Part shown: positions 1 to 64,000 of the stretch, piece by piece
How positions within the stretch are numbered: the first letter of the stretch is position 1
Layout: each line of letters starts with the position of its first letter
Assembly (NCBI GenBank): GCA_949358305.1
Contig: OX442314.1
Location: forward strand, 16,058,001 to 16,122,000
Direction of reading: 5' to 3'
DNA length: 64,000 nucleotides
DNA from: Strigamia acuminata
Lineage: Eukaryota
The notes under the pieces: model-generated
The model's input: only the letters and a program-made list of their open reading frames with translations
Databases searched by the model: none
Told to the model about the DNA's origin: nothing
Program-made: the position numbers and the translations under genes

Positions 1-2816
1 CTTAATATTCCTTCACCCCAGTGACACGTTCTTATTGATTCGCAACTCCCACTGATTACCTTGTCACATTGCTTTACATCTGCATTCAGGGCTAGCTTTA
101 ATGTGTTAATTAATTAGCAAGTATTTTCAATTCATTTTTAAGCGATTTATTTTAGGCGTTAATTATAACTTCTTCCATGAAACATTTATTGAACTCGTTT
201 AATTTTTCATGCGCTTATCAGTTCTCAATTTTTATAAGCTTGTATGAAAAATTGCACAATTATTTTTAGTTATTTCAGAGTTTTACAACCTCGATATCGT
301 GCAACTTGCATACTTTCAAAAATCAATACCCGCTCATTTAATTAAAATTTTCATCAGTTTGCTTTGATAAGAACCAAACTATCAATTTCATTTTCCAAAA
401 ATAAATACGGTAGAAATATTGAAAAAGAAATTATCTCTCGCATATCTTCTTTTTTTTTTACCTCGTAAGATTCAATTGCCAGAAAATTTGCAATCAATAA
501 TCGCATACTTCAAGCCACCAGACAAATTTAGAATAAACTTCCATCTTGATTTAGGCTTTGATTACCTCAATTAATTGATTTTGTGGAGTTTGATGATAAA
601 TTTCAACTTATAAATGCCGGCGTCATCCCAACTTGTAGTTGGAAAAGTGTAATAGGGCGAGCAGCACATCAATTGTGGTCAGTAAAATACTAAAAATCTT
701 ATCTAAACATTTCACGAATCTCCCAGACGGCCATTTCAGTAACCAAGAAAGAAATGAGACGTTCACTAACATAAAAAAATGGACGATCAAGCCGTTGGAT
801 TGCGTGTAAAGCACGTATATAAACGAAGAATGCTGACCCTGTCAACTCCGCTTGTTGTACGCTTGTTTATTTGAATCAATAACCTGCGTCACACACGTTT
901 CAATAATATTGCCAGGGCGGTCAGCAGGTATCAGCAGGATCACAACAAAAATAAATAACATCTGTGATTTCCTGACATTAAAAAAGAAACTCATTTCTGC
1001 GAACTAAACGCAACTAGGTCGTGTGCACAAAGTGGCAGATAGTTGCTTGACAGCTGTAACTACGGATACAACAGAAAATGTTATACGCATTAATGAGCAA
1101 TAACTACCAACAATTCCACATATAAATGCCCAGTTTAATTCGAAATGAAAAAGATTTCTAACCGAAGAACAACTTCCAATAAGTCTGCGATGAAATCAGC
1201 TGGAAACGGCGGTTGGAAATGTCAGTTTGAAATGTGACATTAAGCCGCTTTGTAGTCTTGAGATATTACTATTGCACAATCAAAGTATTGAAAGAAAATA
1301 CTGTACTTATAAGCTGTGACATTCTTGGAGTGAAAGAACACCACAATCTCATGAAAAAGCTCACGAAGAAAACTGATAACATAACCAGCTTCATTGGTTT
1401 AATTCATAAAGATTAGTACAAGTATTGCAGCATTTTTAAGCTTCCTTTTGTTATTGATTTGTCAAAAGTGTGTGATTGAAGATAAACTCCTTTGTGATGT
1501 TGGGAACGTAAAAATTTTCTATTTTTCTTCAGAAAAAAAAAGAATAAAAAATAAATAATAAAAAAAGAAGGAAAAATAAAGCGATAAGTTTATTGCAACT
1601 TTGGAAGGCGAAAGTCTAGCGGTGTGTGTATATATAAAAAGTGAACAGCATAGCAAAAAAAAAATGGGGATAAAAAAACATCAATATAAAGGAAATAGAA
1701 TCAACTTAAATGGTGCCAGCACGATAAGACGACAAGAAAAGTTACTCAAAACAAGTTCTTCAAGTGTTGAGTTTTATAGAAAAAAAATGTTTATTTTTGT
1801 TTATTTTTGTTTATTTATTATTTAGTACAAACGTTTCAACCATTAAAAATTCATTGAAAATCCATTTGAAAAGTAATCACATTTAAAATATGCCAAATTT
1901 TGACTTGATAATTCTGCTAATCACAATACAACATTATAATTATCAGATGCACGGTTACTATTAATTGATATTCACTGCATTATTGATTAAAACTCGATGA
2001 TTTTCAAGAAATTTTCTTGGCTTTTTGGACTAAATTACTGTCAAAAGTTTAGTATTAAACCGTTCGTTTAAACTGACAGTTTCAAATCCGTTTTGAGCGC
2101 TTTCCATACTTGTCAAAATGTAGACAAGAGATACAAATGAAAGAATTATACTCTAAAAACTCAAATGAAAAGATATAGAACTTTTGGCTACATTTCATAA
2201 TAACTTCTCTCTTGGTTACCTACCCATTGGTAAACATGTTAAGTATAATTTTACACTTTTTCTTCATTTGCTTTTTTTTTTACAGTGTGTTTGTGCATTG
2301 CTGAAAGCCAGCCAAAACCTTTTGGTGATGAAAGTTGATTGCCTTCCAGCTAGGCTACATTAACTCCATTGCAGACAACAGTCAGCATGTTTCACTTAAG
2401 TCTTTTGGTTCTTTTTATCTTTTTCCTCTTTTAGTGTAATTAGAGGTTGTGTGGTTTGTATTCACTAAGATCTTCTGCTTGCTCTGCCTTTTTCTTGTTT
2501 CTAATTCCATAGATTTTAATGGTTATTTTTAGTAACTTAATTTTAAAAAATGAAAAACTAGAGCATTCGAGTTTCTCACCACGAGAATCCTGTTGCTAGG
2601 TCTGTGCTCTCACCATGTAAACTGTGCAAATTAGAACGCTTAGAAATGACATTAAGACATTTCAGACGAAATGGACAAATCAGTGAAATGACTATCCCAA
2701 GTAACACAATAAACGATTCAACATCGCATCTAGATATACTCTTTCCGAACTCAAGAAGAGCCCTGGAAGCTGGGCTCCCATTGGCCGAGCTATCTCACTA
2801 GTGTAGCAGTAGTTGC

Positions 2817-4017
2817 TAGGGATTGCAGTACCGGACGGTTTTCATGGTACCGGTATTCGGTACTGAAATTTTTTTCCGGTACTAAATTCGGTTCCGGTCC
2901 CAAATGAAAAATGGGCACCGGTACTGGCACCGGTATTGGTACCGGTTCTGGATAGTCTATCTATTTCTCACCAAAAAAATATTTATTTGTCATGTATACT
3001 GGTAATTACAATTTATTCACCAGGCTGAAGTTGGCACCACATTCACATTTGCCCAAACTACTGATAGAACAAATCCCAACTTTTTTTTACCATGGATTTC
3101 AATGGTTTTTACACGAAAAGGTAGAGGACTTTCTCCTAAACAAATCGTGAACAGCACAAGTCTCTACTCCTTTTAGTTTTCGAGCAGCAAGCATTTGAAT
3201 ATGGCACAAAAAAAACTTGCACTAAATTTCCAAATCTGGTGCCACAACTTTAGACCCCAATATCTCAACAAACCTGATCACGGACCTTCTCTACAAACCC
3301 TGAAAGGCACAACACTCTACCCCTCTTAGTTTTCGAGCGGCGGACACTTAAACATTGGGGAGCCTGCTGGGAAGCCTGCTGGGGAGCCTTCGTGTATCAT
3401 GCACGGAAATCAAAAATTCTGAAATGCAACAACGCTGAAATAAAAAATGCAAAAAACTTGGAATATTTGGGTTTTTGTAATTTCAGTTGCGCCAAATTCA
3501 AATGGTCGCCGCTTGAAAACCAAGAGGGGTAGAGTGTTCTGCCTTTTAGGATTTGTAGAAGAGAAGGTCCTCTATATCGTTTGGTTTTTTAAATAAAAAA
3601 TCCATCGTCAGGTTGTTGAGATATTGGGGTTTGAAGTTGTGGCACCAGATTTAAAAATTTAGTACAAGTCATTTTTGTGCCATATTCAAATGCTTGCTGT
3701 TCTAGTTCAGCCATTTGCCATTATTACTATTTCCAAGTTAATTTAAAAGGAGTAAATAACGAGTGAAATAAAATTTGTCACCTCCTACATCATTAGAAAT
3801 GCTGGTAGTAGTTGGCGTTGTTGTGTTGTTTATGATGATGGAAAGTACCGGTTCTGGTTCCGGTGTGAGGAACGGTTCCAATACCAAGAAAAGCTTACGG
3901 TACTAGTACCGGCCCTCAGTACCGACAGAAAAAAAACCTCGGTACCAAGACTGGTACTGAATCCCGGTACCAATACCGGTACTGGAACCGATACTGAAAC
4001 CGGTACTGCAATCCCTA
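2817..4017. mobile_element. hAT-like MITE inserted into the element above
   Basis: TIRs TAGGGATTGCAGTACCGG...CCGGTACTGCAATCCCTA. Perfect 8-bp TSD GTAGTTGC at 2809-2816 and 4018-4025. Subterminal arrays of GGTACC/ACCGGT-like motifs at both ends. Confidence 0.9.
3185..3699. repeat. Long imperfect internal palindrome (probable third nested foldback element)
   Basis: CAGCAAGCATTTGAATATGGCAC...GGTGCCACAACT...CCCCAATATCTCAAC (from 3185) is mirrored by GTTGAGATATTGGGG...AGTTGTGGCACC...GTGCCATATTCAAATGCTTGCTG (to 3699). Inner arms at ~3300-3346 and ~3506-3550 also pair. Confidence 0.75.
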
Positions 4018-6482
4018 GTAGTTGCATTGCAGTTCCAAGTAGGCCAATGGGAGCCCAGCTTCCAGGGCTCTTCTTGAGTTCGGAATGAGTATAGGTGCGA
4101 TGTTTAATATCGTATCTGCATGAATTATCAATAATCCAGATTAAACTAAGTTTAATTTTGATTTAAACTGTTGATGCACACCGTTAAGACACGTTTTTAA
4201 GGTTAATGGTTATTGCCTGGTCATTTCTGTCACGAGTTTAAATGAGTACTTTTCTTACTCGCAAACAAAAATGTGTTTTCTAAGTGTTTTAATCACAAAA
4301 TTTGCCAAATAGTTATTTATAATTACTTTAAAAAAAAAAAAGAAAAAAAAGTCAATTACACCAATTCATTCACAATTACTGGTTTGCAATTGTAATTTCA
4401 ATAGTAATGGAATAAGCTTAAAGCTTTCCCCGTGTAATTACTCAATAAAAATGTCAAATAATATCTTTAATATCTAAAAAAAAAAGAGAAATAATTTCTT
4501 CCTGTGCGTACCCCTGTCTCTTTTCAAAACCTCTTGTTATTTAAGTGAACACTCCATTAAAACTATCGAATAAATTGTCAAATCATTCCATACTTAAAAC
4601 TCAAATGATTTTCTAAATATATAAATTCCCAAAACTTAAATTTTTTTTTTGGAAATAAAAAAAAAACATAAAAAAAAACTGAAAAAATAAAATTAAGAAC
4701 ATTTAAACACCTTTTATGACTCCATAATTTCTGCTTGAAAGCAATAATAATAATTCCCGCTTAATGTTGTCATTCCAACAGTTGCTAAATAGACCTCATT
4801 CAGACCCATAAGCCTATTTAATAGTCTATTCACATCCCAGTTAATTCCAGATAATCAAAGCTTGATCCAGCTATCAGCACTCGATAAAACAAGACCTCAT
4901 TTTCCAAACAAGTCAATTGCATGCAAACAATCGCAATATATATGTTTAGATTCAAACAGCGAAAATAAATCTACAAACTCATCTTTTATTCATACCAAAA
5001 GCTCAAACTCTCAAAACCCAGGTGTGCCGTTTGCGAGCTGCATACAGTGTATACGGAGATGAAGATGCAAAAAGAGCAATTCTAATTTCGTTATATAGTT
5101 GTGCACAAAAGAACGCGTAAATGTTGACTTTGCAAACCAAAAAAAAAAAAAGGAGAAAAACACAAAAATAAAGAGAAGAAAAAAACGAAATCCAAACAGC
5201 TTCTTCTGGGAACTTCTCAAAGTCAATACGCTTTACTACTTTATTTTTATTTTCCTTTCTCCAAAATAGAGATCGTGAATATCTTTAACTTGTTTCCAAA
5301 AAGGCCAACACATGTGACAAGTCCTCGTCTCTCCCATTTGGCAAGAGGAAAGATTGAATGGCCGTCTTTTCTTTATGAGTCTGACATTCTTGCATCACAG
5401 GAATGCGATACAATCAAGAATCCCTTTTACTTTAAGTACACAACACGTTGAGGATGGTGTCTGGTAAGTTAATTGCAACACAGATTTATTCAAAGCAATT
5501 AATTCTCACTTGCTTTTGATTATACTCCAGTCACAATTCATTCAAACAATTAAGATCCATTAAAACTAATTACAATCTGGACGAAAAAAAATTCATTATC
5601 CACTGAATTCAACAAGTGTGGGCTCGCTAACCCTTATCAGTCGAGATGTTATCGTAATTAGTTTCTTGGCTGCACTTGCTTCATAATATTTCCGGGAATT
5701 TGCCACAAACATGTGGTTGTGGAGGTTATGTAGTAATATTATGGATGCTATTAGTTCCATTTTGCTGTTTGAAAACAAGTTAGACAGCACGTATATTATT
5801 GCTATAAAATAAAGTCGAATGAGTCCATTAAAACGGAAATTAAGAATAAAGCTTCGCGTAATTCAAACATTAAGCAGCGTATGGTTTTTAAAAAGTCAAA
5901 TAAAAATTGTAAATTTCCGTTCCAAAATCCCTAAACTGTACACAGTAGACAGTAGACACCAAAAAGAAATTGCGCACTTTACACAAGTGCCCGCTAATAA
6001 AATCTCTTGACCTTTGCCAAGAGGAAAAAAAACTTTGTCGTCGTAATTGTACAACATTTTAAAATTTATTTTGCGAAAAACAAGTTGTGTAGCAGCGTGG
6101 AACATTTTTTTTTCAGCAGCATTTTCATATTCCTCAGTATGACTCATGAAATAACCACTTCCACGTGATTGCCTGTATTCTTCGTTCAACTTTAACAACA
6201 ATCTGCACAATCCAGCAGCTTGATTGGGTAAACAAGCACTAAAAGGCACCCGCAAACTGCCTCATGCGCCAACAATCAACCGATGGTATAACAAGCGCAA
6301 TGAATTGCGAAGTGAAATGACTCCCACGGAGAAAGTTGTGTATTTGAATTAGCTAGTGTTTATGATGCTTTTCACAAAATGACGTTTATTGTGCAACTCC
6401 CTATTTCTAACAGTTGACTGACAAACACAAAGGAATCCATTGATCGACCGTATTGTCGTTTATCTGGAAATCGGCTTTATAG

Positions 6483-6658
6483 TAGGCGCATTCATAAAGT
6501 CACGTTTAACTTGCAGTTAATCACATTTTGTTGATTAAAAGTCTTGCGCATGCTCACTGAGACTGAAAACAGACTAAAACGGCTGCCATTTTTGAAGTTG
6601 GAGCGATGCAAACAGTTTAAAATGCTGTTTAGTCTAAATGACTTTATGAATGCGCCTA
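6483..6658. mobile_element. Short MITE (possibly PIF/Harbinger-like), multicopy in this window
   Basis: 20-bp perfect inverted ends TAGGCGCATTCATAAAGTCA / TGACTTTATGAATGCGCCTA. Related copies at ~13034-13162 and ~19190-19291. Confidence 0.8.
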
Positions 6659-6660
6659 TA

Positions 6661-7818
6661 CTCTGTTCCGATACAACGTTATCCTAATTCCAGCCGTATC
6701 ACTGGTGTAATGGCACAAAAATGATGCCCGTAACACCAGAATTGTTATCTAACTACTACGCAAAACAACCAATAAAAAACTAAACCTTTATTCACCTTCC
6801 AAAAGAAATCAACCACCTATGCTAACTTTGATTGATTGATTGAAAGGGAAAAAAGCTCATTTCAGCAAATAAAATAAATATTTTATTCCAATTAAATAAA
6901 ATCCATCCTTCTAATCGAGGTCGGGTCGTTTAGTCGTAATTCACGTAGTCGACGCCGTTTAGTCTACGCCGTTTAGTCGACCAGGTCACTTAGTCGACGA
7001 ATTTTGACGACTAACAAGTAAGTGATAAATAAAACAAATTTTTTTGGATGTAAAAACTGTCTGAAAGACTAAATAGCATCACTCATCTGTCATAAGAGCA
7101 CTTCAGTTACTGGCCAGTCTGAGGATAAGATATGTTTGAATGGATTCTGTTTTTACAAAACTAACAACATTACGCCAACTGATCACCGAAAGATTTGTTA
7201 CATCTTCGCATGCGTCCAACAATCTGATTTCGTAGGATTTAGTATGACAGTAATCACTAAACACAATGCGGAAAATGACCAAAGTAACATGAAAAAGACG
7301 TCCACATTATGTGTTGTCACGAATGGTATTGGTGATAATAAGGCCACACAGCCATGTGGTATTGTCACTCGATATGTTATACCGTCCTACTGTATAATTC
7401 AGATGGGCTTGTTTGTAATATAAAGTTGTGCGGTCACTTGCCCATTCCAGTTCAATCAGTTTGAATTTCCATTTGATGCAGTGTAGAAAATCCTCATCAA
7501 ATTGTGTATTATTTGAACGTCGACTAGACGTGCGTCGACTAGACGTCACCAAAGAGTTGGTCGACTAAGCGACCAGAAGTAGAACCGTCGACTAGACGAC
7601 AGTCGACTAAACATTTTGCCGACTAAATGATCGTTTAGTCGATGTCGTCGACTAGACGACAGTCGACTAAACGATTGGACCCGTTCTAATCACCGTTTAC
7701 ACTAAAATTCATTAAAAATAAACAGAACTACTTTTCCGCGTAGTAGAGCACAGTCCACAGTTAAGCGTAATCCGGCTCAACCAATTGGAAAATAGGACAA
7801 CGTTGTATCAGAACAGAG
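6661..7818. mobile_element. TA-flanked MITE (Tc1/mariner-like) carrying a nested insertion
   Basis: TIR CTCTGTTCCGATACAACGTTATCCTA vs TAGGACAACGTTGTATCAGAACAGAG. TA at 6659-6660 and 7819-7820. Confidence 0.75.
6917..7682. mobile_element. MULE/foldback-like non-autonomous element
   Basis: Ends GAGGTCGGGTCGTTTAGTCG...CGACTAAACGATTGGACCC. Subterminal arrays of TTTAGTCGAC (left) and GTCGACTA (right). Flanking direct repeat TTCTAATC at 6909-6916 and 7684-7691, an 8/9 match as a 9-bp TSD. Confidence 0.75.
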
Positions 7819-8841
7819 TACTCGTATAGTGACTTATGTAATTTGTAAACAATTTTAAACAATTTTTAAATTAAAACTTCTTTAGGTGCATTCAAAGTGT
7901 AGGCTTGTACGATAACACACACTAACAGCAGCAAAGACTCAAACTTTTAAATGAACCTTATATTTTTCAATCTAGAAATTACAGCAAATTAACTACGGAG
8001 TAATTTAATACCGATGCATTTATAAGGCTTTTTATTCCACATAATGTGAAACCCTACGTGAAAACATACCGTATTGTAAAATGTCAAATATCAACTTCAG
8101 CTATACGGATTCAAAAAATGACAAATTTAGTGATACGACATGTGCAGCTGTATCTTGCATCTGTACACAGTAACGAGCAAAACATGTTGCACGAATCAAA
8201 AAAGAATTGGACTCGAGATTCTACACACACGTGGTGTTGATGGCTGCCATCAACAAATAAATAACTTCAATACGGTACATAAAAAACAAAACACGGCGAT
8301 AACCTACCAATTCATGTAAATAACTATCCTAACAAAATAAAAACATGTTAATACATGCAAAAATAAAAAACTCCATGCAAAGCCGGATATTAAATCTGAC
8401 TACACCTTCGAATCAAAACAAAATCACCTGAGAAGCACTATACCAAAAGCTTAAAATGCTTTTCCCTTGTGATTTTAAGTCCGAATGCCTCTAGTGACTC
8501 AAGTTGTTTTTCTTTGCAGTGACATTCAAGAAGTGGGTCCATGACGGCTGTCCTCACATTGAATATCAGTTTCTGAATTTTTTTTTGACAGGCATCTGCA
8601 CTTTGAGCTAAGAATAGGATCTTTGGCTTGGTATGTCATAGCACCACTCACATTGAGCTCTGAAGAACATGACCAGACTCAATCCAGCCAAGATACCAGA
8701 AGGAAGCTTAGTGTAGGTCGTAGATTTGGATTAAAATCCTCTTCCACATCAATACCCTACTCCAAACGACGGTTATAATAGAAGTATAATCAGAAAGAAA
8801 TAATAAAAACCACAAACTCATTATCAAAACACCACCAACTA

Positions 8842-9075
8842 CAGTTTCCGCCCGGTATCGTACTGCGCATCCCATTCTGTGCAGACGATTTTCTAATTCC
8901 AGTTGTTATTTAACAGTATTAAGCCTAATATTAGGCCTAATAATACAAAAAATAAGGTAAACAAAAAAATATATTTTGGTACTACGTTGTAAATTACTTT
9001 TAATAATGAGTTTACTGTTGTAAAATTTACTTTATTTTAGCATTATTAGGCCTAATAGATACCGAGCGCAAACTG
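8842..9075. mobile_element. Tc1/mariner-type MITE
   Basis: TA|CAGTTTCCGCCCGGTATC ... GATACCGAGCGCAAACTG|TA. Confidence 0.7.
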
Positions 9076-10599
9076 TAGTTCTGTTGTCCACAATGTGAGG
9101 CCAAAGGGAGTCTTTCGTGAAATATGGGTCTCGTATTAGAGCTAATGGAGTTAGAGCTATATTATTGTATTGACAAAACTAAGCTTTGGTTGGCTTAACA
9201 ATACTGTCATCGAATGTTGTTTACGACCTGAAGAAGTGTTTTTTAACAGACGTTATAGACTGACTCGAATCACACTTAACTCAAGGCTTGTGCCAACGCG
9301 ACGTTTCCTTGTTGCTGTTGCTGCTCAGTTCAGTGTGAAAAATTCTGCGGAAGGCCATTTCAAAGTCACTTGGTTTTATTTCTCTTTGCGGACGGTTGAA
9401 TTGATTCTCTGCTGTTTCAAAATGAAATATGTTGATTCCCCGCTTCTTTACCATTAATTAAAAATGACAAAAGATTTTATAATTTTAGAAAACCTCTCCC
9501 TGGTGTTAAATCTATTGATATTGCTTCAAATAATTAAGTATTTCAACAAATTATCGTTTTGTTTCCGAAGTAATTTAGCAAATGAAATTAAAAGTCAATA
9601 GATTAGTTTATGTCATTAAATATTTAAATACGAGTATTCGTTTTGAGACAACGTAATAGAAGGAATTTATATTGCCATAAATTCATTTATTTATCCAGTA
9701 TGAAAATCCAAGTGAGTCGGAGCTAACAAGTGACTTTATTTCCTGCACGGTACACAGAAACCTTGCACGATCGTGTCTGGCATAAGTAAATAATACATGA
9801 CACGTGCAGCAAGCTTCTCGAATATCTTATGCAACTGTAACCATAGAAATAAGATTACTCTTAATTGTTATTCTTCTCATGCTTGCGATATTTCTTTCTT
9901 CATTCAAAACAACAATTCGAGTTCAATGGCATTTTTTGGTGAATTTACTACACTTTATTTTCATCGTTTACCTTAATCGTATGTTTGCCCACCTGACAAC
10001 GTTCTTATCTTTTATTTAGTTTAATTAATATCGTCTCGTATCGCCTTGGTTTGAATATTTGCTAAGCGTCACTAAGTCGGCTGAATCTGAATTAACGGTA
10101 GATCAGTTGATAAGACTGTTTTCCAAAGGTAAAGAAAGCCTTACTCAGCATCGTGCGACAAATATACTTCGAAATCTGTTGGATCTGTTGATGCGGAGAA
10201 GGTGGAGGAACAAATGAGGAGTTTGGAAAAAGCGTCTCGACAAGGGCTTTCTTTCTAACCACGGATTTGCATTCCAGTACCTGCCGATTTGCATGAAACT
10301 CGCATGGCGACAACAAGGTGCTGAGTTTGTGGTTTCCAGTTGAAAGTAAAGAATATTAAAAACCACTGCTCTTGCCCTTTAACCACTCCCATTTGGTTTT
10401 TAAGGTGAGAATAGCAGTGCAGCTAGCGTGCATGTTGTGTTTGATAAGGAAGCGTGTAATTGATTTCGTTCTATTCTATTTATAGTGAAAAATACTACTC
10501 AATTTCCAAAATAAGTTGTTTTTTATTCCGACATAAACAGAAAATCAGTCGTGAGATGCGAGTGGTTCAAGTGTGTAGGCAATAGCACTTTTGCTTGTC

Positions 10600-10613
10600 G
10601 TTTCCATAGTAAC
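10600..10613. promoter_or_regulatory. Candidate RFX X-box
   Basis: GTTTCCATAGTAAC fits the 14-bp X-box consensus. Function not shown. Confidence 0.35.
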
Positions 10614-10919
10614 TGCTATCTTTTAAGACTAGACCATTCATTTCATTCGTTCCTTCAATTCACGCACGAAAATAAAACCAAAAGAAAAACCTTTTCAGCA
10701 GTTTTAAGTTAAAATGATAGGGTATTCACAAACTGTTTTCCACTTTGATTTTTGACAATTGAACTGTTACATTTCCCATGAGTGTTCTTAAAGTATTGAA
10801 AAAAATTAATGATAAAACAATTTTTTAAATGCGAAGTTTGGAATGGGCAACTTGGGTATTGTTCAGTTATGAACTAGATAAAAAACAAATAGACCAAATT
10901 TTTAAAATGTATAAGATAT

Positions 10920-11301
10920 ACTGTATTCAGAATAATGACTGTGGCCGGAAAGGATCACAATGTTGCTACCAAGTCAATTGATTCGATGAAACGTTCGATA
11001 CTTTCTTTGTTTGTGCTCTTGAAGTGCTTCAGATTTTTCGTTGTATCCACTTCCTGCCGAATGTTCACAGCAACCACGATGTCTTCTGTTGTGACTTTGG
11101 GGTTTGTCAACTGGTCAGTGATTTTCAATTGGTCCAGCATCGCCGTATTTCCAGTCACGAAAAGCTTTACATTGTCGTCTTTTTTCCGCATCCGAACACG
11201 TCATAGCCACGTCGGTCGCACTCGGCATTTAAATCGGGCTGTTTCAGTAGCATCAGTACTGTTTCGTTAGTTGACTCCATAATTGATTCCATGGTCGCCA
11301 T
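10920..11301 (-). pseudogene. Degenerate gag-like ORF of a Gypsy-type LTR retroelement, with an N-terminal SAP/HeH-like motif
   Basis: ATG at 11301 gives MATMESIMESTNETVLMLLKQPDLNAECDRRGYDVFGCGKKTTM*. A one-base frameshift joins it to KLFVTGNTAMLDQLK...LKHFKSTNKESIERFIESIDLVATL*, which resembles the gag F..E....F....VA motif. It lies downstream of the PBS and LTR below. Confidence 0.55.
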
Positions 11302-11359
11302 TGTTCTATGTTCGGTTCAAATCTGCTTAAAATATGCTCGAACTCTGATTGAACTCTTC

Positions 11360-11905
11360 TTAAATCTTGTTGAAATCCACGTGAATCTCCGTTGAAATCC
11401 ACGTAAATCTCCGTTGAAATCTACTGAATCGCTGTTGAAATCCGTTGAAATTTCCGTTGAAATCCGTTTGAATTTCCGTTAAAATCCGTTTGAATTTCCG
11501 TTGAAATCCGTTTGAATTTCCGTTGAAATCCTCTTAAATTTCCGTTGAAATCCTCTTAAATTTCCGTTGAAATCCTCTTAAATTTCCGTTGAAATCCTCT
11601 TAAATTTCCGTTGAAATCCTCTTAAATTTCCGTTGAAATCCTCTTAAATTTCCGTTGAAATCCTCTTAAATTTCCGTTGAAATCCTGTTGAATTTCCGTT
11701 AAAATCCTGTTGAATCTCTGCTGAAATCCACTTGAATCTCCCTTTTAAATCCGGTTGAATCTCCCTTTGAAATCCAGTTAAATCTCCCTTTTAAATCGTG
11801 TTAAGATTCTCTTTGAATCCCGTTGAAATCCCGTCAAGATTTTCTTCAAATCCCGTTGAAATCCCATCAAGATTTTCTTCAAATCACGTTGAAATTCCGT
11901 TGAGA
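11360..11905. repeat. Minisatellite with a 22-bp unit built from 11-bp subunits, in the retroelement leader
   Basis: Perfect tandem copies of GTTGAAATCCTCTTAAATTTCC in the centre (unit starts at 11522, 11544, 11566 ...), with degenerate copies at both edges. Confidence 0.95.
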
Positions 11906-12117
11906 TTCTCCTTACATTAACTCGTTCTGTGTCGTTTTTGTCCTTGTTTCGTTGCAAATCCAGTCAAATTGTTCTTCCTTTCTCCCCTTTTCTTCTTGTG
12001 GTTTTCCTTCGCCACGCTGGCCATTAACGTGTTGCATCCCTCAGTCATGTGCCCTTGATAAACTTCAAATTTTATTTTTTTTCTGAGTTTTTTCTTAGTT
12101 CTGTGTCGACTGCACTA

Positions 12118-12577
12118 TGTGAGGTATGAAAGGACTTGTCTGAAGCGTGTCACGAGTTAAACTAAACTTTATTTACACTTTTCAAGTCTATAATACATAA
12201 ATTGGTTCTGGTTTTTGTATTGACATCTGGATGGCTGTCCAGTGTCTGTCATCGTGGTGGGCATCATGTGTGTGCAAATTGTCCCCCACTAGGTCAGGCA
12301 TCGTGGTAGCACCCTGAGTGGTCAACTCATCTGGGAATCTCAGTTGTTTCTCATCCTTGTCTGATGAAAGTACTGTTTCTAGAACATGAACACCTGTCTC
12401 AAACTGTGATTTTCCCAGCTCTCGGTGCAAATGCTAGGTTGGGTCCTTCAGAAAGTTGAAGTGTTTCTTACTGATGGTTTCCGTGATGTAAAACAAATTG
12501 TGCGACCGTCATTGTTTATTATGGGTGACAAGAGTAATTTTATTAAAAATAGGTGGCACTGTAGTAACAGCGTCACA
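12118..12577 (-). mobile_element. Putative 5' LTR of a truncated LTR retrotransposon with an adjacent PBS
   Basis: Termini TGTGA...TCACA. Minus-strand AATAAA at 12173-12168. Followed immediately on the minus strand by TAGTGCAGTCGAC (12117-12105), similar to a tRNA-Ser PBS (TGGCGYAGTCGG). The distal boundary is inferred and no second LTR was found. Confidence 0.55.
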
Positions 12578-13033
12578 ATATAAAACAATGGTCAAGAATG
12601 ACCAATGGAGTGTGAAACACTCCAAAAGTCATCCCGCAGATCGCATGGCCTAACTTATATGGTTAAAAAATATATTGCAATTACATTGTAATATATTATT
12701 ATGTACTTTGAAATGCATTAAGTTACACAATGCACCGGAGAATGAATGCATTTTATAATACATTTTATAAAATGTACAGTATTTTTGAAGAATTCAGAAT
12801 ACACTTTAGAATGCATTATTTTGGCAAATCAAAAAATTATTGTAAAACATTATTTTGCACCGTATGGGAACCCCCTCACAAGTATTCTGCAGTACTTACT
12901 TGACCATACTAACAAGTAAGTATCACACTACTTACACTTATATTTTTAACCCACCTAAAAACTTAGTCGGACATTTTACTCGCAATACACGGCAAATATA
13001 AAAAAAAGATTTAAGAATTGATGTAAATAATAC

Positions 13034-13162
13034 TAGGCCCATTCATAAAATCATTTAAACTTGTTTATCTTTTATAAACCAGTCTAAATGTAAAATTTTA
13101 GATGTTAAACTTTACATTTAGATTGGTTTAAAAAAAATAAAACCAGTTGATGAATGCACCTA
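13034..13162. mobile_element. Degenerate copy of the 6483-6658 MITE family
   Basis: TAGGCCCATTCATAAAATCA ... ATGAATGCACCTA, with an internal palindrome TAAACCAGTCTAAATGTAAA / TTTACATTTAGATTGGTTTA. Confidence 0.65.
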
Positions 13163-13398
13163 ACTGTTCAATGCAAAAAATGCATTATCTGTATGCAAAA
13201 AGTGTATCTTACAGTACGGTACTGCTTTACCCACAGCAAATGATAAAAAATTTCCATATTTAGTAGGTTTGTATCGTATCATGAAAAATTTACACTTAAT
13301 TTTTAATTTACAAATATCAGATCGATACATATCACTTTAAGATGAAAAAAATAGCATCTATTTTCAGCAAGCTAGACCAGTTGGCGCCTGAGAAGTTA

Positions 13399-13465
13399 CG
13401 TCAAGGGAATCAAACCGCAAATCTCCTGATTGCCGGTCAGGTACATTGACCACTGCGCTATCGGA
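13399..13465 (-). mobile_element. tRNA-derived SINE head or tRNA pseudogene
   Basis: Minus strand has A-box TAGCGCAGTGG, B-box GGTTTGATTCCC and an anticodon-like stem CCTGA/TCAGG with loop CCGGCAA. No U33 and a poor acceptor stem, so it is not called a functional tRNA. Confidence 0.6.
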
Positions 13466-15944
13466 AAATCCACTAACCGGCAAAGAGCTCCTTACGATCA
13501 CAAAGAATGCTTCAACACACAAAAACTCTAGCTAAAATAAATGACGCAACATATTACGCTACTTCACGAATACACATAAAGCTTGTTTTTAATGGTGTGA
13601 TTTGTTATTTACAGGAATTGCGTGTGTACGCATTTATCGTGACATCAAGAATTACTCATTAAAATCAATTTTCTTTCGACCCGCCCTTTCACTCTATTGA
13701 TTAACAAATATGAATTGTAAATAAAGCCGGAAGTTCGTGTTTAATGCCTATAAAAACCGATTTCACCCCATGCACAATTACAATTATCACTATTTAATAA
13801 ACACGCGATTAAATTAACTAAAATACTTTTCTTCATATTAAATTAATGCTTTATTTGGATATTGCTCTAAATCCTCTTTTATTTCTTTCTTCTAATTTCA
13901 TTTCGTTTATGGCGCAAATGAATAAAACTGTCGACACTTACACTTGCCCACAAGGATGTCGTAACCTTAAATTATCAAACACATTAACCTTCGACCTTAA
14001 TGTTTTTGTGGAAAGTCCAACAACCTCTCGCAAACAACTGCTGAAATCATGCCAAGTTGGAAACATTCCTATCCCCCCCACCCCGCCCGAAACTATAGTT
14101 TGAGCCTGGAACCTCCACTTTTAACAAGAATCTCACAAATGTGTTTTCCACAATTCAACCATTTCGGCGAGTAGTATGTTACAAACGACAAAGTAATATT
14201 TGACAAATGTAATTGTGGCTCGGTCGCCAGCATCCCCGAGTCATCCACCCTTTACCCACACCGGACAGGGTTCGGGGGATAGGGACACTAATCCCAAGAA
14301 CAGAAATGTAAATTCTTTGTTTTTAAATAAATTTAGTCTAACACAAATTTGCAACCGCAATGTTTGACTCACAGTAGTGTATATTAAAGAGTTTCATTGA
14401 ATGTACTGTTTTGTAATTGGTGATTTTCTGCTAATCACAAAATCAATAATTTTTGATGCCATTAAATGCAATTGCACAATTTTGCGTTTGATTGAACTAT
14501 TCTCAGATCCTGAAAAACTGTAAAATGCAATACAGAAAATTATGTTTACAATTCACACACAAAACAAAAAATTTAAAAATTAGTTACAAATAAATAGGTG
14601 CATTCAATTTCAAACCGATTACATAAACTTGATTACTGAATCGGTTTTTGACTTTGAATGACTTTGATTCTAGTAAATCTAGAGCATACACAGTTATGAC
14701 TTAAGTGATCTGAAATCAAGTTCTCTCGATTCCAAAACTATAGTTTTGAACCCAAAATGGTATCTAGAAGAGATATCATAGATTTAATATATTTGATATA
14801 AATCCACAAATAATTTCTTATCAGGAAATGAATTTATTAATACACGATACTCATTTCTTGATAAGAAATTATTCAGATAAATATACCTCTGCTAAAGTTC
14901 TCACCCCCAATCTATTGGATTTCAATATACATTGGGACAAAATATTATACTGGTCCATAATACATGGAGACAAAAAATACGGAGCTACTAATTGTACGGC
15001 CGCGTCCATTTTGACAGGTCTCAAATTCACATAAACTGCCTGTAGCTTGCCTTTACGATTTTGCAATTTTCTTCTCCTGCGTTTATGTAATTATCCACAT
15101 TATTTGTAAAACTACCTAATCTCACATGCAAAATTGTTAAAATAGCAAAATTTCAAAATTGTGCCCCATTAATGGAGGTCTATAATTGTTTCACAAAGTA
15201 AGAAGAGAAATTTGAAGAGTGGCAAATAAAATTGACGTATGTAGTTTTTTTTCCTCAAAATAAATAAATAACGAAATAAATAAATAAATAAATAAATAAA
15301 TAAATGAATATTTTTTTGCACATTACATCACATCCATGAAGCCAGATCATTTCCCAAAGCAATAAAGCATGTTAGGTGCTCACGGTGTGCACACATATGT
15401 CATCAGATGGTGCCGTCGCTTGCACATGAGCCCCTGGGGTTGTAGATCAAGGCCATTTGCCTGGCCAAGAGGCCTGTACATGATTGCTCAAACTAAAATC
15501 ATGCTGCAAAAGAATAATGATCCTGGTACGAGCCTAGCAAGTCCGAATATTTCACTAATGCATTCGTAATAAATAAGCAGCGATGTCTGACATACTTCCT
15601 TTCATAAAACAATACAAGATTACTCTTCTCAGACGTGCAGAGGCAGTTTATACGAGTCAAAAGTACTACAACTCTTGATTCAGTGCATAACAAAACAATA
15701 CGCAAATGACAAAAAAAAGTAATTCGTTGTAACGAGTTATAGCCCTAACGAGTAAACCATGTTCTCTAGAATAAATGTATGGCATGACTCACGAGTCAAG
15801 TGCTAACACACCAGATGCACTGCCGCATTTCGCTAGCAATAGGATCATTCGTATACAAAAAGACCACTTTGTTATAACAAAGGAAAATTGGGATTCAAAG
15901 TACGTGAATAGCGAATAGTAAACGGATTCGGGATGTAAACTGTA

Positions 15945-16005
15945 ATAAAAACATCAAAATAACGTAATAAAACATCAAAATTACGCAATAAAACATGAAA
16001 ATAAC
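15945..16005. repeat. Three tandem copies of a 21-bp unit
   Basis: AATAAAACATCAAAATAACGT repeated with small changes. Confidence 0.8.
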
Positions 16006-19000
16006 ATGTGTAGTATTAATTATATGCTCAAACTGAATGTTAGTCATAATAGAATGAATTAAAACAGACCTTTAATTGATGGTTCCGAATTATTGAACTT
16101 CAAATTGATTGATCGCTTCGCTCCAGATCAACAATAAGCGAATAAATGCCACACGTTGACTCGCTTCAGCCTCCTGCAGCAATCGCCTTATCAACCATGG
16201 CCTAGAATCAAATATGTATGTATTCTTGATTTTTATCTTTGACAAAACAAATTTTAATTTAAGAGAAACCTTGAAAATATTCAATCGATTCACGAACAGG
16301 ATGTGGAATCTTGAAATTCAAAAAATTCAAATTAATTACGACCGTGAGCGTGTCCTGTCATATCTAGTTTGCTTTATAAAACTAGTTATTTTAAATAATA
16401 ATAGAAAATTCAAATAATAACGGGACAAAAACCCTTACTGACCTCTCCCCACTCTTGCCACCGTGTCAGGAAAAATGACACACAAGAGGACGCGACTATC
16501 GCCATCGAGTGTGTATTGTTTGTTTCACCAAACCAAAATGGTATCTATTATTTAAGATGCAACCCTGCCCAGTAAGCTATACGTGGCGAGACTATTAATT
16601 GCCCGATGGTATTTTTATCATGGTGATAATGATTTACTGTTTGCGTGCCTGTTTAACCGTGTTTAACGGTTTAGCTGTCATGTCAGCAGACAATGTCGCC
16701 GTGGGATTAATCCTGCTTCTAGTGACAACGAAAACGAGGTCCCTGTGGAATCTCTATGAGGAGGAATAGAATGGACACCTTGCGGTTGGTGAATGATGTC
16801 CATTTTAGAGGACAAATAATTTGCACAAGAACGAAAGCCATATTTGTCAGATAATTTGTTTTTTCTTTTCTTTTCTCGTTTCTGTCTTTTCTGTTTTTCA
16901 ATAAACTTCTGCAACTGCAATGAGACTTGGCGATTTCCGCACTCCAGTTTTTTTTTATAGCGTCGTTGCAATCACACCGCAGCACGGCACTCCTTACATG
17001 TCCAAACAATATAAATTTTATTTACTGGCATACGCAATTTGAAGATTTGTCTTGTCTTTCCTTCCCTTCTGTACACTTTAAGAAAAATTAACAAGTCTCT
17101 GAAGAATAACTGTTAAATTTTTCGAATTATCTTTTCATTGTACTGTATCTAACAAAAAACAAATTCTGGTTGAGCAGTTGTTTGTTGCTTGGCTACAGAC
17201 CGATCCTTCCAGCATGTATAACTAGCTTTTTGATTTTAAAGATGGAGTCCATGCCACCAGATCTGGTGAACTAGGTTAGTTTGAGTTAGGTTTGAGTTAA
17301 CACGATTCAAGTGCTCTTATATTCTGTTAATTTAAGACTTTTTTCTGTTTTTTTGTTTAGTTTACACAAGCCCCAATTGTGGTTTTCCGTAGCTTCCTAA
17401 AGGTGCTATGCTAACGACTGTCGTTTTTGTACGTTAAAGCATGGACCTACATGTACTGGACTGCGCGCAGTAAATGGCGCCGAGGCTGAAAGAGGAGGCG
17501 ACATCAGCAGTAAGTCACCTGTGGTTAAAATTTACTCCAGTTGTTTTTGTTTAGTGCGTGTATAAAAACAAATAAATTTGAATATGGAACACAGTCTATC
17601 CCCGGTACTACTATTTGGTAAGATTTAAGTCGTCACTGTCACACAGGATACGGTTGACTTGTTTTTTACCCAAACTTCATTAGTGTTCATTTAGACAAGG
17701 AAAAAACAAGCTAAATTTAACTTATTTTTCTGACACATTTAATTGTTTTCTGTTGCTAGTAACATTTGACGTAAAAACTTTCGTGCGATGCCGTACTTTT
17801 ATTTGTTTGTATCTTAGCAGTTATTTAATATTTACTTGCATAACGGAAGGCAAATATTATTCATACGTATCAACCGAAAATATAAATCGAAAATAAATAT
17901 TTAAGTAAGGTATGAAACTTATGAGTGCCGCCATTGCCACAACATTGAAATAAATTGAATGGATGTTTTATCAATCACACGTCCGATATAAATTGAGTTT
18001 TTGGAAAAGACTTCACTCAGACACCACTTGTAATGAAATTTGCAACTCCAGAGCCAAAGTGGTATCAAACTTTGTCCGCATCAAGACAAACAAAACAAAG
18101 CTCAATAGACGGCTTTAGTTTTCCACACTGAAAGGATCTAACGCTATTATATTTAAATCCTCTAATCCTTAAGCTGATGTGTAAGTTCAGCAAACGTGCT
18201 TTCTCAACTGCTTCAATAAACCTATATTTTTTCAACATTTTTTTTGTTTCATTCAAAAATGTCAAACTCGCAAATTAATTTTATCTTTTTTTGTATCGAT
18301 TTTTTTTGTCAGCAGAATATGAAATTATAATTATCGGTAATATAGAAAATTGATTATTTATAGTTTTATACGGTATGACAAAACAAGGACCTTGATGAAA
18401 CTTTCTGAAAACGCGAAAACTGACAGGTAATTAATTCTCTCTCTGTCTCTAATAATGTTCAACTATAAAAAACAATAGTGACTTGATTAATGATTTTGTT
18501 GGTAAAAACAAAAATAATTACAAAAAGGAAAGAGAAACGAAAGGGAGAAGTAAGATTAGGTTTATTTACTTATTGGGCCGTCTGTGCGTGATCTCTGAGC
18601 AGCTCGATTACATGGTTTTTCTATATGCTCGTATATTATCAGAGATATCAAACAAATTACTCGATAGCTGACATAGAGTAAGATCCTCGAGGTAGAAAAC
18701 CATAAGGATGTAATAGAACTTTCGACACATTTCCAAATACGTCGGAAACAATAAAAGAAAATTTTAACTTGAGGCGAAATGAAAGGTTTAAGATTTACAG
18801 TAACTCGAATCGATACAGCGAGGAGTTCAAGAGTAAATAGTATATCCTGAAAATATAAATTTAATTCCTTTCGACTAGACCATTCCCAACTGTTTTCAAA
18901 TTTAACGCGAGCGGACAGATAGAAATAAATAGAAGTCGAGTTCAGATTTCTACTGAAAATTGAATGAATTATCGGTGTTATCAAAATCATAAATCTTTGT

Positions 19001-19189
19001 TTCCTTCATATTTATGATCGTACATAACTGATAACACCTTGAGGTGAACGCTCTTTTTCTCATCTCATTTTTCATGTTCCACTGCAGAGTTGTCTTAAGG
19101 TTAAAGCAACACCGCTATTGTAGTCCTCACCCACAGCCGTGTTTGTATTATTTAAAAATATTAATTACACCGTCAATTCTACTACAGTT

Positions 19190-19291
19190 ATAAAGTCATG
19201 TTTAACTTGGGAGTTAAACATGTTTTTTGCCCACGGGATCAAGACAAGCATTTTAAAATGCTATTTAGTCTAAATTACTTTGTGAGTGCGC
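19190..19291. mobile_element. Truncated copy of the 6483-6658 MITE family
   Basis: ATAAAGTCATGTTTAACTTG and TTAAAATGCTATTTAGTCTAAATTACTTTGTGAGTGCGC align to the two ends of the 6483-6658 element. Confidence 0.65.
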
Positions 19292-22200
19292 ATTACTTTC
19301 AGTTTTGTTTAGCAATATTAATAATTTTTAAAGCAAGCTGACCAAATGATATTTTCCATGTCCATGTATTGAAGACGCTAAAAACAGATTGTGTAGTCTG
19401 TATAAGCTTATACTATGTAATAACAAAATAAACAACAACCGCGCAGCTGAACTTCATTACTCTGATCCGCTTAAGGCAATCAAATATCAGATAAAAATGA
19501 CAAATTATATTCTGTCCTCTAACACGTTCTCTGAATTAATCACATTTTTATGCCTTTTAAATTATTTGTTTCGCGCGCAGAAATGAGCAGCAATACTAAG
19601 GGGATACTATCAATTTGTATGAAACTTTACGAGCAAGAAGTTGAAGTTGTTTATCTTTATTTTACTTAATAAATATTGTGAGATAAAAATGTTGCGTTAA
19701 AAAATATTTTATTCGCCATAAAACGTATTAAAGTGGGAACTACGCTTTAAACAAAGTTCTGCAGATAAGGAAAAAATTTATTTCGGTTTGTGGAAATTAA
19801 ATAAAATTGTGTGCTTTTTTTGTAGTACCACTTTACGACTTTACTGAAATTTTGAGAAAGAAAAAAATTATACTGTTTAAAATTAAAGTTTATTTTTAAA
19901 GTGAGTGTAAAATAAATCAAATTATAGTCTTGCTGTGCTATTTCTTAAGTACATAGTCAGGGGGAGGAATGTTAATTAATATGGTTTTTGATGTAAATGA
20001 AGGGTGTCACAAATGACAATAAAAACGGAACCAAGTGCTAACAAATCTTAAGGTATGTCTTCTTGTACAAACACATTTCCGTCAGAAGAACGTCATGCCA
20101 GGAATTTATTTTGTTAGCTTAGTTTTTTCAGTTTTTAACAACTTTTTTTAAAAAAAAAAAAAAAGTAAACTTGTTTAAATTAATTAAAAAAGTTATGTAG
20201 ATTTTTTATACCACTCTTGATAGCGTTTCACACTTTTAACACTCGGATTAATTACTGCTTCGTTTAGTACATACTATTTCCGGAGTTTTAATTAGTATTT
20301 TCTTGCGCCTGGAATTAGGGGTTAAACCAACTCACAAGCAAATATGAAAGCTGAGTTTTAATCTTGTTTTTAATGTGAAATTATAGCACTACTAACGTAT
20401 ATTAATTCATAATTTTTTTTTATTGAAAAATACTTATTTTTCGTAAGAATTTTTATTTTTTTTATTTTACTTTTTTCAGTGTTGTAGTTAATGCTTTTAT
20501 AAAAAAAAGTTGTAAAAGTTAGAAGAAAATTTTGTTTACGAACTTCGAAAAACCGCAAAAGGCGTAAACATATTTTCTTTATTGGAAATCTTTTTTCCTT
20601 ACGCTCGCTAACTATAAAATTGTCATAAAGAGAGGTTTTTTTAGATCTCGTCTTTTTTTATATTTTATTTTTAAAGACTTCTTTTGATGTTAATCTCATC
20701 TTTACTCAAGAAATATGCGTTAACTCGGTGTTGGTGTGGACGAATTCTCTTTTATTGACTTTCATTTATGACAAGTTGTAGTTGCTCGACGAATATTTTC
20801 CTAACGATTCATTTAGTATGCAAAATGCAGTCACGCAGAATGAAGAGACAAATTAATCAGGTGTATAAAACTGACGCCATCTTAATCCTGTTGATTCATG
20901 CGAATGTCCTAAACCGTGTTTATCACATTTTCATTGCAGGGGAGCTTGTATACATGGGCTTTGCTGTAACGCACGGTTTGTGTTTTTATAATATTTTGGC
21001 AACAGGAAAAGATAAATTTGACAGTTCCAATCAAATATTTATATTAAATTAAATTTCGATAAAAAGCAAAAAAAGATGAAAAATGGTATTGGCCTACGGA
21101 GAACTATTTATATTTATAAACTTAATTTATTAAAGTGATACACGTTAATAAATTTTTAAAAAAAGTGTTGAAATTTATTTACGTAGAAACTTTATTGATT
21201 TTTTTATTTCTGTAATGAATTAACATAAAAAAACTAATGCAATAAACTGAATTTTAAAATCTGAATTAATAAAAAAAAAAGTATTGAATTTTAAAGAAGA
21301 AATTAAATTACCAGTATGCTTTAATTATACATAATTGCTTTTATATCGGACAGCCCCTGGCTTGTAAAATAAAATAAAGAATATTTTTTCATTTTTTGCA
21401 CCCAAAATAAAAATTATTCTAAATTAGATTTTTAAAACCCGCAGATTTTTAAAACCCGCAATTATTATTCTCGTTAAATTTAAATAGAAAAATTATATGT
21501 CCGTTTTAACTACGTAATTTCATCGGAACTTTCTTTAATTAGCTCAAGTAATTAGTTAAAATTAATTTCAAGTTGAAGCTTCTAAGCAGTAAAATTTTTA
21601 AAACATGTTAATCTTTCTTCTTTTTTTAAGTTACATACAATACTACAAGTGCAAATTAAGATAAATTTAATAGGAACAGATGCGACTCGGAGACCTACTT
21701 AGGATACTTGCACTTAAAGCTTTATTTTAATTTCTTGTACTTTATCTAAACAAACACACACTTCCATTGATGACACATTAAACCGGTAACTAATTCTCGC
21801 AATTTATCATTCATTGAAGGGTATTATCTGCATGACTTACATCTCCTTTGGGTGTAGTATTTTTAATTCATGATTATCAGGCTGAGCAATATGTTAACAC
21901 ACTTCAGACTTCACTTCATCTTGTGTTTACAACAAAACTCGTTTAGTTCCTCCTTTAAGCCTACTTTAACGGTAAATGGATTGTGATATTTCTTGAGCAA
22001 AGAGCGCGATAGAAATTATTGTTGTCACTCTTATCAAGTCGTAAAATAATTTATGAGAAGAGACTGAACCATTCACACAAGATAGCCTAAATTTCATTAA
22101 GTGCACTTTTCGCGGCTAAACAAAGGAAAGTTGACTTAAAAGTATCTGTAATAAAAGTGGAGTGCAAGACGAATACTATGTATACAATCTAAACACAGAA

Positions 22201-25200
22201 TGCGGTATTGGGGGGAAATAAATCTAAGTATTTTATGGACCGAGAATTCAATTTCACGCAATTCGTAACTGGTAACTTTGCAGTTACGTTTCCATTCTGA
22301 TTTGTCAGATGATGATTTAGGAAGTTGAAAAGTTGTTTTCATAAGCTTAATGAACTTTAATTGGAATTAAATAGATTAGGAACTAAAAAGGGAATGTACT
22401 TAAAAAGGTGTTATTTTAATCTTGAAAGCATTTTTGTGAGGAATCGGTTTTTTCTCACTGCAACTACACTTAAAAAATTTGATTTCGGCCAAGATCTCTT
22501 AGTGCTCCATTAGCGGTTTCTTTATTTCTGTATTTTTTTTTTTTTACAAAATAAATGTAATTTCTGGAGAATTTCGTGCGCTTTTTTCAGAGTAAAAAAG
22601 AAAAGTTGAGATTTGAATCTTGCCGATAAGGATTAAATTAACATTTTGTTCTTTTGACCTTAAACATATCTGTAGGCAGAATCGTGACGTAAGAATGTCA
22701 TTACATGTAGTGAGATGAATAAATAAGTGGGTTAACTTGCTCACAGTCGATACAATAAGTTAATACAGTGTTATAGATTTTGAAAATCGAATATTATTTT
22801 ATTTTAAAGATAAAAATGAAAAATTACATCAAATTAAGCGTTATTTTCATGTAAAACATGTGGCTTGGATTAATTAAGAATTATTTTTGACGTTTGGCAA
22901 CTTTGAACATGAGCATTGCAGTCAAACCACCATTAAAAACACCCCGAAATTTATTTGAAATATTGAAAACCAATACGTTTTAAATTCATCAAAGTTTGCA
23001 GTAACTACCTTTATTTCATTAAAACTTTTTTAAAAAAAATAAAATTTAAATTAATAAAGTTATTAAAACTTACAAAGAAACATCAATAAATCAAGGAACT
23101 CCATAAAACACAATAAGAAAAAAAAGAGCTAAAAGTGCAATTGCATGATGAACATTAAATTTTAATCTTACCTTTTTTGTTGAGCCGAAAATTGGGGATC
23201 TTATTTGGGCGTAGTCCAAGACGAGTTGTGGAAAAATTTCTGTGCCACTCACCGACCGCGCCGCAATCTTACTCTGGGTTGGGGGAAGTCCACTTGTCAA
23301 TGGAGGGTTGCAACGTGTAGACCAATTGAATTCAACACCATATTAATCATAATAATTACCCAAACAGTACATTTATTATGGTATTAAAATTTATTCGAAA
23401 CAAAAAAATAAAAGAAATCTCTCTTAGCAGATTTAAATACCTTTTATTCATTCATATTTTTGCTTGTGATGAAAATGGATGAGCTTTATCATTTGAATAT
23501 AAAACTGTCGCAACTGGAGTCAAAATCTTATCTCCAATCTTGCATACTGCTTTTTAGCCAGACGATAAACTTTGTTAGAAATTCGGTTCGATAATGATTC
23601 AATTCGTTTGCAAATAGATCTTCCCGGGTAGATCAATTACAAGCGATTTGTCTTTCGCTGTGTGCGCGGCTCAATTAAGTTTAATTTTACTACAGGTCGT
23701 GCCATAACTTGGTTAAACGATTCTAATCAAAGCAAACAAGAAATTCCCCAAAAACATTCACATGATCAAATATTTCTATTTTAAATTACCCGAACCATTT
23801 TAATCGTTGATTTATTATTATTATTAGGCTTATGGATAATGATAAAACCCATAAATTCCAATAACATAACTTATTTTTATATTCAGAAATTAATCGACGT
23901 GAAATTAACGTGCAAAACACGCCACAAACATGCTACATGTCATCATTTTTGTTTTTATGATTTAGAATGCAGTAAGGCTTATTTTAATAAATTGGCATAT
24001 AACAAAGACCATGACAACATTGAAATGTTTGCACCGATGAGTATGTCTTCTTCAACATAAGCTTACAGGTGAAAATTCTAATTCCATCTACCATCATAAT
24101 TTCTCTTTTTCTGACTATTTTTACTCTTAGATTCTGCAGGTAGAAATGATGTTTTTGTTGCATCACAGCATAGAGAATTTGGATTATAGAGAATTATGTA
24201 GTCGATTTGACCGATTACCTGCAGATTAATTGTGGTGAAACACTGAAAGCGGTGTTATTGTAGCAGGCTTAGCAACGGCTTTGCACGATTTGTCAGAAGT
24301 TGAATAATTAAGTTCTACAAACTCTATCGATTCAAGTTTGATTGCTTTGACGCCACTAACTTGACACTTTTGTCAATAGAGACGACCCACAGTTACGTCA
24401 ATGATGCGTCATTTGACTTTTTTGTTTACTTGTTGACTTGTTTTCATCAAGATTTTCTGCAATTTTGTTTCTGCGAATATATTTTCATTATCGACGAAGC
24501 AAATCGAGGATATTTTGTTTTTAACAAATATATTATATACAAATCGATTAATTTCAAATGTCATTTGAAGTTTTCTCAACATTTATCCCCATCATCTTGA
24601 AAGCGACACAAAAAAATGAAAGTTTGTGATTGTATTTTTTGTTTGTTACGAAAACAAGTTTTTGTGGTGGTGCCATTTATTTCCTTTATTTATTTCTTGA
24701 GGAAAGTTATGTTAGAATTACAAGGATTCGTTTGGTTGCTTCGTCTAGGTAAAGTTATGCTGCATGACTCTCGTTGACTGATTTATCCGAGGAAGTTTAT
24801 CCTTAATTTCGTTTTTCATTCTTTTAAGCTGCTTATTCAGTTGCTATAGAAAAATGTGTTGCCATAGAAACACTGAAAAGAGAAGGCCAATGTGGAATTA
24901 GTGGCAGATGTCAAAGCGGCACATCAAACTACAAAAAAAAAATAAAAAAAAATAAAACATGTTTTTCTTTCAGTAAACTTTAGTCTTCAAAACAATTGAT
25001 CGTTCGTTGAACTTTAATTGAGAACTCACTAATGTTCTTAAAATGATGCAAAAATCGAAGTTCTTTCTTTTGTTTTGCACGTCACAATATCTACAAAAGT
25101 AGTGCCATTTACATTCTTGTAGATAAGGTTAAGTATAGATCAATATTCAGCAAAGGAAACTAAGGCCTTTTTTTCCTTTTCAGTTTCAATGTAATGAGTT

Positions 25201-27416
25201 TCTAAATCTATTGCACGAATCAGTTGAAATGAATGCCTTTTTTCCATTGAATGTTAGCTTATGCAATGATCATTTCCATTGCAAGTTCCACTTTTATGGT
25301 ATGTTTTAAATGTTTGTGATTATATTTTGTTTCAGATTATTGCCGTGGGTTACTAGACTTACATACGGTTACTTCTTGAAGTGCATCGTCCATGGGCTTA
25401 TAAGAATTAATTAACAATTCTCCTGTGTGTTTAATTATTTTTGTAAGAAGCAGTGGAGATTAAACTAGCAGCATAAAGATCCTATTTGTGAAATTAAGAA
25501 CAGTTTTTGTTTGTATATTGCAATAAGTTGGAGATAAAAATCAAGAGAATTGTCTAAATCAATTTATTGCTCGCGTGTGTTTACTTTTAATGCCAAACAC
25601 GAAAACAATGAAACACAAAAAAGTGTTTACGGATGTTTAAACGTGATAAGAAAAATAAAATTACTCGCTTTTTGAAGTGTTGTGCACAGTATGAACACAA
25701 TAAAGTTGTAATTGCAAGTGAAAACTGCCGTTGAATAAACGTTAATAACTGTGACTGAGCAGCATATTCTAAATACGGAGTATGTGTCGACGAATTTACA
25801 CATAATATTAATTGTACTGTCTGTAATTAAAAGCAGAGTGAATGCATGCATTTCTTAATTACGTAATTATGCTGCCGCTTGATGACAGCCACAGTAATCG
25901 CGAATCTTGAATTCTGATGACTGGAATAAAAAAATGTTAGAAAAGATGAAAAAGCAAAGTTTTACCACAATCTCATTAGTCATATCTGTTGGCGTATTTT
26001 GCCATTTTTTTCAGTAACCAACTCTTTTTGCTCTAGATCTATAGATAATATCATCACGTCTTTAAAAGAAATGGAATTTTAAAATTTAAAAACAAAAACT
26101 TCCGAGCAAAATCAAACCGGTTCCAAAGAAACCCAAGAAATTTCATTTTCTTTTAATATTTTTTTTCATGCCGTAATAATAAAATAATAAAGTGTCTCCA
26201 TCGATTGACTTTAAAATAACTTTTTATTTAGTTTATAAATATAAAACGTTGTTTTTTTTGTATATGTTAACATTTTTTGGAAATTTCGTACTTCTCGGAA
26301 CTTTGGTCGATCATATATGGAGCGTTTTTATAGCTTTTGGCTCTTCTCTTTTACGTTTTATGACATAGAATATTTGTTCATTGGAATTTTGGACATGCTT
26401 CTTGCTGATCTGTATTGTAACATTTTTGCACGTCGCGTTGCACAAGTCGTTTAGGAACCGCCGAGGTCATCAACTTTGTGCACTTAGTCGACTGGTAATT
26501 ACCTTGTTGCTACAATTAAAAGTACGAGAGTTTCTTGAAACAATTACTTTGTTTTCACTTGGTGGGTTTACTCCACTCCTTAATGTACATCACCGCATTT
26601 TCAAATGACTTTCTATTGCAATATTTGCAATATTTGCAACGTCACAAAGAACTAAAAATTATCTAATTCATTTAAGTCACTTGAAACTTTTTGTGTTGAG
26701 TGTAACGTTGATAGTTGTTTGGTTACATTATTTCTGTAATTGGAATTTATTAGAGACAAAATGTTGGCATTTTGATCTTGTAAATTGGAAATAATGATTT
26801 TCATCCGATTGCAGAATCAGAATCCAAGTCAGTAGCCGTATGAAGGATGGAAAACCATTAATTTAGTAACTCCCAGGCCAAATATTAGGATTTATTTTTA
26901 ACATTTTACTGCTTGAGGGAGTTGAAATCTCCAAACATCAACATGATTACCAAATTCAAACCAAATCGCTTCACATAACTCAAAGATTTCAGAAACATCT
27001 GACTTATTACAGTAAAAACTCGTTTGTGCTAACCGTTATACTATTTTTCAGCATCGTTTTTTACATTAAATGTGTTGACGTGCGATTGCGGTGTTATTAC
27101 AATAGCAGTCAGAACTTCTCCACAAGTCACCACTCAGTTAAAGGAAATTGGATTAAAGTAGAAAAAAGAAGTTCTACAGTCTAGTAGCAGAGACGGCTCA
27201 GAGAGAGAAAAAAAAAACCTCCATTTCAAGAAAAGGAAGAGAAGAAAAGAAAAGAAATCGCAGCTTTTCAACACGTCGCATGACAACTAAAAGAGGTAAT
27301 CAATGCTAACCTTTAACTGGCACATCTCATCAAATTTAACCGCTTTGTAAAATTTTTCATTACGGTACGGAATAACATTGTTGCAACAATCTCTAGCTGC
27401 ATTATATTTAATATTT

Positions 27417-27651
27417 ATTTTTAGCCGACCGTGAAATTATTGATTACGTAGTTAAAACAAATTTAGTCATTCACTGAAAATTCCTTTCAAGTTTATTTTT
27501 GTATTTCATTTATTTGAATTTTAATGAGGCATTTTTAGCCGACCGTGAAATTATTGATTACGTACCGGTAGTTTAAAGCAAATTCAGTCATTCACTGAAA
27601 ATTCCTTTCAAGTTTATTTTTGTATTTTATTTATTTGGATTTTAATGAGGC
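27417..27651. repeat. Local tandem duplication of about 114 bp
   Basis: ATTTTTAGCCGACCGTGAAATTATTGATTACGTA...TTTTAATGAGGC at 27417-27530 and 27531-27651. Copy 2 carries an extra CCGGTA. Confidence 0.9.
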
Positions 27652-29374
27652 ATTCAGACGTTCTTAACGTGAATCTCTTAATTGTTGTTAAAACGAGGCT
27701 CTAACGCATAAAAATAAATTGTGTCATGCCTAAACAACATCGCGTGAATAATCTCAAGTCGAGATCTTATTACATAGATTGCAAGTCGTAACAATATTAC
27801 GTGAGTTCTCAGCATGCGGCGCCGAATCTCGTCTTATACACGTTTGCAAATCTACAATCTTCTTTCCTCGCTTTTTCCAATCCCAGCAGACGATCCAAGG
27901 TGTGTCAAATCCTGATTTTTATCTATGAAGACGCGTATGGAAAACTGGATGCTGCATATTTTATAAATTGAAAAGGAAAATCAGTCGGAAGTTGACTTGA
28001 ACCGATTTGAGCAATAAAAAAGAAATTTAAAAAAATCTCATTACAAATTCATTAGCCATTTGGGAATTTTTTTAATAAAAATGTTGATTTTGACATGTGT
28101 GGTAAAGGCATTTTACAAAAGTTAATTAGGGAATGCCTCAGCTGCAGAAGTCATTAAAACTGTCTGTGGGGATGACGCGAAAAAAAGAAAAACAAAACAT
28201 ACAAAGATTTTGACAATGAAATGAAAACGTGTCTTGTCTGTAGATTATCTTGAAAAATTTATGAAGTAATCAACTTTTGCCATGGATTCAATTGCAACAA
28301 ATGTCAGAAAACCATTTCAGAGTTTCCCCACAATAAATTACGAAAGTAATAATTTTTTTCACAAACATGAATGGAATTTTCAATATTTTATTCTCATACT
28401 GACAGACTTATTAATAATTTCTTTTATTTCAATTCAAATTGCAGGAAAAAGAAAAATAAAAAATAAAACACCATATTATTTTTATCATAAGCAGTTTTTC
28501 ACACAAAATCCTATTGCAAAATGCTAACTTCCACTTTATTGAAGCTTCGAAAAGACTACGAGGGGATTCCGCAAGACCTCATGTGCAGACTCTCAATAAG
28601 ACATCACAAATTGAACACGAAAGTGAGAATGTTATGAGAAATGATGAAATTTTATATTGACTTTACTTCATACGGTTTTATTAGAAGCTTGTAGACTGAA
28701 AACAAAGAAGGTGAAGGGGCTATAATTTAACTTAAACTAGGATTTCAACTTTTTGAGCCTACTCATATGTGCATTGCTACTCATTTGATATAAATGTAGA
28801 TAAACGAGTCCTGGGCGGTTATACTGATCATTGGAATTGGTATTGATTTTTACAAAGCCTAGATAAAATGGTTTCTAAACTGCACCTTTGGTCCAGCTGG
28901 GATTTTATGTGAAATTCTAAGTAAATTGAAGTCTCGAGGGTGCACGATGTTCACACAAACTTTATTTCACTTTAACTTTTAAATTTGTTTCATGCAACGT
29001 GTTGATGTTGTGCATTAAGGAAAATTTAATTAGTTTGCGATGTATTTTCCAATTGTGTCGAAAAAAATCTTCTTTAGGAACAATTTTCCGTTCAGTGGCC
29101 GTGTTTACTCGAGGGCTGTGTAATTTCCTGAATAGGCCTCAAACCAGCCACAGAATTACGACAGATGGTTTGATCAGACAAGATACAATGCGTTAACTTC
29201 GTGATTGCTTTTGCAATCACGAGGGAATTGTTTTGTTACAATAGAAGTCGATTAATTGGCACTACAGTATTTAGTCACTGGTTTTCAAACAGGATATACC
29301 GAAACCAACATCGAGCGGAATGGGAAATGAAAAGAGCAAGGAATAAATATATTGCGTGCAATATAGTTATTTTA

Positions 29375-29690
29375 GGGGCCATCCATAAATTACGTAACGC
29401 TCCACGGGGGGGAGGGGGTTTCAGATTTTGTTACGGGTCATTAGTAAGGGAGAGGAGGGTTCTCAATAATGTTACGGTCCTTGAAAAAAAATTTTTTTAA
29501 TGTTTTAAAATTGAAAATATTGCAGTCTTGAGACTAATTTTTGAAAAGTTTTGGGGGGGGGGGGGTGATTTCAGTTTTATTACGTAATTAGGGGGGTGGG
29601 GGTTTGGGAATTTGTTACGGCCTTGTTACAGAGGGGGGGAGGGGGTCTAAAATGCCCAAAATTAGCGTTACGTAATTTATGGACGGCCCC
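29375..29690. mobile_element. PIF/Harbinger-type MITE
   Basis: TIRs GGGGCCATCCATAAATTACGTAACGC / GCGTTACGTAATTTATGGACGGCCCC. TTA target duplication at 29372-29374 and 29691-29693. Confidence 0.9.
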
Positions 29691-32487
29691 TTACGGTCAA
29701 ACTCAAAGATACTCACGTTGGGAATGTTCATAATTTAAAGAGGAGAAATCGGGTGCAGATTTTAGATCAGTTTTTACGATTTTATGTTTAAAAATAAAAA
29801 ATGTGCTGAATTATTTCTCATTTCAAGGTGGATTTAGCAGTTTGGCATATACGTTTGCTTCACTTTTTATATATTATTAACGTTATTCCAAGAAACAACA
29901 AATTCAGAGGTGTGTATTTGGAATTTGTAGTTAATTTGTCGCTAATTCCAAGATAAATAATTAAGAATAATTACTAATTAGCGTGTTTTAACGTATTTTA
30001 TTAGTTTTAGATTTATTTGGAATCTCTGGTACACCGTAATACAATATTTTTAATGGTTTTCGGTGGTAATTTAATCTCCCTGAAGAAGATAGGTTTGTCT
30101 TGACATTAGTGTAAAATCACTGATGAACAAGGCGAGCTCGCAGCACGACTCTCTCCTTTTTTTCCTGTGTAAAATGATCCTTGAGATATATCATTTCAAG
30201 ACATTTTTTAAAGAAAAGTTGTGTCGGCTCTCTTTAAAGCTGATGAATTTAATTTGATAACAAAATATTTCTTTCGTAAGATGAGACGTACTGTAAATCT
30301 AAAATTTTAATTCAAAAGAAATGAAATAAAAGAAACACTCTAAGTTTTAAATTTTAAAACCTTTTTATACAAGTATTCAGATTTTTTTTCTTCCAAATTT
30401 TAAATTTAAATTCAACCAAACGACCGACATTTAAACATTACTCTTAACTCCCATGGAATTTTCATCAATTCAATCCAACCGAGCAGTTCAAATATCTTCT
30501 AATACCCCTCGTTTCCCTCAAGTGCAATCCTCCAGATTTCTATTGGCCGACTAACTTTAATTCAAATCTCTCGCTACCAGTTATCACTCTTAATTCAATT
30601 TACTTGCAAACATTTTTCTCACGAGTCTTCCAACTCCACTGATGATTTACTTGTTCGAATCGTCCGCTTTAACCGCGTCAAATTCAAAATGTTAAAAATT
30701 CCCTTTAAAGGCCACCTCGTGACATATTTTACTGCAACATTTCTGCTAATCTCTCTACTATCACACTTTATCACCCTTTCTATTAAAACTTGAATTACTT
30801 TTCCAACTATTTAACCGGAGCTTATAGGTGTGCCTTCTGTTTCAATGTGAGGTCAATGGAATTTTAGATCCAACCGCGCAAACTCATCTCAAACACGCGT
30901 CACATCTTAAATCATTTTGGCAGCAAAGTAGCAGTATGACTGTCAGAGAACTGTGAACTAACTTACCCAGAATTACTTTCGACTCCTGTTTTTAGTTTCC
31001 TTCCTCCAAGATTTAATTAATAATTGCAGCTTCCAACAGCAACGCTCGAGTTATTCTGGAATATGCGAGTAATTTTTCAATTTTCATGACAGCTTTATTC
31101 TTTATTCTTTATTATAGAAAAAAAAATGCTCTACCAATTTTGAACGGTAGTAAACAATGGTAAATTCTGATAAATTGACCGGCGCTGAAAAAATTCTGAA
31201 AAAAAAGTATTAAAAATACTGAAAAATTACAAATTGATAAATCTGCTAGCACTGTTTGCTTGGTATTTTGTTAATATTAATAATTTTGTGACCAAAACCA
31301 GCTCGTGACATTTATCACCTTTCAATACTGTTTAGTTTTTATATTTACCATAACTCACGGCTTTTATAGATTTCTTTGTAGCTGGAAAAGGAAAGACAGT
31401 TCCAGCACCTTTTTTATGAGTATGGAAGTAATTTAGCACTACGATTTATTTTTGTAGAAAATAGTTTGTTGTTGTGAAGATAGGTGAGAGGCTTAATTTT
31501 GCAGACAAAGTACAGCTAATATTTGACAAGTATTCTATTATTACGTAAGTATGTGATAAGCACAACGATATTTTAGCATTGTAGTAAACAGTACTTTAAA
31601 CGTGATTGATTTTTAATTTATGTTTGCCGTGCCCTATAAATTTTTTATGGCTCTGTCAGTTCAATTAAAATGTTTTTCGACGTTTTTTAGTCTTCCGGTT
31701 GTTTACCGTATAAATCATGTCAAATGCACTGACGCATTATTACGTCACTTGGTGGCGCTTGCGCTTGTGCCTCGGTTCAGTTTTGTTTTATAGTCATGTT
31801 TGTGATTGGATTAAAGCCAAATCATGTTTTCTTTCATTTATAGTTCATTCATAGCCTTTTCAAATCTTACCTCTTCCTCTTTTACTAGCTCGTAATATTA
31901 TATATGTTTAGATTTAAAGTTGTGCCATAATGCTTTGTTTACTTCAACTTTAAAATTTATACAAGAAAACCAGATAATTGGTGCAAATATTTATCCAAAT
32001 ATTTCATTGGATAGGTTTGGATGGGTTAGGTCATGTCATGCATTACAATTTTGAAAAGGTGGCAACCTGGCAACCCTTAATGACGTAAAACAAACAAAGT
32101 TTATTCATTGCAGTAGTTCAGTTGTTCATTTGTAGTGTTAAAAATGTGGCCGTCTAAAACATGGTTTGTATTTTTGCGCTTTTTTGTAGTAAAATGACCA
32201 CCAGGTTGCGGGTAGCACGGATGCAGCCGAGGATGCTGCCTCGAAAGTTGTGCAGTGTTATCCCCATCATCGGTTCCATCTAGTGTTCGTAATTCAAACT
32301 GTATAAAAGATAGTTCCTGCAATAAATACATGAAATGTATACACGTCGTACGGAAATCTATTTTCATTGTGATTTGAATATTTTCTTTATATTTTTTGTA
32401 AATTTAATCAATTTCAACTTTTAATACTTTAGTCCTTTTTGTAATTACGTGTTACCAGTTCGGTATTTTCGATTGCAGTAAAGCCAA

Positions 32488-33275
32488 CACTGCAAAAAAT
32501 ATAGGCTTTATAAGGTGCAAAATTACACCTTTATAGGTTTGAAGCTCTTGTACTTATATTTTGACTTCTTTTTGGGGTTAAATTACACGATTTAGGCGTA
32601 ACGGACATGCGGTGTAAACATTACACCCTTATGCATGTAAACCTTGCAGATGGATACACCTTTGTAGGAATTTTGAAAAAGGTGTAAATATAAAATATAT
32701 TCCAATTCTCTTGATGGTGTAAATCTACTGAGTTAAATAAACACATGGAGGAAATGTAAAAAATAAAACAGCATTCTTTGAGGAACACTATTTTAATTTT
32801 GATTTAGTACAAAACACCTTTTTCTTTTGTTGATAGAACCTTTTCTTTTTAAAATGTGTTTTTAATTTTTACCTAATTCAGATTCGAAACCAGGTCCATT
32901 ATTTTCTTTGGCATGTCGTAAATAGAGAATAGAAATGTGATAGTCCTAACTCCAAAAGCAATCACATTTTGGATGTGCGTTCAAATTGGATACTTATTTG
33001 TTAGATTGAATATATTAAGGAGATCTTTGAGTGTCCTGTACAGTACATCCATGTGCTCTGTAGAAAAAGTGATGGTGTAATTGGACGCCATTTCTTACGC
33101 CTTTTAATGTTTTACACTTTTACGAAAAGGTATAATTCTGCTATTTTACGCCATTTTGACTCCATTTGATCTCACACCTCCCAGTAACACATTTTAGGCG
33201 TTAGAAATTTTAAAAAGGTTATACTTATCTTGCTTTTACACCTTTTTACATCTCCTCTTCTCATTTCTAGCAGTG
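32488..33275. mobile_element. Non-autonomous CACTG-ended (EnSpm/CACTA-like) element
   Basis: Ends CACTGCAAAAAAT...ATTTCTAGCAGTG. Many internal TTACACC/GGTGTAA motifs in both orientations. Confidence 0.6.
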
Positions 33276-36200
33276 TATCGTTTATTTCTGCATTTATCTT
33301 GCGCACTTGCACACATTGTTTTTAGGGAAATCGCCGATCTAAATTCCGAATAAATTTGCAATTACTATCAACTTTAAAATCACTTAAAATAGGTTGGTAA
33401 TTTTACTTTGAAACTGTTTATAGATGATTATTGAATGAATAATGTTCTCAAAGGACACCTTGTGACCTATTATGCGAAGAAATGAAGAAATGAAAAACGA
33501 AGTTTTTATTTCTTCTTTTAACTCTGAGTGATCAAAACGGAAGTCGGTCAATCTTCAAACGTTCATCCAGATATTGCAAAATTAAATTCCTTTGTGGTCA
33601 ATTAAATGTGGGGAATGGATGGATTTATTGGAGTTTCCTTCCAAACTTGATCGAAATTTTTCACGTTGAGGCGTATCCGGTGGTTTTAAATTAATTTTCA
33701 TCGCTAGGTAGAGCCACTTACTAGCACGTCGAAAGATAAAAACCGGCCAAACGATGTATAAATCAGACACAGATTAAAAATTAATAAGTCTTTGCAAGAT
33801 TTATTTACAAATAAAAAAAAAAACGGACACAGACATTCCTAAGAAGTCTTATCAATAATATCATTTTGCTTATTACGATTTTCCACCCTATTTAGTACTA
33901 CACTCTAATCCAAAACTATCATAGAAAATGCGAGGTACTCTCATTTGCCAACAGATGTCGCATTTGATCAAGGTTATTCAGTGAGGCTTCAGATTCTCCT
34001 ACAGTGTGCTTCCCTCTGGAGAGTGGTAAACGCCGGTCAAAATTTTTCATTTCAAACCTCAAACAAGAGAATAATCTGTTATTCCTCGCACTGCCGTTGC
34101 ATTCCTTCCAATACGAACCTTTTTGGGTTTAATCGGACAACGCTCAACGTATTATTAAGGTAAGATATGGCTAATTAAGCAATTTTCTTTAAATATTTTC
34201 CATTTCGGCGTTATAATTTTTGTCGCGCGTGGCCGTTACAAGCTTTTGAGTCTTGCCTGAACTCGACTGAACCATGTTAAAATCTACTCAATTTTCATGA
34301 AAATTCGGAACGAATTGAAACAAAGTGGGTGCTATTTGAAGGTTAATTACTCTTTAATAACGATTGTTTTAATTTTAAATAACCATGAACGAATAAGCGT
34401 GGATAATGTGCGGTTTGAATTTAAAAATGGTGACGACGACGAAAAAAAAAAATCAATGGCTAAAATTAAAGACACAAAAGTAGAAAATTCACAAGTTTCA
34501 TTTTAATTTATCGTCATGCCGGTTTTACCGGCGAGTTGAAACTTTATCAGATTTGTTTTCCGGTAAACAATTTATGTTCTATAATTAAATTTTAATTTTT
34601 TTTTTAATTTTTAATTTTTTATTATTTTTTTTAATGTGCATGTGTAATTAAAAATCATTTATTTCCTGCCTGAGTTAAGTTCCTATTTACGAATTCTGGT
34701 AATTGTAAACTAAGACAATCCCTCATGTGACAGTTTCACAGGAAATGGACAAACATGTGATTCGTATCATGCAAAATGAATCTCTGCCCTCCTTAGTCAC
34801 AATGAGTCATAAGGAGTTCTTGGGACGTGAAGAAATAAGAAAACACATCATAAATTTTATTTAATATTAAAAAAAAATCTAGTATTTTTTCATTTAATTT
34901 TTATTTAAAATTTTATTAGTGATGAATTTAAAAATTTAAATTTATATTTAATTTTTTTTTATGGTCAGGTGGTATGCTAACGCACGTGATATACAACTTC
35001 AGATTAATCGGTTGATAAAGTTGCGCCATTTTAATTTTTTTTTTTAAATGAAAGGAAAGTTACCTTTTTTTAAACTTTGATTTTTAAGTTTTGTTAGCCA
35101 AGCGATTCTACACTCGGATTCTACAGGTGCACGTTCAAAAAATGGTTGTTTGATGATTCACCACGAGTTCCCATGATTCACAACGACGACAACTGGTTTG
35201 GAGGTTAATTGTTGGAGGGAAATCGTCCCATGTCCACTAACTCATTACCACATACTTGACTTCAAGCTTTACTGAGCACAATAAATTCCAAGCCAATAAC
35301 ACCAAAAAAAAAAGTCAAGAAATAAAATTTAAAAAAAAAATTACAATTTTTACAACTAAATAATTGAATTTAAAATAATTAACAATTTTAGCCATTAGGC
35401 TTAACTGCAGGACTGGGAATTACTCAGTAAGGCTATTGAAGAGCAACTCATGTGGAATCGAGTGTAAATGACCAGTAAATTCAATTATCTCGTATCTAGA
35501 AAAGCAAACTTCCTTGACATGTGTACAAATTGAATGGACAAAGATGTTGAGGTTGAATAATAACCCCGAATTACACGAAAGAGACAAGCACCTAAATGTG
35601 TGGACAATGGACGAGCATTTTTAGTGCGAACCAAATGGAAATCATCCAACTATGAATTAAAAATTCATGCGGTGTGAAGCGGTTCCTATGTTATCCCTAT
35701 GGGAGGGTTTTACAAGGCATCACTTTAGCCGAATTATGTACTCCGGCAAATGACCGCTGCAATATTTATAACGTAAAAGGGTATATTGTATCGCTTGTCA
35801 CAATATTTACTCCACTTTGTGTTAATGAAACGCCGTTTTATGGTCAGATATAGACCTTATCATGTCAACAACCCTTTGTGATTACTTTATCTCGTAAGTT
35901 GTTTTTTTTTATTACATATTTAATGTTAATATCTCGAGGGTTAACGATGTGTCATTTTTAGCCATCATTTGACTGCACTTGACATTGTAAATTTCTAATT
36001 GAATTTCAAATATCTTTTCACTTAATCTAAATTAGTGTAGAATATAATTGTGGAGTGGGAGGGCTCGAATTTGGATTTAAAATTCGATATATAGGAGGAA
36101 GAGATAGCAATTAGGAAAACGGCAGTCTGTTTTTTATGTTGATTAATTGGAAAATTCGAGGAATTGAACAAAAGCTATTAAATGGTGTTAAAAGAGGCGT

Positions 36201-37632
36201 TTATGTTGCGAGTGAAAAGAAACTAGACTGGGGTCCACATTTGTTGATGGATCATTAATCATAAATGAGTTGTGTGGTCCACCTGCTCTAACGACCAACC
36301 TCGCATTCTTCTTCAATGGCTTTTATAAGTTGTATCTCGAGACCTGCTGTAATTCATCCGTTATAGCTTTTTTACCTCCGCCTAAAAATGTGTGCGGGAT
36401 GGGAACTCGTGCATTTTCTGTGCAATTAATTACACCGAGTGGTGAATTTTTAAATTCTACGTGTTTAATTTGATTAAATTATTGTTTATTTTTTTGGTTC
36501 TGCGGGATAAATCAAGTTAGTTTTGTCGGATGTGGAAAATTGTGAGTGAATCAAATCACCCCCATTCTTTTCGAGTTGCATGTCTAATGGATTATTGATG
36601 GGGAAACATAAATTATTGATGCCGTACTATCACTGGGCTACTTCAGCACCATCTCGTTGCTGATGATTCAACCCAAGTCACTTAAAACGCATCGGCAGCT
36701 CGGCATTGACCAGTTTTGAATATTTAAAAAAAGGTGTTGAGATTTAATCAAGAATTAATGCGGCGAGGAATTTATGGGGTACAAAATGGGGTCGTTTTTC
36801 TTTTTGAATGGTGCGCATCGTTTTGCAAGCATGGGCTCCAGATGCATATGGTGTTATCAGTCCAATCTTGGAATTTCAGTGACACTCTCAAAGTTGTCAT
36901 AAAGCTGCTCGTAATGAGGCTTTTGGTAAAGCAGGTTCATTGAGATCAAGTTTGTGAGGCAATATGGAGTTAAGCCCATTTGACTCCCTTTATGACATTG
37001 TTACAACACCATATCCACTTGTTTATTGCGAGAGCGTTTTGCTTGGCGTTTTTTGAAATCAATAGTTTTAAGGATTAGTTTTTCTTGTTTGATCACTTAG
37101 CAACAAAATTGCAGGTTGAGCGTTTTTTTTTAGATCGGGACTTTAAGTGACGATGTAAAAAAAAAGGCCAGTAAAGATAAGAATTCACTTTGGTAATAAT
37201 GCAAGATGGATCGTGATGATTTGGCTGGAAAAGGGCTCTCATTGGTCTGTCTTCAAAGACTTGGGTACTGAGTATTTAGTTGGTTTACCATAGTTTGTTT
37301 ACACAGGAAATACTAGTGCCCAACCTTCTAATTCTTGCTTGATCTGTTATGTTTGAGGGTACTATTTCTAAAAATATTTTAAAATTGTTTTGGAATTAGA
37401 CCTTGAAATATAATACGTTATTTATTATGTCCAGTCGATTCGGAGGTCAAGGCCTATTTTATCTTAAATTGATTTGATTACCCCGTTTTTGTGCGATAAG
37501 CATGAATTTATTTATTATTTTTTTTGTCAATTCAAAATTCAATTCAGGTGATACCACCTGTCAATTAACCTTGGCAAGGTAGAAAAAGTTGCAAATTATT
37601 TCCTCTAAAAATAATGCATACATATACGCATA

Positions 37633-37741
37633 CAGGGTATCTAAAAAAAATATTTTTTACACATTTTTAATAAATTTAAATATATTTTTTTCGTTAGTTG
37701 TGGGATATATAAATATGTATAAATTTTTTTTAGACACCCTG
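37633..37741. mobile_element. Mariner-type mini-MITE
   Basis: TA|CAGGGTATCTAAAAAAAAT ... ATTTTTTTTAGACACCCTG|TA. Confidence 0.75.
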
Positions 37742-38289
37742 TATATATATATATGTATAATTCAATTCTGGTGTTAAAAATCATATTATTCCATGTTAAT
37801 GCAACTTGGGAGCGAGTTCAGAGGATGTGACATTTGAGTCCTGTTTTTAATCACAAAAGGGGAATGAAAATATAAATAATTTTCTCTTTTCTCTCCTCTC
37901 TCTCTCTCTGCAATTGTCCCGTCCTTTAATACACTTGCAATTCTTGTTACTCGGGGTTTTAACTCGCAAATTATACGAGAAAAACAATTTAAAATGCAAA
38001 CTAATTGCATCGAATTATAATCTATTAGAATTTCACCTCCCACCGAATTTTGAAAACACCTTTTCAAACAATCCAGACACGCGAGCTTATTACATTACAT
38101 CATATTCAAATTAATCACTCCAATACCCCCTTTATATCATCACACCCTTTTTTTTTCTCTTCCTGTCTGAGAAAAATAACAATTATCAATTCCAACACCT
38201 ATCACGACTTCCTAGCCCCCACTTAACTAAACTTTTTTTTAACTCGTGGATATCCCCCTGCCCCGATTTTCCCTCTGTATTTGAAGTTA

Positions 38290-38528
38290 GATCACGTGAC
38301 ATATTTCCCCACCCCTTGGCATTCATCCTGGCTCCCCTTAAGACCGACAAATGAGACTGATCCTGCGTTAGGCGTCCACAGAAAATCAATGCGGGCTGCC
38401 ATGTCTGTTGCTTTCCCCGGCAGATGGCTGATGTGCAGACCGTTGCTTGAGGTTCCTTGTACTTTATTGTTGAGTCGGTGCTGGAAAAATTGAGCTGCTA
38501 TAGTGGAAGCACGTTTCTTCATGTAGAT
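38290..38528 (+). promoter_or_regulatory. Putative promoter and non-coding first exon of the Akap200-like gene
   Basis: Palindromic E-box TCACGTGA at 38292-38299. Composition switches from C-rich to G/T-rich here. Strong donor AT|GTAAGA at 38529, and an acceptor at 41391-41393 precedes the ATG exon. Confidence 0.4.
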
Positions 38529-41465
38529 GTAAGAGATTTTTTCATTTTCTATCGAGTTTTTGGTGTGTTTTGTTTGCATTTTTGTGGTAATTTGTTGTGG
38601 AATTTTTTGAAATTTTAAAGAAATTTTTTTTTTTTTTTTGGTTGGAAATTGGATTTAATTTGAATTTTTTTGGGGGGGAAAAATTGTTGTTGCGATTGGT
38701 AAAATAGATGGGTTGGGATAGGTTTGTGGTCACCAAAATGGTTGTGTTTGGGTTATAAATAAGGGGAGGTGGTTCATGGATTCGAAGGAGGTCCATGACC
38801 GCCATATTGGATCTGGGTGGCAGCTTGGATGTTATTTTTCTTGTTTCGCTACCTCCCCTAATGGTGGGGGAATTAGTCCCAAGATTCAATTTCAAACCGT
38901 TACATAGATGTTTTTTTTTGCTTTTTAATAAAAAGAAAATTGTAATTTCAGTTTGGATTTCGGACAGTCGTGGAAGAAATATTTAACGGATGTAGTTATG
39001 TGAGGAATTCGTGAAATTTGACGTGTCCTTTATTTCATTTGTTCCCTAAATAGAATAATTGGAAATGGGGCATTCTTGTTATTGTCTTGCTCCATGTCTA
39101 CCACTACTTCTTGGCCTTGACATCCAAGTGCAGCAGGAAAGCGCTTTTTTAACGGACCAAGGGTAGCGTGGGCAAGGATAATGAAGTTGGTTCGTGTGTG
39201 TACAAAATGAATCAAATTCGGGAAATTTTATCTTGGGTGTACTAAGAATTTTGTTTGATATATTTTTTTTTCTTTTAAAACTAAATATTTTTTCAGTTAT
39301 CTTTTGGTGAACAAAAGGTGACACGAACTTGATGTCATGTCGAGTGATACATGGAACCAAGATTTGAGTTAAAAGTGGGGGTAACAGTGTAGGGGTCACG
39401 TGGACAATAGATAGTAATGTCCATTTACAACGAGGATTGCACAATGACGAAGTTATTTGTTCATTGCAGTCGTATCTTCGTTTTGGAATCAGCAGATGCA
39501 TTCGAAATAGTTTGGAATTTCTCACGATAAATAAATGAGCTTATCTTCGATTCCAAACCGCAAAAAAATAGCTTTGTGCACACCTGGTGACCTGGCGAAC
39601 CATTTTGCAGTGTGAAAATGGCTTTTTAATGTTTTATTCAGTTTTTTTTTTTTTGAAAAATGTTTTAAAAATTGAATTTGCACTTGTTATTGGATGGACG
39701 ATGGAGTTTAAGTGTCCCGCACTCGGGTGTTTATATAAAGATGGAATTTTTCAATTGATCACCTATTGATAGAGAACACATGTTCTGGTAGTTCAGTGTT
39801 AAGAAGGTTGGCGACTGCGCTGGATCGATAGGTTGAGAAATTGATTTTGTCTGCAGCCGCAGCCAGGTGCCAACGCCCTCTGTCTGACAAATAAAACATT
39901 TTGCTTATTTCTGGAAATGCGGGGTGATGATTCAAGCAGTTATTTGATTTGATTAGTATTGGATTTTGGTGTTAAGGGCGATAAGATTTTAGTTATGGAA
40001 CAATGGGAGTCGATAATGGTTTTGACTCGGGTCTTGCGGTGAAAAGTGGTATTGTTATGTGGCACCATCTGGTCCCGCTTTGGCCTCCTAAGGGTTGCAA
40101 GAAATAACATTTTGTTTCCTTTTCTTGTGCCAGTCTCACTTGAAAGTGCGAAATGTTTAGAGTAAATGGCACCAGGAATGGAGAAGGGAATTGCTTTTCG
40201 CTCTGCGCTGGGAAATGAAGGAGATAAATTAAAAAGGATGAGTTTTGAAGATGAATAATTAATTTCAATTTTGTAAAATATTGTGAATTTTTTTTTTTTT
40301 TTTATTTTTTTAGAAATTAAAATTTGTATTTTAACGGAAGATGAACAGTTTGATGGTTTCCATGGCAACATGTTGCTTGCTTGGTAGTGAAAGGGTTATT
40401 GGTTTTGGAAACGTGCCATGTGGATTGGTTCGTTGACCCAGTCGCCTATCAGCCGCGTAGTGGTGAAACCTTGAAATGCCTCTGAATGAAAATGGGCGCT
40501 TATTGATCGGCCGAGTTTTAAAGCTGATTGATGCAAAGATGAGATGTGAAATGTATTTTTTTTTATGATTGACATTGCACGGGAAATAGTTTCGCATAAA
40601 TTTGCATGTTTAAATTATTTTTTATTTTTTTTAGTTTTTTTTTTTAAATTTACTGTTTTATTTAAATTTTTTATTGTGAAAAAACGGTAGGATCAATTTG
40701 CATTATCTTAGCTTACAAGGTGATCACGTGTCAGGGAAGCCATTGTTAGACCTTGTTGTAGATAACAGTCTAGTATAACACACCTACTGTTATAGGATAC
40801 TCTTCGACTGTTGCGTCGTAATTCTATTGGTAAGCAACAGACATTAATGCATAACTGGGAATTTCAGATATCTAGAGCTTTATTTGACGGGTTTAATGCT
40901 ACCATTCTTTTTTATGTAATTATTATTTTAATACGATGTGTTCGTAACCGGTAAATATTGATCGATACTTGGTAAGTGGATTGATTAAATGTCAATCATC
41001 GAAAATTGTATTTTTTTCAAATTTTCTTTTAAAAAAAAAATTGTGAAATTTAGCCGTAATTTTAATTAATTACGCTTTGCGTGGGGAGGAGAAAAATGAC
41101 ATTTATCTGATAAAATTGAACCTTGCTGTATACAGATGACACAGGAAGAGAGGCGTGTCTGCGTCTTATCTCTTTGTCCTCAAATTCCATTGACTGGGAT
41201 GGGTGGATTAAATTAAATATTTTTTTAAATTAGAATTTATGGGTCTGGTATGAAAGGGTTTCTTTATGAAGAGATTTGATGGATTTATGGGGTTTGTTTT
41301 GTGGGTAATTGGATTATTTTTTGCTTTTAAATCACTGCTGATCAAGTTTATTGATGTATTTTTTTGTATTTTTGTATTTTTGTCTTTTTTTAGATAGTTG
41401 ATCTGGTGAAGTGGACCAATTTGTCGCTGTTTGAGTGCAAATACTGTAGAACTCTTGATTAAGCA

Positions 41466-44400
41466 ATGGGTGGACGACCTAGCAAAAGATCAGTGGACAT
41501 CACCACGCCGCCCAAGGAAGGGATCAATGATGAAGTGAAAATTAATAGCAAGGAAGAGAATGGAATTGCTGCTGCCGACGGAACTGCCGTTGTTGAAAAT
41601 AATTGCGTCGCTCAACCACAAGTAATAGAAGACAAAGGTGACTGCGAAGAGGTGACGACGACGAACGAAAAGGTGGAAACTACTACTGTGGATACCGAAG
41701 CCGAGAAGGGCGACACCACGAAGGACGAGAAGACCGAGAAAACTGAAAACAACGAAAAAAAGAAAGAGAAGGCCGAGAAACCCAAGAAAGAGAAAAAAAG
41801 CAGCAGTTTTCGGTTTTTCAGAAGGGCGACGAAAAAATCGTCCATTGATCAAGGAGCTAATGGAGATGTTGACAATAAAACCATTCCAGAAGATGAGAAA
41901 ACTGAGGTTTGTATACAAATGCGGTAAAAATTATAAGTTGTCTCGGGAATTTATGATTTTTATCCTGAATTAATCGTGACATTCTAGTCCCTAAATGCGT
42001 GTTTTCTGTCATTGAGCCAAAATTTTGATTCTCTTACGAGGATTTAAACTTGACGCTAAATCTAGTAACAGCCATTCGTTCCATGTGCTTGACAGAGGCA
42101 AAGTTCCAAGGTTTTGCCTCCAGAGGTGAAATGCATAACATTTGCGAAGAATGTTTTCATTAATCAGAAGGAAGGACTGTGAAGTTAATTGCTTCCTTTC
42201 CTTTGTCAGTTGCATCATGGATCGCGATGTTTTTCGGAGCACCATTAGCCGACACTATTAGCCACTGACGGTTTATAATCGTAGAACGAGATAATGTGCT
42301 CAGCTAATCTCATAAATGTTAACATAATGTAAACAGACACGCTTCAGCAATTAGAAATATACTTTGTGGCTAATACGAGTACTTGAAGAAACTCGTCACG
42401 CGTGGTGCTCTAGATTCATATATATGTATGCAAACTCGATGTGAAATAGCTCGGGTTGGTATCCATCTGCTCCCGTGTTTTTCTCCCCTTTCCTCTGGGC
42501 ATTACTCTGGTTTTGACGTGCAAGCTGCCTTCATTTCTCGTGTTGACAGCATGATTGAAGTAGGAAGAGGTTCTTGTTGACTTAACAGTCTAGGCCTGCT
42601 GTTAGCTATACGTTTATACATTTTTTTTTTTTTTTTTTTTGCTGAGACTGGAGTATCTAAAGTTTCAGTTTTATCGTAACGAATTTCCAAGGTTTGGTTG
42701 ATGGATGCAAGGACAGGCGACCCGAGCCATCTTGATGGGCACGGTAATCTAAAATGGGAAAATTGGGGTAAAAGATAAGGAGGTCTTTTATATCTTATCT
42801 TTTGTATCGGACGTCTGTCGGAAATTAGGGGAAGATGTCTAATTGTAGACAATGGGCCCAAAATGGCTTCCGCTGAGTGTCATTCATCCACAATGCACAT
42901 GTGATTAATATTGATTATAGTAATGCTTTGTCAGACGATTCCCGAGTGATTCTCATGGATGAACTTAACTATAACGTGATGTAATTACGTGGAACCATTC
43001 GGGTTTGAAAATAATTTTAGCCTTTTATGTCATGTGGTGACTATGCAACTTGAGTCACTAATCTCGGTGTTGATAAGCGCGGTGCTGAGTCAAAAAATGT
43101 TATGTTTAACTTAATACGTATTTCACAAGATGTGGATAAAGTTTGTTGGCAATTTGTCATTATCGCGAGTGAAGTGCGGCAGGAATTTGGGTCTTTTGGA
43201 CGCGAATGATATCAACATCCTTCGTTGCAGCTTGCAATGGCCTAGAATTATTTTTGAGTAAAAACTATTTCCTGTTCTCTTGCCAAACCACGAAAAACAC
43301 AACACACACACCCTGTTGCCTATTTTAAGCGGTCGAAAGGGGGGTGGAAATGGTCTGTTTAGATAGCTTTGCTTTTGCAACCATCATTTGACTTGATGCA
43401 AGTTCCAGGGCCTGGTGGTAGTGTTAAGCCTAAACTCCAAAGCAAATAGCTTGTGGCTCATTAAGTTGCTTGCCGCTTGTGCCACGACTCTGGACACAGT
43501 GGTTGAGAATTGGTTAAAGAATTTGCAAGCGCTCCGAATTTGAGTATTTAAAGGGGTGGATGCGAGCAGGAGCCATTGAGTTTGATAATGGATCCAATTG
43601 AGGTAAGTTAAACCGGAGTTCGGTGCTAATTTAAATTAAGTCGATTGTGCTGATGCGTGCTTGGATTTTAAGTCTAATTTTCATTTCGAGCCAATTAAAA
43701 CTTGAGTTGAAAGTTTGTAATTGGTTTTTTTTTGTATTTGACTATATGCGATTTCAAGTTGAAATGCGGCAATGGTAAGTTCTGGTAAACGTGTTTCAAT
43801 ATATTTTTCGCGAAAATTCACGATTTTGAATTTTTTCGAAAAATCTTGTTGAATTTGTGTTTTTTAGTGTCGTTGCCACACATGGAGATCATAAAAAGAA
43901 GGGGAAGGGGTTTTTCAACCCCTTTATTTTTATTTTTGCATTTTTTTAAGACTCCATGTGGGGCTTTTGACTTGCCCTTATAAGGTCTTGGTTTCTGTTA
44001 ACCAATTGGAAATGGAGTTGGGGGCTTCTTGTCTGTCACTTGAGCTAATGAAGAGACATTTGTTGTCGAGACCCATTCACACTGCTCTGGAAGCGCACAG
44101 CTGGTTTAAGTGCATCTGGTTCGGTTTGGAAATTTGTCACAAGCGCATGATGGGAAATTCGGTTGACAATAGGGGTGTCTTTATGCCCTTGTTCTCCCAT
44201 CATTTCCCCCTCCGTTTTGTGTACTAATACGCAGAGAATCCATTCAATGGCGATTAATTTCTTAGTTCTGCAGGAAACATGAATGATTTTTGCTATTTTT
44301 AGACGTTGGAATTTTTTGATGACACTTGTGGGGGTATGACGTATTAATGTCAGGTTTAGTAGGTCGTTACTGACTGGGAGCAACCATCTTGAAGTCATTT

Positions 44401-47050
44401 ATCATAATTTGAAGAGGTGATGGCTGATAGTGATGGTTCAGGTGTTTTTGTTGTTCGCAATAACAGGATTTGCTGTCTGCGAGTGTAGGGACCAGCTGCT
44501 GATAATGAGTTTAGGCTTGAGATCTTTCACGGGTTGAGTTAGTTTGTAATTTAAAAAGTAAAAGAAAAAAAAAACTTTTACATTAGTTTTTATTTGTTTG
44601 TAGTTTAAGTTTTATGTAAAGTTTGAATCGGCCCATTCAGTTTCTTTGTATGTGAAATTTAATGTCGTAAATGAAAGAAAGAAAAACAGGAAGACATTAA
44701 TCATGAGTGAAATGTTTTATTTACGTGTGAGTCATTGCGGTGAATAAAATGTTAATTTGTATGAATCTTATTTTTAATTTCAGTCAAAAACGGAGACTAG
44801 TCAAGCTGCTGAAGGTGCACAAGAAGCGAAGCCTGAGGAAGCCAAAAAGGAGGAAACTGCAGCTGTTGGATCGGAAGAGAAAGGTGCAGGGGATGCTCCA
44901 GCCGCCCCTTTAGCCACAGGTACTAAAAGTTGCACTTTTACTGCGCATTTTTGTTTCGGTTTCAGTGATATGCGAGATAACTACAGCTGTTGTTGGTAGT
45001 AAATTGATTCTTGATCTCGTGATTTGGTTTGTGCTATTTTTAGATGCACAGATGCTCGTGTTGCAAACGAGATGTTTTGAAAAGTTTTTTGTTGTTGTGT
45101 TGTTACTTTGTTCTATTTTTAAACTTTGATTTTAATTTTTTGTTTTTGTAAATTTAGTAGAGAAAATTGAAGTTAAGGTTGAAGAAACTGTATCCGAGGC
45201 TAAGGTACCAGAGCCAGTAGCTGAAGCGAAAGAAGAGGAAGTAAAACCGCAAGAAATTGCACCACCGAAAGAAGAGAAAGTAGAATCAGCACCAGTGGAA
45301 GTCGAAGAAGTTAAATCAAAGGTATAATCGCATCGTAGCAATTTATTAAGCAGTTAATGACTCTTGTTTAATTTGTAGGTTGAAGAAACGCCAAAAGTTG
45401 AAGCTGTTCAGGAACCAGTAGTTGAAGCTCCTCAAACTCCATCCCCTCTACCTCCACCCACAGTAGAAAGTCCGCCACCTCCTCCCGAGGAGCCTGAAAA
45501 ATTGCCAGTCACTTTGGCTGAACCAGTTGTGGTCGTTCAAGCTGCCACTCCCGAACAAGCTCCACCCAGCCCTGATCTATCTAATAAGAGTCCGAGTCCT
45601 TTACCTGAAACGGTTTCTCCAGCTTCCGAAAGTCCTGTATCCGAGTCTCCCATTCCACCTCCCGAAGACCCCACATCTATTAGTCCTCCTCCACCACCTC
45701 TGGCTGAATCTCCCGAAGTTCCAGAAGCAGAAGTTTTGCCAGAACCGCCCGTGGAACCAACCGAATCGTCTCCCGTTCCTCAAAGCGACGACATTCTGCC
45801 ACCACCTATGGAAATTCAGCAGGTAGCGACAGCGCAAGAGGTTGAACCCGTTTCTCAATAATTTCGTATAAATTGTGTTTATTTGTAAAAATGAAAGGAA
45901 AAGAAACGTCGTAAAGATAAATTTGGTGTTAAGAAATTTTTTTTTTTTTGTGATTAATGTTTGAAGTTTTGCATGAATTAAGTTCAGTTTATTTTTTGTT
46001 TATTTTTTTCTTTTTCGTTTTTGGGAAAGTACAAGTTTTGTGAAAAGTGAAATTAAATTTACGATGGTAGTTTAAAATAATTTTTTTTTTTTTTATACCT
46101 GTACGAATTATTTTTTACTAATTACGAAATTTGTTATTCGTTTTTTTATTACTAATTAGAATTAACGTGTGTGTAATTTAATTCATTCCGGACCATAAGG
46201 GGAAAGATGGAATTTAATATTTTTGAGAGAATAAATAATTTAAAAAAGAAAGTCAAAATTTTCATTTAATTTATATTTTTTCTTATTTGTACGAAAATTA
46301 ATAAAATGTTTCATTTAAAACATTTTTTTTTGTTTTTGTTTTATTTTATAGTTTTATTATTTATTTTTAAATGGGGGGGATGAGGGTTCCTAAAAGTGAG
46401 GCATAAAGGCGAATATTCGTGTATTTAAACGGGTTTTATTTCGGCTCTGAGCAATACGTACAGTATACATACGTATTACATTTTGGTTATTGGCTGGAAT
46501 ATTTTTTTAGGTGGAAAATATCGCGAACAAAACTGCATCAAGTGTCGCTACAACTATACAGTGGGAACACGGAGGTAACGAAGTTGCAATGACTGGTTCT
46601 TTTTTCGATTGGACCGATTCCATGCCAATGATTGAAAGGTTTGTTACGAAATATTGTTTCCGGTTTCATCTGACGGCTTATTTTATCTGTATTTAACAGT
46701 GAGGGTGTTTTCACCATTGACGTCGATCTACCCGAAGGTGAACATTATTGTAAGTTTTTTGTGGATGGAAATTGGACTGTCAACAGTTCTAAAGTAGGTT
46801 TACAATGAACTAAAATTCATACAGTACTGTCCTTTCAACAAGAAAATTGTTTTGTGAGCAAAAAAAAAAATTCTAGGTAGAATTTGTGAATAAATAAATA
46901 AATAAATGTTTTGTTGCAAGGACAGATTTAATGCTGAAATTAGTTATATAATTAATCGTTGATATTTATTTTTTTTAGCCGGTAATGGAACTTGATGGCC
47001 AGGGTCAAGTGAACATGATAATGGTTAGGGTAGGGGGTAGTGAAGAGTGA
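41466..47050 (+). CDS. Myristoylated Akap200/MARCKS-like acidic, Pro-rich protein with a C-terminal AMPK-beta-type carbohydrate-binding module (CBM48), ~492 aa
   Basis: Phase-compatible GT-AG exons 41466-41906, 44784-44919, 45158-45321, 45379-45822, 46511-46638, 46700-46793, 46979-47050 (1479 nt). N-terminus MGGRPSKRSVDITT (MGxxxS myristoylation motif). Basic/Phe cluster KPKKEKKSSSFRFFRRATKK. C-terminus TIQWEHGGNEVAMTGSFFDW...DLPEGEHYCKFFVDGNW...PVMELDGQGQVNMIMV matches the AMPK-beta glycogen-binding domain. Confidence 0.85.
43545..43602 (+). promoter_or_regulatory. Candidate internal promoter and alternative first coding exon (MDPIE)
   Basis: TATTTAAA at 43545-43552 and Inr-like CCATTG 30 nt downstream. 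ATG in good context at 43588. Perfect donor AG|GTAAGT at 43603, phase 0, matching exon 44784. Confidence 0.55.
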
Positions 47051-49269
47051 ATTCTGCCATTTTATTGTGGATTCTACAAGTAGTCAAGTCCAAGAAAAGG
47101 TCATTCCATTCATCCTTCTGTTTTCTTTTAATTCTTTCATCATCAAGTCATAACGAATTTTGATAGATGCATATTCCAAAACATTTGTTTTTTAGAGATT
47201 AAAATAAACCTGAATGGCAGCTGTCGATTTTGTACCAATCATCCATCTTTTGTTAGCAACGGAAATTTTCTAAAAGGGCAAATACATTATTTACAGGGAA
47301 ACATAACGAAATTACGTGCCATAATGGAAGTTTAAACAAATTATTTACATGATACGTTTTTTAACAACAGAATATATGAAAGGAACCACTTTCGACTGCA
47401 TTTCTTTTTTACTCCAAATTGATTTTGAGACATTTGTATCGAACTTCCTAACAAATTTGTGCACAATTATCAGTAGAAAATTTTCGGGCCATTAACGATG
47501 ACCTAACATGAAGTATATTCACATCATTCTGTAGAAAGTAGATGGTTATTTTTAACTTGAAAGATTAAAAAGAAATAATAGTCACATGCCATGTTTAAGA
47601 ATATTTTTTTTATGAGCAAAAACATTTTTTTTTTTCAAATTAATTTTTTTTTTAATTTTTAAGTTATATAATTAAAGATCTGCTTGTGTGATGAAAAATG
47701 TATACTGAAGAAAGAATATAGGCTTTAATTTTTAGATAAAAGTTGACAAACAAACCAAAGGATAGGAAAATCTAAAAATTTGTTGGCCTGGAGAATTTTG
47801 GTGATTACGACTAAATAACTCGTGAGAATTCCCACCAATAGTTCATGTATAACAGTTACTCATTCTCGTTATTACCAATTGTAAATTAAATCATGTTTAA
47901 CATTCTTGTTTTAATTTAAAAAAAAAGAAAAAAAAATAATGGCCAATTTTTAAATATTTTTTTTTCTTCTTTTAAATAATTTTTGTTTTTAGCCGAATGA
48001 TACGTGTTAAAGATCTCTCTGCTCTGTATATCCTTAAAAAAAATCCCCGTCTTTGATCTGTTTCATCGAAATAAAATGTTTCATTTAAAAAAATCCTCAC
48101 GTTTTACTTTCCCACTGCCCACTTGTGTGTTGCATTAGTTTTAGCATTTTGCATTTTATTTATTAATGTAACTTCTTACATAACTTTAAATTTTATTATA
48201 GGCTCTCTCTCTCTATCTCTATCTCTATCTCACTTAAAGGTTGTGAAAGTTGAAAACATTTCCACAAATTGTCATAGAATTGCACTATTAGACTAAATGG
48301 ATAAGTAGGTTTGAGGTGGAATCAGTTACTGCTTCTTTTTTCTTGGCAAACAACTGATTTTGGCTTAAGTCTTCTGTGTATTTGGTGTTGTCCACACATA
48401 ATTACCGTATAGATATTCGGTGGGAAAGCAAAATATTTTTGTTTGCTCAATTATATACAGTTGGAATCTTTGTAAAATGTACAACTACAGATGCATTTCA
48501 AATTTGTAAATTTTTTACTTATTTTTTTTAAACGAGTTTTGTTTTCCACAACTGTTGTGATATGAGTAGAAAACTTCCCGTTATTCTATTTCGTTTTTAG
48601 TTTTATTTCTATACATTAAACAACAAGCAAGCAGATTAGGAGAGAATGTATAAATTTTCTCACCATATTTCCCTTTTCCTAAATTAGGTCCAATTTCTGT
48701 GCTCAACTAAATTACATTTATTCCTCTATTTTAGTATTTTTAGGTGATTAGTCGGACGGTGGATAAATTGCAGCTTTTTGCATATGTTAGTAACTTTTTA
48801 ATAAAAAAAAATGTAGTGTAAATTAATGATTTTTTTTAATAAAAGAGAAAAGAAAAGCTTTTGTTAAAAAAACTGATACAGCGAATTTTAATCATTACGT
48901 ACCGAATTTCTGGTGTTTCACAAATAAATACATTTTAAAAAATGTGAAAATGTTTATTTTGATTATTATTAATGTAGGTAAAGAAATGTTTTGTATTCAT
49001 TTTCATACATGTTCGATTTAATTTTCAATAATGTTGTAGTTTAATTTTCAATTTTGCAATGGATATCAAAATGAAACCAAAAAAAAGTTTTTGCACAAAT
49101 TTTTTTAAGTGTGAGTATCTCGATGTGTACGTGATTTATGTGCATCCCAAATTTCCCTCAATCCTTTTCTGTATTACATAACGAACAATAAAACAATTCG
49201 AGAATTTCATTAGTGCAATCATCCTTTCTTTTATTAGAAAAATAAAACAAAATTACTTTTTTCACCCTT

Positions 49270-49536
49270 TGTTGTTGTTGCTGCTGATGTTGCTGTTGGT
49301 TGTTAAAGAACAACCGAAAAACCCCACGCTAGGCAATTTTAGACCCTAGTCGAATTTAGAGGGAGGAAAAGCCGGAGAACCCCGGTGAGAAAACCCTCGA
49401 TAACGAGTAGGTTGCCAGCGAACCTACAACGCGTACAATCCCCATCTTATGCGAAGGAATCGGACTCGACCTCGCGATGGCAAACTTTTGGATGCAGAGG
49501 CGTTGGGCACAGATGATCTGCGCCACTCGTTACCCC
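49270..49536 (-). mobile_element. SINE with a V-domain-like central motif and a (CAA)n tail
   Basis: Minus strand has a degenerate tRNA-like head (GTGGCGCAG...GGTCGAGTCC), the central motif GGGTTTTCTCACCGGGGTTCTCCGGCTTTTCCTCCC resembling the V-SINE core, and a CAA/CAG repeat tail. Confidence 0.6.
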
Positions 49537-49942
49537 GACCAAAATGGCTTTGTGAAGTCTTTAATATATAAAATGATAAAGCGCTTGTTTGTAAATAAAT
49601 TTAATATTTCGACATTGTTTATTGGTTTACATTTACACCAAAAGAATGAATGAAAATGTCAGTTTGTTGTTGGTTATCGCAATCCCATTTGCTCCTTTCA
49701 GTCTTTTCATTCTTTTTTAAAATTTGTCAATAGATGGCAATATGCAACTGTTAAATCAGCAAGCTCATTGGTTGGTCGTGCGTGTAAACAATTTCGGCCA
49801 TTTGTAATTTTAACAAACGAAACAAACCTTTCTGACTTTTCCATACCATACGGTAAGACGAAATATATTTTCCGAATGAAGTGGCATATTAATTACATTT
49901 TCTCATGGTTATTTACACTTTTTTAATACTGTCCAACAGATC

Positions 49943-50919
49943 ATGAACTTTGAAACAAGCGACACTGGGCCTGGTTTCGTGGGGATCAAATTTTGTCAGG
50001 AATGGTACGTGAGATCAAATAGATGTTTATTATTTTTGTGTTTTGTTAGTTCTAAACATATTTTTATGTTTATTTTCAGTAACAACATGTTGTATCCGAA
50101 AGAAGACAAAGAGAACCGGGTTTTATTATATGCCGTAAGAAACATTGAAAAAAATTTTGCTTTCCTCTTACTAATACGTCTTTAATTCATTTTGTTTAGT
50201 GTCGTAACTGCGATTACCAACAGGTAGCCGATAATAATTGCATCTATGTGAACAAAATCACCCACGAAGTTGAGTAAGTAGAAATATCTAAATATCACAA
50301 TACGTAAACATATAAAAAAAAAAATAATAATAATTTAAAAATGTATAAATATTCTGGGAATTTTTTATGTTTATTGTCGAAATGGGTTTTTTCCGTAGTG
50401 AATTGACTCAAATAGTAAGTGAAGTGATCTCAGATCCAACTCTCCCTCGAACAGAGGATCATTCGTGCCCACGATGCAGTCACACAGAAGCTGTTTTCTT
50501 TCAATCTTCTTCTCGTCGCTCAGAAGTTGGTCGCAATTCCACTTGATATCCCCTTTAATAATTTAAAACATTTAATTTTTTTGTGCGTGTTATTAATCTT
50601 TTGTTCATGTTTTATCAAACTAAAACTTAATTGTGCATGTCGCTTGCAGTGAGCTAACTCAAATAATCGGAGATGTCATTTCTGATCCAACCCTACCCCG
50701 TACTGATGACCATCCATGTCCCAAATGTGACATAAAAGAAGCTGTTTTTTTCCAAACACATTCCAGTAGAGCCGAGGTAAAATTAGCACTAACGACACAT
50801 AATAGTTGTAGTATTTTAATACAAGACATAAAGTAATCATTTTCTTTTAATTACAGGATGAAATGCGACTGTATTATGTCTGCACCAACCCAAAATGCAT
50901 GCATCGATGGACTGAATAA
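49943..50919 (+). CDS. POLR2I: DNA-directed RNA polymerase II subunit RPB9 (126 aa per isoform)
   Basis: Exons 49943-50004, 50080-50134, 50200-50273, [50399-50525 or 50650-50776], 50857-50919. Protein has [34 protein letters not shown]...[25 protein letters not shown]...EAVFFQ...[20 protein letters not shown], with two zinc ribbons. A likely non-coding exon ends at 49852 (donor GTAAGA). Confidence 0.97.
50399..50525 (+). CDS. POLR2I: RPB9 alternative exon 4a (127 nt)
   Basis: TAG acceptor and GTTGGT donor. Encodes [42 protein letters not shown] with no stops. Confidence 0.85.
50650..50776 (+). CDS. POLR2I: RPB9 alternative exon 4b (127 nt)
   Basis: CAG acceptor and GTAAAA donor. Encodes [42 protein letters not shown] with no stops. 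Confidence 0.9.
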
Positions 50920-50987
50920 ACGATTTTTCTACTTTTAATTTGAATTAGAAAATATCTAGTTATCTGTATTATTAATAAATCACTAAG

Positions 50988-52067
50988 TTATAAAAACTGG
51001 TCAAATTCCTCAGTAAAAACGTCGTCGTCGAGTACGGTAGTTTCCCAATCTACACGCTGCATTAACGTCGCCAAATCGTCGTCGTGAACATCGGACAATC
51101 CACGAATTGATTTTCGTCGTGTATCTGTGATAGAGGAATTTGATTTTGCCTCGTTGAAAGGAATTAATGTTGCTTTACCTGCAGCTTGTAAATTGGAATT
51201 TGAAGCTGAGCGATGTGATCCTGCTCTGTGCGTTGTTGTTGCTGAGGTTGACGTTTTGCTATAAGATGAAATCCTTCGAGTTTTTGAAACCGATGTTCGC
51301 GAGGATGTTCTGCGATAGGATCCGATTCTTTGCATTTTTGAATTTGATGTTTTGCGAGACGTTCCAGTTGGTTTGGTTATTGGTGGAACGTTCTTTAAAA
51401 CGATGCTTTTTATTAGTAAAGTTTGATGAGCGTCAAATGTCTTAAACGAACTTCTAGATTGCTTTTTCTAAGCCCGAGAATGCTGTTTCCAAGGGCCGCG
51501 TTGGTGGATAGACGATAGAACATGTTTGGCAACGGATTTTGAGGAATTCCTGACGCTTTTCTGTCACTGCGTTGTTGTCTTGCGCGACGGTTTTGAAACC
51601 AAACCTACGGTAAATTGTTATTATAGTAAATTAATGCGTACACAAATATGTTAAATTAAATACTATAATTTTGCGCTCTGTTATTTTCATTATTTTTGAA
51701 AGAGTTCTGAACTGCTGTCGACTCGGGTATCTATTAATCGAGAACTCTTTTTCCAATCTGATTACGTGATGTTTGGAGTATCGTTGACGCTCATCTTGTG
51801 CGTCTAGTGTAATAAAATTAAAGTAAATTAGGGTTAATATCTCTGGGTTTAAATTGCATCTAAGTTTTACAGCTGCAATCACGCAGGAAATTAAAGGATT
51901 GGTGCGTCGGAGGAGTCTTTTCTCTTAAGTTAATATGGTTTAAAAATCAATAACACTTCAAAAACATGTGGTGCTTTTCTAAATAATTTAGTTTCCAAAT
52001 TGATGCGACTTAACTTACCATTATTACTATTGCAGGCGCTCCAGCTTGGTCTGTTTTCCTTCTCCAT
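50988..52067 (-). CDS. Divergent Q50 homeobox transcription factor (PRD-class-like), ~230-250 aa
   Basis: Exons (minus strand) ~52067-52019 (start uncertain), 51803-51664, 51604-51452, 51392-50988, with a possible extra in-frame intron 51178-51125. Homeodomain RQRYSKHHVIRLEKEFSINRYPSRQQFRTLSKIMKITERKII|VWFQNRRARQQR has L16, F20, YP25-26 and WFQNRR. Acidic C-terminus DDDVFTEEFDQFL. Confidence 0.8.
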
Positions 52068-54249
52068 CTGAAATCTGTCTTCAAATATTTTTTGGAGCGG
52101 GTCAAATTCTTATTAATACTCTGGATGATCCATAAAGCCCACCCCTTTTGTGCTTTTTCTGTTTCTATTGGTCAGTAATTGTAATAACTTAATTGGTTCA
52201 GTTTTTTTTTGGGCTTGGTCTAAAAGGATTATAGGCAGCTGTGGATTAAACAAAGAAGATTTTCTTCGGATTACGTTTAAAGTGTTACGCATCCGGATCT
52301 AGCTGGTTCTGCAAAACTGAAAAGGAAATGAGCATTCTTTCATTACTTTCTTATAAGAAATTCCAATCTCTTTTCTCTTTGTTTGATTTTGTTGAATTAT
52401 AGTTGTGATCGAGAATTGAAACATTCCTAGTGTGAATACTGGCGTTTTATTAGTAATGAAAATTTAGTTGTAAAACGAATTGATAAATTCTATACGCGTT
52501 ATAAAAGTTGACCTGTACCCTTTAACGACTGGATTTTATTTCCTATTTATTTCCTATTTCCTAATTTCCTAATCAAGAACTATCAGGCATTTTCACGACG
52601 ATTTGTTTCTGCTGATCAAGGTTGTTTACCGTATTTAATTATCCGCATATCATGTGTCAATTTTCAAGTGTTCTTTCCTCGTGTTTTACTTTATTCACTT
52701 TATTAACGTGACTCGACATGATTGAACCGAACTAACAACTCAATAGGGAATGATTAAAGTTATGCAACAAGCACTTTATACATGTAATTGGGCGAAATGT
52801 ATGGTAATGTTGTGTCGCTTCTCGCTTGTGTAATTGGCGTCCTGTGAAAAGTCGTTACCACTTTCAGGAACCGATTTTTATTTTTACATTTTACTTGTTC
52901 ATTACTACAGTAGATACAAATATAAACGATTTAGCACATTTATGTTGTAAAAGTAATAATTCTATTTGTTTTAAATTATAAATTTTCGCATTTTACTCGA
53001 CAAAATTAAAAGTTTGAGTTTTAAAAATTTTACTCACTCGAAATGTAATTTTCAGAAATTTTCAACTATTGATTCAATAGCGGCGTCTTATTTCTTTTCA
53101 TTGTTAACAAATTGTAATATTTTGACCAATATTATATTTAATATAATAAATCTGTATTGTATTACAATAATACCACTAAATACTGAGGCGTGTCTTGCAG
53201 TGAAGCACATGGGGTGCTTTGCTTGAATGTATGAATATCGGTAATCCTTTTCACCTTGGATCTAGGGTAACTGTGTAATTCAAACAAATAAATAAAATAC
53301 AAAATATACAAACATCAAGTTCTTATTTCAAGCTAATACAATAAACAAAGAGAATCTAACTCGTACAGTATGTTCAACTTGAAGCTTCAAATTCCTACGT
53401 ACATCTCATCTATTTTTCATAATTAGTGGCATAAAAAATCCATTAAATCAGCGAAACCCAGAACATGGAATTGATGGAAATGGATTTCTACGTTGTGCGC
53501 GATAAATGGGATTTGGGAAACTTGAATTTTGTAGGAAATTAGTCGCCACTCGCCAGCACTCACGGTTGGACATGAGAAAAATACTCGTTTACTCTGTAAT
53601 TACACAACGGTGTAACTGTCTCCATTCTAATTCCTTAAACCTGCAACTGTGTGGTTAATGAGAATGTTATCACGAATCCTGTTGTTACGAGTTTGAGAAT
53701 ATTTGTCCATATCATTCCCTATATTTCCCGTTCAAAATTTGTTCAATAACAAATGATGTTTTGGTTTCAGGTGGCAATCGCCTCAAAGAGATAGGAAAGG
53801 GTTTAGGTCTAGTTTCTTCTTTTGAAATCGCTTGGTGGCAACATATCGCACAGAAACATCCTCGTAGTTTCGACATTGGTGTGGAGACGTTCTGGCTGGG
53901 CTCCCATGCGGATTACATTTAGCTTTACTTCCTTTTCTCATCTCCTGCCCGACCCCGATAGTCCTCTTTTAGTTTATCACGTGAAATCGCTAAACGGATT
54001 TTTTTGGTTTGCCAAAATAACCAAATAAAATAGAAAGTTTTTAATTACGATTTTAAAATTGAGAAAAAAATCTTGGATTTAGATTTATAGTAATAGTAAT
54101 CAACAACACATGGAAAAAAATTAATTTTGTTGTTTTCGCTACTGTAATAGTAAAAAGAAATCCAAACTCAGGAAATTGAATAAATGATTTTTATTGTTTT
54201 AAGAGTAGCGCCATGTGACTTCAACTCAACATCAACGTCACTTTTAAGA

Positions 54250-54430
54250 CATTGTGGCGTCGTTTTACGTCATCATCCGGGTTCATGGTCGATGGCGGCC
54301 ATTATGGGAGCTGTGGTTTGGCGATCACCAGCGTAAAAAGGAGAAACACAAACCGTGCAGCGAAGCTTGCCAAACGCCGGGAAAAAAACCAAATGACAGA
54401 CGAAAATGAGTGAAATATAGAATTGAAATT
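54250..54430 (+). promoter_or_regulatory. Likely promoter and 5'UTR of the IA-2 gene
   Basis: GC-enriched patch with CRE-like TTACGTCA (54265-54272) and YY1-like ATGGCGGC (54292-54299), just upstream of the signal-peptide exon. Confidence 0.4.
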
Positions 54431-57400
54431 ATGGGCGGTTTTCTTGCTCTTCTCGCTATTTTATCGGGATATTTACCGCTCGTAAAAAGCGAAGGAAATA
54501 TCGGTAAGTTTTTCTTGTATTTCGATGCGATGTGGTATTGACATTGAAATTTCTCTCGTTTCGATTACCTTGACAGTTGTGTTGAATTGAATAAATTACA
54601 TTTTTTTACCCTCGTCCGGAACTTAAATGTTGTCAGGAAATAGACAGGATGGGTGGGGAAAGCTTGTTGATGTTAACATACGGTGCAATGTGAGGATGGG
54701 CAAGTGTGACATTTAAGCCTAAATTTTGTTTGTCACAGAACATATACCGGTATATCTTCTTATATTTATTTTATTGTCAAAAACATTAACCAAATGCGAA
54801 TATCTATCACAATTATATTTTATTTGACATTTAAAATACGTTTTTAACTTAAAACAATGTCAACTTTTTATTTTTAAATTAAAAAAATGTAGAAACAAAA
54901 AACAAAAAATTAAAACACAAAATTTCATTTATTTTTCATCAAATATAAACTATTTTTTTTTTCATTCCCAGAGTTTATCTAAATCATGTTTAGAAAAAGT
55001 TTATTTTTATTTTTTTAAGTTTTTATTCCGGGGAAAAAACTTTCAGATATCAAATCAACTGAAAATATTAGTTTTCTGTTGCTACGATACCAGTTCTTAG
55101 TAGATAGTACGATAGAAGGGAAAAAATGAAGTCCAAAAAAAATGTAAAAAGTGTTTTCTTTTCCTAGTATTTTGAAATTTCAGTCCAATTCGAATAGGTA
55201 GCTCAGTTTTATTCAGGTGAAGTCAAGTGATATATCGTGAAGATGTAATCAATTGGCGACTAGAAATTAAGAGAAGCAAAGGCGCAGCACGAGCAAAATA
55301 CACCTCGATGAGCACCCATCGTTTTGGAAAAGGTCAACATGTATTGACCCACGTGGGTCGCAAATGTCGCGACCTTTTAAACACTTGGCTTTTATTCATT
55401 TTCATTTATTATGAAAACGATAATTTAGTTAGAAAAAAACGGGCGGATTTCTTAAGTGGCCATTATGTAAAGCACAATGGTGGAATATGAATAATTAATA
55501 CCGAGTTTTTATTTTGTTTTTATTTTTTATTTTTTATTTTTATTTTTATGCGTGTTTCATTTTTTATTTTTTATTGAGAACAACAATTCATTCGAACGTA
55601 ATGTTCGTTTGGAGTTTGTTTTAACGAGTGTAAACATTGGAGAGAATATTTAATGGATTAAAGCAAATTGTTATTTATTTTTTTTTGTTGAAAAAAGAAA
55701 AAAAATGTAATATAATAATAGCACATTTTCAGTTTATTAAATGGAAAAACAAGGGATTGAAGTATAGTGACACTCGACCTAGGGGCTAATGTAAGTTGTG
55801 GAGCATTCATTCGAGATGTTGCTAGGCAACCAATCAATGGGCTGAAAGGCTGGTCACCCAACCTGGTGTACTTTATCATCCGGCCGAGTAAAGGAAATAC
55901 TTGAAAATATCTCTGAAATTTTACAAGATTAAACGAAAACTAAAATGTTTTTTTTTATTATTTTTTTTAAAATTTTTTTTTTAAATATAACGATAATAAT
56001 AATAAAAATAAACATTTTAAAGGTTATTTACGTTTGAATTGTAGCGTCATTTTGCAATTGATGGAGTAGAAAAATGTGTGGTAAAATAATTACTGCTCAC
56101 ATACATAATGCCTTTACTGCAAATAGGATTTCCAAGCTTGACTGGAAATCTAGGCTTGAGTATTGGAAAGATGATTTCAATTTACATTCTCCTCAAACGT
56201 GAATCATTTAAATTTCATTACACGAAGCCAGGGTTTAGATGTTTGTAAACGTGATTACTTAGATTGTAATGATTTTTCTAATGTGTTTACACGAAATTTA
56301 ATTGAAATTTATAGTCGGTAGATAATACCAGTAGTGTAATGTAGTTTAGAGATAAATTTAGGAAATTTACAGGTGTATAAAGTAAAATTTATGTTATTAC
56401 CGAGCCTTTTGAATGAGTAAGACCAATCGTTTGCAATAGTGAAGTATACCTAAGTTATTGTCTTAGTTTTATACATTAATTATGTATTAATCGAGTTGCA
56501 CCAAGTTCCTGTTCCGACTGGTTTTAATTTCCGTCAATATAATATAACAAATGCTCGGTTCATTGCGGGAACATCTATTGTTTCATAATTTTTTCCCTGT
56601 AGATCGCGAGTGTACGAAATGATATATCTGAGTGTCAGAGATTTGAATCTTTCAGGTGTTTTTAACGATTTGGGATTCTAAGATTCGGGTAGAATTTGGA
56701 AAGATTCAGTAGGATATCGGAACCCCTTGGATAGATTTGACTTCGTGGCGTAATCATTTGAACACAACTCGACTAGTTTCTGAATTATTATATTTTTGTA
56801 CTCAATTTTTGTTTTTCCTTCATTGCAACTTGAATTGCTCGGTTATTTTTAGATCTTATCATTGCCGCAAGTCGCGAGAGAATGCTATGCTAACATTACT
56901 TGAATAAAATCTATGGCTGACTGGGCATTAATCAAATTGATGGGAAGGTTAAATCGTAAATGTCAGTAGTTAGAAAAGGTGTTCTTAACACTCGCAATCG
57001 CATACTAATGACTCATTAGTATACGATGCAGTTTTTTAATTTTTTAATTAAATTTTTTTTATTTTTACTCTTTCATTCATTTATGTACTCGTAAGACATT
57101 ACAAAGACTACTTCTTTCTTTTAGTTGTTGCCTGTGAGATGGATTGTGGACGTTGAAAGATATATTCTTTATGTTCTATTACTTATTTTGTTTTATTCAT
57201 TTATTTCGTCGTTTTTACGAATGAAACACGCTGGAAAATTTATCCAAACGGTTTTTTTTGTAACCTGTTATTTCCATTTGTTATATAAAATGCAGTCAAC
57301 CATTTTGTTTACAGGAATTCTTCATTCTGAGTCTCTCCATTGATTTTTCTCCGAATTGATACAGATGAAGAGGTGGGAAAGAATGAAAAAAAGCAGCACG

Positions 57401-60400
57401 TCAAAAGAAATTTACTTATCAAGTTGAATATGAAAAATTAGTCTTTGTTAGGGTAATTCGAGAGATTTCCATGTTTTTTTTTTTCCGATGTGATTTTGGA
57501 GCGCTCGTGTTGTCGTTTGAAATTAGGCCTAATCCGGAAGATAAAAGAATTACCATTGTTATGACATTAAATTGGTTTGAGATTTGAGTGCTATTGATTA
57601 ATGTGATTTATCATTACATTTCCGCTTCCTTCCTCTCACACAGCTAGCAATTTATGTTTAAAACCAGTCGCATTCACGCGATTTGTGAATGAAAGTTCTG
57701 TTTGCCATCTTCCATTGACCTGCTTACAACTACCGTACTGCCTCGATTTAACGCCGGGGCGTTTATTTACTTTTCCAAGTCGACCCCTCCGGCGATTATT
57801 CAAAGCCCGGCGATTATTCGCGCCGGGCGTCTAACGAAAAAAAAAGGTTTTTTTACTGCCGCCACCCAATCATTTACGTTAAATTACCGTATATTCGTCT
57901 AAAAAACGTTTAAAACCGGCGTTTAAACAAACCCGGCGTTTATTTAAGGCCGGCGTTTATTGCCTTTTCGTTCTGAGTTTGCCCGGCGTTTAATCAGGAG
58001 CCGGCGTTTAGATACGACCGGCGTTAAATCAAGGCAGTACGGTACTTACGGTTGCCATGGCAACGGAAAGACGTCAAACTAGAGGGGGAGGCCGAAGTCT
58101 CGCCCACGCTTGATTCATTTGTCAGAGATTTGGTTGGAACCATCTCTGCTCTGTCGCCCATAGCAACAGGCGGCATTATTTTCCTTCTTTTATAGCGTTC
58201 ATAATGTAATTTGAGCTGTACAAGATTACAACCAACATGAAAAGATATCAAATATATAATTGTATGAAAACATAATCTACGATAATTATGGGCTGTTTTG
58301 AAGTGATTGTTATGGCCTGTGGGTGTCGGTACAATGGCTAACAATTTTATTTTCGTGGTTACTGAGGTTGAGATTTTCACTGGCAATGGGGAATTGGAAT
58401 TTGAAACATCCTAACCGCTTCCGAATTTGTAACTCGAATTGAAATACAAGCCAAATGTACTTCCCTTTACAATTAACTGAGCTTTTGCGACCCCATGTAG
58501 GCCCGCACTATGTGACGGCAGTGATGTGTTGTGGGGGCTCTTTTCACAGTCATTCTTAGGGCACTACTTGAAAAGAAAATTCCAAAAATAATTTTTTTGG
58601 GGGGTCATTTGCCCGCCCTTTCCTTGTGAGAACTTTGAGTACCGTATTTATATAAATTTACCCACAAAGGCGCTCGGATTTTGCAGAGGGCTTTTCAATG
58701 TTTTTGGTCGGCTCTGCAAGGCCTCCGTACCGGGTAGCGCCTTAACAAACGATTTTTGATGAGAAAAAAAAATTAAAAATATGTTGAGGGGGGGGGGGAG
58801 GGCTTAAAATTAGGTTGTGCTTTAGGTCTCCAAATGCGTGATCCATCACCGCGCATGCCTTGCATAAATGTATGTAATTTTAAAGACGCGGAGCAGCAAA
58901 AATAACTGAATATGAGAAAAGAACAAGCCAAGCCGTAAGCACGTTTTTTAATTTTCTTGTAAATTTTTGCCTTTTGAATAAATTAAACGCTTAAAATAAT
59001 TATTAAACCTAAATTTGCTAATGTGATTCTAAAAATTGACTAATTAACGCTCGGTAACATTAATTATAATTATCCACACCCATTCTTTGTCATAATTGTA
59101 TCAATTTATTTATCATAGCAGGCTCAATGCCCTTTTGAACAATATGGTGCTAACTCGACAAATGGCCTCAAAGCCCCGTTCTAGTTCACGTGTGAAATGG
59201 CCCTCTTATTGATTATTTTAAGGGTAATGGTCGCGCTATGGGTTTGCAATTGATCCACTAACAAGCGAATCCTTTTCAGACTTGTTGAATTGCTACAAAA
59301 AAAGCGCCAGCGACTTGGTACGAACACTGAAAAGGTCTAGAGCGAGACTGGAGCTTTGCACGCGGCCGGACTTTGATTTAAGATGATTAATGTTATTAAT
59401 TAACTGCGACGATAAGTTTAATGCAGAGGAATTACGGCGTTAAATGGCATTGAGGTGAAAAGTTGATGATTTTCTACGTGAATATTTATGTACCGGTATT
59501 TAAATGTGGGTTTTGAGTTTGGAGAGGGAGAAAAATGAAGATGTAATCAAATTGAAATTAAGTAATTAGTAATTGTTACCTAGGCACTATTAAGGCTAAA
59601 ACGTCATACACGATCAAATGGGAGTTGTGGGAAATTAAGTGTTATTAAAGGGAGGGGAGTTTTCATGTTCTCCAGAGAGCTTCTATTGATGGAGAGGTTC
59701 TCTTTGATGCGTCCTTCCCGTTGCCATGACAACGCATTTATAAAATTTGATCAATTCACGCACAAGGTTGATATGAATATTAATATTTAGTTTCGGCAAA
59801 TTTTTCTTTTCGAGTTTTTCTTTTTCTTTTTTCAATATTTAATAAGTGTTAAAACGTGTCTGTACTTTGGTTTCAGGTTGCCTTTTTACTGACTCCGTGT
59901 GTAAGCAACAGGAATGGTGTTTTGACGGTAAGTTTTTATTTTCGTTATTTGGATTTGACGTTGAGTAGAATGCGGTGTTTAGTTGGAATAGTGCCCGCAT
60001 TGTGCTCAATGTTAAATATATAATCAATCAAAGCGCTTTAATTGCCGAAAACGAGGTAAAAGTGTTGATTTTTATCATCCGCAGACTCAGCATTTGGACG
60101 ATGCGTGCCGGCTCGTGGTCAATTGAGTTCCAGCAATTACTACCAATATGATTTCAAACTTAGCATGCTGCGTAAACTGGAAGAAGAAATGAACAGATTA
60201 TTTCGCGAAGGTATTTTCGAGAGTGAAATATTGCTAGGCAGCCTTTTGTGTGTGTGTGCCCATAGCAGTTTTTCACTAATTGCATTTTAATTTTATTGAT
60301 CATTGAAAAGTGAGAGTTTGTTGGTTTATGACACTGACTTGAGGCGCCACTTGCGCTTGGACATTGCTGAAGTGACCTATACTGGCCACTTCCTGTTTGT

Positions 60401-63400
60401 TGTATGTTGAATAAAGTCAGTTGTAACCACTCAACACTCGCTCATCCTTTTCCCATCTCTAAAATAACCACCAAATACGTAGCGAGAGAGTTGATGAATG
60501 CCTTTAAGCTTGAATTAAATTTTTTGGATTTGAATTGTATTGTTAAATAAATAAAATTACTTCCTTTGAGTAATACGAAGTCAAAATAAATAAATAATAA
60601 GAAGTAATGGGTTGTTCGCTGAACCCCTGTACAAACATAATATCTTCATCTCTTGCCGCTAAGTCCCATGTTTGTGGTGAATGTCTTCGGATGAAACCGC
60701 CATTCCCAAAACGTGTCAATTTTGCATACTAGCCAGTGGCATAGCGAGTCAATGGGGTCGTGTGCAAGTTGGGTTGATGGGCCCTTTAGCAGAGCTGTAG
60801 ATAGGATTTTTATCCTTCATGGGCTCCCTAGGCTCGTGTGCCCATGTCGACCACTCTCCCAATTGCTACACCACTAGCCTTTAACTGAAATTTTATTTTG
60901 TGGAAAAATTGTTGAGAAAAATTTTTTTCATTAATTTTGTGGGTATTTTATTGATTTTTGTCTTTTCTCATTGAAATAAATGGAAAATATTTTGATTTTT
61001 CTATATTTTTTTGGTCGAAGAATTTTTCTATATTTTTTTCTTTTTAAATGTCGAGATTTCCTATTTATGTTGGAAAATCGTGATTTATTTTTCAGGATAT
61101 TCATGGTCTCATGCTTACACGCAGTGCATTTTACAAAATTTACTCAACTCTCACCGGTACGGTTTTGATTATCAACCATCACTGTGCAGCGCAGTTGCCG
61201 GTATGGATCAAAGTGCAATGGATTTTCAACCAGAAACGCTACCAAGAGATTTGGCAGTAATCCACTTCGATCCAACAACTGGTTTGGATCAACTGTCAGA
61301 ATTCGCTAGCGAATGGTTCATTCCACCTCTAAACCACGACCGACCAAGGCAACCGAAATTTTATGGAAGTGCGCGAAGATATTCAACAGGTGAGGCTTAA
61401 TGAATACGAGATCAATTTATATAACTCGTGATTAATTCTCTCTCGGGATTTTTGACATCAACATCATCATGTTTGATGTCCATTACTACCCGTAACCCAC
61501 TCTTAACCATTCTAAATAAATTTGTAATACTACTTTAAATGCAGGAATTTTATTTTGTATTAGAGCGAAAATTCTTGGTCTACTTTTGGCCCCCAAATTT
61601 CTGGTTAAAAAAAATGAATTGGCCATGTTAATTAAACCTTTTTATTTCAATTTTTGATTGAACATGATGTTTTTTAATCTTTAATTTGATGTTTTCTGAA
61701 GGTTTAGCAAATAGTTCGTTTAAAATGGCGGATATAGTTTTATTGTTACTCGTCAGATGGCAATTGTTAACCAAGAATGAACAAAGATTATCGTTATTTT
61801 TGTTGCTGCTGTTATGTTGCGTGTTGAGCACATTATTTTGCCTTTTATGTATGAAGTGTAACCGCAACTCAGGTTGTTGCTATCCACCTCACCCCGCACC
61901 GGCTTTACAGTCTATCAATGCAGAGTCAGGCGTTTGTTTGCTAGTTGCCGCCTTTGTTGATCCGTTTTCATTGCTTTTGACTGCACTTCGAGTACAGAAT
62001 TTAATATAAAGCTCATGGAGCTTACGAACCTGTTTTGCATTTTCTAAAGTTTGATGGCAAATTGTGCGCTTAATTCGCGTTCTTGAGGGAGTCTGTCGTT
62101 TTTGTTCGCCAGTGTGAGTTGGTGGTATGTAGAATAATTAAAAGTGTAAGTTTAACGAAAGAAAGCATTAGGGGATTCAAAAAAAAGAGAGAAAAACACG
62201 CGTAGTAATAAAAAGCTGCCGACTGCAGTTTAAACTCTTACTGACGAAACCAGTTTTAGCAAAAAAGGGTTAAAATTAAAGGGAATTAGACATTTTTGGC
62301 TTTTTTTGGGGGTTTTTCACTCGTTTTAACAAAATTGTACGGAATTAACGAAAATTAGGCCTAAATATATGTTTCGTAATCATTATTGTGTCTAATTTTA
62401 TTTTCTAGGCGATTCAAACGAGGATCTCATTGCAGACAGAAAGATCTCGAAACGATACAAAAATCCGAGCGTTCTGCAGGACGATGATAAAGAAATGCTT
62501 GATTTTTTGGATTTACTAATCGATCAAACAAACGACGTCTTTCCAGACGCTGCAGGCGATAAAAATGAAAGAATGGATAGCAGACACATACAGGTATAAA
62601 TGAGATTGTCGAAAAACACTTTCTCCCTTCTTTGCAGCTGAAAATTGGAGATAACATTTACTTTTGTTGGGCAATGTAATACTAGAATGGTATCACGTGG
62701 TGTGAACAAAAAAAAAACAATACAACTGTCTGCGAGGTTTTTATGTTTTTCGGGCTTGAATGTTTGCATTCGAATGGAATGTAGATAATTATTTTAATTT
62801 ATTTTATGGATAGAGAGAATTTAATTTTCTGATTTGGTTTTTGTTGTTTTTTATGTATAATTTTTATTTTAATTATTTTTAAGGCTGTACCATCGCGCCA
62901 GATATATAGCGATGTCTCTCCAGAAGAATTTGATCAATTGCAGGCACTTTTCTCAGCCTCTGCACCTGTGCAACCCTCTCAGGAATACTATGATGGAGAA
63001 GGAGGTAAGGGGATGAAAAAATAATCACATTTATAAAAATTTTATTTTGTAACAAACAAGACTTTTTTGTTTTTCTTTTATATTTAGGATATTGCTTGAG
63101 AATTATTATTATACATTTTTTATTTTTTTTATTTTTTATTTTTTTTATTAAAAGAAATAAAGAGCAGAAGTTCTTTGGTTGGATTTCTCTTTTTTTTTTT
63201 TTTTTTCTTTGGTTGAATTTCATTTGTAAATTGCAATTTAATTTTCAAATTGGAGCGAAAAATTTAGCACTTGCAATTTTTTTTTTGTCTGAATTCTGCG
63301 ATGAAATAAAAATCGTAGAATTGCTAGATTTCGAATTGTGATTTAATTTAAATTTTGTGACTGTTTTTCTTAATTTTAGAATGGATAGATGAAAGAGATT

Positions 63401-64000
63401 TACAACGCGATAATAAACCTTTGGATTTGGACGACTCGGAGGATTCTTTTCTCACTCAATCTGGTGGTGATGACGAGAACTATTGGAACAGTGGATTCAA
63501 GAGGCTTCATAGATACGATGTGAAAAAACCTGGTCCAAATTTTATGAATAATTTAGACGATTTTGACTCAACAGAGGTATAAAACAATTTACTCCAAAAA
63601 AAAATCGATATTAATATTCTAACGTCATTTATTTCGTTAGGCTGTTGTTAACGAACAACTGCAGCAAGCATCACTTTTTAAAGTTCTTGAAGATTTGTTG
63701 AACAACAAGACACGTGATATTGAAGCAATGAATGATCAAAAATTCACGGCTGATGGCATGAGTCACGAGAGTAGTGCCGAAGATGGAGAAAAGGAATACG
63801 AAACTCACGTTGCGCCCAAAAGTACTCAAGGAACACGTAAGCAAGTAAATAAAAAAACGTATAGTTAACTATTGATTCATTTTTTTTGTCCAGAAGAATA
63901 TGGAGAATCTTTAGAAACATCGAAGCGGAGGAACACCGCGAATGGAAGGACACCGAGCTTGTATGGAATTCATGTTAATCAAAAAGATTTGCCGGTTGAA
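54431..64000 (+). CDS. IA-2: Receptor-type tyrosine-phosphatase-like IA-2 (PTPRN/PTPRN2 orthologue), 5' part; runs off the window
   Basis: Phase-compatible exons 54431-54503, 59877-59927, 60085-60210, 61096-61389, 62409-62593, 62884-63004, 63380-63576, 63641-63836, 63894->64000. Signal peptide MGGFLALLAILSGYLPLVKS. RESP18-like region GCLFTDSVCKQQEWCFDDSAFGRC...LEEEMNRLFREGYSWSHAYTQCILQNLL. Motif FKRLHRYDVKKPGP, recalled from invertebrate IA-2. The TM and PTP domains lie outside the window. Confidence 0.88.
57733..58042. mobile_element. pogo/Tigger-type MITE in IA-2 intron 1
   Basis: TA|CCGTACTGCCTCGATTTAACGCCGG ... CCGGCGTTAAATCAAGGCAGTACGG|TA, with internal CCGGCGTTTA repeats. Confidence 0.9.
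58051..58064. promoter_or_regulatory. Perfect palindromic RFX X-box
   Basis: GTTGCCATGGCAAC. Confidence 0.55.
60734..60876. mobile_element. Degenerate hAT-like MITE
   Basis: Ends CAGTGGCATAGC ... GCTACACCACTA and a GC-rich interior. No clear TSD. Confidence 0.4.

What the first reader, a model, noticed from the sequence alone, without database searches (positions are those of the whole stretch)
50399..50776. RNA polymerase II subunit RPB9 has a duplicated, apparently mutually exclusive exon pair
Seen: two tandem exons of identical length (127 nt) and identical phases (2 to 0), each with canonical splice sites. Both encode the DPTLPR linker and the first CxxC of the C-terminal zinc ribbon. 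They share 29/42 residues, and 19 of those 29 use different codons, with no indels or stops. Joining 4a to 4b creates an immediate TGA, and skipping both shifts the frame, so only one-of-two inclusion gives a full protein. Established: RPB9 is normally a single conserved subunit affecting start-site selection, fidelity, TFIIS-assisted cleavage and transcription-coupled repair. Inference: the duplication is old and both copies are under purifying selection. The organism could build two Pol II variants from one gene, differing at [10 protein letters not shown] vs [10 protein letters not shown] and CPRCSHTE vs CPKCDIKE. I do not know of this being described, but I cannot check the literature.
Basis: partly seen in the sequence, partly recalled or inferred. 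Interest (0 to 1): 0.88.

Follow-up and report, generated by a model that had tools for sequence, protein, structure and literature searches.

The report
Two alternative exons in arthropod RPB9
This animal's gene for RPB9, a core subunit of RNA polymerase II, carries two intact, long-diverged copies of one exon, and spliced contigs join each copy separately to the last exon, so it likely makes a major and a minor version of the subunit.

Summary
Observation confirmed: exons 4a (50399-50525) and 4b (50650-50776) are 127 nt, same phase, 29/42 residues identical; either alone gives a 126-aa RPB9, both give a stop, neither a frameshift. A transcriptome-like run holds E3>4b>E5 (depth 101) and 4a>E5 skipping 4b (depth 7.9, GT..AG); E3>4a was not seen, and that 4a contig keeps part of intron 3. 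Both copies keep 15/15 invariant RPB9 residues; with equal time since duplication, neutral evolution of 4a is rejected (LRT 36), without that constraint it is not. A relative with saturated silent sites shares 4b's derived residues, so the duplication looks older than that split. No relative's genome with the pair was reachable. Best reading (0.7): mutually exclusive exons, 4b major, 4a minor, varying the C-ribbon knuckle and hairpin loop. Ten literature searches found no description. Precedents: Arabidopsis NRPB9a/9b paralogues; copepod RefSeq isoforms with two RPB9 C-termini. This scan noted other alternative RPB9 ends in fungi and a duplicated RPB5 exon on other DNA, but not this exon pair. 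New variant of a known kind; interest 0.62.

The parts
49777..49852 (+). Non-coding 5' UTR exon (start not defined; at least from 49777)
   Evidence: Spliced contigs skip 87 nt GT..AG to 49940
49940..50004 (+). Coding exon 1, ATG at 49943
50080..50134 (+). Coding exon 2
   Evidence: joints; frame
50200..50273 (+). Coding exon 3 (end of N-ribbon, linker); donor GTAAGT
50274..50398 (+). Intron 3 (125 nt); its 3' part (from 50342) is kept in the 4a contig; retention would give an in-frame stop right after exon 3
   Evidence: sequence
50399..50525 (+). Exon 4a, minor copy; weak donor GAA|GTTGGT; spliced to exon 5 in run X3
50526..50649 (+). Intron between the copies (124 nt, GT-AG, no internal AG)
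50650..50776 (+). Exon 4b, major copy; both junctions seen; 40/42 aa identical to relative L003
50857..50919 (+). Last coding exon with second CxxC-type pair of the C-ribbon and stop
50974..50979 (+). Candidate poly(A) signal AATAAA
   Evidence: sequence only

Best explanation
RPB9 exon 4 is duplicated in tandem in this arthropod-like animal, both copies are intact and each is spliced separately to the last exon, so the gene likely makes two 126-residue subunits by mutually exclusive splicing, with 4b as the main form and 4a as a minor, probably tissue- or stage-restricted one. Shown: anatomy, frames, junctions E3>4b, 4b>E5 and 4a>E5, constraint on 4b, retention of all invariant residues in 4a. 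Inferred: E3>4a splicing, translation of isoform A, assembly of both into Pol II. Exclusion most likely rests on 4a's weak donor making 4b the default, with double inclusion removed as a premature stop (nonsense-mediated decay; inferred); no U12/U2 or RNA-pairing switch was found. The isoforms would share the N-ribbon, the DPTLPR segment and all zinc ligands, and differ at 13 positions in a linker helix, the zinc knuckle and the hairpin loop of the C-ribbon, so they would be expected to tune contacts of the C-ribbon (elongation, TFIIS response, termination factors) rather than Pol II assembly.
For: Frames. Junctions: X3 contig E0-E1-E2-E3-4b-E5 at depth 101.4 and contig 4a>E5 (50525>50857, GT..AG) at depth 7.89, absent from the two DNA-like runs; no 4a>4b or E3>E5 joint listed. 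Selection: 4a vs 4b pS 0.90, pN 0.19; 4b vs L003 pS 0.79, pN 0.036; with equal neutral time on both copies omega(4a)=1 is rejected in 3 of 3 models, LRT 35.7-37.5; 15 of 15 columns at least 95% conserved in 224 distinct homologous segments are kept by both copies and all 13 differences fall in the 27 variable columns, p 8e-4; profile scores of 4a and 4b are alike (15th and 17th percentile). Age: 4b and L003 group at 100/98 and a 4a+4b clade is marginally rejected (p-AU 0.042); 4a keeps V6 (24 of 25 ecdysozoan rows), S7, E19, H28, R39 (22 of 25) where 4b and L003 share other residues. The one exonic difference listed for 4a in X3 (50486) is synonymous. Location of differences: model of L003, helix 67-76, strands 96-100 and 112-116 with the loop between (mean pLDDT 73, loop about 61).
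Against: The E3>4a junction is in none of 3 runs, and the only 4a contig runs back into intron 3, so it could be a splicing intermediate or a retained-intron RNA. The 4a>E5 joint rests on one contig of one run, with 30 nt on its short side, and the run's type is not on record. Without the clock constraint omega(4a)=1 is not rejected (p 0.31 and 0.07). 4a has three residues seen in 0 of 25 ecdysozoan rows (T29, S37, S41). No relative's locus with both exons was found (0 of 77 loci, none a close genomic relative). The spliced copy in the DNA-like runs carries 4b only.
Confidence: 0.7

Rival explanations
1. 4a was a working alternative exon for a long time but is now a relic: still intact and leakily spliced, no longer needed.
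For: Weak donor; low depth; 5' junction unseen; three residues absent from 25 ecdysozoan rows; branch test without clock is not significant. Past constraint and present constraint cannot be told apart with one genome.
Against: No stop, indel or lost zinc ligand; 15 of 15 invariant columns kept; profile score as good as 4b's; 4b is as unusual as 4a against the same rows; the difference seen in another sample is synonymous.
Confidence: 0.15
2. 4a is used mainly in a regulatory, non-productive route: 4a>E5 splicing goes with retention of intron 3, which stops translation after the N-ribbon and part of the linker, lowering full-length RPB9 or giving a short N-terminal form.
For: The only 4a contig includes 57 nt of intron 3; retention puts a stop one codon after exon 3. 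In yeast, residues 1-52 suffice for one Rpb9 function (PMC9638876, passages).
Against: 4a would be untranslated, which does not explain amino-acid constraint with saturated silent sites. A contig is a graph path, not a molecule, and assemblers drop rare junctions.
Confidence: 0.12
3. Assembly artefact or a recent neutral duplication.
For: None found.
Against: Unbroken 436-nt contigs in two runs; saturated silent sites; neutral drift of 0.5 substitutions per site kept an open frame with 29 or more identities in 2 of 3000 simulations.
Confidence: 0.03

Closest known systems
Tandem duplicated, mutually exclusive exons (e.g. U2AF1 exons 3/Ab, FGFR2 IIIb/IIIc, insect Dscam and Mhc clusters)
   Same: Two adjacent homologous exons of one length and phase; length not a multiple of three, so double inclusion gives a premature stop, one of the exclusion routes listed in PMC6071210 (passages).
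   Different: Here the gene is a core Pol II subunit; no docking/selector pairing above shuffles and no U12 site was found; one junction is still unseen.
Arabidopsis NRP(B/D/E)9a and 9b
   Same: Two RPB9 variants that assemble into Pol II and are not fully redundant (PMC4417161 and PMC10533338, passages).
   Different: Separate genes, 92% identical, tied to plant Pol IV/V; here one gene, 113/126 identical, all differences in one exon.
Copepod RPB9 isoforms X1/X2 (Lepeophtheirus XP_040575520 vs XP_071747094; Tigriopus XP_059080745 vs XP_059080754)
   Same: One annotated gene, two 126-aa proteins that differ in the C-ribbon hairpin loop; the X2 type is alike in both species.
   Different: The swapped part starts after the FFQ motif and runs to the C-terminus (alternative last exon, inferred from the proteins; their DNA was not seen), so it is an independent event. 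Database annotation only; no paper found.
Canonical RPB9/POLR2I (PF02150 + PF01096)
   Same: Constitutive exons 70/73 identical to Ixodes RPB9; all zinc ligands present.
   Different: Exon 4 is single in all 77 loci fetched.

Membership tests
RPB9/POLR2I | N-terminal RPB9 zinc ribbon plus C-terminal TFIIS-type ribbon, closest to RPB9 rather than RPC10 or RPA12 | tested here: met
   Named hits to both exons are RPB9; PF01096 on 4a (E 2.5e-4) and 4b (E 1.8e-3, half domain each), both Pfam domains on relative L003; 70/73 identity to tick RPB9 outside exon 4.
Tandem duplicated mutually exclusive exons | Adjacent homologous exons with equal length, phase and canonical splice sites | tested here: met
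Tandem duplicated mutually exclusive exons | Each exon is included on its own in mature mRNA | tested here: inconclusive
   4b: both junctions seen. 4a: downstream junction seen in 1 of 3 runs, upstream junction in 0 of 3.
Tandem duplicated mutually exclusive exons | Double inclusion and double skipping are absent or non-productive | tested here: inconclusive
   Both are non-productive by frame; neither joint is listed, but contigs cannot show absence.
Tandem duplicated mutually exclusive exons | Both copies under coding constraint | tested here: met
   4b directly against L003; 4a under an equal-time clock and by column conservation; not significant without the clock.
Tandem duplicated mutually exclusive exons | Exon pair conserved in related genomes | not testable with these tools
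   No genome of a close relative held; L003 is intron-free; 0 of 77 loci carry a pair.
U12/U2 hybrid exclusion | Minor-spliceosome donor or branch site on one copy | tested here: not met
   Donors GTAAGT, GTTGGT, GTAAAA; no U12-type donor or branch motif (consensus recalled) by inspection.
Docking/selector RNA-structure exclusion | Competing intronic pairings | tested here: inconclusive
   0 of 11 region pairs clearly beat shuffles (best 5 of 60 as strong); covariation could not be tested.
Steric exclusion | Branch point too close to the upstream donor | tested here: inconclusive
   Intron is 124 nt with no internal AG (4.4 expected) and has branch-like pentamers 17-101 nt from the donor, but intron 3 is almost as free of AG.
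Two Pol II subtypes | Both proteins assemble into Pol II and differ in function | not testable with these tools
   Needs proteomics and assays.

The most novel reading that the evidence does not exclude
An arthropod lineage builds two Pol II subtypes from one RPB9 gene by a regulated exon switch, and this is one of several independent cases (copepod last exons, plant paralogues, and by unchecked scan notes fungal retained introns) in which the RPB9 C-ribbon is swapped while the N-ribbon is kept, marking it as an overlooked regulatory module of Pol II.
Probability: 0.35. Interest if true: 0.85.

Novelty: new variant of a known kind. Interest (0 to 1): 0.62.

Why it matters
Animal Pol II is usually treated as one invariant 12-subunit enzyme. 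RPB9 affects start-site choice, fidelity, the response to TFIIS (PMC9108883, passages) and, through its C-terminal domain, piRNA termination in C. elegans (PMC7917558, passages). A natural pair that differs only in the linker helix, zinc knuckle and hairpin loop is a ready-made experiment on what the C-ribbon does, and the copepod parallel suggests the same loop has been diversified more than once.

Tried and rejected
No genome is held for the window, so the spliced DNA copy could not be located. No RNA holder was listed on record; X3 is called transcriptome-like from its contigs alone (61,566 contigs, 19 Mb, longest 8 kb, exons joined). A second lay at 80% likeness gave no new joint. Branch codon models without a clock were not significant. 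RNA duplex scan: nothing above shuffles. AG-free intron 4 as sign of a distant branch point: not special, intron 3 is similar. Proteins with two DPTLP motifs: 1 of 339, a plant gene model that looks like fused tandem genes. Tick, snail and fish 'isoform' entries that were read differ by other ends or come from other loci, not by an exon 4 swap. The search of 50%-identity representatives was never run, so distant exon-4a-like fragments are less fully surveyed. The exact L003 protein is not in the protein collection. The 42-column tree resolves only 3 of 24 inner branches. The host group could not be fixed: closest named constitutive parts are ticks (70/73), horseshoe crab (69/73) and sea spider (67/73); no myriapod RPB9 was among the named proteins compared. 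A first trial had two exon ends off by one; one search corrected them.

Full report
Observation. The gene has a 5' UTR exon and coding exons at 49943-50004, 50080-50134, 50200-50273, 4a 50399-50525, 4b 50650-50776 and 50857-50919. 4a and 4b are 127 nt, in the same phases, 82/127 nt and 29/42 aa identical, 19 of the 29 with different codons. Either gives a 126-aa protein; both give a stop at residue 106; neither gives a frameshifted 90-aa product. The flanking introns no longer resemble each other.

Host. Outside exon 4 the protein is 70/73 identical to Ixodes and Ornithodoros RPB9, 69/73 to Limulus, 67/73 to Pycnogonum and 54-64/73 to most of the pancrustacean and other ecdysozoan rows. I read it as an arthropod; the group was not determined.

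Sequencing runs. Three runs hold the stretch, none with its type on record. X1 and X2 behave as DNA: a 436-nt contig with no difference runs from exon 3 through 4a into 4b, which rules out misassembly. X3 behaves as a transcriptome. It has two contigs here: UTR exon-E1-E2-E3-4b-E5 at depth 101.4, and a 241-nt contig 50342-50525 joined to 50857 at GT..AG, depth 7.89. So the 4a donor is used and skips 4b. The joint is not in X1 or X2. No E3>4a, 4a>4b or E3>E5 joint is listed in either lay. The 4a contig includes 57 nt of intron 3; it may be an intermediate, a retained-intron RNA, or a graph path left after a rare junction was pruned. Contigs show presence only, and depth is a poor measure of level, so 'minor' is a hint.

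A processed copy. X1 and X2 also hold the spliced 4b form at about the depth of the flanks (X2: joints 96-99.6, introns 96-99, flanks 88-101, shared exons 167-193; X1: joints 340-355, flanks 338-368). I infer a recent intron-less copy of isoform B elsewhere in the genome; its flanks were not seen. It fits 4b being the main form, and it means that the E3>4b joints in X3 could partly come from that copy.

Selection and age. 4a against 4b: pS 0.90, pN 0.19. One of 77 loci, L003, is an intron-free relative whose exon 4 matches 4b at 40/42 residues with pS 0.79 and pN 0.036, the same as in the constitutive exons, so 4b is under strong constraint. For 4a, free branch models cannot reject omega = 1 because silent sites are saturated (p 0.31, 0.07). 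The two copies are neighbours of equal age; with equal neutral time imposed, omega(4a) = 1 is rejected in 3 of 3 models (LRT 35.7-37.5). Both copies keep 15 of 15 near-invariant columns among 224 distinct homologous segments, and all 13 differences lie in the 27 variable columns (p 8e-4). Against 25 hand-picked ecdysozoan RPB9s, 4a keeps the common residue at positions 6, 7, 19, 28 and 39, where 4b and L003 depart, while 4b keeps it at 8, 22, 25 and 41; 4b+L003 is supported at 100/98 and a 4a+4b clade is marginally rejected (p-AU 0.042; 42 columns). The duplication therefore probably predates the split from L003's species, and the major exon is as derived as the minor one. This shows long-term constraint on 4a, not constraint today.

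Relatives. No duplicated exon 4 in 0 of 77 loci, many of them spliced, short or from annelids, corals and insects, none a close genomic relative. Among cluster members, two copepods each have two annotated 126-aa RPB9 isoforms identical up to the FFQ motif and different after it, with the second type alike in both species and in one unnamed protein: an independent way of swapping the same loop.

Mechanism. Of the exclusion routes listed in PMC6071210 (passages): no U12 signals (consensus recalled); no pairing above shuffles in 11 region pairs; steric exclusion is open, since the 124-nt intron has no internal AG but intron 3 is similar; decay of double-inclusion transcripts fits the frame. The 4a donor matches the U1 consensus (recalled) at 5 of 9 positions against 6 of 9 for 4b and exon 3. 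I favour default use of 4b, regulated use of 4a, and decay of errors; this is inference. In a model of L003 (mean pLDDT 73) exon 4 covers a helix (67-76), the zinc knuckle, strand 96-100 and the loop before strand 112-116; the 13 differences fall in the helix (3), around the knuckle (6) and in the loop (4). The tip of the homologous ribbon carries the cleavage residues in TFIIS and A12.2, whereas the Rpb9 C-ribbon binds elsewhere on the surface (PMC3384336, passages), so no cleavage activity is claimed.

Literature. Ten full-text searches combined RPB9, POLR2I or RpII15 with mutually exclusive, exon duplication, duplicated exon, isoform, arthropod and alternatively spliced; no listed title or abstract start describes this exon pair or the copepod isoforms. 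The library lacks most subscription papers, and I opened no supplements, where exon catalogues might list it. Read as passages only: PMC7917558, PMC9108883, PMC10533338, PMC4417161, PMC6071210, PMC9638876, PMC3384336. The rest were seen as listings. Arabidopsis has two RPB9 genes that are not redundant. The scan's notes list a duplicated RPB5 exon in an arthropod and retained-intron RPB9 ends in fungi (not tested here), and nothing for this locus or its look-alikes.

Verdict. A real, old, constrained exon pair in a core Pol II subunit, with one junction of the minor form seen and one missing. Mutually exclusive splicing to two proteins: 0.7. The mechanism class is common; its use in RPB9 appears undescribed. 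New variant of a known kind, interest 0.62.

Noticed in passing
window 49850-50890 (runs X1, X2): The DNA-like runs hold a fully spliced 4b form at about single-copy depth, suggesting a recent processed copy (retrocopy) of RPB9 isoform B elsewhere in the genome.
   Followed up: partly
P0229/P0232 and P0230/P0235: Copepods Lepeophtheirus and Tigriopus each have two annotated 126-aa RPB9 isoforms with different, conserved C-terminal 26 residues; no paper found. Worth its own look.
   Followed up: partly
window 50988-51467, minus strand: A 159-aa Ser/Arg/Thr-rich open frame ends about 70 nt from the RPB9 stop, so the two 3' UTRs probably overlap; no Pfam match.
   Followed up: no
window 49966-50279 (run X1): A second organism's RPB9, under 90% alike, at about one tenth of the depth, with introns at similar places.
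   Followed up: no
window 11369-11910: Tandem array of 22-nt units (about 20 copies) followed by a 33-nt variant.
   Followed up: no
window 27417-27654: Two tandem copies of a 121-nt unit, 91% alike.
   Followed up: no
window 41463-41927 and 45379-45861, plus strand: Acidic, low-complexity open frames; the first begins with a Met-Gly, myristoylation-like start recalling insect Akap200 (recalled, untested); no Pfam match above cut-off.
   Followed up: no
window 46587-47050, plus strand: Short exons read by eye as a carbohydrate-binding (AMPK-beta-like) domain; recalled likeness, untested.
   Followed up: no
L003:1-700: The contig carrying the relative's RPB9 transcript is fused to an unrelated reverse-strand sequence that looks like a ribosomal protein mRNA (by eye), probably an assembly chimera.
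   Followed up: no
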